A stretch of 64,000 bases of DNA from Balanoglossus misakiensis (lineage: Eukaryota > Animalia > Hemichordata): assembly GCA_040954595.2 (NCBI GenBank), contig CM082594.2, positions 1,754,247-1,818,246 on the forward strand. The letters are read 5' to 3'. This document shows positions 1 through 64,000 of this stretch, in pieces. Position 1 is the stretch's first letter, and each line of letters starts with the position of its first letter. The position numbers and the translations under genes are program-made. A model generated the notes under the pieces. That model had not been told where the DNA came from. It made no database searches and saw only the letters and a list, made by a program, of their open reading frames with translations.

Positions 1-78
1 AATATAATTAAAAATGGACGTTTACGATGACAAAAAGGAAGACTGTTTAATGCAAAAGTTAAGAAAAAGGAAAAATTC

Positions 79-198
79 AAGGCTACGGCACGTGGTATTC
101 CCAGGCGGTCACCCATCCAAGTACTAACCACGCCCAACGCACCTTAACTTCGGTGATCGGACGAGAACCGGTGTATTCGACGTGGTATGGCCGTAGGC
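79..198 (-). rRNA. RNA5S: 5S rRNA (variant C57G, G117C)
   Basis: Reverse complement GCCTACGGCCATACCACG...GATCACCGAAGTTAAG...TTAGTACTTGGATGGGTGACCGCCTGGGAATACC; box A/IE/box C present; T-run terminator downstream. Confidence 0.93.
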
Positions 199-1126
199 AA
201 ACACTGCTTGAATTTCTACAATTATTAAGCAAACGGAAGCTTCACTAACACATAGGCGTACACACAGAGCACGCGGCACGATAATTGTGTGCGTGGCCAG
301 CTGATTGACCATATAATTTATATGGGAGAGAGCGGTTTTGTCTTGTTATATCCTACAAAAAGTGACCATATTAAAGTGGAGAAATAATGACCTGATAATT
401 TGTGTGGCCGATCGACTGTCCCTATCTAAGGCCTATATTGGTATGTTATGCAAGACACACTATTCGAAATAACGCCTGTCCGACAGTCCGAGACTGGTTG
501 TTTTTCCATCAGACTGATAGTAAAAAAGTTACCAGTCCGGCGGACAGGTTGAATTTAGCGTGGAGTTGACTTGTTTGCGGTATCATAGACGTACGTGACC
601 CCATCGTGACCCTGGCTGTCCGGGATAGCACCACCAACGATATCTTTTAGACCATCCTCTGTTTATTAGCCCCCTATTGCAATTAATTACCGTCCCTATC
701 TTATATTGGAGGGAACGGGTTTGTTTTGGCATGTTATGCAAAACACTTGAAAGATGAATTTTTAAAAAAAAAAATGGCGTTTATGACATACAGATGTAAC
801 CGACCCCATAAGGTCCCAATGATATATATTTACATCATACACCAAATTGGACTTAAAAACCAAAAATTGAAAGCCGCTGGAGTTTCTGCGACTATGAACT
901 CAACGTAAGCTGGACACTACTCACTCCGAGCCCGACCTGGTAATTTGTATGTTGTCCATCGAGCGCCTATAGCTTAGACCTATACAGGAGAGAACGGTTT
1001 ATGAAGTTATGTTCAACAAAAATATATGATCATGGAATTAGAGAATTTGGACGAAAAAAAATATAATTAAAAATGGACGTTTACGACGACAAAAAGGAAG
1101 ACTGTTTAATGCAAAAGTTAAGAAAA

Positions 1127-1134
1127 AGGAAAAA
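1127..1134 (-). terminator. Pol III oligo-T terminator region (representative; present after every 5S copy)
   Basis: Sense strand ...GGCTT-GAA-TTTTT-CC-TTTTT; first T5 lies 3 nt past the mature 3' end. Confidence 0.75.
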
Positions 1135-1137
1135 TTC

Positions 1138-1257
1138 AAGCCTACGGCACGTGGTATTCCCAGGCGGTCACCCATCCAAGTACTAACCACGCCCAACGCA
1201 GCTTAACTTCGGTGATCGGACGAGAACCGGTGTATTCGACGTGGTATGGCCGTAGGC
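1138..1257 (-). rRNA. RNA5S: 5S rRNA (array consensus)
   Basis: 120 nt, helix I GCCUACGGC/GCCGUAGGC fully paired, intact internal control region. Confidence 0.97.
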
Positions 1258-1279
1258 AAACACTGCTTGAATTTCTACA

Positions 1280-1287
1280 ATTATTAA
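1280..1287 (-). promoter_or_regulatory. TATA-like element at -30 of 5S (representative)
   Basis: Sense TTAATAAT at -30..-23 in all full-length units; position typical of metazoan 5S upstream elements. Confidence 0.5.
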
Positions 1288-2194
1288 GCAAACGGAAGCT
1301 TCACTAACACATAGGCGTACACACAGAGCACGCGGCACGATAATTGTGTGCGTGGCCAGCTGATTGACCATATAATTTTTATGGGAGAGAGCGGTTTTGT
1401 CTTGTTATATCCTACAAAAAGTGACCATATTAAAGTGGAGAAATAATGACCTGATAATTTGTGTGGCCGATCGACCGTCCCTATCTAAGGCCTATATTGG
1501 TATGTTATGCAAGACACACTATTCGAAATAACGCCTGTCCGACAGTCCGAGACTGGTTGTTTTTCCATCAGACTGATAGTAAAAAAGTTACCAGTCCGGC
1601 GGACAGGTTGAATTTAGCGTGGAGTTGACTTGTTTGCGGTATCATAGACGTACGTGACCCCATCGTGACCCTGGCTGTCCGGGATAGCACCACCAACGAT
1701 ATCTTTTAGACCATCCTCTGTTTATTAGCCCCCTATTGCAATTAATTACCGTCCCTATCTTATATTGGAGGGAACGGGTTTGTCTTGGCATGTTATGCAA
1801 AACACTTGAAAGATGAATTTTTTTTAAAAAAATGACGTTTATGACATACAGATGTAACCGACCCCATCAGGTCCCAATGATATATATTTACATCATACAC
1901 CAAATTGGACTTAAAAACCAAAAATTGAAAGCCGCTGGAGTTTCTGCGACTATGAACTCAACGTAAGCTGGACACTACTCACTCCGAGCCCGACCTGGTA
2001 ATTTGTATGTTGTCCATCGAGCGCCTATAGCTTAGACCTATACAGGAGAGAACGGTTTATGAAGTTATGTTCAACAAAAATATATGATCATGGAATTAGA
2101 GAATTTGGAGAAAAAAAATATAATTAAAAATGGACGTTTACGACGACAAAAAGGAAGACTGTTTAATGCAAAAGTTAAGAAAAAGGAAAAATTC

Positions 2195-2314
2195 AAGCCT
2201 ACGGCACGTGGTATTCCCAGGCGGTCACCCATCCAAGTACTAACCACGCCCAACGCAGCTTAACTTCGGTGATCGGACGAGAACCGGTGTATTCGACGTG
2301 GTATGGCCGTAGGC
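2195..2314 (-). rRNA. RNA5S: 5S rRNA (consensus)
   Basis: Identical to consensus copy. Confidence 0.97.
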
Positions 2315-3252
2315 AAACACTGCTTGAATTTCTACAATTATTAAGCAAACGTAAGCTTCACTAACACATAGGCGTACACACAGAGCACGCGGCACGATAA
2401 TTGTGTGCGTGGCCAGCTGATTGACCATATAATTTATATGGGAGAGAGCGGTTTTGTCTTGTTATATCCTACAAAAAGTGACCATATTAAAGTGGAGAAA
2501 TAATGACCTGATAATTTGTGTGGCCGATCGACCGTCCCTATCTAAGGCCTATATTGGTATGTTATGCAAGACACACTATTCGAAATAACGCCTGTCCGAC
2601 AGTCCGAGACTGGTTGTTTTTCCATCAGACTGATAGTAAAAAAGTTACCAGTCCGGCGGACAGGTTGAATTTAGCGTGGAGTTGACTTGTTTGCGGTATC
2701 ATAGACGTACGTGACCCCATCGTGACCCTGGCTGTCCGGGATAGCACCACCAACGATATCTTTTAGACCATCCTCTGTTTATTAGCCCCCTATTGCAATT
2801 AATTACCGTCCCTATCTTATATTGGAGGGAACGGGTTTGTCTTGGCATGTTATGCAAAACACTTGAAAGATGATTTTTTTTTTTAAAAAATGACGTTTAT
2901 GACATACAGATGTAACTGACCCCATAAGGTCCCAATGATATATATTTACATCATACACCAAATTGGACTTAAAAACCAAAAATTGAAAGCCGCTGGAGTT
3001 TCTGCGACTATGAACTCAACGTAAGCTGGACACTACTCACTCCGAGCCCGACCTGGTAATTTGTATGTTGTCCATCGAGCGCCTATAGCTTAGACCTATA
3101 CAGGAGAGAACGGTTTATGAAGTTATGTTCAACAAATATATATGATCATGGAATTAGAGAATTTGGAGAAAAAAAATATAATTAAAAATGGACGTTTACG
3201 ACGACAAAAAGGAAGACTGTTTAATGCAAAAGTTAAGAAAAAGGAAAAATTC

Positions 3253-3372
3253 AAGGCTACGGCACGTGGTATTCCCAGGCGGTCACCCATCCAAGTACTA
3301 ACCACGCCCAACGCACCTTAACTTCGGTGATCGGACGAGAACCGGTGTATTCGACGTGGTATGGCCGTAGGC
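3253..3372 (-). rRNA. RNA5S: 5S rRNA (variant C57G, G117C)
   Basis: Same variant as 79-198, 3174 bp away. Confidence 0.93.
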
Positions 3373-4311
3373 AAACACTGCTTGAATTTCTACAATTATT
3401 AAGCAAACGGAAGCTTCACTAACACATAGGCGTACACACAGAGCACGCGGCACGATAATTGTGTGCGTGGCCAGCTGATTGACCATATAATTTATATGGG
3501 AGAGAGCGGTTTTGTCTTGTTATATCCTACAAAAAGTGACCATATTAAAGTGGAGAAATAATGACCTGATAATTTGTGTGGCCGATCGACTGTCCCTATC
3601 TAAGGCCTATATTGGTATGTTATGCAAGACACACTATTCGAAATAACGCCTGTCCGACAGTCCGAGACTGGTTGTTTTTCCATCAGACTGATAGTAAAAA
3701 AGTTACCAGTCCGGCGGACAGGTTGAATTTAGCGTGGAGTTGACTTGTTTGCGGTATCATAGACGTACGTGACCCCATCGTGACCCTGGCTGTCCGGGAT
3801 AGCACCACCAACGATATCTTTTAGACCATCCTCTGTTTATTAGCCCCCTATTGCAATTAATTACCGTCCCTATCTTATATTGGAGGGAACGGGTTTGTTT
3901 TGGCATGTTATGCAAAACACTTGAAAGATGAATTTTTAAAAAAAAAAATGGCGTTTATGACATACAGATGTAACCGACCCCATAAGGTCCCAATGATATA
4001 TATTTACATCATACACCAAATTGGACTTAAAAACCAAAAATTGAAAGCCGCTGGAGTTTCTGCGACCATGAACTCAACGTAAGCTGGACACTACTCACTC
4101 CGAGCCCGACCTGGTAATTTGTATGTTGTCCATCGAGCGCCTATAGCTTAGACCTATACAGGAGAGAACGGTTTATGAAGTTATGTTCAACAAAAATATA
4201 TGATCATGGAATTAGAGAATTTGGACGAAAAAAAATATAATTAAAAATGGACGTTTACGACGACAAAAAGGAAGACTGTTTAATGCAAAAGTTAAGAAAA
4301 AGGAAAAATTC

Positions 4312-4431
4312 AAGCCTACGGCACGTGGTATTCCCAGGCGGTCACCCATCCAAGTACTAACCACGCCCAACGCAGCTTAACTTCGGTGATCGGACGAGAA
4401 CCGGTGTATTCGACGTGGTATGGCCGTAGGC
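4312..4431 (-). rRNA. RNA5S: 5S rRNA (consensus)
   Basis: Identical to consensus copy. Confidence 0.97.
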
Positions 4432-5368
4432 AAACACTGCTTGAATTTCTACAATTATTAAGCAAACGGAAGCTTCACTAACACATAGGCGTACACACAG
4501 AGCACGCGGCACGATAATTGTGTGCGTGGCCAGCTGATTGACCATATAATTTTTATGGGAGAGAGCGGTTTTGTCTTGTTATATCCTACAAAAAGTGACC
4601 ATATTAAAGTGGAGAAATAATGACCTGATAATTTGTGTGGCCGATCGACCGTCCCTATCTAAGGCCTATATTGGTATGTTATGCAAGACACACTATTCGA
4701 AATAACGCCTGTCCGACAGTCCGAGACTGGTTGTTTTTCCATCAGACTGATAGTAAAAAAGTTACCAGTCCGGCGGACAGGTTGAATTTAGCGTGGAGTT
4801 GACTTGTTTGCGGTATCATAGACGTACGTGACCCCATCGTGACCCTGGCTGTCCGGGATAGCACCACCAACGATATCTTTTAGACCATCCTCTGTTTATT
4901 AGCCCCCTATTGCAATTAATTACCGTCCCTATCTTATATTGGAGGGAACGGGTTTGTCTTGGCATGTTATGCAAAACACTTGAAAGATGAATTTTTTTTA
5001 AAAAAATGACGTTTATGACATACAGATGTAACCGACCCCATCAGGTCCCAATGATATATATTTACATCATACACCAAATTGGACTTAAAAACCAAAAATT
5101 GAAAGCCGCTGGAGTTTCTGCGACTATGAACTCAACGTAAGCTGGACACTACTCACTCCGAGCCCGACCTGGTAATTTGTATGTTGTCCATCGAGCGCCT
5201 ATAGCTTAGACCTATACAGGAGAGAACGGTTTATGAAGTTATGTTCAACAAAAATATATGATCATGGAATTAGAGAATTTGGAGAAAAAAAATATAATTA
5301 AAAATGGACGTTTACGACGACAAAAAGGAAGACTGTTTAATGCAAAAGTTAAGAAAAAGGAAAAATTC

Positions 5369-5488
5369 AAGCCTACGGCACGTGGTATTCCCAGGCGGTC
5401 ACCCATCCAAGTACTAACCACGCCCAACGCAGCTTAACTTCGGTGATCGGACGAGAACCGGTGTATTCGACGTGGTATGGCCGTAGGC
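5369..5488 (-). rRNA. RNA5S: 5S rRNA (consensus)
   Basis: Identical to consensus copy. Confidence 0.97.
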
Positions 5489-6425
5489 AAACACTGCTTG
5501 AATTTCTACAATTATTAAGCAAACGTAAGCTTCACTAACACATAGGCGTACACACAGAGCACGCGGCACGATAATTGTGTGCGTGGCCAGCTGATTGACC
5601 ATATAATTTATATGGGAGAGAGCGGTTTTGTCTTGTTATATCCTACAAAAAGTGACCATATTAAAGTGGAGAAATAATGACCTGATAATTTGTGTGGCCG
5701 ATCGACCGTCCCTATCTAAGGCCTATATTGGTATGTTATGCAAGACACACTACTCCAAATAACGCCTGTCCGACAGTCCGAGACTGGTTGTTTTTCCATC
5801 AGACTGATAGTAAAAAAGTTACCAGTCCGGCGGACAGGTTGAATTTAGCGTGGAGTTGACTTGTTTGCGGTATCATAGACGTACGTGACCCCATCGTGAC
5901 CCTGGCTGTCCGGGATAGCACCACCAACGATATCTTTTAGACCATCCTCTGTTTATTAGCCCCCTATTGCAATTAATTACCGTCCCTATCTTATATTGGA
6001 GGGAACGGGTTTGTCTTGGCATGTTATGCAAAACACTTGAAAGATGATTTTTTTTTTAAAAAATGACGTTTATGACATACAGATGTAACTGACCCCATAA
6101 GGTCCCAATGATATATATTTACATCATACACCAAATTGGACTTAAAAACCAAAAATTGAAAGCCGCTGGAGTTTCTGCGACTATGAACTCAACGTAAGCT
6201 GGACACTACTCACTCCGAGCCCGACCTGGTAATTTGTATGTTGTCCATCGAGCGCCTATAGCTTAGAATTATACAGGAGAGAACGGTTTATGAAGTTATG
6301 TTCAACAAAAATATATGATCATGGAATTAAAGAATTTGGAGAAAAAAAATATAATTAAAAATGGACGTTTACGACGACAAAAAGGAAGACTGTTTAATGC
6401 AAAAGTTAAGAAAAAGGAAAAATTC

Positions 6426-6545
6426 AAGCCTACGGCACGTGGTATTCCTAGGCGGTCACCCATCCAAGTACTAACCACGCCCAACGCAGGTTAACTTCGG
6501 TGATCGGACGAGAACCGGTGTATTCGACGTGGTATGGCCGTAGGC
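6426..6545 (-). rRNA. RNA5S: 5S rRNA (variant G56C, G97A)
   Basis: Full length, two substitutions. Confidence 0.92.
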
Positions 6546-7482
6546 AAACACTGCTTGAATTTCTACAATTATTAATCAAACGGAAGCTTCACTAACACAT
6601 AGGCGTACACACAGAGCACGCGGCACGATAATTGTGTGCGTGGCCAGCTGATTGACCATATAATTTATATGGGAGAGAGCGGTTTTGTCTTGTTATATCC
6701 TACAAAAAGTGACCATATTAAAGTGGAGAAATAATGACCTGATAATTTGTGTGGCCGATCGACTGTCCCTATCTAAGGCCTATATTGGTATGTTATGCAA
6801 GACACACTATTCGAAATAACGCCTGTCCGACAGTCCGAGACTGGTTGTTTTTCCATCAGACTGATAGTAAAAAAGTTACCAGTCCGGCGGACAGGTTGAA
6901 TTTAGCGTGGAGTTGACTTGTTTGCGGTATCATAGACGTACGTGACCCCATCGTGACCCTGGCTGTCCGGGATAGCACCACCAACGATATCTTTTAGACC
7001 ATCCTCTGTTTATTAGCCCCTATTGCAATTAATTACCGTCCCTATCTTATATTGGAGGGAACGGGTTTGTCTTGGCATGTTATGCAAAACACTTGAAAGA
7101 TGAATTTTTTTTAAAAAAAATGACGTTTATGACATACAGATGTAACCGACCCCATAAGGTCCCAATGATATATATTTACATCATACACCAAATTGGACTT
7201 AAAAACCAAAAATTGAAAGCCGCTGGAGTTTCTGCGACTATGAACTCAACGTAAGCTGGACACTACTCACTCCGAGCCCGACCTGGTAATTTGTATGTTG
7301 TCCATCGAGCGCCTATAGCTTAGACCTATACAGGAGAGAACGGTTTATGAAGTTATGTTCAACAAAAATATATGATCATGGAATTAGAGAATTTGGAGAA
7401 AAAAAATATAATTAAAAATGGACGTTTACGACGACAAAAAGGAAGACTGTTTAATGCAAAAGTTAAGAAAAAGGAAAAATTC

Positions 7483-7602
7483 AAGCCTACGGCACGTGGT
7501 ATTCCCAGGCGGTCACCCATCCAAGTACTAACCACGCCCAACGCAGCTTAACTTCAGTGATCGGACGAGAACCGGTGTATTCGACGTGGTATGGCCGTAG
7601 GC
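7483..7602 (-). rRNA. RNA5S: 5S rRNA (variant C47T)
   Basis: Full length, one substitution. Confidence 0.94.
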
Positions 7603-8548
7603 CAACACTGCTTGAATTTCTACAATTATTAAGCAAACGGACGCTTCACTAAGACATAGGCGTACACACAGAGCACGCGGCACGATAATTGTGTGCGTGG
7701 CCAGCTGATTGACCGACCCGATCTTATAATTTATATGGGAGAGAGCGGTTTTGTCTTGTTATATCCTACAAAAAGTGACCATATTAAAGTGGAGAAATAA
7801 TGACCTGATAATTTGTGTGGCCGATCGACCGTCCCTATCTAAGGCCTATATTGGTATGTTATGCAAGACACACTATTCGAAATAACGCCTGTCCGACAGT
7901 CCGAGACTGGTTGTTTTTCCATCAGACTGATAGTAAAAAAGTTACCAGTCCGGCGGACAGGTTGAATTTAGCGTGGAGTTGACTTGTTTGCGGTATCATA
8001 GACGTACGTGACCCCATCGTGACCCTGGCTGTCCGGGATAGCACCACCAACGATATCTTTTAGACCATCCTCTGTTTATTAGCCCCCTATTGCAATTAAT
8101 TACCGTCCCTATCTTATATTGGAGGGAACGGGTTTGTCTTGGCATGTTATGCAAAACACTTGAAAGATGATTTTTTTTTTAAAAAAATGACGTTTATGAC
8201 ATACAGATGTAACTGACCCCATAAGGTCCCAATGATATATATTTACATCATACACCAAATTGGACTTAAAAACCAAAAATTGAAAGCCGCTGGAGTTTCT
8301 GCGACTATGAACTCACGTAAGCTGGACACTACTCACTCCGAGCCCGACCTGGTAATTTGTATGTTGTCCATCGAGCGCCTATAGCTTAGACCTATACAGG
8401 AGAGAACGGTTTATGAAGTTATGTTCAACAAAAATATATGATCATGGAATTAAAGAATTTGGAGAAAAAAAATATAATTAAAAATGGACGTTTACGACGA
8501 CAAAAAGGAAGACTGTTTAATGCAAAAGTTAAGAAAAAGGAAAAATTC

Positions 8549-8668
8549 AAGCCTACGGCACGTGGTATTCCCAGGCGGTCACCCATCCAAGTACTAACCA
8601 CGCCCAACGCAGCTTAACTTCGGTGATCGGACGAGAACCGGTGTATTCGACGTGGTATGGCCGTAGGC
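8549..8668 (-). rRNA. RNA5S: 5S rRNA (consensus)
   Basis: Identical to consensus copy. Confidence 0.97.
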
Positions 8669-8938
8669 AAACACTGCTTGAATTTCTACAATTATTAAGC
8701 GAACGGAAGCTTCACTAACACATAGGCGTACACACAGAGCACGCGGCACGATAATTGTGTGCGTGGCCAGCTGATTGACCGACCCTATCTTATAATTTAT
8801 ATGGGAGAGAGCGGTTTTGTCTTGTTATATCCTACAAAAAGTGACCATATTAAAGTGGAGAAATAATGACCTGATAATTTGTGTGGCCGATCGACCGTCC
8901 CTATGTAAGGCCTATATTGGTATGTTATGCAAGACACA

Positions 8939-9277
8939 ACTTCCGCCGCCGTTAAAAAAATATTTGTGCTTGTCGAAAAAAAAGTTTCACTGTTCCCTAA
9001 AAAGTTACAAAGTAGCACTTGAAAAAAATAATAGCGCCCCCATGAAAAAGTTTGTCAGTAGCAATAGAAAGAGCGCCCCCATAAGTTGTGTAACTAGAAA
9101 TTATATTAAAATATATTTACATCTGTAAAATACAATTTTCACCCGCGAAAAGTAATGTTACTTAAAAAAAGTTTTACAAAATTAACTATTTCTTTCTGAA
9201 AATAAAAAAATTCTATGTAGTATAGATAATATTTTATCTCAAGTGTTAGAAGTTTATTTGGGAAAAAAATCTTAAAA
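8939..9277. mobile_element. Inserted ~340-bp fragment of the IS3EU-like element left inverted repeat/promoter at the first inversion junction
   Basis: Reverse complement of ~45881-46222 (about 2 differences by eye); same orientation as 60192-60440. Confidence 0.92.
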
Positions 9278-9579
9278 TCGGACTGTCGGACAGGCGTTAT
9301 TTGGAATAGTGTGTCTTGCATAACATACCAATATAGGCCTTAGATAGGGACGGTCGATCGGCCACACAAATTATCAGGTCATTATTTCTCCACTTTAATA
9401 TGGTCACTTTTTGTAGGATATAACAAGACAAAACCGCTCTCTCCCATATAAATTATAAGATAGGGTCGGTCAATCAGCTGGCCACGCACACAATTATCGT
9501 GCCGCGTGCTCTGTGTGTACGCCTATGTGTTAGTGAAGCTTCCGTTTGCTTAATAATCGTAGAAATTCAAGCAGTGTTT

Positions 9580-9699
9580 GCCTACGGCCATACCACGTCG
9601 AATACACCGGTTCTCGTCCGATCACCGAAGTTAAGCTGCGTTGGACGTGGTTAGTACTTGGATGGGTGACCGCCTGGGAATACCACGTGCCGTAGGCTT
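9580..9699 (+). rRNA. RNA5S: 5S rRNA (variant G66A)
   Basis: GCCTACGGCCATACC...CCGTAGGCTT, 120 nt. Confidence 0.94.
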
Positions 9700-10894
9700 G
9701 AATTTTTCCTTTTTCTTAACTTTTGCATTAAACAGTCTTCCTTTTTGTCGTCGTAAACGTCCATTTTTAATTATTTTTTTTTCTCCAAATTCTTTAATTC
9801 CATGATCATATATTTTTGTTGAACATAACTTCATAAACCGTTCTCTCCTGTATAGGTCTAAGCTATAGGCGCTCGATGGACAACATACAAATTACCAGGT
9901 CGGGCTCGGAGTGAGTAGTGTCCAGCTTACGTTGAGTTCATTGTCGCAGAAATTCAAGCAGTCTTCATTACATTGTTTTTAAACTTTCCTATTAGGCCTA
10001 AATAGTCTATTTATTATTTGTCGTCATATACATCAACTTCTTTCTTTCTTTAAATTCATGATTTCTATAACTAACTCAAATCCACGATCATTCAAGTTTT
10101 TTTTTTTTTTGCAGAACATAGCAAAACAAAACCGTTCGCTCTCGTGCTGTTTGCGTGTGTTAGTACTAGGCTAAAGCTTCGTTTGGGTAAATAGTCGCAG
10201 AAACTCCCGCGGCTTTCAATTTTTGGTTTTTAAGTCCAATTTGGTGTATGATGTTAATATACCATTGGGACCCTATGGGGTCGGTTACATCTGTATGTCA
10301 TAAACGTCATTTTTTTAAAACAAAATTCATCTTTCAAGTGTTTTGCATAACATGCCAAGACAAACCCGTTCCCTCCAATATAAGATAGGGACGGTAATTA
10401 ATTGCAATAGGGGCCTAATAAACAGAGGATGGTCTAAAAGATATCGTTGGTGGTGCTATCCCGGACAGCCAGGGTCACGATGGGGTCACGTACATCTATG
10501 ATACCGCAAACAAGTCAACTCCACGCTAAATTCAACCTGTCCGCCGGACTGGTAACTTTTTTACTATCAGTCTGATGGAAAAACAACCAGTCTCGGACTG
10601 TCGGACAGGCGTTATTTCGAATAGTGTGTCTTGCATAACATACCAATATAGGCCTTAGATAGGGACGGTCGATCGGCCACACAAATTATCAGGTCATTAT
10701 TTCTCCACTTTAATATGGTCACTTTTTGTAGGATATAACAAGACAAAACCGCCCTCTCCCATATAAATTATAAGATAGGGCCGGTCAATCAGCTGGCCAC
10801 GCACACAATTATCGTGCCGCGTGCTCTGTGTGTACGCCTATGTGTTAGTGAAGCTTCCGTTTGCTTAATAATTGTAGAAATTCAAGCAGTGTTT

Positions 10895-11014
10895 GCCTAC
10901 GGCCATACCACGTCGAATACACCGGTTCTCGTCCGATCACCGAAGTTAAGCTGCGTTGGGCGTGCTTAGTACTTGGATGGGTGACCGCCTGGGAATACCA
11001 CGTGCCGTAGGCTT
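10895..11014 (+). rRNA. RNA5S: 5S rRNA (variant G71C)
   Basis: Full length; GGGCGTGCTTAG. Confidence 0.93.
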
Positions 11015-12204
11015 GAATTTTTCCTTTTTCTTAACTTTTGCATTAAACAGTCTTCCTTTTTGTCGTCGTAAACGTCCATTTTTAATTATTTTTTTTCTCC
11101 AAATTCTTTAATTCCATGATCATATATGTTTGTTGAACATAAATTCATAAACCGTTCTCTCCTGTATAGGTCTAAGCTATAGGCGCTCGATGGACAACAT
11201 ACAAATTACCAGGTCGGGCTCGGAGTGAGTAGTGTCCAGCTTACGTTGAGTTCATTGTCGCAGAAATTCAAGCAGTCTTTATTACAATGTTTTTAAACTT
11301 TCCTATTAGGCCTAAATAGTCTATTTATTATTTGTCGTCATATACATCAACTTCTTTCTTTCTTTAAATTCATGATTTCTATAACTACCTCAATTCCACG
11401 ATCATTCAAGTTTTTTTTTTTGCAGAACATAGCAAAACAAAACCGTTCGCACTCGTGCTGTTTGCGTGTGTTAGTACTAGGCTAAAGCTTCGTTTGGGTA
11501 AATAGTCGCAGAAACTCCCGCGGCTTTCAATTTTTGGTTTTTAAGTCCAATTTGGTGTATGATGTTAATATACCATTGGGACCTTATGGGGTCGGTTAAA
11601 TCTGTATGTCATAAACGTCATTTAAAAAAAAAAAATTCATCTTTCAAGTGTTTTGCATAACATGCCAAGACAAACCCGTTTCCTCCAATATAAGATAGGG
11701 ACGGTAATTAATTGCAATAGGGGCCTAATAAACAGAGGATGGTCTAAAAGATATCGTTGGTGGTGCTATCCCGGACAGCCAGGGTCACGATGGGGTCACG
11801 TACATCTATGATACCGCAAACAAGTCAACTCCACGCTAAATTCAACCTGTCCGCCGGACTGGTAACTTTTTTACTATCAGTCTGATGGAAAAACAACCAG
11901 TCTCGGACTGTCGGACAGGCGTTATTTCGAATAGTGTGTCTTGCATAACATACCAATATAGGCCTTAGATAGGGACGGTCGATCGGCCACACAAATTATC
12001 AGGTCATTATTTCTCCACTTTAATATGGTCACTTTTTGTAGGATATAACAAGACAAAACCGCTCTCTCCCATATAAATTATAAGATCGGGTCGGTCAATC
12101 AGCTGGCCACGCACACAATTATCGTGCCGCGTGCTCTGTGTGTACGCCTATGTGTTAGTGAAGCTTCCGTTTGCTTAATAATCGTAGAAATTCAAGCAGT
12201 GTTT

Positions 12205-12324
12205 GCCTACGGCCATACCACGTCGAATACACCGGTTCTCGTCCGATCACCGAAGTTAAGCTGCGTTGGGCGTGCTTAGTACTTGGATGGGTGACCGCCT
12301 GGGAATACCACGTGCCGTAGGCTT
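12205..12324 (+). rRNA. RNA5S: 5S rRNA (variant G71C)
   Basis: Full length. Confidence 0.93.
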
Positions 12325-13517
12325 GAATTTTTCCTTTTTCTTAACTTTTGCATTAAACAGTCTTCCTTTTTGTCGTCGTAAACGTCCATTTTTAATTATT
12401 TTTTTTCTCCAAATTCTTTAATTCCATGATCATATATGTTTGTTGAACATAAATTCATAAACCGTTCTCTCCTGTATAGGTCTAAGCTATAGGCGCTCGA
12501 TGGACAACATACAAATTACCAGGTCGGGCTCGGAGTGAGTAGTGTCCAGCTTACGTTGAGTTCATTGTCGCAGAAATTCAAGCAGTCTTCATTACATTGT
12601 TTTTAAACTTTCCTATTAGGCCTAAATAGTCTATTTATTAATTGTCGTCATATACATCAACTTCTTTCTTTCTTTAAATTCATGATTTCTATAACTAACT
12701 CAAATCCACGATCATTCAAGTTTTTTTTTTTTTTGCAGAACATAGCAAAACAAAACCGTTCGCTCTCGTGCTGTTTGCGTGTGTTAGTACTAGGCTAAAG
12801 CTTCGTTTGGGTAAATAGTCGCAGAAACTCCCGCGGCTTTCAATTTTTGGTTTTTAAGTCCAATTTGGTGTATGATGTTAATATACCATCGGGACCTTAT
12901 GGGGTCGGTTAAATCTGTATGTCATAAACGTCATTTAAAAAAAAAAAATTCATCTTTCAAGTGTTTTGCATAACATGCCAAGACAAACCCGTTCCCTCCA
13001 ATATAAGATAGGGACGGTAATTAATTGCAATAGGGGCCTAATAAACAGAGGATGGTCTAAAAGATATCGTTGGTGGTGCTATCCCGGACAGCCAGGGTCA
13101 CGATGGGGTCACGTACATCTATGATACCGCAAACAAGTCAACTCCACGCTAAATTCAACCTGTCCGCCGGACTGGTAACTTTTTTACTATCAGTCTGATG
13201 GAAAAACAACCAGTCTCGGACTGTCGGACAGGCGTTATTTCGAATAGTGTGTCTTGCATAACATACCAATATAGGCCTTAGATAGGGACGGTCGATCGGC
13301 CACACAAATTATCAGGTCATTATTTCTCCACTTTAATATGGTCACTTTTTGTAGGATATAACAAGACAAAACCGCTCTCTCCCATATAAATTATAAGATA
13401 GGGCCGGTCAATCAGCTGGCCACGCACACAATTATCGTGCCGCGTGCTCTGTGTGTACGCCTATGTGTTAGTGAAGCTTCCGTTTGCTTAATAATTGTAG
13501 AAATTCAAGCAGTGTTT

Positions 13518-13637
13518 GCCTACGGCCATACCACGTCGAATACACCGGTTCTCGTCCGATCACCGAAGTTAAGCTGCGTTGGGCGTAGTTAGTACTTGGA
13601 TGGGTGACCGCCTGGGAATACCACGTGCCGTAGGCTT
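13518..13637 (+). rRNA. RNA5S: 5S rRNA (variant G70A)
   Basis: Full length. Confidence 0.93.
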
Positions 13638-14827
13638 GAATTTTTCCTTTTTCTTAACTTTTGCATTAAACAGTCTTCCTTTTTGTCGTCGTAAACGTCC
13701 ATTTTTAATTTTTTTTTTCTCCAAATTCTTTAATTCCATGATCATATATTTTTGTTGAACATAACTTCATAAACCGTTCTCTCCTATATAGGTCTAAGCT
13801 ATAGGCGCTCGATGGACAACATACAAATTACCAGGTCGGGCTCGGAGTGAGTAGTGTCCAGCTTACGTTGAGTTCATTGTCGCAGAAATTCAAGCAGTCT
13901 TCATTACATTGTTTTTAAACTTTCCTATTAGGCCTAAATAGTCTATTTATTATTTGTCGTCATATACATCAACTTCTTTCTTTCTTTAAATTCATGATTT
14001 CTATAACTACCTCAATTCCACGATCATTCAAGTTTTTTTTTTTTGCAGAACATAGCAAAACAAAACCGTTCGCTCTCGTGCTGTTTGCGTGTGTTAGTAC
14101 TAGGCTAAAGCTTCGTTTGGGTAAATAGTCGCAGAAACTCCCGCGGCTTTCAATTTTTGGTTTTTAAGTCCAATTTGGTGTATGATGTTAATATACCATA
14201 GGGACCTTATGGGGTCGGTTAAATCTGTATGTCATAAACGTCATTTTAAAAAAAAAAATTAATCTTTCAAGTGTTTTGCATAACATGCCAAGACAAACCC
14301 GTTCCCTCCAATATAAGATAGGGACGGTAATTAATTGCAATAGGGGCCTAATAAACAGAGGATGGTCTAAAAGATATCGTTGGTGGTGCTATCCCGGACA
14401 GCCAGGGTCACGATGGGGTCACGTACGTCTATGATACCGCAAACAAGTCAACTCCACGCTAAATTCAACCTGTCCGCCGGACTGGTAACTTTTTTACTAT
14501 CAGTCTGATGGAAAAACAACCAGTCTCGGACTGTCGGACAGGCGTTATTTCGAATAGTGTGTCTTGCATAACATACCAATATAGGCCTTAGATAGGGACG
14601 GTCGATCGGCCACACAAATTATCAGGTCATTATTTCTCCACTTTAATATGGTCACTTTTTGTAGGATATAACAAGACAAAACCGCTCTCTCCCATATAAA
14701 TTATAAGATAGGGTCGGTCAATCAGCTGGCCACGCACACAATTATCGTGCCGCGTGCTCTGTGTGTACGCCTATGTGTTAGTGAAGCTTCCTTTTGCTTA
14801 ATAATCGTAGAAATTCAAGCAGTGTTT

Positions 14828-14947
14828 GCCTACGGCCATACCACGTCGAATACACCGGTTCTCGTCCGATCACCGAAGTTAAGCTGCGTTGGGCGTGCTT
14901 AGTACTTGGATGGGTGACCGCCTGGGAATACCACGTGCCGTAGGCTT
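14828..14947 (+). rRNA. RNA5S: 5S rRNA (variant G71C)
   Basis: Full length. Confidence 0.93.
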
Positions 14948-16142
14948 GAATTTTTCCTTTTTCTTAACTTTTGCATTAAACAGTCTTCCTTTTTGTCGTC
15001 GTAAACGTCCATTATTAATTATTTTTTTTCTCCAAATTCTTTAATTCCATGATCATATATGTTTGTTGAACATAAATTCATAAACCGTTCTCTCCTGTAT
15101 AGGTCTAAGCTATAGGCGCTCGATGGACAACATACAAATTACCAGGTCGGGCTCGGAGTGAGTAGTGTCCATCTTACGTTGAGTTCATTGTCGCAGAAAT
15201 TCAAGCAGTCTTCATTACATTGTTTTTAAACTTTCCTATTAGGCCTAAATAGTCTATTTATTATTTGTCGTCATATACATCAACTTCTTTCTTTCTTTAA
15301 ATTCATGATTTCTATAACTACCTCAATTCCACGATCATTCAAGTTTGTTTTTTTTGCAGAACATAGCAAAACAAAACCGTTCGCTCTCGTGCTGTTTGCG
15401 TGTGTTAGTACTAGGCTAAAGCTTCGTTTGGGTAAATAGTCGCAGAAACTCCAGCGGCTTTCAATTTTTGGTTTTTAAGTCCAATTTGGTGTATGATGTT
15501 AATATACCATAGGGACCTTATGGGGTCGGTTAAATCTGTATGTCATAAACGTCATTTAAAAAAAAAAATCATCTTTCAAGTGTTTTGCATAACATGCCAA
15601 GACAAACCCGTTCCCTCCAATATAAGATAGGGACGGTAATTAATTGCAATAGGGGCCTAATAAACAGAGGATGGTCTAAAAGATATCGTTGGTGGTGCTA
15701 TCCCGGACAGCCAGGGTCACGATGGGGTCACGTACGTCTATGATACCGCAAACAAGTCAACTCCACGCTAAATTCAACCTGTCCGCCGGACTGGTAACTT
15801 TTTTTTAGTATCAGTCTGATGGAAAAACAACCAGTCTCGGACTGTCGGACAGGCGTTATATCGAATAGTGTGTCTTGCATAACATACCAATATAGGCCTT
15901 AGATAGGGACGGTCGATCGGCCACACAAATTATCAGGTCATTAATTATTTCTCCACTTTAATATGGTCACTTTTTGTAGGATATAACAAGACAAAACCGC
16001 TCTCTCCCATATAAATTATAAGATAGGGTCGGTCAATCAGCTGGCCACGCACACAATTATCGTGCCGCGTGCTCTGTGTGTACGCCTATGTGTTAGTGAA
16101 GCTTCCGTTTGCTTAATAATTGTAGAAATTCAAGCAGTGTTT

Positions 16143-16262
16143 GCCTACGGCCATACCACGTCGAATACACCGGTTCTCGTCCGATCACCGAAGTTAAGCT
16201 GCGTTGGGCGTGCTTAGTACTTGGATGGGTGACCGCCTGGGAATACCACGTGCCGTAGGCTT
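16143..16262 (+). rRNA. RNA5S: 5S rRNA (variant G71C)
   Basis: Full length. Confidence 0.93.
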
Positions 16263-17437
16263 GAATTTTTCCTTTTTCTTAACTTTTGCATTAAACAGTC
16301 TTCCTTTTTGTCGTCGTAAACGTCCATTTTTAATTATTTTTTTTCTCCAAATTCTTTAATTCCATGATCATATATGTTTGTTGAACATAAATTTATAAAC
16401 CGTTCTCTCCTGTATAGGTCTAAGCTATAGGCGCTCGATGGACAACATACAAATTACCAGGTCGGGCTCGGAGTGAGTAGTGTCCATCTTACGTTGAGTT
16501 CATTGTCGCAGAAATTCAAGCAGTCTTCATTACATTGTTTTTAAACTTTCCTATTAGGCCTAAATAGTCTATTTATTGTTTATCGTCATATACATCAACT
16601 TCTTTCATGATTTCTATAACTACCTCAATTCCACGATCATTCAAGTTTTTTTTTGCAGAACATAGCAAAACAAAACCGTTCGCTCTCGTGCTGTTTGCGT
16701 GTGTTAGTACTAGGCTAAAGCTTCGTTTGGGTAAATAGTCGCAGAAACTCCAGCGGCTTTCAATTTTTGGTTTTTAAGTCCAATTTGGTGTATGATGTTA
16801 ATATACCATTGGGACCTTATGGGGTCGGTTAAATCTGTATGCCATAAACGTTATTTTAAAAAAAAAAATTCATCTTTCAAGTGTTTTGCATAACATGCCA
16901 AGACAAACCCGTTCCCTCCAATATAAGATAGGGACGGTAATTAATTGTAATAGGGGCCTAATAAACAGAGGATGGTCTAAAAGATATCGTTGGTGGTGCT
17001 ATCCCGGACAGCCAGGGTCACGATGGGGTCACGTACGTCTATGATACCGCAAACAAGTCAACTCCACGCTAAATTCAACCTGTCCGCCGGACTGGTAACT
17101 TTTTTACTATCAGTCTGATGGAAAAACAACCAGTCTCGGACTGTCGGACAGGCGTTATTTCGAATAGTGTGTCTTGCATAACATACCAATATAGGCCTTA
17201 GATAGGGACGGTCGATCGGCCACACAAATTATCAGGTCATTATTTCTCCACTTTAATATGGTCACTTTTTGTAGGATATAACAAGACAAAACCGCTCTCT
17301 ACCATATAAATTATAAGATAGGGTCGGTCAATCAGCTGGCCACGCACACAATTATCGTGCCGCGTGCTCTGTGTGTACGCCTATGTGTTAGTGAAGCTTC
17401 CGTTTGCTTAATAATCGTAGAAATTCAAGCAGTGTTT

Positions 17438-17557
17438 GCCTACGGCCATACCACGTCGAATACACCGGTTCTCGTCCGATCACCGAAGTTAAGATGCGTT
17501 GGGCGTGGTTAGTACCTGGATGGGTGACCGCCTGGGAATACCACGTGCCGTAGGCTT
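17438..17557 (+). rRNA. RNA5S: 5S rRNA (variant C57A, T79C)
   Basis: Full length. Confidence 0.92.
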
Positions 17558-18751
17558 GAATTTTTCCTTTTTCTTAACTTTTGCATTAAACAGTCTTCCT
17601 TTTTGTCGTCGTAAACGTCCATTTTTAATTATATTTTTTTTCACCAAATTCTTTAATTCCATGGTCATATATTTTTGTTGAACATAACTTCATAAACCGT
17701 TCTCTCCTGTATAGGTCTAAGCTATAGGCGCTCGATGGACAACATACAAATTACCAGGTCGGGCTCGGAGTGAGTAGTGTCCAGGTTACGTTGAGTTCAT
17801 TGTCGCAGAAATTCAAGCAGTCTTCATTACATTGTTTTTAAACTTTCCTATTAGGCCTAAATAGTCTATTTATTATTTGTCGTCATATACATCAACTTCT
17901 TTCTTTCTTTAAATTCATGATTTCTATAACTTCCTCAATTCCACGATCATTCCAGTTTTTTTTTTTTTGCAGAACATAGCAAAACAAAACCGTTCGCTCT
18001 CGTGCTGTTTGCGTGTGTTAGTACTAGGCTAAAGCTTCGTTTGGGTAAATAGTCGCAGAAACTCCAGCGGCTTTCAATTTTTGGTTTTTAAGTCCAATTT
18101 ATTGTATGATGTTAATATACCATTGGGACCTTATGGGGTCGGTTACATCTGGATGTCATAAACGTCATTTTTTAAAAAAAAATTCATCTTTCAAGTGTTT
18201 TGCATAACATGCCAAGACAAACCCGTTCCCTCCAATATAAGATAGGGACGGTAATTAATTGTAATAGGGGCCTAATAAACAGAGGATGGTCTAAAAGATA
18301 TCGTTGGTGGTGCTATCCCGGACAGCCAGGGTCACGATGGGGTCACGTACGTCTATGATACCGCAAACAAGTCAACTCCACGCTAAATTCAACCTGTCCG
18401 CCGGACTGGTAACTTTTTTACTATCAGTCTGATGGAAAAACAACCAGTCTCGGACTGTCGGACAGGCGTTATTTCGAATAGTGTGTCTTGCATAACATAC
18501 CAATATAGGCCTTAGATAGGGACGGTCGATCGGCCACACAAATTATCAGGTCATTATTTCTCCACTTTAATATGGTCACTTTTTGTAGGATATAACAAGA
18601 CAAAACCGCTCTCTCCCATATAAATTATAAGATAGGGTCGGTCAATCAGCTGGCCACGCACACAATTATCGTGCCGCGTGCTCTGTGTGTACGCCTATGT
18701 GTTAGTGAAGCTTCCGTTTGCTTAATAATCGTAGAAATTCAAGCAGTGTTT

Positions 18752-18871
18752 GCCTACGGCCATACCACGTCGAATACACCGGTTCTCGTCCGATCACCGA
18801 AGTTAAGCTGCGTTGGGCGTGCTTAATACTTGAATGGGTGACCGCCTGGGAATACCACGTGCCGTAGGCTT
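18752..18871 (+). rRNA. RNA5S: 5S rRNA variant (G71C, G75A, G82A), possibly non-functional
   Basis: GTGCTTAATACTTGAATGG in place of GTGGTTAGTACTTGGATGG. Confidence 0.85.
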
Positions 18872-20066
18872 GAATTTTACCTTTTTCTTAACTTTTGCAT
18901 TAAACAGTCTTCCTTTTTGTCGTCGTAAACGTCCATTTTTAATTATTTTTTTTTTCTCCAAATTCTTTAATTCCATGATCATATATTTTTGTTGAACATA
19001 ACTTCATAAACCGTTCTCTCCTGTATAGGTCTAAGCTATAGGCGCTCGATGGACAACATACAAATTACCAGGTAGGGCTCGGAGTGAGTAGTGTCCAGCT
19101 TACGTTGAGTTCATTGTCGCAGAAATTCAAGCAGTCTTTATTACAATGTTTTTAAACTTTCCTATTAGGCCTAAATAGTCTATTTATTATTTGTCGTCAT
19201 ATACATCAACTTCTTTCTTTCTTTAAATTCATGATTTCTATAACTACCTCAATTCCACGATCATTCAAGTTTGTTTTTTTTGCAGAACATAGCAAAACAA
19301 AACCGTTCACTCTCGTGCTGTTTGCGTGTGTTAGTACTAGGCTAAAGCTTCGTTTGGGTAAATAGTCGCAGAAACTCCAGCGGCTTTCAATTTTTGGTTT
19401 TTAAGTCCAATTTATTGTATGATGTTAATATACCATTGGGACCTTATGGGGTCGGTTACATCTGTATGTCATAAACGTCATTTTTTAAAAAAAAATTCAT
19501 CTTTCAAGTGTTTTGCATAACATGCCAAGACAAACCCGTTCCCTCCAATATAAGATAGGGACGGTAATTAATTGCAATAGGGGCCTAATAAACAGAGGAT
19601 GGTCTAAAAGATATCGTTGGTGGTGCTATCCCGGACAGCCAGGGTCACGATGGGGTCACGTACGTCTATGATACCGCAAACAAGTCAACTCCACGCTAAA
19701 TTCAACCTGTCCGCCGGACTGGTAACTTTTTTACTATCAGTCTGATGGAAAAAAACAACCAGTCTCGGACTGTCGGACAGGCATTATTTCGAATAGTGTG
19801 TCTTGCATAACATACCAATATAGGCCTTAGATAGGGACGGTCGATCGGCCACACAAATTATCAGGTCATTATTTCTCCACTTTAATATGGTCACTTTTTG
19901 TAGGATATAACAAGACAAAACCGCTCTCTCCCATATAAATTATAAGATAGGGTCGGTCAATCAGCTGGCCACGCACACAATTATCGTGCCGCGTGCTCTG
20001 TGTGTACGCCTATGTGTTAGTGAAGCTTCCGTTTGCTTAATAATCGTAGAAATTCAAGCAGTGTTT

Positions 20067-20186
20067 TCCTACGGCCATACCACGTCGAATACACCGGTTC
20101 TCGTCCGATCACCGAAGTTAAGCTGCGTTGGGCGTGCTTAATACTTGAATGGGTGACCGCCTGGGAATACCACGTGCCGTAGGCTT
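20067..20186 (+). rRNA. RNA5S: 5S rRNA variant (G1T, G71C, G75A, G82A), likely pseudogene
   Basis: +1 purine lost, IE/loop E/box C changes. Confidence 0.8.
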
Positions 20187-21373
20187 GAATTTTACCTTTT
20201 TCTTAACTTTTGCATTAAACAGTCTTCCTTTTTGTCGTCGTAAACGTCCATTTTTAATTATTTTTTTTCTCCAAATTCTTTAATTCCATGATCATATATT
20301 TTTGTTGAACATAACTTCATAAACCGTTCTCTCCTGTATATGTCTAAGCTATAGGCGCTAGATGGACAACATACAAATTACCAGGTCGGGCTCGGAGTGA
20401 GTAGTGTCCAGCTTACGTTGAGTTCATTGTCGCAGAAATTCAAGCAGTCTTTATTACATTGTTTTTAAACTTTCCTATTAGGCCTAAATAGTCTATTTAT
20501 TATTTGTCGTCATATACATCAACTTCTTTCTTTCTTTAAATTCATGATTTCTATAACTACCTCAATTCCACGATCATTCAAGTTTTCTTTTGCAGAACAT
20601 AGCACAACAAAACCGTTCGCTCTCGTGCTGTTTGCGTGTGTTAGTACTAGGCTAAAGCTTCGTTTGGGTAAATAGTCGCAGAAACTCCAGCGGCTTTCAA
20701 TTTTTGGTTTTTAAGTCCAATTTGGTGTATGATGTTAATATACCATTGGGACCTTATGGTGTCGGTTACATCTGTATGTCATAAACGTCATTTAAAAAAA
20801 AAATTAATCTTTCAAGTGTTTTGCATAACATGCCAAGACAAACCCGTTCCCTCCAATATAAGATAGGGACGGTAATTAATTGCAATAGGGGCCTAATAAA
20901 CAGAGGATGGTCTAAAAGATATCGTTGGTGGTGCTATCCCGGACAGCCAGGGTCACGATGGGGTCACGTACGTCTATGATACCGCAAACAAGTCAACTCC
21001 ACGCTAAATTCAACCTGTCCGCCGGACTGGTAACTTTTTTTACTATCAGTCTGATGGAAAAACAACCAGTCTCGGACTGTCGGACAGGCGTTATTTCGAA
21101 TAGTGTGTCTTGCATAACATACCAATATAGGCCTTAGATAGGGACGGTCGATCGGCCACACAAATTATCAGGTCATTATTTCTCCACTTTAATATGGTCA
21201 CTTTTTGTAGGATATAACAAGACAAAACCGCTCTCTCCCATATAAATTATAAGATAGGGTCGGTCAATCAGCTGGCCACGCACACAATTATCGTGCCGCG
21301 TGCTCTGTGTGTACGCCTATGTGTTAGTGAAGCTTCCGTTTGCTTAATAATCGTAGAAATTCAAGCAGTGTTT

Positions 21374-21493
21374 TCCTACGGCCATACCACGTCGAATACA
21401 CCGGTTCTCGTCCGATCACCGAAGTTAAGCTGCGTTGGGCGTGCTTAATACTTGAATGGGTGACCGCCTGGGAATACCACGTGCCGTAGGCTT
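21374..21493 (+). rRNA. RNA5S: 5S rRNA variant (G1T, G71C, G75A, G82A), likely pseudogene
   Basis: Same as 20067 copy, +1307 bp. Confidence 0.8.
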
Positions 21494-22680
21494 GAATTTT
21501 ACCTTTTTCTTAACTTTTGCATTAAACAGTCTTCCTTTTTGTCGTCGTAAACGTCCATTTTTAATTATTTTTTTTCTCCAAATTCTTTAATTCCATGATC
21601 ATATATTTTTGTTGAACATAACTTCATAAACCGTTCTCTCCTGTATATGTCTAAGCTATAGGCGCTAGATGGACAACATACAAATTACCAGGTCGGGCTC
21701 GGAGTGAGTAGTGTCCAGCTTACGTTGAGTTCATTGTCGCAGAAATTCAAGCAGTCTTTATTACATTGTTTTTAAACTTTCCTATTAGGCCTAAATAGTC
21801 TATTTATTATTTGTCGTCATATACATCAACTTCTTTCTTTCTTTAAATTCATGATTTCTATAACTACCTCAATTCCACGATCATTCAAGTTTTCTTTTGC
21901 AGAACATAGCACAACAAAACCGTTCGCTCTCGTGCTGTTTGCGTGTGTTAGTACTAGGCTAAAGCTTCGTTTGGGTAAATAGTCGCAGAAACTCCAGCGG
22001 CTTTCAATTTTTGGTTTTTAAGTCCAATTTGGTGTATGATGTTAATATACCATTGGGACCTTATGGTGTCGGTTACATCTGTATGTCATAAACGTCATTT
22101 AAAAAAAAAATTAATCTTTCAAGTGTTTTGCATAACATGCCAAGACAAACCCGTTCCCTCCAATATAAGATAGGGACGGTAATTAATTGCAATAGGGGCC
22201 TAATAAACAGAGGATGGTCTAAAAGATATCGTTGGTGGTGCTATCCCGGACAGCCAGGGTCACGATGGGGTCACGTACGTCTATGATACCGCAAACAAGT
22301 CAACTCCACGCTAAATTCAACCTGTCCGCCGGACTGGTAACTTTTTTTACTATCAGTCTGATGGAAAAACAACCAGTCTCGGACTGTCGGACAGGCGTTA
22401 TTTCGAATAGTGTGTCTTGCATAACATACCAATATAGGCCTTAGATAGGGACGGTCGATCGGCCACACAAATTATCAGGTCATTATTTCTCCACTTTAAT
22501 ATGGTCACTTTTTGTAGGATATAACAAGACAAAACCGCTCTCTCCCATATAAATTATAAGATAGGGTCGGTCAATCAGCTGGCCACGCACACAATTATCG
22601 TGCCGCGTGCTCTGTGTGTACGCCTATGTGTTAGTGAAGCTTCCGTTTGCTTAATAATCGTAGAAATTCAAGCAGTGTTT

Positions 22681-22800
22681 TCCTACGGCCATACCACGTC
22701 GAATACACCGGTTCTCGTCCGATCACCGAAGTTAAGCTGCGTTGGGCGTGCTTAATACTTGAATGGGTGACCGCCTGGGAATACCACGTGCCGTAGGCTT
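22681..22800 (+). rRNA. RNA5S: 5S rRNA variant (G1T, G71C, G75A, G82A), likely pseudogene
   Basis: Same as 20067 copy. Confidence 0.8.
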
Positions 22801-23987
22801 GAATTTTACCTTTTTCTTAACTTTTGCATTAAACAGTCTTCCTTTTTGTCGTCGTAAACGTCCATTTTTAATTATTTTTTTTCTCCAAATTCTTTAATTC
22901 CATGATCATATATTTTTGTTGAACATAACTTCATAAACCGTTCTCTCCTGTATATGTCTAAGCTATAGGCGCTAGATGGACAACATACAAATTACCAGGT
23001 CGGGCTCGGAGTGAGTAGTGTCCAGCTTACGTTGAGTTCATTGTCGCAGAAATTCAAGCAGTCTTTATTACATTGTTTTTAAACTTTCCTATTAGGCCTA
23101 AATAGTCTATTTATTATTTGTCGTCATATACATCAACTTCTTTCTTTCTTTAAATTCATGATTTCTATAACTACCTCAATTCCACGATCATTCAAGTTTT
23201 CTTTTGCAGAACATAGCACAACAAAACCGTTCGCTCTCGTGCTGTTTGCGTGTGTTAGTACTAGGCTAAAGCTTCGTTTGGGTAAATAGTCGCAGAAACT
23301 CCAGCGGCTTTCAATTTTTGGTTTTTAAGTCCAATTTGGTGTATGATGTTAATATACCATTGGGACCTTATGGTGTCGGTTACATCTGTATGTCATAAAC
23401 GTCATTTAAAAAAAAAATTAATCTTTCAAGTGTTTTGCATAACATGCCAAGACAAACCCGTTCCCTCCAATATAAGATAGGGACGGTAATTAATTGCAAT
23501 AGGGGCCTAATAAACAGAGGATGGTCTAAAAGATATCGTTGGTGGTGCTATCCCGGACAGCCAGGGTCACGATGGGGTCACGTACGTCTATGATACCGCA
23601 AACAAGTCAACTCCACGCTAAATTCAACCTGTCCGCCGGACTGGTAACTTTTTTTACTATCAGTCTGATGGAAAAACAACCAGTCTCGGACTGTCGGACA
23701 GGCGTTATTTCGAATAGTGTGTCTTGCATAACATACCAATATAGGCCTTAGATAGGGACGGTCGATCGGCCACACAAATTATCAGGTCATTATTTCTCCA
23801 CTTTAATATGGTCACTTTTTGTAGGATATAACAAGACAAAACCGCTCTCTCCCATATAAATTATAAGATAGGGTCGGTCAATCAGCTGGCCACGCACACA
23901 ATTATCGTGCCGCGTGCTCTGTGTGTACGCCTATGTGTTAGTGAAGCTTCCGTTTGCTTAATAATCGTAGAAATTCAAGCAGTGTTT

Positions 23988-24107
23988 TCCTACGGCCATA
24001 CCACGTCGAATACACCGGTTCTCGTCCGATCACCGAAGTTAAGCTGCGTTGGGCGTGCTTAATACTTGAATGGGTGACCGCCTGGGAATACCACGTGCCG
24101 TAGGCTT
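23988..24107 (+). rRNA. RNA5S: 5S rRNA variant (G1T, G71C, G75A, G82A), likely pseudogene
   Basis: Same as 20067 copy. Confidence 0.8.
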
Positions 24108-25112
24108 GAATTTTACCTTTTTCTTAACTTTTGCATTAAACAGTCTTCCTTTTTGTCGTCGTAAACGTCCATTTTTAATTATTTTTTTTCTCCAAATTCT
24201 TTAATTCCATGATCATATATTTTTGTTGAACATAACTTCATAAACCGTTCTCTCCTGTATATGTCTAAGCTATAGGCGCTAGATGGACAACATACAAATT
24301 ACCAGGTCGGGCTCGGAGTGAGTAGTGTCCAGCTTACGTTGAGTTCATTGTCGCAGAAATTCAAGCAGTCTTTATTACATTGTTTTTAAACTTTCCTATT
24401 AGGCCTAAATAGTCTATTTATTATTTGTCGTCATATACATCAACTTCTTTCTTTCTTTAAATTCATGATTTCTATAACTACCTCAATTCCACGATCATTC
24501 AAGTTTTCTTTTGCAGAACATAGCACAACAAAACCGTTCGCTCTCGTGCTGTTTGCGTGTGTTAGTACTAGGCTAAAGCTTCGTTTGGGTAAATAGTCGC
24601 AGAAACTCCAGCGGCTTTCAATTTTTGGTTTTTAAGTCCAATTTGGTGTATGATGTTAATATACCATTGGGACCTTATGGTGTCGGTTACATCTGTATGT
24701 CATAAACGTCATTTAAAAAAAAAATTAATCTTTCAAGTGTTTTGCATAACATGCCAAGACAAACCCGTTCCCTCCAATATAAGATAGGGACGGTAATTAA
24801 TTGCAATAGGGGCCTAATAAACAGAGGATGGTCTAAAAGATATCGTTGGTGGTGCTATCCCGGACAGCCAGGGTCACGATGGGGTCACGTACGTCTATGA
24901 TACCGCAAACAAGTCAACTCCACGCTAAATTCAACCTGTCCGCCGGACTGGTAACTTTTTTACTATCAGTCTGATGGAAAAACAACCAGTCTCGGACTGT
25001 CGGACAGGCGTTATTTCGAATAGTGTGTCTTGCATAACATACCAATATAGGCCTTAGATAGGGACGGTCGATCGGCCACACAAATTATCAGGTCATTATT
25101 TCTCCACTTTAA

Positions 25113-25616
25113 AGGCACGTAAGCTGTAAATTTTGGGATAATTTTCATAATTTTTGTTTCAAACTGCACTACCATTAGTCCATGCAGATGAAGGCAGTGA
25201 ACTATACACAAGCATTATAAACCCTAAATATGAGTGCATATGCAAGTTTTAACCAGTTAAATAATAAAGCTTTGCCGCAAGCGATTATGGCCGCCACCGT
25301 GGGAAAATGCAAGAAACCATGAAAATGTTGCATTTCCGGTTGTGAAACTTCATAAACAAAACATGATCTCATCCACTTGAGCTCATGGAAGTAAATGTAC
25401 ACCACTGAGACATCAGATTTTCATTTTTCATTGCAATATTGCACTTTTTTAAAAATTGCAGGAATTTTCATTTTTCTTTAATTTTTGGCCATTTTGTCAT
25501 AAATAAGTGCTGAGCTTGATATATTATCATGAAATATCATTTAATAGACATAATTAAAAGCATATATGAGATTATTTAAAACTTTAATTTTTTATCCAGT
25601 TGCAGCTTACGTGCCT
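25113..25616. mobile_element. 504-bp non-autonomous DNA transposon (Kolobok-like MITE) in 5S spacer
   Basis: TIRs AGGCACGTAAGCTG(T/C)AA; TTAA duplicated at 25109-25112 and 25617-25620; empty site CACTTTAATATGG in every other unit; AGG..CCT ends with TTAA TSD fit Kolobok rather than piggyBac. Confidence 0.9.
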
Positions 25617-25801
25617 TTAATATGGTCACTTTTTGTAGGATATAACAAGACAAAACCGCTCTCTCCCATATAAATTATAAGATAAGGTCGGTCAATCAGC
25701 TGGCCACGCACACAATTATCGTGCCGCGTGCTCTGTGTGTACGCCTATGTGTTAGTGAAGCTTCCGTTTGCTTAATAATTGTAGAAATTCAAGCAGTGTT
25801 T

Positions 25802-25920
25802 GCCTACGGCCATACCTCGTCGAATACACCGGTTCTCGTCCGATCATCGAAGTTAAGCTGCGTTGGGCGTGGTTAGTACTTGGATGGGTGACCGCCTGGG
25901 AATACCACGGCCATAGGCTT
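25802..25920 (+). rRNA. RNA5S: 5S rRNA degenerate copy (A16T, C46T, del109, G113A)
   Basis: 119 nt, several helix-breaking changes. Confidence 0.8.
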
Positions 25921-27110
25921 GAATTTTTCCTTTTTCTTAACTTTTGCATTAAACAGTCTTCCTTTTTGCCGTCGTAAACGTCCATTTTTAATTATTGTTT
26001 TTTCTCCAAATTCTTTAATTCCATGATCATATATTTTTGTTGAACATAACTTCATAAACCGTTCTCTCCTGTATAGGTCTAAGCTATAGGCGCTCGATGG
26101 ACAACATACAAATTACCAGGTAGGGCTCGGAGTGAGTAGTGTCCAGCTTACGTTGAGTTCATTGTCGCAGAAATTCAAGCAGTCTTCGTTACATTGTTTT
26201 TAATTTTTCCTATTAGGCCTAAATAGTCTATTTATTATTTGTCGTCATATACATCAACTTCTTTCTTTCTTTAAATTCATGATTTCTATAACTACCTCAA
26301 TTCCACGATCATTCGAGTTTTTTTTTGCAGAACATAGCAAAACAAAACCGTTCGCTCTCGTGCTGTTTGCGTGTGTTAGTACTAGGCTAAAGCTTCGTTT
26401 GGGTAAATAGTCGCAGAAACTCCAGCGGCTTTCAATTTTTGGTTTTTAAGTCCAATTTGGTGTATGATGTTAATATACCATTGGGACCTTATGGGGTCGG
26501 TTACATCTGTATGTCATAAACGTCATTTAAAAAAAAAAAAATTCATCTTTCAAGTGTTTTGCATAACATGCCAAGACAAACCCGTTCCCTCCAATATAAG
26601 ATAGGGACGGTAATTAATTGCAATAGGGGCCTAATAAACAGAGGATGGTCTAAAAGATATCGTTGGTGGTGCTATCCCGGACAGCCAGGGTCACGATGGG
26701 GTCACGTACGTCTATGATACAGCAAACAAGTCAACTCCACGCTAAATTCAACCTGTCCGCCGGACTGGTAACTTTTTTACTATCAGTCTGATGGAAAAAC
26801 AACCAGTCTCGGACTGTCGGACAGGCGTTATATCGAATAGTGTGTCTTGCATAACATACCAATATAGGCCTTAGATAGGGACGGTCGATCGGCCACACAA
26901 ATTATCAGGTCATTATTTCTCCACTTTAATATGGTCACTTTTTGTAGGATATAACAAGACAAAACCGCTCTCTCCCATATAAATTATAAGATAGGGTCGG
27001 TCAATCAGCTGGCCACGCACACAATTATCGTGCCGCGTGCTCTGTGTGTACGCCTATGTGTTAGTGAAGCTTCCGTTTGCTTAATAATCGTAGAAATTCA
27101 AGCAGTGTTT

Positions 27111-27230
27111 GCCTACGGCCATACCACGTCGAATACACCGGTTCTCGTCCGATCACCGAAGTTAAGCTGCGTTGGGCGTGGTTAGTACTTGGACGGGTGA
27201 CCGCCTGGTAATACCATGTGCCGTAGGCTT
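27111..27230 (+). rRNA. RNA5S: 5S rRNA variant (T84C, G99T, C107T)
   Basis: Full length. Confidence 0.87.
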
Positions 27231-28338
27231 GAATTTTTCCTTTTTCTTAACTTTTGCATTAAACAGTCTTCCTTTTTGTCGTCGTAAACGTCCATTTTTA
27301 ATTATTGTTTTTTCTCCAAATTCTTTAATTCCATGATCATATATTTTTGTTGAACATAACTTCATAAACCGTTCTCTCCTGTATAGGTCTAAGCTATAGG
27401 CGCTCGATGGACAACATACAAATTACCAGGTCGGGCTCGGAGTGAGTAGTGTCCAGCTTACGTTGAGTTCATTGTCGCAGAAATTCAAGCAGTCTTCATT
27501 ACATTGTTTTTAAACTTTCCTATTAGGCCTAAATAGTCTATTTATTATTTGTCGTCATATACATCAACTTCTTTCTTTCTTTAAATTCATGATTTCTATA
27601 ACTACCTCAATTCCACGATCATTCAAGTTTTTTTTTTGCAGAACATAGCAAAACAAAACCATTCGCTCTCGTGCTGTTTGCGTGTGTTAGTACTAGGCTA
27701 AAGCTTCGTTTGGGTAAATAGTCGCAGAAACTCCAGCGGCTTTCAATTTTTAGTTTTTAAGTCCAATTTGGTGTATGATGTTAATATACCATTGGGACCT
27801 TATGGGGTCGGTTAAATCTGTATGTCATAAACGTCATTTAAAAAAAAAATTCATCTTTCAAGTGTTTTGCATAACATGCCAAGACAAACCCGTTCCCTCC
27901 AATATAAGATAGGGACGGTAATTAATTGCAATAGGGGCCTAATAAACAGAGGATGGTCTAAAAGATATCGTAGGTGGTGCTATCCCGGACAGCCAGGGTC
28001 ACGATGGGGTCACGTACGTCTATGATACCGCAAACAAGTCAACTCCACGCTAAATTCAACCTGTCCGCCGGACTGGTAACTTTTTTTACTATCAGTCTGA
28101 TGGAAAAACAACCAGTCTCGGACTGTTGGACAGGCGTTATTTCGAATAGTGTGTCTTGCATAACATACCAATATAGGCCTTAGATAGGGACGGTCGATCG
28201 GCCACACAAATTATCAGGTCATTATTTCTCCACTTTAATATGGTCACTTTTTGTAGGATATAACAAGACAAAACCGCTCTCTCCCATATAAATTATAAGA
28301 TAGGGTCGGTCAATCAGCTGGCCACGCACACAATTATC

Positions 28339-28382
28339 GTTAGTACTTGTGACCGCCTGGGAATACCACGTGCCGTAGGCTT
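28339..28382 (+). pseudogene. RNA5S: 5'-deleted 5S pseudogene with extra box C deletion
   Basis: ATTATCG|TTAGTACTT|GTGACC: upstream flank plus nt 1-70 deleted, and GGATGG also lost. Confidence 0.92.
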
Positions 28383-28889
28383 GAATTTTTCCTTTTTCTT
28401 AACTTTTGCATTAAACAGTCTTCCTTTTTGTCGTCGTAAACGTCCATTTTTAATTATATTTTTTTTCTCCAAATTCTTTAATTCCATGATCATATATTTT
28501 TGTTGAACATAACTTCATAAACCGTTCTCTCCTGTATAGGTCTAAGCTATAGGCGCTCGATGGACAACATACAAATTACCAGGTCGGGCTCGGAGTAAGT
28601 AGTGTCCAGCTTACGTTGAGTTCATTGTCGCAGAAATTCAAGCAGTCTTCAACTCAACGTAAGATGGACACTACTCACTCCGAGCTCGACCTGGTAATTT
28701 GTATGTTGTCCATCGAGCGCCTATAGCTTAGACCTATACAGGAGAGAACGGTTTATGAAGTTATGTTCAAAAAAAATATATGATCATGGAATTAAAGAAT
28801 TTGGACAAAAAAAAATAATTAAAAATGGACGTTTACGACGACAAAAAGGAAGACTGTTTAATGCAAAAGTTAAGAAAAACGAAAAATTC

Positions 28890-28939
28890 AAGCCTATGGC
28901 ACGTGGTATTCCCAGGCGGTCACCCATCCAAGTACTAAC
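28890..28939 (-). pseudogene. RNA5S: 5'-deleted 5S pseudogene
   Basis: GTACTAAC|GATAATTG junction, only nt ~71-120 retained. Confidence 0.92.
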
Positions 28940-30049
28940 GATAATTGTGTGCGTGGCCAGCTGATTGACCGACCCTATCTTATAATTTATATGGGAGAGA
29001 GCGGTTTTGTCTTGTTATATCCTACAAAAAGTGACCATATTAAAGTGGAGAAATAATGACCTGATAATTTGTGTGGCCGATCGACCGTCCCTATCTAAGG
29101 CCTATATTGGTATGTTATGCAAGACAAACTATTCGAAAAAACGCCTGTCCGACAGTCCGAGACTGGTTGTTTTTCCATCAGACTGATAGTAAAAAAAGTT
29201 ACCAGTCCGGCGGAGAGGTTGAATTTAGCGTGGAGTTGACTTGTTTGCGGTATCATAGACGTACGTGACCCCATCGTGACCCTGGCTGTCCGGGATAGCA
29301 CCACCAACGATATCTTTTAGACCATCCTCTGTTTATTAGGCCCCTATTGCAATTAATTACCGTCCCTATCTTATATTGGAGGGAACGGGTTTGTCTTGGC
29401 ATGTTATGCAAAACACTTGAAAGATGAATTTTTTTTTTTTAAATGACGTTTATGACATACAGATGTAACCGACACCATAAGGTCCCAATGGTATATTAAC
29501 ATCATACACCAAATTGGACTTAAAAACCAAAAATTGAAAGCCGCTGGAGTTTCTGCGACTATTTACCCAAACGAAGCTTGAACCTAGTACTAACACACGC
29601 AAACAGCACGAGAGCGAACGGTTTTGTTTTGCTATGTTCTGCAAAAAAAAACTTGAATGATCGTGGAATTGAGGTAGTTATAGAAATCATGAATTTAAAG
29701 AAAGAAAGAAGTTGATGTATATGACGACAGATAATAAATAGACTATTTAGGCCTAATAGGAAAGTTTAAAAACAATGTAATGAAGACTGCTTGAATTTCT
29801 GCGACAATGAACTCAACGTAAGCTGGACACTACTCACTCCGAGCCCGACCTGGTAATTTGTATGTTGTCCATCGAGCGCCTATAGCTTAGACCTATACAG
29901 GAGAGAACGGTTTATGAAGTTATGTTCAACAAAAATATATGATCATGGAATTAAAGAATTTGGAGAAAAAAAATATAATTAAAAATGGACGTTTACGACG
30001 ACAAAAAGGAAGACTGTTTAATGCAAAAGTTAAGAAAAAGGAAAAATTC

Positions 30050-30099
30050 AAGCCTACGGCACGTGGTATTCCCAGGCGGTCACCCATCCAAGTACTAAC
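30050..30099 (-). pseudogene. RNA5S: 5'-deleted 5S pseudogene
   Basis: Same deletion junction. Confidence 0.92.
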
Positions 30100-31207
30100 G
30101 ATAATTGTGTGCGTGGCCAGCTGATTGACCGAACCCTATCTTATAATTTATATGGGAGAGAGCGGTTTTGTCTTGTTATATCCTACAAAAAGTGACCATA
30201 TTAAAGTGGAGAAATAATGACCTGATAATTTGTGTGGCCGATCGACCGTCCCTATCTAAGGCCTATATTGGTATGTTATGCAAGACACACTATTCGAAAT
30301 AACGCCTGTCCGACAGTCCGAGACTGGTTGTTTTTCCATCAGACTGATAGTAAAAAAGTTACCAGTCCGGCGGACAGGTTGAATTTAGCGTGGAGTTGAC
30401 TTGTTTGCGGTATCATAGACGTACGTGACCCCATCGTGACCCTGGCTGTCCGGGATAGCACCACCAACGATATCTTTTAGACCATCCTCTGTTTATTAGG
30501 CCCCTATTGCAATTAATTACCGTCCCTATCTTATATTGGAGGGAACGGGTTTGTCTTGGCATGTTATGCAAAACACTTGAAAGATGAATTTTTTTTTTTA
30601 AATGACGTTTATGACATACAGATGTAACCGACACCATAAGGTCCCAATGGTATATTAACATCATACACCAAATTGGACTTAAAAACCAAAAATTGAAAGC
30701 CGCTGGAGTTTCTGCGACTATTTACCCAAACGAAGCTTTAGCCTAGTACTAACACACGCAAACAGCACGAGAGCGAACGGTTTTGTCTAGCTATGTTCTG
30801 CAAAAAAAAACTTGAATGATCGTGGAATTGAGGTAGTTATAGAAATCATGAATTTAAAGAAAGAAAGAAGTTGATGTATATGACGACAAATAATAAATAG
30901 ACTATTTAGGCCTAATAGGAAAGTTTAAAAACAATGTAATGAAGACTGCTTGAATTTCTGCGACAATGAACTCAACGTAAGCTGGACACTACTCACTCCG
31001 AGCCCGACCTGGTAATTTGTATGTTGTCCATCGAGCGCCTATAGCTTAGACCTATACAGGAGAGAACGGTTTATGAAGTTATGTTCAACAAAAATATATG
31101 ATCATGGAATTAAAGAATTTGGAGAAAAAACAATAATTAAAAATGGACGTTTACGACGACAAAAAGGAAGACTGTTTAATGCAAAAGTTAAGAAAAAGGA
31201 AAAATTC

Positions 31208-31327
31208 AAGCCTACGGCACATGGTATTCCCAGGCGGTCACCCATCCACGTACTAACCACGCCCAACGCAGCTTAACTTCGGTGATCGGACGAGAACCGG
31301 TGTATTCGACGTGGTATGGCCGTAGGC
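31208..31327 (-). rRNA. RNA5S: 5S rRNA variant (T79G, C107T)
   Basis: Full length. Confidence 0.9.
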
Positions 31328-32517
31328 AAACACTGCTTGAATTTCTACGATTATTAAGCAAACGGAAGCTTCACTAACACATAGGCGTACACACAGAGCA
31401 CGCGGCACGATAATTGTGTGCGTGGCCAGCTGATTGACCGACCCTATCTTATAATTTATATGGGAGAGAGCGGTTTTGTCTTGTTATATCCTACAAAAAG
31501 TGACCATATTAAAGTGGAGAAATAATGACCTGATAATTTGTGTGGCCGATCGACCGTCCCTATCTAAGGCCTATATTGGTATGTTATGCAAGACACACTA
31601 TTCGATATAACGCCTGTCCGACAGTCCGAGACTGGTTGTTTTTCCATCAGACTGATAGTAAAAAAAGTTACCAGTCCGGCGGACAGGTTGAATTTAGCGT
31701 GGAGTTGACTTGTTTGCGGTATCATAGACGTACGTGACCCCATCGTGACCCTGGCTGTCCGGGATAGCACCACCAACGATATCTTTTAGACCATCCTCTG
31801 TTTATTAGGCCCCTATTGCAATTAATTACCGTCCCTATCTTATATTGGAGGGAACGGGTTTGTCTTGGCATGTTATGCAAAACACTTGAAAGATGAATTT
31901 TTTTTTTTTAAATGACGTTTATGACATACAGATGTAACCGACCCCATAAGGTCCCAATGGTATATTAACATCATACACCAAATTGGACTTAAAAACCAAA
32001 AATTGAAAGCCGCTGGAGTTTCTGCGACTATTTACCCAAACGAAGCTTTAGCCTAGTACTAACACACGCAAACAGCACGAGAGCGAACGGTTTTGTTTTG
32101 CTATATTCTGCAAAAAAAAACTCGAATGATCGTGGAATTGAGGTAGTTATAGAAATCATGAATTTAAAGAAAGAAAGAAGTTGATGTATATGACGACAAA
32201 TAATAAATAGACTATTTAGGCCTAATAGGAAAGTTTAAAAACAATGTAATGAAGACTGCTTGAATTTCTGCGACAATGAACTCAACGTAAGCTGGACACT
32301 ACTCACTCCGAGCCCGACCTGGTAATTTGTATGTTGTCCATCGAGCGCCTATAGCTTAGACCTATAGAGGAGAGAACGGTTTATGAAGTTATGTTCAACA
32401 AAAATATATGATCATGGAATTAAAGAATTTAGAGAAAAAACAATAATTAAAAATGGACGTTTACGACGACCAAAAGGAAGACTGTTTAATGCAAAAGTTA
32501 AGAAAAAGGAAAAATTC

Positions 32518-32567
32518 AAGCCTACGGCACGTGGTATTCCCAGGCGGTCACCCATCCAAGTACTAAC
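32518..32567 (-). pseudogene. RNA5S: 5'-deleted 5S pseudogene
   Basis: Same deletion junction. Confidence 0.92.
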
Positions 32568-33674
32568 GATAATTGTGTGCGTGGCCAGCTGATTGACCGA
32601 CCCTATCTTATAATAATATGGGAGAGAGCGGTTTTGTCTTGTTATATCCTACAAAAAGTGACCATATTAAAGTGGAGAAATAATGACCTGATAATTTGTG
32701 TGGCCGATCGACCGTCCCTATCTAAGGCCTATATTGGTATGTTATGCAAGACACACTATTCGAAATTACGCCTGTCCGACAGTCCGAGACTGGTTGTTTT
32801 TCCTTCAGACTGATAGTAAAAAAAGTTACCAGTCCGGCGGACAGGTTGAATTTAGCGTGGAGTTGACTTGTTTGCGGTATCATAGACATACGTGACCCCA
32901 TCGTGACCCTGGCTGTCCGGGATAGCACCACCAACGATATCTTTTAGACCATCCTCTGTTTATTAGGCCCCTATTGCAATTAATTACCGTCCCTATCTTA
33001 TATTGGAGGGAACGGGTTTGTCTTGGCATGTTATGCAAAACACTTGAAAGATGAATTTTTTTTTTAAAATGACGTTTATGACATACAGATGAATCCGACC
33101 CCATAAGGTCCCAATGGTATATTAACATCATACACCAAATTGGACTTAAAAACCAAAAATTGAAAGCCGCTGGAGTTTCTGCGACTATTTACCCAAACGA
33201 AGCTTTAGCCTAGTACTAACACACGCAAACAGCACGAGAGCGAACGGTTTTGTTTTGCTATGTTCTGCAAAAAAAAACTTGAATGATCGTGGAATTGAGG
33301 TAGTTATAGAAATCATGAATTTAAAGAAAGAAAGAAGTTGATGTATATGACGACAAATAATAAATAGACTATTTAGGCCTAATAGGAAAGTTTAAAAACA
33401 ATGTAATGAAGACTGCTTGAATTTCTGCGACAATGAACTCAACGTAAGCTGGACACTACTCACTCCGAGCCCGACCTGGTAATTTGTATGTTGTCCATCG
33501 AGCGCCTATAGCTTAGACCTATACAGGAGAGAACGGTTTATGAAGTTATGTTCAACAAAAATATATGATCATGGAATTAAAGAATTTGGAGAAAAAACAA
33601 TAATTAAAAATGGACGTTTACGACGACAAAAAGGAAGACTGTTTAATGCAAAAGTTAAGAAAAAGGAAAAATTC

Positions 33675-33794
33675 AAGCCTACGGCACGTGGTATTCCCAG
33701 GCGGTCACCCATCCAAGTACTAACCACGCCCAACGCAGCTTAACTTCGGTGATCGGACGAGAACCAGTGTATTCGACGTGGTATGGCCGTAGGC
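33675..33794 (-). rRNA. RNA5S: 5S rRNA (variant C29T)
   Basis: Full length. Confidence 0.93.
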
Positions 33795-34984
33795 AAACAC
33801 TGCTTGAATTTCTACGATTATTAAGCAAACGGAAGCTTCACTAACACATAGGCGTACACACAGAGCACGCGGCACGATAATTGTGTGCGTGGCCAGCTGA
33901 TTGACCGACCCTATCTTATAATTTATATGGGAGAGAGCGGTTTTGTCTTGTTATATCCTACAAAAAGTGACCATATTAAAGTGGAGAAATAATGACCTGA
34001 TAATTTGTGTGGCCGATCGACCGTCCCTATCTAAGGCCTATATTGGTATGTTATGCAAGACACACTATTCGATATAACGCCTGTCCGACAGTCCGAGACT
34101 GGTTGTTTTTCCATCAGACTGATAGTAAAAAAAGTTACCAGTCCGGCGGACAGGTTGAATTTAGCGTGGAGTTGACTTGTTTGCGGTATCATAGACGTAC
34201 GTGACCCCATCGTGACCCTGGCTGTCCGGGATAGCACCACCGACGATATCTTTTAGACCATCCTCTGTTTATTAGGCCCCTATTGCAATTAATTACCGTC
34301 CCTATCTTATATTGGAGGGAACGGTTTGTCTTGGCATGTTATGCAAAACACTTGAAAGATGAATTTTTTTTTTTTAAAATGACGTTTATGACATACAGAT
34401 GTAACCGACCCCATAAGGTCCCAATGGTATATTAACATCATACACCAAATTGGACTTAAAAACCAAAAATTGAAAGCCGCTGGAGTTTCTGCGACTATTT
34501 ACCCAAACGAAGCTTTAGCCTAGTACTAACACACGCAAACAGCACGAGAGCGAACGGTTTTGTTTTGCTATGTTCTGCAAAACAAACAAACTTGAATGAT
34601 CGTGGAATTGAGGTAGTTATAGAAATCATGAATTTAAAGAAAGAAAGAAGTTGATGTATATGACGACAAATAATAAATAGACTATTTAGGCCTAATAGGA
34701 AATTAAAAACAATGTAATGAAGACTGCTTGAATTTCTGCGACAATGAACTCAACGTAAGCTGGACACTACTCACTCCGAGCTCGACCTGGTAATTTGTAT
34801 GTTGTCCATCGAGCGCCTATAGCTTAGACCTATACAGGAGAGAACGGTTTATGAATTTATGTTCAACAAACATATATGATCATGGAATTAAAGAATTTGG
34901 AGAAAAACAATAATTAAAAATGGACGTTTACGACGACAAAAAGGAAGACTGTTTAATGCAAAAGTTAAGAAAAAGGAAAAATTC

Positions 34985-35104
34985 AAGCCTACGGCACGTG
35001 GTATTCCCAGGCGGTCACCCATCCAAGTACTAAGCACGCCCAACGCAGCTTAACTTCGGTGATCGGACGAGAACCGGTGTATTCGACGTGGTATGGCCGT
35101 AGGC
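34985..35104 (-). rRNA. RNA5S: 5S rRNA (variant G71C)
   Basis: Full length. Confidence 0.93.
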
Positions 35105-36295
35105 AAACACTGCTTGAATTTCTACAATTATTAAGCAAACGGAAGCTTCACTAACACATAGGCGTACACACAGAGCACGCGGCACGATAATTGTGTGCGT
35201 GGCCAGCTGATTGACCGGCCCTATCTTATAATTTATATGGGAGAGAGCGGTTTTGTCTTGTTATATCCTACAAAAGTGACCATATTAAAGTGGAGAAATA
35301 ATGACCTGATAATTTGTGTGGCCGATCGACCGTCCCTATCTAAGGCCTATATTGGTATGTTATGCAAGACACACTATTCGAAATAACGCCTGTCCGACAG
35401 TCCGAGACTGGTTGTTTTTCCATCAGACTGATAGTAAAAAAGTTACCAGTCCGGCGGACAGGTTGAATTTAGCGTGGAGTTGACTTGTTTGCGGTATCAT
35501 AGATGTACGTGACCCCATCGTGACCCTGGCTGTCCGGGATAGCACCACCAACGATATCTTTTAGACCATCCTCTGTTTATTAGGCCCCTATTGCAATTAA
35601 TTACCGTCCCTATCTTATATTGGAGGGAACGGGTTTGTCTTGGCATGTTATGCAAAACACTTGAAAGATGAATTTTTTTTTTTTTAAATGACGTTTATGA
35701 CATACAGATTTAATCGACCCCATAAGGTCCCAATGGTATATTAACATCATACACCAAATTGGACTTAAAAACCAAAAATTGAAAGCCGCGGGAGTTTCTG
35801 CGACTGTTTACCCAAACGAAGCTTTAGCCTAGTACTAACACACGCAAACAGCACGAGAGCGAACGGTTTTGTTTTGCTATGTTCTGCAAAAAAAAAAAAC
35901 TTGAATGATCGTGGAATTGAGGTAGTTATAGAAATCATGAATTTAAAGAAAGAAAGAAGTTGATGTATATGACGACAAATAATAAATAGACTATTTAGGC
36001 CTAATAGGAAAGTTTAAAAACAATGTAATGAAGACTGCTTGAATTTCTGCGACAATGAACTCAACGTAAGCTGGACACTACTCACTCCGAGCCCGACCTG
36101 GTAATTTGTATGTTGTCCATCGAGCGCCTATAGCTTAGACCTATACAGGAGAGAACGGTTTATGAATTTATGTTCAACAAACATATATGATCATGGAATT
36201 AAAGAATTTGGAGAAAAAAAATAATTAAAAATGGACGTTTACGACGACAAAAAGGAAGACTGTTTAATGCAAAAGTTAAGAAAAAGGAAAAATTC

Positions 36296-36415
36296 AAGCC
36301 TACGGCACGTGGTATTCCCAGGCGGTCACCCATCCAAGAACTAAGCACGCCCCACGCAGCTTAACTTCGGTGATCGGACGAGAACCGGTGTATTCGACGT
36401 GGTATGGCCGTAGGC
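36296..36415 (-). rRNA. RNA5S: 5S rRNA variant (T63G, G71C, A77T)
   Basis: Full length. Confidence 0.87.
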
Positions 36416-37358
36416 AAACACTGCTTGAATTTCTACGATTATTAAGCAAACGGAAGCTTCACTACCACATAGGCGTACACACAGAGCATGCGGCACGATA
36501 ATTGTGTGCGTGACCAGCTGATTGACGGACCCGATCTTATAATTTATATGGGAGAGAGCGGTTTTGTCTTGTTATATCCTACAAAAAGTGACCATATTAA
36601 AGTGGAGAAATAATGACCTGATAATTTGTGTGGCCGATCGACCGTCCCTATCTAAGGCCTATATTGGTATGTTATGCAAGACACACTATTCGAAATAACG
36701 CCTGTCCGACAGTCCGAGACTGGTTGTTTTTCCATCAGACTGATAGTAAAAAGTTACCAGTCCGGCGGAGAGGTTGAATTTAGCGTGGAGTTGACTTGTT
36801 TGCGGTATCATAGACGTACGTGACCCCATCGTGACCCTGGCTGTCCGAGATAGCACCACCAACGATATCTTTTAGACCATCCTCTGTTTATTAGGCCCCT
36901 ATTGCAATTAATTACCGTCCCTATCTTATATTGGAGGGAACGGGTTTGTCTTGGCATGTTATGCAAAACACTTGAAAGATGAATTTTGTTTTAAAAAAAT
37001 GACGTTTATGACATACAGATGTAACCGACCCCATAGGGTCCCAATGGTATATTAACATCATACACCAAATTGGACTTAAAAACCAAAAATTGAAAGCCGC
37101 TGGAGTTTCTGCGACTATGAACTCAACGTAAGCTGGACACTACTCACTCCGAGCCCGACCTGGTAATTTGTATGTTGTCCATCGAGCGCCTATAGCTTAG
37201 ACCTATATAGGAGAGAACGGTTTATGAAGTTATGTTCAACAAAAATATATAACCATGGAATTAAAGAATTTGGAGAAAAAACAATAATTAAAAATGGACG
37301 TTTACGACGACAAAAAGGAAGACTGTTTAATGCAAAAGTTAAGAAAAAGGAAAAATTC

Positions 37359-37477
37359 AAGCCTACGGCACGTGGTATTCCCAGGCGGTCACCCATCCAA
37401 GTACTAAGCACGCCCAACCAGCTTAACTTTGGTGATCGGACGAGAACCGGTGTATTCGACGTGGTATGGCCGTAGGC
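37359..37477 (-). rRNA. RNA5S: 5S rRNA variant (G48A, del60, G71C), likely pseudogene
   Basis: 119 nt, 1-nt deletion in box A/helix II. Confidence 0.8.
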
Positions 37478-38669
37478 AAACACTGCTTGAATTTCTACGA
37501 TTATTAAGCAAAACGGAAGCTTCACTACCACATAGGCGTACACACAGAGCACGCGGCACGATAATTGTGTGCGTGGCCAGCTGATTGACCGACCCTATCT
37601 TATAATTTATATGGGAGAGAGCGGTTTTGTCTTGTTATATCCTACAAAAAGTGACCATATTAAAATGGAGAAATAATGACCTGATAATTTGTGTGGCCGA
37701 TCGACCGTCCCTATCTAAGGCCTATATTGGTATGTTATGCAAGACACACTATTCGAAATAACGCCTGTCCGACAGTCCGAGACTGGTTGTTTTTCCATCA
37801 GACTGATAGTAAAAAAGTTACCAGTCCGGCGGAGAGGTTGAATTTAGCGTGGAGTTGACTTGTTTGCGGTATCATAGACGTACGTGACCCCATCGTGACC
37901 CTGGCTGTCCGAGATAGCACCACCAACGATATCTTTTAGACCATCCTCTGTTTATTAGGCCCCTATTGCAATTAATTACCGTCCCTATCTTTTATTGGAG
38001 GGAACGGGTTTGTCTTGGCCTATTATGCAAAACACTTGAAAGATGAATTTTTTTTTAAAAAATGACGTTTATGACATTCAGATTTAACCGACCCCATAAG
38101 GTCCCGATGGTATATTAACATCATACACCAAATTGGACTTAAAAACCAAAAATTGAAAGCCGCTGGATTTTCTGCGACTATTTACCCAAACGAAGCTTTA
38201 GCCTAGTACTAACACACGCAAACAGCACGAGAGCGAACGGTTTTGTTTTGCTATGTTCTGCAAAAAAAACAAACTTGAATGATCGTGGAATTGAGGTAGT
38301 TATAGAAATCATGAATTTAAAGAAAGAAAGAAGTTGATGTATATGACGACAAATAATAAATAGACTATTTAGGCCTAATAGGAAAGTTTAAAAACAATGT
38401 AATGAAGACTGCTTGAATTTCTGCGACAATGAACTCAACGTAAGCTGGACACTACTCACTCCGAGCCCGACCTGGTAATTTGTATGTTGTCCATCGAGCG
38501 CCTATAGCTTAGACCTATACAGGAGAGAACGGTTTATGAAGTTATGTTCAACAAAAATATATGATCATGGAATTAAAGAATTTGGAGAAAAAAAATAATT
38601 AAAAATGGACGTTTACGACGACAAAAAGGAAGACTGTTTAATGCAAAAGTTAAGAAAAAGGAAAAATTC

Positions 38670-38788
38670 AAGCCTACGGCACGTGGTATTCCCAGGCGGT
38701 CACCCATCCAAGTACTAAGCACGCCCAACCAGCTTAACTTTGGTGATCGGACGAGAACCGGTGTATTCGACGTGGTATCGCCGTAGGC
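38670..38788 (-). rRNA. RNA5S: 5S rRNA variant (C10G, G48A, del60, G71C), likely pseudogene
   Basis: 119 nt. Confidence 0.8.
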
Positions 38789-39733
38789 AAACACTGCTTG
38801 AATTTCTACGATTATTAAGCAAACGGAAGCTTCACTAACACATAGGCGTACACACAGAGCACGCGGCACGATAATTGTGTGCGTGGCCAGCTGATTGACC
38901 GACCCTATCTTATAATTTATATGGGAGAGAGCGGTTTTGTCTTGTTATATCCTACAAAAAGTGACCATATTAAAGTGGAGAAATAATGACCTGATAATTT
39001 GTGTGGCCGATCGACCGTCCCTATCTAAGGCCTATATTGGTATGTTATGCAAGACACAATATTCGAAATAACGCCTGTCCGACAGTCCGAGACTGGTTGT
39101 TTTTCCATCAGACTGATAGTAAAAAAGTTACCAGTCCGGCGGACAGGTTGAATTTAGCGTGGAGTTGACTTGTTTGCGGTATCATAGACGTACGTGACCC
39201 CATCGTGACCCTGGCTGTCCGGGATAGCACCACCAACGATATCTTTTAGACCATCCTCTGTTTATTAGCCCCTATTGCAATTAATTACCGTCCCTATCTT
39301 ATATTGGAGGGAACGGGTTTGTCTTGGCATGTTATGCAAAACACTTGAAAGATGAATTTTTTTTTAAAAAAATGACGTTTATGACATACAGATGTAACCG
39401 ACCCCATAAGGTCCCAATGATATATATTTACATCATACACCAAATTGGACTTAAAAACCAAAAATTGAAAGCCGCTGGAGTTTCTGCGACTATGAACTCA
39501 ACGTAAGCTGGACACTACTCACTCCGAGCCCGACCTGGTAATTTGTATGTTGTCCATCGAGCGCCTATAGCTTAGACCTATATAGGAGAGAACGGTTTAT
39601 GAAGTTATGTTCAACAAAAATATATAACCATGGAATTAAAGAATTTGGAGAAAAAACAATAATTAAAAATGGACGTTTACGACGACAAAAAGGAAGACTG
39701 TTTAATGCAAAAGTTAAGAAAAAGGAAAAATTC

Positions 39734-39852
39734 AAGCCTACGGCACGTGGTATTCCCAGGCGGTCACCCATCCAAGTACTAAGCACGCCCAACCAGCTTA
39801 ACTTTGGTGATCGGACGAGAACCGGTGTATTCGACGTGGTATGGCCGTAGGC
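39734..39852 (-). rRNA. RNA5S: 5S rRNA variant (G48A, del60, G71C), likely pseudogene
   Basis: 119 nt. Confidence 0.8.
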
Positions 39853-41044
39853 AAACACTGCTTGAATTTCTACGATTATTAAGCAAACGGAAGCTTCACT
39901 ACCACATAGGCGTACACACAGAGCACGCGGCACGATAATTGTGTGCGTGGCCAGCTGATTGACCGACCCTATCTTATAATTTATATGGGAGAGAGCGGTT
40001 TTGTCTTGTTATATCCTACAAAAAGTGACCATATTAAAGTGGAGAAATAATGACCTGATAATTTGTGTGGCCGATCGACCGTCCCTATCTAAGGCCTATA
40101 TTGGTATGTTATGCAAGACACACTATTCGAAATAACGCCTGTCCGACAGTCCGAGACTGGTTGTTTTTCCATCAGACTGATAGTAAAAAAGTTACCAGTC
40201 CGGCGGAGAGGTTGAATTTAGCGTGGAGTTGACTTGTTTGCGGTATCATAGACGTACGTGACCCCATCGTGACCCTGGCTGTCCGAGATAGCACCACCAA
40301 CGATATCTTTTAGACCATCCTCTGTTTATTAGGCCCCTATTGCAATTAATTACCGTCCCTATCTTATATTGGAGGGAACGGGTTTGTCTTGGCCTATTAT
40401 GCAAAACACTTGAAAGATGAATTTTTTTTAAAAAAAATGACGTTTATGACATACAGATTTAACCGACCCCATAAGGTCCCGATGGTATATTAACATCATA
40501 CACCAAATTGGACTTAAAAACCAAAAATTGAAAGCCGCTGGAGTTTCTGCGACTATTTACCCAAACGAAGCTTTAGCCTAGTACTAACACACGCAAACAG
40601 CACGAGAGCGAACGGTTTTGTTTTGCTATGTTCTGCAAAAAAAACAAACTTGAATGATCGTGGAATTGAGGTAGTTATAGAAATCATGAATTTAAAGAAA
40701 GAAAGAAGTTGATGTATATGACGACAAATAATAAATAGACTATTTAGGCCTAATAGGAAAGTTTAAAAACAATGTAATGAAGACTGCTTGAATTTCTGCG
40801 ACAATGAACTCAACGTAAGCTGGACACTACTCACTCCGAGCCCGACCTGGTAATTTGTATGTTGTCCATCGAGCGCCTATAGCTTAGACCTATACAGGAG
40901 AGAACGGTTTATGAAGTTATGTTCAACAAAAATATATGATCATGGAATTAAAGAATTTGGAGAAAAAAAATAATTAAAAATGGACGTTTACGACGACAAA
41001 AAGGAAGACTGTTTAATGCAAAAGTTAAGAAAAAGGAAAAATTC

Positions 41045-41163
41045 AAGCCTACGGCACGTGGTATTCCCAGGCGGTCACCCATCCAAGTACTAAGCACGCC
41101 CAACCAGCTTAACTTCGGTGATCGGACGAGAACCGGTGTATTCGACGTGGTATGGCCGTAGGC
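41045..41163 (-). rRNA. RNA5S: 5S rRNA variant (del60, G71C), likely pseudogene
   Basis: 119 nt. Confidence 0.8.
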
Positions 41164-42350
41164 AAACACTGCTTGAATTTCTACGATTATTAAGCAAAAG
41201 GAAGCTTCACTAACACATAGGCGTACACACAGAGCACGCGGCACGATAATTGTGTGCGTGGCCAGCTGATTGACCGACCCTATCTTATAATTTATATGGG
41301 AGAGAGCGGTTTTGTCTTGTTATATCCTACAAAAAGTGACCATATTAAAGTGGAGAAATAATGACCTGATAATTTGTGTGGCCGATCGACCGTCCCTATC
41401 TAAGGCCTATATTGGTATGTTATGCAAGACACACTATTCGAAATAACGCCTGTCCGACAGTCCGAGACTGGTTGTTTTTCCATCAGACTGATAGTAAAAA
41501 AGTTACCAGTCCGGCGGACAGGTTGACTTTAGCGTGGAGTTGACTTGTTTGCGGTATCATAGACGTACGTGACCCCATCGTGACCCTGGCTGTCCGGGAT
41601 AGCACCACCAACGATATCTTTTAGACCATCCTCTGTTTATTAGGCCCCTATTGCAATTAATTACCGTCCCTATCTTATATTGGAGGGAACGGGTTTGTCT
41701 TGGCATGTTATGCAAAACACTTGAAAGATGAATTTTTTTTAAAAAAATGACGTTTATGACATACAGATGTAACCGACCCCATAAGGTCCCAATGGTATAT
41801 TAACATCATACACCAAATTGGACTTAAAAACCAAAAATTGAAAACCGCTGGAGTTTCTGCGACTATTTACCCAAACGAAGCTTTAGCCTAGTACTAACAC
41901 CCGCAAACAGCACGAGAGCGAACGGTTTTGTTTTGCTATGTTCTGCAAAAAAAATTGAATGATCGTGGAATTGAGGTAGTTATAGAAATCATGAATTTAA
42001 AGAAAGAAAGAAGTTGATGTATATGACGACAATTAATAAATATACTATTTAGGCCTAATAGGAAAGTTTAAAAACAATGTAATGAAGACTGCTTGAATTT
42101 CTGCGACAATGAACTCAACGTAAGATGGACACTACTCACTCCGAGCCCGACCTGGTAATTTGTATGTTGTCCATCGTGCGCCTATAGCTTAGACCTATAC
42201 AGGAGAGAACGGTTTATGAAGTTATGTTCAACAAAAATATATGATCATGGAATTAAAGAATTTGGACAAAAAAAAATAATTAAAAATGGACGTTTACGGC
42301 GACAAAAAGGAAGACTGTTTAATGCAAAAGTTAAGAAAAAGGAAAAATTC

Positions 42351-42400
42351 AAGCCTACGGCACGTGGTATTCCCAGGCGGTCACCCATCCAAGTACTAAC
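42351..42400 (-). pseudogene. RNA5S: 5'-deleted 5S pseudogene
   Basis: Same deletion junction as 28890/30050/32518. Confidence 0.92.
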
Positions 42401-43505
42401 GATAATTGTGTGCGTGGCCAGCTGATTGACCGACCCTATCTTATAATTTATATGGGAGAGAGCGGTTTTGTCTTGTTATATCCTACAAAAAGTGACCATA
42501 TTAAAGTGGAGAAATAATGACCTGATAATTTGTGTGGCCGATCGACCGTCCCTATCTAAGGCCTATATTGGTATGTTATGCAAGACACACTATTCGAAAT
42601 AACGCCTGTCCAACAGTCCGAGACTGGTTGTTTTTCCATCAGACTGATAGTAAAAAAGTTACCAGTCCGGCGGACAGGTTGAATTTAGCGTGGAGTTGAC
42701 TTGTTTGCGGTATCATAGACGTACGTGACCCCATCGTGACCCTGGCTGTCCGGGATAGCACCACCAACGATATCTTTTAGACCATCCTCTGTTTATTAGG
42801 CCCCTATTGCAATTGATTACCGTCCCTATCTTATATTGGAGGGAACGGGTTTGTCTTGGCATGTTATGCAGAACACTTGAAAGATGAATTTTTAAAAAAA
42901 AAATGACGTTTATGACATACAGATGTAACCGACCCCATAAGGTCCCAATGGTATATTAACATCATACACCAAATTGGACTTAAAAACCAAAAATTGAAAG
43001 CCGCTGGAGTTTCTGCGACTATTTACCCAAACGAAGCTTTAGCCTAGTACTAACACACGCAAACAGCACGAGAGCGAACGGTTTTGTTTTGCTATGTTCT
43101 GCAAAAGAAAACTTGAATGATCGTGGAATTGAGGTAGTTATAGAAATCATGAATTTAAAGAAAGAAAGAAGTTGATGTATATGACGACAATTAATAAATA
43201 TACTATTTAGGCCTAATAGGAAATTAAAAACAATGTAATGAAGACTGCTTGAATTTCTGCGACAATGAACTCAACGTAAGATGGACACTACTCACTCCGA
43301 GCCCGACCTGGTAATTTGTATGTTGTCCATCGAGCGCCTATAGCTTAGACCTATACAGGAGAGAACGGTTTATGAAGTTATGTTCAACAAAAATATATGA
43401 TCATGGAATTAAAGAATTTGGACAAAAAAAATAATTAAAAATGGACGTTTACGACGACAAAAAGGAAGACTGTTTAATGCAAAAGTTAAGAAAAAGGAAA
43501 AATTC

Positions 43506-43625
43506 AAGCCTACGGCACGTGGTATTCCCAGGCGGTCACCCATCCAAGGACTAACCACGCCCAACGCAGCTTAACTTCGGTGATCGGAAGAGAACCGGTG
43601 TATTCGACGTGGTATGGCCGTAGGC
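43506..43625 (-). rRNA. RNA5S: 5S rRNA variant (G37T, A77C); last gene of array
   Basis: Full length. Confidence 0.9.
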
Positions 43626-44627
43626 AAACACTGCTTGAATTTCTACGATTATTAAGCAAACGGAAGCTTCACTAACACATAGGCGTACACACAGAGCACG
43701 CGGCACGATAATTGTGTGCGTGGCCAGCTGATTGACCGACCCTATCTTATAATTTATATGGGAGAGAGCGGTTTTGTCATGTTATATCCTACAAAAAGTG
43801 ACCATATTAAAGTGGAGAAATAATGACCTGATAATTTGTGTGGCCGATCGACCGTCCCTATCTAAGGCCTATATTGGTATGTTATGCAAGACACAATATT
43901 CGAAATAGCGCCTGTCCGACAGTCCGAGACTGGTTGTTTTTCCATCAGACTGATAGTAAAAAAGTTACCAGTCCGGCGGACAGGTTGACTTTAGCGTGGA
44001 GTTGACTTGTTTGCGGTATCATAGACGTACGTGACCCCATCGTGACCCTGGCTGTCCGGGATAGCACCACCAACGATATCTTTTAGACCATCCTCTGTTT
44101 CTTAGGCCCCTATTGCAATTAATTACCGTCCCTATCTTATATTGGAGGGAACGGGTTTGTCTTGGCATGTTATGCAAAACACTTGAAAGATGAATTTTTT
44201 TTAAAAAAATGACGTTTATGACATACAGATGTAACCGACCCCATAAGGTCCCAATGGTATATTAACATCATACACCAAATTGGACTTAAAAACCAAAAAT
44301 TGAAAGCCGCTGGAGTTTCTGCGACTATTTACCCATACGAAGCTTTAGTAGAATACACGAGTTTTATCTTGGAAAAACAGTAAAAACTTCAAAAAATAAT
44401 ATGCCCACTGAAGTTCTGCTTTCGATCAGAAATTCCTTTCCATTCCGTTCAAAATCCGTGTGGTGATAAAAGCAAAACGTGGAACATTTTTTGGATTTGG
44501 AGAAACTATTTTTTATTTCGTGTGGCTATTCCGTTCCGTTCCGTAAGCCTCACAAGAATAGAGAGGTTCGGCTACACGTTATACGCGAACGTTATACGTG
44601 AACGCGCAACGTCAACGTCAATAATCT

Positions 44628-44743
44628 TTACGGCCCTGATACGGGTTTTGCGGCCCGAGGTCGTACGGCGGAAGCGCCCGACGGCAGGGAGGGCGCGAAT
44701 CGCCGTACGACCGAGGGCCGCAAAACCCGTATCAGGGCTGTAA
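44628..44743. repeat. GC-rich long hairpin (43-bp arms plus inner GCGCCC/GGGCGC stem), probable Crypton-type terminal structure
   Basis: 44628-44670 is the reverse complement of 44701-44743 with 3 mismatches; the hairpin is certain, the Crypton link is inferred. Confidence 0.75.
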
Positions 44744-45173
44744 GGGTTTTATCATATGCCTTATTGAACCACAATCTACAAGAAATTAATAAAAATACAC
44801 ATTCTGTAATTTTTGGAATGTAGAAATTACGTATTTATCTGCCGTTTTGAAATGATCAATCGCTTAGCATAGAGCCGTATTCCTCCAGCTCTTGCGGATT
44901 GATATGCATGACGTCATTTGTTTACATTTTATACAGACGCGCTCGAGCTCACCCAGCCGATCGCGAGCGAGATATCAATTTTTTCCTCGCGACGATCGAC
45001 GGCGACAGTCACACATTAGTCAGATCAAAATTCAAATCATCAATATTACTAAGATATCATATTTGATTTTCCTAATAAAGCTCTACAACATGCAGGTATT
45101 ACGGGAGAGGATGGGATCGGAAGCCATACACAGCCAACACTCAAGTCACTGACATCAGACAAATCGTTGTGAC

Positions 45174-45232
45174 TATCGACACGACGACCGTGTCGATAGG
45201 TGCATTAAAGCACCTTATCGACACGATCACGA
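45174..45232. repeat. Copies of the TATCGACACG-N-CGTGTCGATA palindrome
   Basis: Same motif as the 60719-62967 minisatellite. Confidence 0.8.
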
Positions 45233-45527
45233 TGACCTTGCGATTAAATACAAAATTTACACTAATGTCGCCCGTTTGCTTCAGCAAATGTTCTCAAATG
45301 TACGGCTTTCGTGTTGAAATCAATTTTCCTCGTGTGACAAAAAAAGTGTGTCGTTCCCCGGCCCCTACAGTCACTACGTGTTAACGCCATGAAATCCAAT
45401 CACCTTTTTATAATAAACAACCAATGAAATAGTGTTCCCAATATTTACGTGTTGAACTCAAACTGTAAAAAAATCCAATCAGAGAACATTAAAAAAATAA
45501 ATCGCACGCGTAGCTTAAAACATGTTC

Positions 45528-45555
45528 AACAACAACAACAACAACAACAACAACA
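45528..45555. repeat. (CAA)n microsatellite
   Basis: About nine CAA units. Confidence 0.9.
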
Positions 45556-45624
45556 GCATTTGTTTGATTTATGTAGCTTATTTTCTTCATTTTGAAGAAT
45601 AAATTCATGGTGGCGTACGGGGTT

Positions 45625-46130
45625 TACGGTGGCTCTCTCATGTCAGGCCTAAAATATTATTTTGAAAGTTAAACTTTCAAAATTATAGACAATATCTTCT
45701 CCCAAAAGTAAACTTAAGTTTTGGTGAAGGCAACTATAATTTTGACGCACACAATTTCAATTTCAGTGGAGTAAACTTTTTAATTTTGACAGTAAAACTT
45801 TAAATTTACTTTACACAACTCTTATTTTAGAGAGCAAAAGTTTAATTTCCGAAAGCCAATTTTATTTTTTCCGAGAGTAAAATTTTAAGATTTTTTTCCA
45901 AAATAAACTTCTAACACTTGAGATAAAATATTATCTATACTACATAGAATTTTTTTATTTTCAGAAAGAAATAGTTAATTTTGTAAAACTTTTTTTAAGT
46001 AACATTACTTTTCGCGGGTGAAAATTGTATTTTACAGATGTAAATATATTTTTATATAATTTCTAGTTACACAACTTATGGGGGCGCTCTTTCTATTGCT
46101 ACTGACAAACTTTTTCATGGGGGCGCTATT
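45625..46130 (+). repeat. Left terminal inverted repeat
   Basis: 45731-46130 is a near-perfect reverse complement of 60192-60591. Confidence 0.88.
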
Positions 46131-46275
46131 ATTTTTTTCAAGTGCTACTTTGTAACTTTTTAGGGAACAGTGAAACTTTTTTTTCGACAAGCACAAATAT
46201 TTTTTTAACGGCGGCGGAAGTTGAAGTATCCCACCATGCCATGCCACAGCAACGTTTTTCTCCTAAACCTCTGCC

Positions 46276-46587
46276 ATGGCCGAAGAGTACATCGTCGTTA
46301 CGGACAAGCAGAGCGGCCAAACCGTCGAGTTGCCGCTCGAACGAGACGAAACTTTATTGTTAAGCACTGTTCAGTGCCAATTTTCCGGAGCCTGTGGTGT
46401 AAGGTACCGAACTGTCAATGTCATCGATGGATGCCTCACAATTCGTGGCCTCAGATGTGTGAATGGTGTCATTTATCCACCAAATAATGGGCCCGGGTAC
46501 ATGGTAATCAACTTGAGGTTGTATATGCCAATTCTCCTGCATCTAGTGGTAAAGGGGGTGATGCCAGTGCCGGTAAAGTTACTCCCG
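46276..46587 (+). pseudogene. Cargo gene exon 1: TDP-43 N-terminal (TDP43_N)-like domain, 1 frameshift near 46487
   Basis: EYIVVT...VELPLERDETLLLSTVQCQFSGACGVRYR...IRGLRCVNGVIYPP matches TDP-43 EYIRVT...[29 protein letters not shown]...MRGVRLVEGILHAP; shifted frame gives W...GNQLEVVY and ends at G|GTAAGT donor (46588). Confidence 0.88.
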
Positions 46588-46791
46588 GTAAGTTGCCTGT
46601 TCTACCGTCTACGTGTGTTTCTTTATTTTGTAATCTGAGAGATTTACAAAACCTGGATTATTCACGAATCGCTTCAGCTGATGCGGATCTAGCCTAGCCC
46701 CGCATGACCGTCCGAGACGTGTAACGCCAGAAACACAGAGCGTGTACGAAGTGATATGCAGATCAGGTCAATTTAATAGTGCACGTCTTTA

Positions 46792-47214
46792 GGGACATTT
46801 CTTCAGCCGGGGTGGATTCTATTTTGTTGATATCAAAATGTGGCTAACCCCACCCCCCCCTCATTGAACATTTAAAAGTTGGTGACACCTCCCATACCAA
46901 CTTTCAAAAACTTAGGGAATGAATAACAGTGACAATTTGCATTTATGCATTAATTTAAATAATTAAAATATAACATGAATAAACAAAATATGCAAGTCAT
47001 TACAATAATTGGCAGACATAGTAATCAAGAGAAGTGAAGGGGGTGGGATGGTTGTCCCCTTCCACGTTAGAAAATCTTGTAGTATACAGAGCTTGAAACT
47101 GAATTTTTGTGTACTCAAAAGCAATTTTAGTCCCTCATTCAGCATTTCCAAATCAAGGTGACCCCCTATAATCCACTGCCCCCCCCCCCCCGACTGAAGA
47201 AACTGACCAGTCCC
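46792..47214. mobile_element. PIF/Harbinger-like MITE in the intron
   Basis: GGGAC..TTTCTTCAGCCGGGG / CCCCGACTGAAGAAA..GTCCC imperfect TIRs, TTA on both sides. Confidence 0.65.
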
Positions 47215-47430
47215 TTAGCCCCTGTATGATACCATTATTTTTAGGGACAGGGGGGGCATGAGTGTGGGTGTGCTTCGAAACGATTTGATTCAATTAGATA
47301 TTTGCTTTTTAACTGCAAGCCAATAAAGCAATAAACAGTATTGATCACAGCATAGGCTTTTGGCTGCTTCTCCAAATTGTCTTACGTGTTGAAACATTTG
47401 TGTCTGTTTTTCATACACGATTTATCAATC

Positions 47431-47561
47431 TGATTAAAATCAGATGTAGGGAACGGCGACGTCTTTTAATTATACGCGGTGCCTAGTGTGAGGCGACAGC
47501 ATAAGAATATCGTACCACGTAAGTAAAGGACGTCGCTGTTCCCTACATCTGATTTTAATCA
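47431..47561. repeat. 131-bp foldback/MITE in the intron
   Basis: TGATTAAAATCAGATGTAGGGAACGGCGACGTC...GACGTCGCTGTTCCCTACATCTGATTTTAATCA, ~38-bp arms. Confidence 0.75.
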
Positions 47562-47689
47562 CTGAGTGATATGCTGAAGCTTTCTGACTTACTGTACTTT
47601 TTTCTATCTACTTATATATGGAACCTATTCTTTAAACCTCAGTTTATCTCTGGTTATAACAATTTTATGTTATTATCCATATTTTTCAG

Positions 47690-48070
47690 TTTCAACATAT
47701 GCAGAAAAGATGTTTGGTCGAGTAAAGTCATTCAGTGCATTCAAAGAGGAAAAGAATTCATATCGTAAATTCACACCAAAAGGGAGCAGAAGGAAAGGAG
47801 TAGGAAAGACAAGCCATGAAGATGATGTCCAGATCTCAATAGGTGTCATGTATTTCGATGAGAAGCTGCAACAGCTGAAGCCACACTGGGGAAAACGCCT
47901 CCAATCCAGGCCAAAACTAATGCAACTTATGCAACAATATTAGAGACAGGACTTCAAAAATGGAAGTCTTTGAAGAAGAATTTCATTGATGAACAACAAA
48001 ACTATATACTTGTGTATGAAGATGGATCGCAAGCACTTTTCATCCCAGGATCAGAGAAGAAAGAATTTTT
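47690..48070 (+). pseudogene. Cargo gene exon 2, 5' part (basic region plus probable ubiquitin-like domain), frameshift near 47900
   Basis: TTTTTCAG acceptor at 47689 joins phase-1 in frame with ORF 47710; VQISIGVM...LKPHWGKRL/PIQAKTNATYATILETGLQKW...YILVYEDGSQALFIPGSEKKEFF continues across the L1 TSD into MLSRYKDELG. Confidence 0.8.
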
Positions 48071-48179
48071 TTTTTTTTTTTTTTTTTTTTTATTTATTTT
48101 TTTTTTCATTTCAAAAATACAGGACAAAAACAAAAAAGTCGACAAAGACAAGAAAAAGAAAGAAACCACAAAAAGAACA

Positions 48180-51100
48180 CTAATCAACGAACAAGTTGAC
48201 AAAAGCTCCCCATTTTTCTAGATGTATCCCCTGTCTATCATTTGTAGTGGCTACATTATCTTCTATTTTATAAATAGATTTCACATATGATTTAAACTGA
48301 AGCATGTTTGGCAAAACATTCGATACTTTACATTTAAAAATATAAGAACGTCCAATCAAAAGAATGAAATTTGCAAGTTGACTACCCCCCTCATCTATAT
48401 TACCCAGAATACAATACATTGCACTTAACCTTAGTGTATTAAGTGTAACAGTAAAAAACCACTCTTTCACTGAAATCCAAAACTGAGTAGTATAAATACA
48501 ATCCCAAAAAAGATGGTAATAATCCTCTACGACATCTTTACAAAAAATACAAAGTGGGGAGTCAATTATTCGCCATTTGTAAAGCATGCGGTTTGAAGGC
48601 AAGATCTTCATTATTAGTTTGTACTGAAAATTCCAAAGCTTAATATCATTTGTTAATTTGAAAGGAAGCGAAAACACAGTTTTTAAGGAAAATACTTCAT
48701 CAAATACATCGTACCAATAACGTATTATGTGTGGAGAAAGCTCCTGAGGTGTTTGTAAATTCAGAAAAAAAGTGTACATCTCTCTATTGAGTTTTTTACC
48801 AGACAAACAATTGGGATTACGAAAATTAGGCTTACATACCAGTAGTTTGGATGAGTGTGAATTCTGTACAATATTTTTCCAATCAAGTGGTATTGCACAT
48901 AATAATTGATTATACTGAAATTGTGTACAAATATTACCATATATTGTAATAAACTGCTCATAATTATAAAACTTACAATTAGCATCGATAAGATCATTAA
49001 TAAAAATAACACCATTCCTTGAAAAGTTATTCCACAATATTGGCTTATCACTAATTCGTATATCAGAATTATTGCAAATTAGTTCTTGGCATACATCGTC
49101 TTTATCAGATACTGTAGTGGTATTATACTGCAGCCATGCTGAATAAATTTGTCTTAAGAAAACAGAATTAATGGGGTTCAAAATATGAAAATCATCTTTT
49201 TTTAAATTGGCATAATACACTTGGGGCCCACCAAAACTGGAAAGAACAAATTTATACCATTTACTACAAAATAAACTATTGTTGCACATGATCCTCAAAA
49301 ACCAGGCTGTCTTTAGCGTCAAATTAAAGGCAGGCAAATTTGTCAAATTGAGACCCCCATTTACATATGAATTGTAGATGGTATTCCTCTTAATCTTGTC
49401 TCGCTTACCACCCCACAAAAAATTGAAAACTAAAGTTTCATACTTTTTAAAGAAGTCATTACCAGGAGATGGTAGAGACATGAAAAGATGAGTAAACTGT
49501 GAATTGACCAAGGATTTTATAATTGTTACTTTCCCATAAAAAGTGAGCCCCCTACCCTGCCATGGCTGCAGTATCTTCCTCGCCTTTTCAAGCCGAGGAT
49601 TAAAGTTGACAGTTACAAGATGTGATGAATTATTTGGAATGTGGATACCAAGAACATTAACATCGCCATCAGTCCATACTAAAGGAAAGGCAGTATTGAT
49701 ATGGAAATCAGTGTTTTTAAGAGACCCAATGCGCAATACCTTACATTTCTCATAATTGGGTTTCAGACCAGAGAATGTAGAAAACACTTTCAAAATATCA
49801 AGCAAAGCATTAAAAGAACAATAATCAGGTTGACAAGGAAAGTTTGTGTCATCGGCATATTGTGAAATCTTGTTATCGATAGGGCCTGTCTTTAGACCTT
49901 TAAAGTCATTACATGTTCTCACCCGTATTGCCAGCATTTCTACGGCTATTACAAATAAATATGGCGACAGTGGGCAACCCTGTCGAACACCCCGAGAAAG
50001 AATAAAATTTTCAGAAATATGACCATAATTGATAATACGACTGGAAATATTGTTATACAAAACTTTTATCCATGACAGAAAAGAAGGACCGAAATTAAAA
50101 TACTCTAAGCTCTTAAGAATAAAATCCCATCTCAATTTGTCAAAAGCCTTCTCAAAATCAGCAATGAAGACCAAACCTGGCTCTTTATTCTTCTCGTACA
50201 AATCTATAATCTCCAAAAGCCTCCTAATATTATCTGCAATAAATCTACCATGAATAAAACCAGTTTGGTCCTCATTGATAATTGTAGTAATAACTCGTTT
50301 AACACGCAATGAGAGACTTTTGGCAAGAATGCGAGTATCACAACAAAGTAAAGTTAAAGGTCTCCAATTCTTTAAAAAAGTTGGGTCCTTATCATTACCC
50401 TGCGCATCCTGTTTTAGGAGAAGTGATAATAGCCCCTCCCTCTGTGAAGGTGATAAAAAGCCGCATTCAAAGGAATAATTGAAGCTATTAAGCATGGGTG
50501 TGCACAATTCTGTGAAGAAAGCTTTATAAATTTCAACGGGCATACCATCCAACCCTGGAGATTTTCCAGTTGGGAAGGATTTAATGGCTTGCCATAATTC
50601 ATTGGCAGTAATAGAGCCTTCACATATATGCTGTTCAAAACTACTCAGCCGATTCACATGGTTATCGGTAAACAAAATGGAACAGTCCTCATGATTAAGA
50701 GGGACTGGAGGGTCTACAAATGCATAAAGTTCTTTAAAAAATACAACTTCTTCCCTCAAAATGTCTGTTGGGTTTGATAAAATAGTTCCGTCAGACCGAA
50801 CAAGAGACATAACATTTTTTCTTGAATAGTTTCTGTGAACAAGATTAAGAAAATAGTTTGTAGGACGTTCGCCCCAATTAAGCCATCTACCTTTGGCACG
50901 GATCATAAGCCCAGCTGTTCTAGCTGCATAAATAGACTCAAGTTCGTCCTGTTTCATCGATAAATGCAGATTATTGTCATCTGTATAATGATCAGAACCC
51001 GAGTCAATAATAGTATGAAGCTCATTAATTTCCTCAATTAAACGATTCTCCTTTTCTTTACATTTGCGCTGTTTAATTGAGCTAAATTTAATGCAATGAC

Positions 51101-51992
51101 CTCTAAAAGCACATTTGAAAGCATCCCAAACACTGTTTGGATTCGCAGAACCATTATTAGCACTAAAGAAATCTGAAATAAAGCGTTTTGACTGGGTGAT
51201 GAAATTCTGATCGTTAAGAAGAGAATTATTAAAATGCCAGTAACCCTTGCCACGCGTGAAAACACTAGTTTCAAAACCAATACTAATGAGATGATGGTCA
51301 GAACGATATCTTTCTCCAATGACAACATTCATAATTTTTGAAGAAAGACAAAAAGACACTAGAAAATAATCTATTCTACTGGCACGATTGCCTCTTCTCC
51401 AGGTGTAACGCCTCACAGTTGGATTACGTAACCGCCAGATGTCACATAAGTCCCACGAATGCATTAATTGTTTAATGCTTTTGAATGCATTCATATGATA
51501 ATTACCCCGACCAGTGCCAACTCTATCAAGCAAGTCATCTTGAACAGTGTTGTAGTCTCCAAGAATAATGATATTCGACGTATCATTACCAAAATTAAAA
51601 AGAATTGAGTGAATATTCTCAAAGAAAACAGGAGTGTCATCATTTGGGGCATAAATGCAAACAAGGATGAACCGCTGCGCATCAACAGTGATATCAATCA
51701 TGATCCAACGGCCATCAGAATCAACCCTAGTTTGGTGAAGGGTATAAGAGAAATTATTTTTAAACAGAATCGCAACCCCTCTCCGATTACTTGTGCCATG
51801 ACTAAACAGGATGTCAGCACCCCATTCAGCTTTCCAATACTGTTCACTGTGTTCAGTGGAGTGGGTTTCTTGTAAGCAATAAATGTTGTGTGATTTATCA
51901 CGCAACCAAGTAAAAATCTCCCTTCTTTTAACTGAGTTAGCTAGCCCATTACAGTTGTAGGAAGCAATATCAATCTTACAGACACCAGTCAT
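48180..51992 (-). CDS. L1/Tx1 ORF2 (APE endonuclease, reverse transcriptase, C-terminal zinc knuckle), 1270 aa
   Basis: SYNCNGL, LQETH, GDYN, SRIDY, SDH (EN); KSPGLDG, WRPLTLL, DFEKAFD, GVRQGCPLSP, QYADD (RT); CIFC...HLFWDC. Confidence 0.97.
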   Translation of the reverse strand: MTGVCKIDIASYNCNGLANSVKRREIFTWLRDKSHNIYCLQETHSTEHSEQYWKAEWGADILFSHGTSNRRGVAILFKNNFSYTLHQTRVDSDGRWIMIDITVDAQRFILVCIYAPNDDTPVFFENIHSILFNFGNDTSNIIILGDYNTVQDDLLDRVGTGRGNYHMNAFKSIKQLMHSWDLCDIWRLRNPTVRRYTWRRGNRASRIDYFLVSFCLSSKIMNVVIGERYRSDHHLISIGFETSVFTRGKGYWHFNNSLLNDQNFITQSKRFISDFFSANNGSANPNSVWDAFKCAFRGHCIKFSSIKQRKCKEKENRLIEEINELHTIIDSGSDHYTDDNNLHLSMKQDELESIYAARTAGLMIRAKGRWLNWGERPTNYFLNLVHRNYSRKNVMSLVRSDGTILSNPTDILREEVVFFKELYAFVDPPVPLNHEDCSILFTDNHVNRLSSFEQHICEGSITANELWQAIKSFPTGKSPGLDGMPVEIYKAFFTELCTPMLNSFNYSFECGFLSPSQREGLLSLLLKQDAQGNDKDPTFLKNWRPLTLLCCDTRILAKSLSLRVKRVITTIINEDQTGFIHGRFIADNIRRLLEIIDLYEKNKEPGLVFIADFEKAFDKLRWDFILKSLEYFNFGPSFLSWIKVLYNNISSRIINYGHISENFILSRGVRQGCPLSPYLFVIAVEMLAIRVRTCNDFKGLKTGPIDNKISQYADDTNFPCQPDYCSFNALLDILKVFSTFSGLKPNYEKCKVLRIGSLKNTDFHINTAFPLVWTDGDVNVLGIHIPNNSSHLVTVNFNPRLEKARKILQPWQGRGLTFYGKVTIIKSLVNSQFTHLFMSLPSPGNDFFKKYETLVFNFLWGGKRDKIKRNTIYNSYVNGGLNLTNLPAFNLTLKTAWFLRIMCNNSLFCSKWYKFVLSSFGGPQVYYANLKKDDFHILNPINSVFLRQIYSAWLQYNTTTVSDKDDVCQELICNNSDIRISDKPILWNNFSRNGVIFINDLIDANCKFYNYEQFITIYGNICTQFQYNQLLCAIPLDWKNIVQNSHSSKLLVCKPNFRNPNCLSGKKLNREMYTFFLNLQTPQELSPHIIRYWYDVFDEVFSLKTVFSLPFKLTNDIKLWNFQYKLIMKILPSNRMLYKWRIIDSPLCIFCKDVVEDYYHLFWDCIYTTQFWISVKEWFFTVTLNTLRLSAMYCILGNIDEGGSQLANFILLIGRSYIFKCKVSNVLPNMLQFKSYVKSIYKIEDNVATTNDRQGIHLEKWGAFVNLFVD

Positions 51993-52354
51993 ATATAGCG
52001 GAAAATGGAATAAAAAAAGAAAGAATCATGAAAAATAAAAAAATAAAAAGCATAGAAAAATTGTCAATGGGAATTTTTTTTTTGACCATGATACCAAAGA
52101 GGGGAAAACAAGTAAGGAGCAATTATCAACGACACACATGAGGAACGGAAAAAGACAAGAAAGAAAAAAAAACACAAAAACACAACAAGGGGGGGGGGGG
52201 AACAAAAGGAAGGAGAGAAAAGGCGCCGATAAACAAAGCCGAAGAATAGAATGTCTCCAACCCCGCAAATACCCATATGAAAATACTGCAAAATGAACAC
52301 ACAGAACCTTCGTAAAAAACAAACTCCGTAAACTTAACCCAACTACATTATTAA

Positions 52355-53209
52355 TTAAGCTACAGCTTCTAAGCGTCTGTTCACTTTACCGTCAATAATA
52401 AGCAAGGCACAGCATTCACGTGGTGGCACTCGTAACTGTACACGGCAACCATCTTTCTTGGCGTTGTAATATGCTGGCAAGAGTTTGTTGCGCGCATTCT
52501 GTAAAACAGGTGGTAAATGTTCGTGAACAATAAATTTGGTGTCCTTCAATAAATGGCCACGGCTGAGAACATCATTCCTGTCGCTAAGATTGACGAATCT
52601 TGCCAAAATAGGTGGAGATGGGCGGCTTTCCGAGGGCTTGGCGAGACGATGAACCGAGCAGAGTTGTAGCTGTTCAGCAGTCGGTAATTTTAACGATTCC
52701 TTGAAAAAAGTGCGCGTTTTGCGTTCAACATCTTCATCTTTAACGAACTGGATGCCACGTATAATTATATCATTCTTTCTACTGAATCTATCCAACAGCA
52801 ATTGGGCGGCAATACGTTCACGGCGTTCATTTTTCAATGCCTCGCGCAATGAGTCCATTTCCGCAGCCACGTGTTCCTGACTACGTTCAACACCAGTAAT
52901 CTTTTCCTTCAACACTGCAACATTTTCCACGGTCGAGTTCAGTTTAGCGACAACCATAGACATTTCTTGAGTTAATTCGTCTTTAACTTTGTCTATTTTA
53001 TCTGACAAAGTTTCGTTCTGCTTCGTAAGTATCGCTGCCAAAGCTTTCAGTTCAGGTGACGAAAGTTGTGGAAAGGTGTCTTCGTCGGCGTGTTGCATAA
53101 CACTGTCTAGGTCAGTACTCACGATATCAGCAATGGACGCCATGTTAAGACTACCGGTGGAGCTTGTCGAGGACTTCGGCCGGTTTCGTTTTCGTCCCTT
53201 TCGTACCAT
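52355..53209 (-). CDS. L1/Tx1 ORF1 (coiled coil, RRM, CTD), 284 aa
   Basis: Basic N-terminus, heptad-rich helix, SRKNDIIIRGI, VHRL, PPILARF, EHLP motifs; upstream of ORF2. Confidence 0.92.
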   Translation of the reverse strand: MVRKGRKRNRPKSSTSSTGSLNMASIADIVSTDLDSVMQHADEDTFPQLSSPELKALAAILTKQNETLSDKIDKVKDELTQEMSMVVAKLNSTVENVAVLKEKITGVERSQEHVAAEMDSLREALKNERRERIAAQLLLDRFSRKNDIIIRGIQFVKDEDVERKTRTFFKESLKLPTAEQLQLCSVHRLAKPSESRPSPPILARFVNLSDRNDVLSRGHLLKDTKFIVHEHLPPVLQNARNKLLPAYYNAKKDGCRVQLRVPPRECCALLIIDGKVNRRLEAVA

Positions 53210-53379
53210 ACGGCTAAAAGTCAGTTCCTACGAACCGCAATGACGTTATGCCAAAATATTTACAACCGGAGTGCTATATACGCAGTATTCTTGAAGAAAA
53301 AATAGGGTTTGTGCGAAGGCTGGAGAGCACACGTCCGACTAGGCAGCCATGATATGCTAATCGAGAAGAAAGAATTTTT

Positions 53380-54928
53380 CATGTTATCTCGATACAAAGA
53401 TGAACTTGGAGTTGACTACAAGAGAATAAAGCTGTTCCTCTGTTCCGAACGTGACTTTGATACATCCATGGGATATGACACTCTGTCAAACCCTGAAGAA
53501 AGTGATGGTGGTGAGGTTTCTGAGAATCATGGCTGTTCAAATGCAAGAGAGCACAATAAAGAGAGACAAAAAAGAAAAGTCACAAATGAAGAAGTGCATG
53601 ATGTTGGAGATGACAAAACTCGTGAGAAGCATCCATGTGTAATGACCACACCCAAGGCCACTACATCAGTGGTCAATGAAGATCCGACAGAAATCAAGAA
53701 AAGTAGGTTGGAGATTGATGATGTGTATGCCACTTTATTTTCTGATGAAAATGAAACTGTGTACATATCAGATTCTGGTGATGATATCCAACAAGTACCT
53801 CCCGATGCAACCACCACAGTACCACTTGCAGAGATTTTGGCCAACCTTGCCGAGCAGATTGATCACAGCAAGACATCACAGTTCAATATTTCCAGAAATC
53901 ATCTTTTTGATGGTGTCAAGAGAGGCCTAAAACGCAAGTCATTCCATCCAAAAAATAAGATTTCTGTGAAATTCACAGATGATGATGGCTCATCAGAAGG
54001 AGCTGTGGATGCAGGGGGCCCTATGAGGGAGCTCTTGACATTAACCATGAACTATATAACCAATAGTGAGCTCTTTGATGGTGAACACAACCAGAAATAC
54101 TTATCATGTGTTAGTAGATGCGCTGATGAAAATGAGTATTGCATGGCAGGTCAGCTAATTGCCATGTCTCCTGTCCATGGAGGTCCTGCTCCCCACTGCT
54201 TTGCAGACCATTTCTACCAAGCTATTGTACATGGATGTGACTCAATCAAGCCTACTATTGATGATCTCCCTCAGAACAACCCAGTAAAAGCTGACCTCAC
54301 TGCATTGCAAAATGCGCCCATTGATGAAGCCAACCAAGTGCTGACTGATAACTTAGAAAGTATCACTGAGATTGCTGGTACATGGAGACTGATACGTACT
54401 GAAATTGACAAGTCAGCAGTCATTGGGTCCACAGTGAAATGGTACATGTATGGCAGAAATAGAGAAGCCTTTGATCAGTTTACTGATGGGTTGTCTTCAC
54501 TTGGTGTACTTGAGGCTATGCGGCAGTACCTAACAAGCTTCCAGCCTGTCTTCTGTGAGCCTGCTCCACTAACTACTGATATGTTTTTATCTGATGTTAC
54601 ACGGAGTGAGGAAGGATCCAATATGTTCAACGCTGAAAGTCTTCTCCTGTCATACTGGGCAGATTTCTTGCAAGATGTCCAAGATCAAGAAATAGACAAT
54701 GTGACACTGGCCGAGATAATGATGTTTACCATTGGGTGTACAGAGCTTGTCGAAGGACTAACTCCAAGAATTATGTTCCTTCATGGAAGTGAAGCTCAAT
54801 CTAAATTCCCCAAAGCCAACACTTGTGCTGGTGCGCTCCACCTTCCAATATTACACAAAACATATGATGCATTTAAACATGCTATGGCTTTTGCCATAAC
54901 CAATTCCAAGGGTTTTGGTTATGGATAA
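53380..54928 (+). CDS. Cargo gene exon 2, 3' part: acidic linker plus G2E3-type HECT E3 ubiquitin ligase domain (open frame, gene disrupted upstream)
   Basis: ISVKFTDDDGSSEGAVDAGGPMRELL, GQLIAMSPVHGGPAP, FPKANTC (catalytic Cys), LHLP, terminal GFG. Confidence 0.92.
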
Positions 54929-55287
54929 GTCTGTTACAGACAGTGTACTGGAAAATATGTTCAGAATAGACAGGTTTCCAGACTGACAAAACAGGGTTCA
55001 GTTTAGACAGGTTTTACTGTTCTATTTTTACAGAATTGTGTACCCCGTTTTTCCCTCAAGAGTTGACATTCCTTTTTTTAAAGTTTGAAGTTACTGTTAT
55101 ACTGGTAATGTGTGGTGATATGGCCACTGGAGAGCTATTTTTTATTGGATTTGTTATATCTGGAACTCAAACGCCTCAGAAGTGATTTCATACAAATTGC
55201 TTGTGTTATACATATACACATGGATTGTTTTTGTTAAATTTTATGACTACAGTTACAAATTGTGGGGACTATGTCATTAACAATGCG

Positions 55288-55432
55288 CCCCTTTCATAAG
55301 TCTGGTACCATCACGCAGCCATCATGTATTTGAACTCAAAGCGAGGCCAATGGGGAAAAGTTGACCAATCACTTCGAGGTTCAAATTCATAATTGCTGCA
55401 TGAGGGCCTGGGCACTAGACTTATGAAAAGGG
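55288..55432. repeat. Small foldback/MITE
   Basis: CCCCTTTCATAAGTCTGGTACC ... GGCACTAGACTTATGAAAAGGG imperfect inverted arms. Confidence 0.55.
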
Positions 55433-56423
55433 TGTATGGAATTTACTTTTCTTATACTTTTCCTGCGTAATTACTTGAAATCATCACAAGTGCCACAGTG
55501 GCTATTGGCTCTAGTCTTTAACCTTTAAAACTGTTTACCATTGTTACTGTATTTTTAGAGCATGCAACTGTTTGTAGATTTTGTAGTGATGTTACTATCA
55601 TGCCTGACTTAAATGCTAATACATGTAGTTCTATACACAGTGCTGTTAACAAATGTGGCCAATTTTAATGAGGTTTATTTGTTTGATCAGGAATCTTGAC
55701 TGCACTTAACTATACCCAGCCCTAGCTGGGTTCAACAATTTCTCCCACAATCAGAGGACCTCCATTCATAGCTGGACTCACTGCTGGAGGCCAAGCCAGA
55801 GTGGTAGCGAACAATCATTCGGAGTTGAGGGTCTGTAATCACAATAATAGTCAGACATTTTTCACATCGGACAGTGTCTGGACAATTGTGTGTGATGTGA
55901 ACATTCATAACAACTTACTGTTCAGTGGGGGTATCAATGTTTTGCCATTGACAGAGAAAGATGACACAAAAAAGAACAGTATAAACTATACCAGTACATG
56001 TATTGATAATCAGACTGAAACAACACTGTGTACTTTTTATATTGTATGTCATGAAGAGTATTATAGAATGAGGAGGATCACTAGAGGCAATAACATTTTA
56101 CAGTGTATTAGATAGTGAACAGTCTACTAGTTTGCATGAAAATTGGGCAATGGGAGGCGTTACCAGTGTTTACCTAGGACATTGTGCATGTTTTACAAGA
56201 AATGTTTCACTAAAGTTGTATTCAACTATTGTGTGCTTTTATATCGCTGCATTAAATGGTTCTGACTTAAATATTTTTGTGGGTGTTTTTTTTCAATCCT
56301 ACAGCCATGAAGATATGTATGGCTGTTGTGTGTGCTGGCTGATGGATGTACCACAAGGATGTGAGCAGTCATGATATTTTGTGTATACTGTATGATAATG
56401 TGTGTGTATTTACATACCAGTTT

Positions 56424-56788
56424 GTATGTATGTATGTATGTATGTATGTATGTATGTATGTATGTATGTATGTATGTATGTATGTATGTATGTATGTATG
56501 TATGTATGTATGTATGTATGTATGTATGCATGCATGCATGCATGCATGCATGCATGGATGTATGCATGTATGTATGTATGTATGTATGTATGTATGTATG
56601 TATGTATGTATGTATGTATGTATGTATGTATGTATGTATGTATGTATGTATGTATGTATGTATGTATGTATGTATGTATGTATGTATGTATGTATGTATG
56701 TATGTATGTATGTATGTATGTATGTATGTATGTATGTATGTATGTATGTATGTATGTATGCATGCATGCATGCATGCATGCATGCATG
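56424..56788. repeat. (TATG)n/(CATG)n microsatellite
   Basis: ~365 bp of tetranucleotide repeats. Confidence 0.98.
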
Positions 56789-56792
56789 GCTG

Positions 56793-56886
56793 GCTTGGCT
56801 TTGGGTGTGAGAATGGGTGGTTTAATAGATGGGTGAATGTTTCCAGCCATCTATTAAACCACCCATTCTCACACCCAAAGCCAAGC
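56793..56886. repeat. Perfect 40-bp inverted repeat with 14-nt loop
   Basis: GCTTGGCTTTGGGTGTGAGAATGGGTGGTTTAATAGATGG / CCATCTATTAAACCACCCATTCTCACACCCAAAGCCAAGC. Confidence 0.95.
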
Positions 56887-57314
56887 AATCCATCCATCCA
56901 TACATAAATAAATACATAACTACATCTGGGTATGTAAACACACACACACATTGCCATACAGTATGTGTGCATGCATGCATACTGAGACAGCCAGACAGGC
57001 ACTCGCGCATACATTCATGATACATACATCGACACACACACTTATAAAAACATATCACTTCTAGCCTACAACTAACTGGCACATAAATATGAAAAACAGA
57101 AGCTAAAGAACTCAGTGGCGATTTGTAGCATTTTGGAATAATGACAATTGACAAATCTTTATTTCATTTCAATATGCCAATATTTACTGGCCTGGTTTAT
57201 TGCTTTATTGCAATACACAGGAATAAAGATTGTCTTTTACTGGGTGTTGTCTTGAAATCTGATACCATTCTGGCTAGATCACAGTCACATTAAACAAAAT
57301 GAATAAATAGTGTG

Positions 57315-60035
57315 TTAATATTCTCCTGCCACGTGTATTAATCCATCATACAATTGTATTGCATCTCTCCAGTGAAGTGGTTTGCTTATAGCACATGTTT
57401 GCAAAACATATTGGAAATATTGTTGATAGTCATTATCATTGTCTCTATCAATGAGTTCATGATATACATAGTTCATTTCATCCTGCGCAACAGGCTGGAT
57501 TAAGTTGTCAGCACCTCCGTGGAGTTCTGGGAGATAATAGAGGGAGTCCGGTCTGCCTGGAACAGTATCATGTCTTGACCGCCGAATGTAATGAGTGTTC
57601 CAATGTTCACGAACATGATCAAGATCATTCTGGAGTAAACACGCGAAACAAAACCACAGGCATTCTTTATGTAAATCATTAGTGGAATCAAATATACCCT
57701 GTGACTCCATATCCTTGAAGAAATTTATCCACCATGTTGAGCGGTTTTTTCTCAGAAATGACCACCATGCTTCAATTCTCTGATTCCGTGGAGATGCTAC
57801 ATATCTATGTGCATCAATGTCGTTCCGAAAAAATGCCTGTGTAGCAGCCATGGTGCCATTTTCTGTACCAAGATCAGTGAGGCTAGTTATACTTTGCGAA
57901 ACAACGAAACAGCGAAACGAAACGACGAAACCATTATTAAAATAGGGGCCAGTCATCAAGACGGTGGCGTATGATTTTTTTAAAAGTTTCCAAATAAGTT
58001 CCTGGTCTGCATTCTCGCCCCACCAGACTACGTATTTCTTTCGTTTCACTTTTTGCGGGGAGCAGAGCGCTGCCGTAAAAGGGCCGTGGTTTGCGACGAT
58101 GCTGGTCTGCGGCCTGGTACTAGTGGTTGCGCGCCAAAAAAGACACGGGGATTTTCCCTCCATTTTACTGCCGACTTTTATGAAGCAATGCACATTTTCC
58201 ATCGGAGGACTTATCTTTTCCGCCGAAAATGTAGATGAAAGGAAGTGCAAATTTCTGAAATATTTCTGAGCATCGCTACGATTGTTTTACTGTTCATGCA
58301 CTACGGCCGCTGCACACAGAGGGACACACTCACCGCGACGCTGACCTCAACAGCGCGGACATACTGTAAAATATTTCGTTTGAATTGAGAGATTTTTTCA
58401 TGATGAACAAATTCATTGCTTGTTGGGAAATACGTTACAACTTGAACCGTGGTGTGACAACTTACTTAGTCCCCAAATGCATGCCTTGCAGGGTCCAGTG
58501 CAATGACGTGTATTACCGAAATTAACATTTTCATGCCATAGCACTAGCAGTCAGATTTTTCCTGGTTGAAGCAACGAAAATGACGTATTGCCCAGTGCAG
58601 TCTGACATACTTCGAAATACATGTACTTGGATTTTCTTTATTTTACACCTCGCAACGGAGGATACGGAATGTGCATTGCTTTATAAAAGTCGTGTCACGG
58701 TCAGGAGATAAGCTTAGAATCGGCAGGCGTACACACGTAGAACGGGTAGAAGAACTATGACATTACGCTTTGACTTTCGGAATTTTGCACTTCGTTTCAT
58801 CTGATTTTCGGGGAAGAAAAGACGAATCATTTAATGGACTATGTGAAATGTGCTTTGGTTTTCAAAAATCGGCAATAATTTGAGAATATTAAAGTCCCCG
58901 CGTGTCAATAGCCGGCCCCCTATGCACTGGCTATTGACACGCGCGTGTCAATAGACACGGCCTATCTTAATTGCAATTCATGCCTCCCCGGGGGCCTTGT
59001 GGTATTTAAGGAAATAGTGACAGTTGCTGCCGCATTTTGAGGTTTCGATCTTTTGTGGTTTCGTTGTGCGCGCGTGTATATTCACTGTGTATATGTAGCA
59101 GTTTGGCATGAATCGTTTGCGCGCACACGACGTCGACTCTACCACTACATAGTACCAGGCCGCAGACCAGGAACTGGCGACCCGCCGTTTGTTTCCAACG
59201 CCAAATTTAATTCTAATGTTGAATTTCCGAGAAAACAATTTATCTGACCTGTAGTTTTCTTGGCTCGCTTACGTTTTAATTTGGAAACTTTTAAAAAAAT
59301 CATACGCCACCGTCTTGATGACTGGCCCCTATTTTAATAATGGTTTCGTCGTTTCGCTGTTTCGCAAAGTATAACTAGCCGATCAGTGATGAGCTCAATG
59401 GGACAGCCATCAAATCTGTTTACTGCTTCAAGGTAATATGCTGCAATATTATCTGGGAGATTGTTTGACTTTGTCACATTAAGCCACAATATCTTTCTAC
59501 TGTAACCATTTATGGCTCAATGTATGAGAAAGCCGAATGGTTTCAGTTTATCATAGCCGTCAACATGCCATGCAAAATTAGGTCCAGGATTCAAATATAC
59601 TCTTTTCTTGAGTCGATGTGCTCTTCTCAAAAAACTGCCTTCTGGGTCCAATTCCCTCAATAGCTGCTGAACAACAATTCTGGGAACATTGATACCTTCC
59701 ATTTTGAGACTGTGCCATACTGTCCGATAGCCACCGGTGCACTCTGGTCCATCCAGCATTTCCTTGATTTTGTCTCTCACTGCTTCGATGTCATATTCTA
59801 CTCGTCGTCTTTTCAAACCTTACGAGTTTATACGACGATCCAATGTTCGCTTACTAATACGAATATCATGGTATTTTCTTAAAAATAGAAGGATTTCGTC
59901 ATACGTGAATCCTCTAAAGAAAAAATGTCGTATCAAGCTTTCTTCGTCGTCTCCGCACATCGCCCCGTCATCAGTATCGACATCAGAAAGGTGTGGTGTC
60001 GGTGATAAACTCTCTTGGTGAGACGGAGACGCCAT
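57315..60035 (-). pseudogene. IS3/IS481-like DDE transposase (Clr5-like HTH plus integrase core), disrupted
   Basis: One frame 60035-59381 then 57880-57315: IRHFFFRGFTYDEIL..ISKRTLDR, GYRTVW, WHVDGYDKLKPFGF, ITDLGTEN, NQRIEAWW, WNTHYIR; in-frame stops at 59820-22 and 59517-19; MITE at the second Asp. Confidence 0.9.
57881..59380. mobile_element. 1500-bp non-autonomous DNA transposon (Mutator/Merlin-type)
   Basis: ~100-115-bp TIRs starting GGCTAGTTATACTTTGCGAAAC; 9-bp TSD GATCAGTGA at 57872-57880 and 59381-59389; removal restores the transposase frame. Confidence 0.93.
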
Positions 60036-60191
60036 TATTCCCGTCTGTTTGTTGGGAATGTATACTCCTGTAACGTCCTGAAAGGTGGGAATTGTGGGAT
60101 ACCTTCACTTCCGCCGCGACTAAAAAAGTATTTTGCTTTCTCAGAAAAATATTTTGTGCATCTATCTAAAAAATTTGTACACCGAAACCTG

Positions 60192-60591
60192 AATAGCGCC
60201 CCCATGAAAAAGTTTGTCAGTAGCAATAGAAAGAGCGACCCCATAAGTTGTGTAACTAGAAATTAGATAAAAATATATTTACATCTGTAAAATAAAATTT
60301 TCACCCGCGAAAAGTAATGTTACTTAAAAAAAGTTTTACAAAATTAACTATTTCTTTCTGAAAATAAAAAAATTCTATGTAGTATAGATAATATTTTATC
60401 TCAAGTGTTAGAAGTTTATTTTGGAAAAAAATCTTAAAATTTTACTCTCGGAAAAAATAAAATTGGCTTTCGGAAATTAAACTTTTGTTCTCTAAAATAA
60501 GAGTTGTGTAAAGTAAAATTAAAGTTTTACTGTCAAAATTAAAAAGTTTACTCCACTGAAATTGAAATTGTGTACGTCAAAATTATAGTTG
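60192..60591 (-). repeat. Right inverted repeat (outer end truncated)
   Basis: Reverse complement of 45731-46130; match stops abruptly at AATTATAGTTG. Confidence 0.88.
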
Positions 60592-60718
60592 TCTGTCTGT
60601 CTACTTAGTAATTTTTCTCTTCTCTCTCACCCTCTTTCCCACCCTTACCCCTTTTCCCGCTACATTCATTGCAGCTATCTGTCAGTTTTTATAATGTCCG
60701 CCCACAAAAAATGCTGAT

Positions 60719-62967
60719 AATCAACACGACCATCGTGTCGATAAGTAAGAAAAACTACGTATCGACACGACCATCGTGTCGATAATCCGTTTGTTTTTCT
60801 TATCGACACGACCATCGTGTCGATAACTGGAATTTTTGCTTACCCACACGATGATAAGCAAAAAATGCTGATAATCAACACGACCACCGTGCAGTCAGAT
60901 CGCACGGTACTCATTAACATATGTAAATGAGGGAAAGTACTTCAAACCATGTAGCCGTTAGAGTGGGCCCCGCTGACGGGTCTCGAAATAGGCCATTTTT
61001 TACTCGATATTATAGAGCTGTTTTCAGGCGATGTGGATTATTTTAAGACAAAACCGTGGATTCACTCGAAGGTACATTTTGTAGGTATACTGGATTGTTA
61101 CTGAATGATTTTTTGGCAACTTCTGTCGAGTAGTTTCTTTGTAATCGCGAAATTTCTGACGACTGTGAAAAAACACATAGCGTTGACATCCTCTCGATTA
61201 TTTTTAAGCTGACCGTTAAACATGGATTTTACCACGAAATTTCAAACTTTTATCAAAATATAGATATCAACCCCCTCTCTTTGAGTTTTCATTCACTTCC
61301 AAGCTTTCATAGTGACGATATGAACAGTTCAATTTTGTTTACTTTTCAACCCGTGAGCGCCACTTCTTCTGCAAAATGGCGGGAGAAGACAGCATGCATG
61401 TGTATGTATATACGCTGGCGCAGGCTTGATCCTGGGATTGAACCGGCTGCGACGTTTTCCTTCCTCTCTCGTGCGAAGAAATTGTGATTGCTGATATGTA
61501 ATCCCGAGTTTTACTAAACCCTAACAATTATTTTATGAAGGTTTGCCCGTCAAGGAAACTCACTTTTTTTATTGTTCTTTCAGATTGATGAAGACTGATT
61601 TTTGTGGTGGTGGTGTTGCAGTTGACTGTTTTATTTTAGCTGTCTGAGTTGACAATTTATTCTGTATTTTGTTGTATTTTTAACTCTTCATTCTGTATTT
61701 TGTAGTAGTATTTTGAACACTGTTTAATAAATAAATTACTATTATTATTATTTATCGACCCAATGCAATGATGACAAATCGCTCGCTTTCAGACACAAAT
61801 GTTGTATTTATTGCATATATCATCAGCGAATAAATGGAAGTGGTTTCGAAGTTACACTTGGCATATTCGAAAAGTCTACTTATATCCCACGATAAGGAGA
61901 GAACAAATAAAAACACGCCAGCTGAGCTCCTCATACGTAGTCACGTACGGTAAACCTGGCATTCTGTGCATGGGTAATCAAATACATTTTGTATTTGTTT
62001 GTAGCCCAATGTAGGCGTACGGCGTGTGGAGCACCCGGGCGCGGCACTCGTGCGATTGATCGATGTTGTGTCGAAATCAAGCCAGTAATTAAGATAAAAC
62101 TTGGCTAATATGTTACCTTAGAGTGTTATACACTATCCAGTAACTTTTACTTGACAAGTGTCTTTTAGAAACCATTTTCCCCACGATAAACGCGTCGTTT
62201 CACGAGCAACGCAACACTTCCGTATTTACAAGCCGAACATTGAGAGGTCAACGTAGGGCCTATACTTCCGGGTCATATCGTCGAAGTACATCGATTATTT
62301 TTAAGCTGAACGTTACACAGGCATTTCGAATTAATTTCTTTTCACGGATGTTGGGACCGATATTAGACCTATCTGTCACGAAAACTTGGTTAACTTCCGA
62401 GGTCGACTTCAAATGATTTTTGGCACGTTTGTGGACGTCTCTTCCGAGGTCACCAACATACCACCGAAAACACGTTAAAAACTACTACTATTACCGACAG
62501 ATTCTCATAATATTCACGTCTGCAGTGTAAAATGGGAATCACTTTTGTAATTTATCGAGCTAGCATGGTATTTTATTGTATCAAGGAGTGTAAAAATCAA
62601 GTTGAAAATCACCTTGAAAACTGGCCTATTGCCGTCTGTTTGAAAGTTAATGGTCGGTGGCTTGACGAACTTTAATATGCAAATGAGCACCATGCGATCT
62701 GACTGCGTGTCGATAAGTAAGAAAAACTACGTATCCACACGACCATCGTGTCGATAACGTGTTTTTTTTGCTTATCGACACGATAGTGATCGTGCAAATA
62801 AGCTGAAAATGCTTCTTATTGACACGATCACCGTGTCGATAAGCAAAAAAACACACGTTATCGACACGACCATCGAGTCGATAGGTAAGGAAAACTACAT
62901 TATCGACACGATCATCGTGTCGATAAAGCATTTTTTTTCCCTTATCCACACGACGATCGTGTCGATA
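60719..62967. repeat. Palindromic minisatellite (TATCGACACGACCATCGTGTCGATA, ~42-bp period) interrupted by a MITE
   Basis: About 11 copies at 60719-60891 and 62706-62967. Confidence 0.88.
60892..62705. mobile_element. 1814-bp non-autonomous DNA transposon, 4-bp TSD (superfamily uncertain, Academ-like ends)
   Basis: ~31-bp imperfect TIRs CAGTCAGATCGCA(C/T)GGT(A/G)CTCATT; CGTG duplicated at 60888-60891 and 62706-62709; empty-site copy at 60723-60750. Confidence 0.85.
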
Positions 62968-63154
62968 GGCGCAAACCAGACAAATGGCATTCAGACGTAC
63001 CAATAACAATTTTAATGAACATTAAAATATTTTAGAAGAACATTAAAACAGCAAAGGTGAAAAAACGCAATTCAGTCTCTCAAAATTAATAACAAAGTGT
63101 TCGATCGCGGCCCCCATCACCGGCGGTGCCCCATACCCGGAAGTCTCGCTAAGA

Positions 63155-64000
63155 CTACTCGCTATCCGAATCAAACATCACAAACGGACGCGGACGTTTC
63201 CTTGCGGCTCCAGCTCCAGCCGTCGATGGCATGCACATATGTATAGTGCAGTTGTTAAAAACTATGGCTGGAGCTGCTTGTTGTTTGAATGGACCGGGTT
63301 TTGTGTCTTCAGGAGTGCTACTGCTGGGCTTGCTTAGAATTGCTGAAATGCGCCGGTGATCCTCAATCGAAACGGTGTCGTAGTGTTGTAGACTGGAGAC
63401 GTTTTTGTGTCCGGTTATTTTTATTATCTGCTGTGGTGGGATTCCTGCCTTCGTCTGTGTTTGAACGGTTGTCTTCCGTACAGAGTGATTTGTTTTTCGC
63501 CCACCAAACGGCACGACGATCTCCATATGTTCCATCGCGTGTTTTGGTATCGCGTTCCCGGAACTCTAAAAAATCGAGGCCAGAGCTATCCCTTTGGATA
63601 GTGATGTCTCCGAAGCACAGTTTTCTGTGCTCGTCCCGACCGCGTAGACCGAAGTGCTTCGTGAATAAATACCACAGAGTGAAATTCAAGGTGTCACCGT
63701 CAGCGCTGCCAAGTTTGCCTTCTTTCCACATTGCCTCCTCTTCTTCTGGAGATATAGCTTCACTAGCATGACTGCCAGAGCCCATGCCAGACTTCTTTAG
63801 CTGCATCCGTTTAGCTTTAATTGCGTCATTTGTCAACGCGAAGCTCTTGTCATTCAACAACACCCCATAGTTGTTTTGCCCATAGTTGTTTTGCGCTATA
63901 CTTTACATCTGAAACAGAGCCTGGTTCGTAGTCAGTGCCGTCAGCTTTTTTGAGATTGACGAAGAATGTTGCTAGATATTCGTTCAACGTCTTGGGTGGT
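63155..64000 (-). pseudogene. Crypton-type tyrosine recombinase (DUF3504/KCTD1-ZMYM-like), with deletion and frameshifts; runs off the right edge
   Basis: LNEYLATFFVNLKKADGTDYEPGS, FGLRGRDEH, TKTRDG, TNHSVRKT, TGHKN, SLQHY give the R-K-HxxR-H-Y set; frame breaks near 63880 and 63505. Confidence 0.9.

Follow-up and report, generated by a model that had tools for sequence, protein, structure and literature searches.

The 64,000-nucleotide stretch of Balanoglossus misakiensis DNA that we analysed (the window) contains two convergent genes enclosed by long inverted repeats: a HECT ubiquitin ligase gene on the forward strand and an IS3EU-type DDE transposase gene on the reverse strand. The paired arms of the repeats, at positions 45728-46130 and 60192-60594, are 403 nt long and 98% identical, which agrees with the terminal inverted repeats (TIRs) of more than 30 bp that characterize IS3EU/GingerRoot elements. 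The left arm runs 103 bp further out, to a TACGG at 45625, so that the left TIR (45625..46130, + strand) measures 506 bp, its outer 103 bp being unpaired. The right TIR (60192..60594, - strand) is truncated at 403 bp. Since no second copy of the outer 103 bp is present anywhere in the window, the right terminus and any target site duplication (TSD) are missing. The left end fits the IS3EU terminus pattern TAYGG..CCRTA (PMC12730594; like the other literature cited here, drawn upon in part), and the right end is absent from the window. When the two large nested insertions are subtracted (5309 and 1509 bp, each including one copy of its TSD), the unit is 8152 bp long. Smaller repeat inserts remain in the ligase intron and in the gap between the 3' ends of the two genes, where a (TGTA)n microsatellite lies at 56423..56788.

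The start codons, at 46276 and 60035 (the latter taken from the sequence), are 146 and 157 bp away from the inner arm ends, towards the middle of the element, and therefore sit beside the arms rather than inside them. Between arm and start codon, a decayed inner extension of the repeat (46131..46275, + strand) carries a motif, just before each ATG, that is common to both sides. Its matching portions, 46173-46240 and 60088-60155, are 74% identical, and the local score of the inner regions was reached by none of 2000 shuffles. We infer that this shared motif may be a mirrored promoter. A comparable layout is found in maize MuDR, whose two convergent genes (mudrA and mudrB) have promoters in long TIRs; MuDR differs in that it belongs to an unrelated transposase superfamily and that MURB is no ligase. 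A previous sequence-only reading had described inverted repeats of about 400 bp around two convergent genes and a unit of about 8 kb once the nested inserts are removed, which our measurements bear out. It had also placed each ATG about 150 bp inside a repeat, which is right for the distance and wrong for the position, as both codons lie inward of the arms.

The transposase gene is split. Its N-terminal part (59381..60035, - strand) comprises the helix-turn-helix (HTH) region and a WHVDGYDKL motif with the first catalytic Asp, while its C-terminal part (57315..57880, - strand) follows the second catalytic Asp and includes an NQRIE motif with the catalytic Glu. The protein matches PF24764 (rva_4) with an E value of 8.2e-14, and a match to HTH_21 falls below the cut-off. 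In a motif-for-motif comparison by eye, WHVDGYDKLKP, SRKI.WL, TD.GTEN and NQRIE..W fit Repbase rows such as IS3EU-1_HM, IS3EU-5_DR and IS3EU-4_CGi, taken from the supplement of PMC10045372. Together with the TACGG left end, this resemblance upholds the earlier assignment to IS3EU. The gene carries premature stops at 59820-59822 and 59517-59519, and is interrupted by a nonautonomous DNA transposon (57881..59380) with imperfect TIRs of about 115 bp and GG..CC ends. The 9-bp TSD of this insert, GATCAGTGA, overlaps the codon of the second catalytic Asp, and its contig depth is very high.

As for the ligase gene, its first exon (46276..46517, + strand) encodes a TDP-43 N-terminal domain (PF18694, E value 3e-16; TDP-43 N-terminal domain in the PDB, E value 3e-16). 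The donor site of this exon would follow 46517 or 46587; read from the ATG, neither choice continues in phase into the following exon, and a by-eye look found no small intron that would restore the phase. The first part of exon 2 (47690..48065, + strand) encodes a middle domain and contains a frameshift near 47901-47904, where a tblastn alignment of the homologue P0077 changes frame; this frameshift is common to the organism's contigs. The remainder (53363..54928, + strand) encodes the end of the middle domain, an acidic linker and an intronless HECT domain with a PKANTC cysteine motif and an FGYG end. The pieces that follow the TDP-43 domain align with the middle domain and HECT of P0077. Exon 2 is interrupted by a full-length L1/Tx1-type retrotransposon (48066..53362, - strand) with ORF1 at 52355-53227 and ORF2 at 48180-52025, encoding an endonuclease, reverse transcriptase and zf-RVT, and with a poly(A). 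It is flanked by a TSD of 12-17 bp (48054-48065/53363-53374), and its empty site is spanned by a 2180-bp contig. This copy of the element cannot move by itself: it has stops, a frameshift and two insertions, and its right end is lost. The sequence-only reading was silent on the death of the copy and on its missing end.

No intact sister copy was found among the organism's contigs listed. The TIRs have a contig depth about 7-12 times as high as the interior, which indicates that the repeat also exists without the two genes. An estimate of about three to four copies, from an interior depth of 190-205 (X1) versus 26-67 for single joints, was dropped because a single copy or a segmental duplication would fit as well, depth being no measure of copy number.

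The HECT domain matches PF00632 with an E value of 1.7e-11 over profile positions 10-304 of 306, and the HECT profile matches 56 solved HECT sequences. C380 and F396 are invariant in 50 sequences, a Phe near the C terminus being the rule for HECT E3 ligases. The cysteine motif was found by pattern in 75 of 76 complete homologues, the 76th also having a Cys, and the structure model of homologue P0071 fits HECT folds. Because the catalytic Cys is kept, the HECT is predicted to be an active E3. Its closest named relatives are from Ptychodera and Saccoglossus. Many homologues are named "G2/M phase-specific E3 ligase-like," and like the G2E3/GL-Metazoa proteins (PMC3673628, PMC2837046) they are divergent HECT proteins. 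However, three RING/PHD fingers and a nonfunctional HECT are the marks of true G2E3, whereas the ligase here keeps its Cys and has, in place of such zinc fingers, a TDP-43 domain and a predicted ubiquitin-like domain. No RING/PHD family was detected in 26 scanned homologues. Similarly, no RNA recognition motif (RRM), as would follow the domain in a TDP-43 orthologue, was matched in the ligase or the scanned homologues.

The N-terminal part of these ligases varies beside a conserved transposase core. One and the same middle domain is preceded by a TDP-43 domain in P0077 but by a zinc ribbon in P0011, L005, L009 and L020, and on the HECT tree the N-terminal classes are intermingled, consistent with the earlier suggestion that the N terminus is swappable. 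In a homologue, this middle domain is predicted to be ubiquitin-like (pLDDT 91; best Z score 8.7, RMSD 3.3, 87 aligned residues). For a second middle-domain class, a β-grasp-like fold is suggested only by the secondary structure modelled for P0071, and the two classes showed no similarity when their profiles were compared with each other (probability 0.2). A zinc ribbon opens both genes in L005 and L009, and copying of modules between element ends was considered; it was rejected since only 1 of 120 transposases has the ribbon.

The TDP-43 domain on the element's ligase is the new part of the finding. It shares its fold family and most oligomerization residues with the N-terminal domain of TDP-43 (PF18694; PMC5491494), from which the ligase differs in having neither RRMs nor a low-complexity tail. 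In the alignment, read by eye, the interface residues Glu17, Glu21, Gln34, Arg52 and Arg55 are kept, Glu14 is replaced by Gln, and there are insertions in the Ser48 loop, where an Asp is aligned. The domain was found in proteins of only two other species and in none of 80 metagenome loci (the best 80 of 160). A word-limited search, weak as evidence, that used the TDP-43 exon as query to look for longer proteins confirmed none of 51 candidates.

We then asked how regularly the two genes are paired in other genomes. Metagenome loci were picked by HECT similarity, and the counts that follow refer to the best 80 of 160. A transposase is present at 18 of these 80 loci (11 of 43 clusters), always downstream and on the opposite strand; 62 have none, most being too short to tell. 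When the HECT end is complete and at least 2 kb of downstream sequence is available, a convergent IS3EU transposase is found in 16 of 18 loci (10 of 11 clusters), and loci with at least 3 kb have one in 10 cases out of 10. The negative cluster is L028, with 2.1 kb downstream, and in L060 no more than a C-terminal fragment of the transposase is present. The 164 kb of sequence upstream of the HECT genes gave no transposase match, nor did any transposase share the strand of the HECT gene. Both transposase subtypes (DKL motif and HKL motif), about 27-33% identical to each other, accompany the HECT clade. In L005, L008, L009 and L074, both genes lie between inverted repeats. L074 is the only locus with both ends, each TATGG, within one locus; its flanks are unmatched at 4-10 bp, a range that includes the 6-bp TSD expected of IS3EU, possibly owing to a collapsed assembly. 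L014 taken with L012/L013 has both IS3EU-type ends across contigs, and an identical terminus is joined to different flanks in L012 versus L013 and in L073 versus L074. Since related elements have the same gene pair with differing front ends, the ligase is likely to be a regular second gene of the transposon, as had been proposed from the window.

Dispersal of the gene is also seen among named proteins. One 90% cluster of near-identical "G2E3-like" proteins is spread over 8 different Acipenser ruthenus contigs and two more clusters over 7 Argopecten contigs, so that, on this evidence of dispersal, the earlier suggestion that "G2E3-like" models may be transposon genes probably applies to many database entries. 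Scans for HECT confirmed none of 143 pattern matches in viral_contigs and none of 115 in genome_contigs. A comparison of named HECT and transposase proteins for neighbouring accessions gave no pair; the families differ, and the comparison is therefore uninformative.

HECT dN/dS is 0.21, 0.22 and 0.18 in the three pairs whose dS exceeds 0.1 without being saturated, and the gene is, judging from these ratios of about 0.2, under purifying selection. Two very close pairs, with ω of 0.95 and 1.3 on 4 and 11 differences, give no selection signal. HECT dS is close to that of the neighbouring transposase (0.17 versus 0.20; 0.35 versus 0.35), and L008/L024 and L053/L049/L074 cluster together in both trees. 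At depth, the two trees agree only weakly (Mantel P = 0.053; AU P = 0.054).

These features agree with what is known of IS3EU, a group whose structure and function are largely unexplored and whose first listed hosts include an acorn worm (PMC11934779). IS3EU elements encode two proteins (PMC10853768), as does the element here, which shares with IS3EU/GingerRoot the transposase core motifs, TA (TAYGG) left end and long TIRs (PMC10045372, PMC6839031) and differs in being dead, with arms of 506 and 403 bp and the right flank lost. The word HECT is absent from the parts of these two papers drawn upon, and we found no description of a HECT-IS3EU transposase pair in the literature searched; Repbase entries and the Kojima 2019 review, outside that search, may already name the second protein. 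In a rust fungus, IS3EU elements with TAYGG..CCRTA ends also have a second enzyme gene opposite to the transposase, there an alpha-kinase or TET/JBP dioxygenase rather than a HECT E3 with ubiquitin-like modules (PMC12730594), which suggests a slot for host-modulating enzymes rather than a fixed part of transposition. Ginger1, with OTU or Ulp1 protease domains (PMC2836005), and Helentrons, with an OTU domain (PMC6431247), are likewise DNA transposons with enzymes of the ubiquitin/SUMO system, but theirs remove the modifier and are fused to the transposition protein, whereas the ligase here would add ubiquitin and is encoded separately.

Together, these findings lead us to regard the locus, with a probability of roughly 85%, as a broken IS3EU/GingerRoot-type transposon of which the HECT gene is an integral second gene; this figure covers the identity of the element and the place of the ligase in it, the substrate being a separate matter. 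An ordinary host G2E3-like gene, near which a transposase and two short-repeat copies inserted by chance, could account for the missing TSD and right end and for the excess depth of the TIRs. It is hardly credible given that the pair recurs, convergent and never otherwise arranged, in 10 of the 11 informative clusters (best 80 of 160 loci), and given the symmetry of the start codons relative to the arms with their common upstream motif, and the lack of PHD/RING fingers in the ligase and scanned homologues. Somewhat less improbable is that the HECT gene rides along neutrally, as a host gene taken up in one or several captures of the Pack type and carried without benefit. Fragments of host genes are indeed captured by GingerRoot, in 22 of 77 elements (PMC6839031), and the B. 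misakiensis ligase gene is broken, with a frameshift shared between contigs. Yet the captured GingerRoot pieces in the portion of that paper drawn upon are fragments of ten different genes, while here a whole gene keeps its position and orientation in 11 clusters (best 80 of 160 loci), with a retained cysteine and dN/dS of about 0.2. The variable, unselected host-gene fragments of Pack-type capture are thus not what is seen.

The element and its ligase being the same, the substrate might instead be its own transposase, which ubiquitin would remove from DNA after integration or hold to a limited dose, by analogy with the remodelling of MuA by ClpX. We give this about one chance in three. As it would predict, the two genes remain linked in cis and have diverged together at shallow depth, in both trees and by matching dS, but one HECT clade accompanies two divergent transposase subtypes, N-terminal modules change beside a conserved transposase core, and fungal IS3EU elements hold other enzymes in the slot (PMC12730594). 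A host silencing or restriction factor is the likeliest substrate, at a little under even odds.

In the transposon reading that we favour, the HECT gene would be a standing part of animal IS3EU elements. Each repeat would contain an inward-firing promoter, and both genes would be expressed together. In intact copies, the ligase would probably tag host proteins with ubiquitin and ease the spread of the element, its exchangeable N-terminal part (TDP-43 domain or zinc ribbon, ubiquitin-like domain, sometimes CUE) picking the substrate or oligomerizing the enzyme. The present copy would later have gained its stops, frameshift and two insertions and lost its right end. A more specific scenario, which we consider unlikely, is that hemichordate IS3EU took the TDP-43 domain as a homing device that joins host TDP-43 oligomers via the kept head-to-tail interface, the HECT ubiquitinating transposon-restricting TDP-43; more widely, the "G2E3-like/GL-Metazoa" HECT family would belong to transposons, with targeting modules that can be swapped, and would have supplied the HECT of late-appearing vertebrate G2E3. 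The stem "transpos" is absent from the parts of PMC3673628 and PMC2837046 drawn upon.

Should animal IS3EU elements prove to encode a functional HECT ligase as their second protein, ubiquitin marks would be written by transposons and not just erased, as by the OTU and Ulp1 domains of Ginger1. Counts of host HECT genes would in that case be inflated, because many "G2E3-like" models annotated in sponge, coral, mollusc, hemichordate and fish would belong to transposons. The exchangeable N termini offer a direct handle on the target of the ligase, and the TDP-43 domain provides a testable link to a known retrotransposon restriction factor (PMC9683724).

Long inverted repeats (45728-46130 and 60192-60594; 403 nt, 98% identity) enclose the two convergent genes of the element, one per strand, as the sequence-only reading had proposed. 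The start codons, seen there about 150 bp inside each repeat, are at 46276 and 60035, 146 and 157 bp inward of the arms. Both arms show a decayed inward extension, with a common motif directly before each ATG (score reached by 0 of 2,000 shuffles). The left arm continues outward to a TACGG at 45625. Since these outer 103 bp have no second copy elsewhere in the 64-kb window, the right end is lost or displaced past the window, and no target duplication is readable.

The minus-strand gene encodes a DDE transposase (PF24764), both halves of which are 62-64% identical to an intact homologue. Its core motifs agree by eye with the Repbase rows for IS3EU in the PMC10045372 supplement, which together with the TACGG left end upholds the proposed IS3EU assignment. 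IS3EU elements have TA..TA ends and usually 6-bp TSDs (PMC10045372) and encode two proteins (PMC10853768), their structure and function being largely unexplored (PMC11934779). Two premature stops disrupt the gene, as does a 1.5-kb non-autonomous element that sits at the second catalytic Asp, flanked by a 9-bp TSD. Contigs of the sequencing run X1 covering both halves continue into this insert with 0 differences, and there is no intact sister allele among the X1 matches listed at 92% identity or more. X1 depth is 190-205 over either gene and rises some 7-12-fold in the terminal repeat, a contig depth that does not equate to copy number and comes from one of three runs on one sample, possibly the window's own source. 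The window element is a real but dead IS3EU-type copy with an integral HECT gene.

The plus-strand ligase gene begins, in exon 1, with a TDP-43 N-terminal domain (PF18694, E 3e-16; PDB TDP-43 NTD, E 3e-16; atlas 0.95). Exon 2, beginning at 47690, first encodes a middle domain and finally, without introns, the HECT domain (53363-54928). It is interrupted by a full-length L1/Tx1-type retrotransposon (48066-53362, minus strand; 12-17-bp TSD) with a poly(A) and intact ORF1 and ORF2 (1281 codons). This L1 and the 1.5-kb transposase insert are the two large nested inserts of the sequence-only reading. A 2180-bp X1 contig bridges 48053 to 53363 (0 and 1 differences); the site thus also occurs empty and the L1 arrived late, being probably young or polymorphic since the dominant X1 contig lacks it. 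Among named proteins, the HECT protein comes closest to hemichordate sequences, from Ptychodera flava (71%) and Saccoglossus (54%). The P. flava protein, P0077, has the same domain order; its gene model ends early in HECT, and its alignment to the window changes frame near 47901-47904. If the ATG frame is followed through either of the two candidate exon 1 donors, exon 2 is out of phase; a second frameshift or an unseen exon may account for this.

The window is animal DNA. A 5S rDNA tandem array fills the first 44 kb (1-44350; 32 Rfam matches). Its repeat units measure roughly 1058, 1160 and 1310 bp, and its orientation switches twice: a block on the minus strand up to about 9 kb is followed by one on the plus strand (9.6-27.2 kb) and by a third, again minus, from about 28.5 kb. 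A 41-42-bp palindromic unit flanks the element on both sides (45174-45229, 60691-60898, 62704-62970) and may be part of a different repeat that received the IS3EU copy. Hairpin-like, small, high-depth repeats in the intron (47423-47571) and the 3' gap (about 55290-55430) are likely miniature elements. On the minus strand, 63155-63902 matches DUF3504 and the C-terminal part of phage integrase, in pieces split over two frames; these are likely what is left of a broken Crypton-like tyrosine-recombinase element.

We then examined whether the two genes are linked elsewhere, using the best 80 of 160 metagenome loci (43 nucleotide clusters) retrieved with a 50-homologue HECT alignment. An IS3EU-type transposase is present in 18 of the 80 (11 clusters), always downstream and on the opposite strand (18/18); there is none in 164 kb of upstream sequence, the downstream sequence covered being 90 kb. 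Where the HECT C-terminus is complete, 16 of the 18 loci (10 of 11 clusters) whose downstream sequence reaches 2 kb or more have the transposase, as do 10/10 of those reaching 3 kb, bearing out the view that HECT is the integral second gene. It is missing from L028 and from L061; L060, in the same cluster as L061, has a piece of one further out. Inverted repeats enclose both genes in L005, L008, L009 and L074, the last with TATGG at both ends (252 bp, 99.6%) and flanks that do not match. The same right terminus has differing flanks in L012 and L013, and again in L073 and L074, which indicates separate insertion sites. The suggestion that many "G2E3-like" models may be transposon genes is supported by their dispersal: the members of one 90% cluster, 15 of 23 of them listed, lie on eight Acipenser ruthenus contigs, and those of two further clusters on seven contigs of Argopecten irradians. 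The HECT core is a single open frame in the window and L001-L025; in L035, L049, L053, L060 and L073 it is broken up into five stretches whose boundaries fall at corresponding profile positions (about 165, 230, 288, 360), likely reflecting four introns in some families.

HECT dN/dS comes to 0.21, 0.22 and 0.18 in the three pairs whose dS exceeds 0.1 without being saturated, and HECT and the adjacent transposase agree in dS. At greater distance, four pairs are saturated, and six pairs that are nearly identical differ too little (omega near or above 1 in two of them). Of the 76 homologues (among 107) whose C-terminus is complete, 75 match the cysteine motif as a pattern, and the 76th also has the Cys. 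HECT occurs beside both transposase subtypes. The two gene trees agree at shallow levels and not clearly at depth (Mantel p 0.053; AU p 0.054), so ligase genes have possibly been exchanged between element lineages.

The N-terminus had been suspected of being swappable, and this is supported: a shared middle domain is preceded by TDP-43_N in P0077 and by a zinc ribbon in the homologue P0011 and in L005, L009 and L020, and N-terminal classes are interleaved on a HECT tree of 32 rows. Among 50% representatives, 827 are related to this middle domain. Of the 150 best, mostly fragments, 52 carry a zinc ribbon at the N-terminus and 27 extend to a HECT match. A CUE domain occurs in 6 of 78 longer relatives scanned. 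Coral and sturgeon proteins have a second, unrelated-looking middle domain, and in scallop TDP-43_N is joined to a third. The middle-domain model (80-sequence alignment headed by L005; pLDDT 91) resembles ubiquitin-like folds (best Z 8.7, rmsd 3.3, 87 aligned), a likeness of fold rather than function. The proteins P0262 and P0265 carry tandem ubiquitin-like middle domains (five and three matched stretches) without HECT. In L005 (132-797, plus; 3702-5003, minus) and L009, ligase and transposase both start with similar CxxC..CxxC zinc ribbons just inside the repeats, a feature found in only 1 of 120 other transposases. The acidic linker before HECT (about 53720) holds a nearly invariant Tyr-x-x-Leu-Phe-like motif (Y298 of the homologue P0071), matched by pattern in 79 of 107 HECT homologues, possibly a regulatory or docking motif.

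The TDP-43 domain, found in 0 of the 80 metagenome loci, is the distinctive feature of the window element. Five residues of the TDP-43 head-to-tail interface, Glu17, Glu21, Gln34, Arg52 and Arg55 (PMC5491494), are retained by eye in the window and in P0077 and mostly missing from the scallop protein. Because TDP-43 restricts L1 in mouse embryos (PMC9683724), a decoy role is conceivable.

We found no paper describing an IS3EU-HECT pair, which Repbase entries, the Kojima 2019 review or supplements could state; "HECT" is absent from the main texts, as available, of PMC10045372, PMC12730594, PMC6839031, PMC11934779, PMC6431247 and bioRxiv 10.1101/2021.09.26.461848. HECT surveys list G2E3 and a divergent GL-Metazoa family, transposons going unmentioned in their accessible portions (PMC3673628, PMC2837046, PMC11353290). 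Ginger1 elements carry OTU or Ulp1 domains (PMC2836005).

How might such a ligase serve the element? The repeats would hold inward promoters, the HECT domain would have E3 activity and the front end would choose the substrate. The most probable substrate, in our view, is a host silencing or restriction factor (roughly 45%), because front ends vary while the transposase stays constant, and because fungal IS3EU elements put kinase and TET/JBP enzymes in the same slot (PMC12730594). The element's own transposase comes second as a somewhat less probable target. The findings show that this is a two-gene element whose HECT partner is conserved and under selection and whose front ends are exchangeable.
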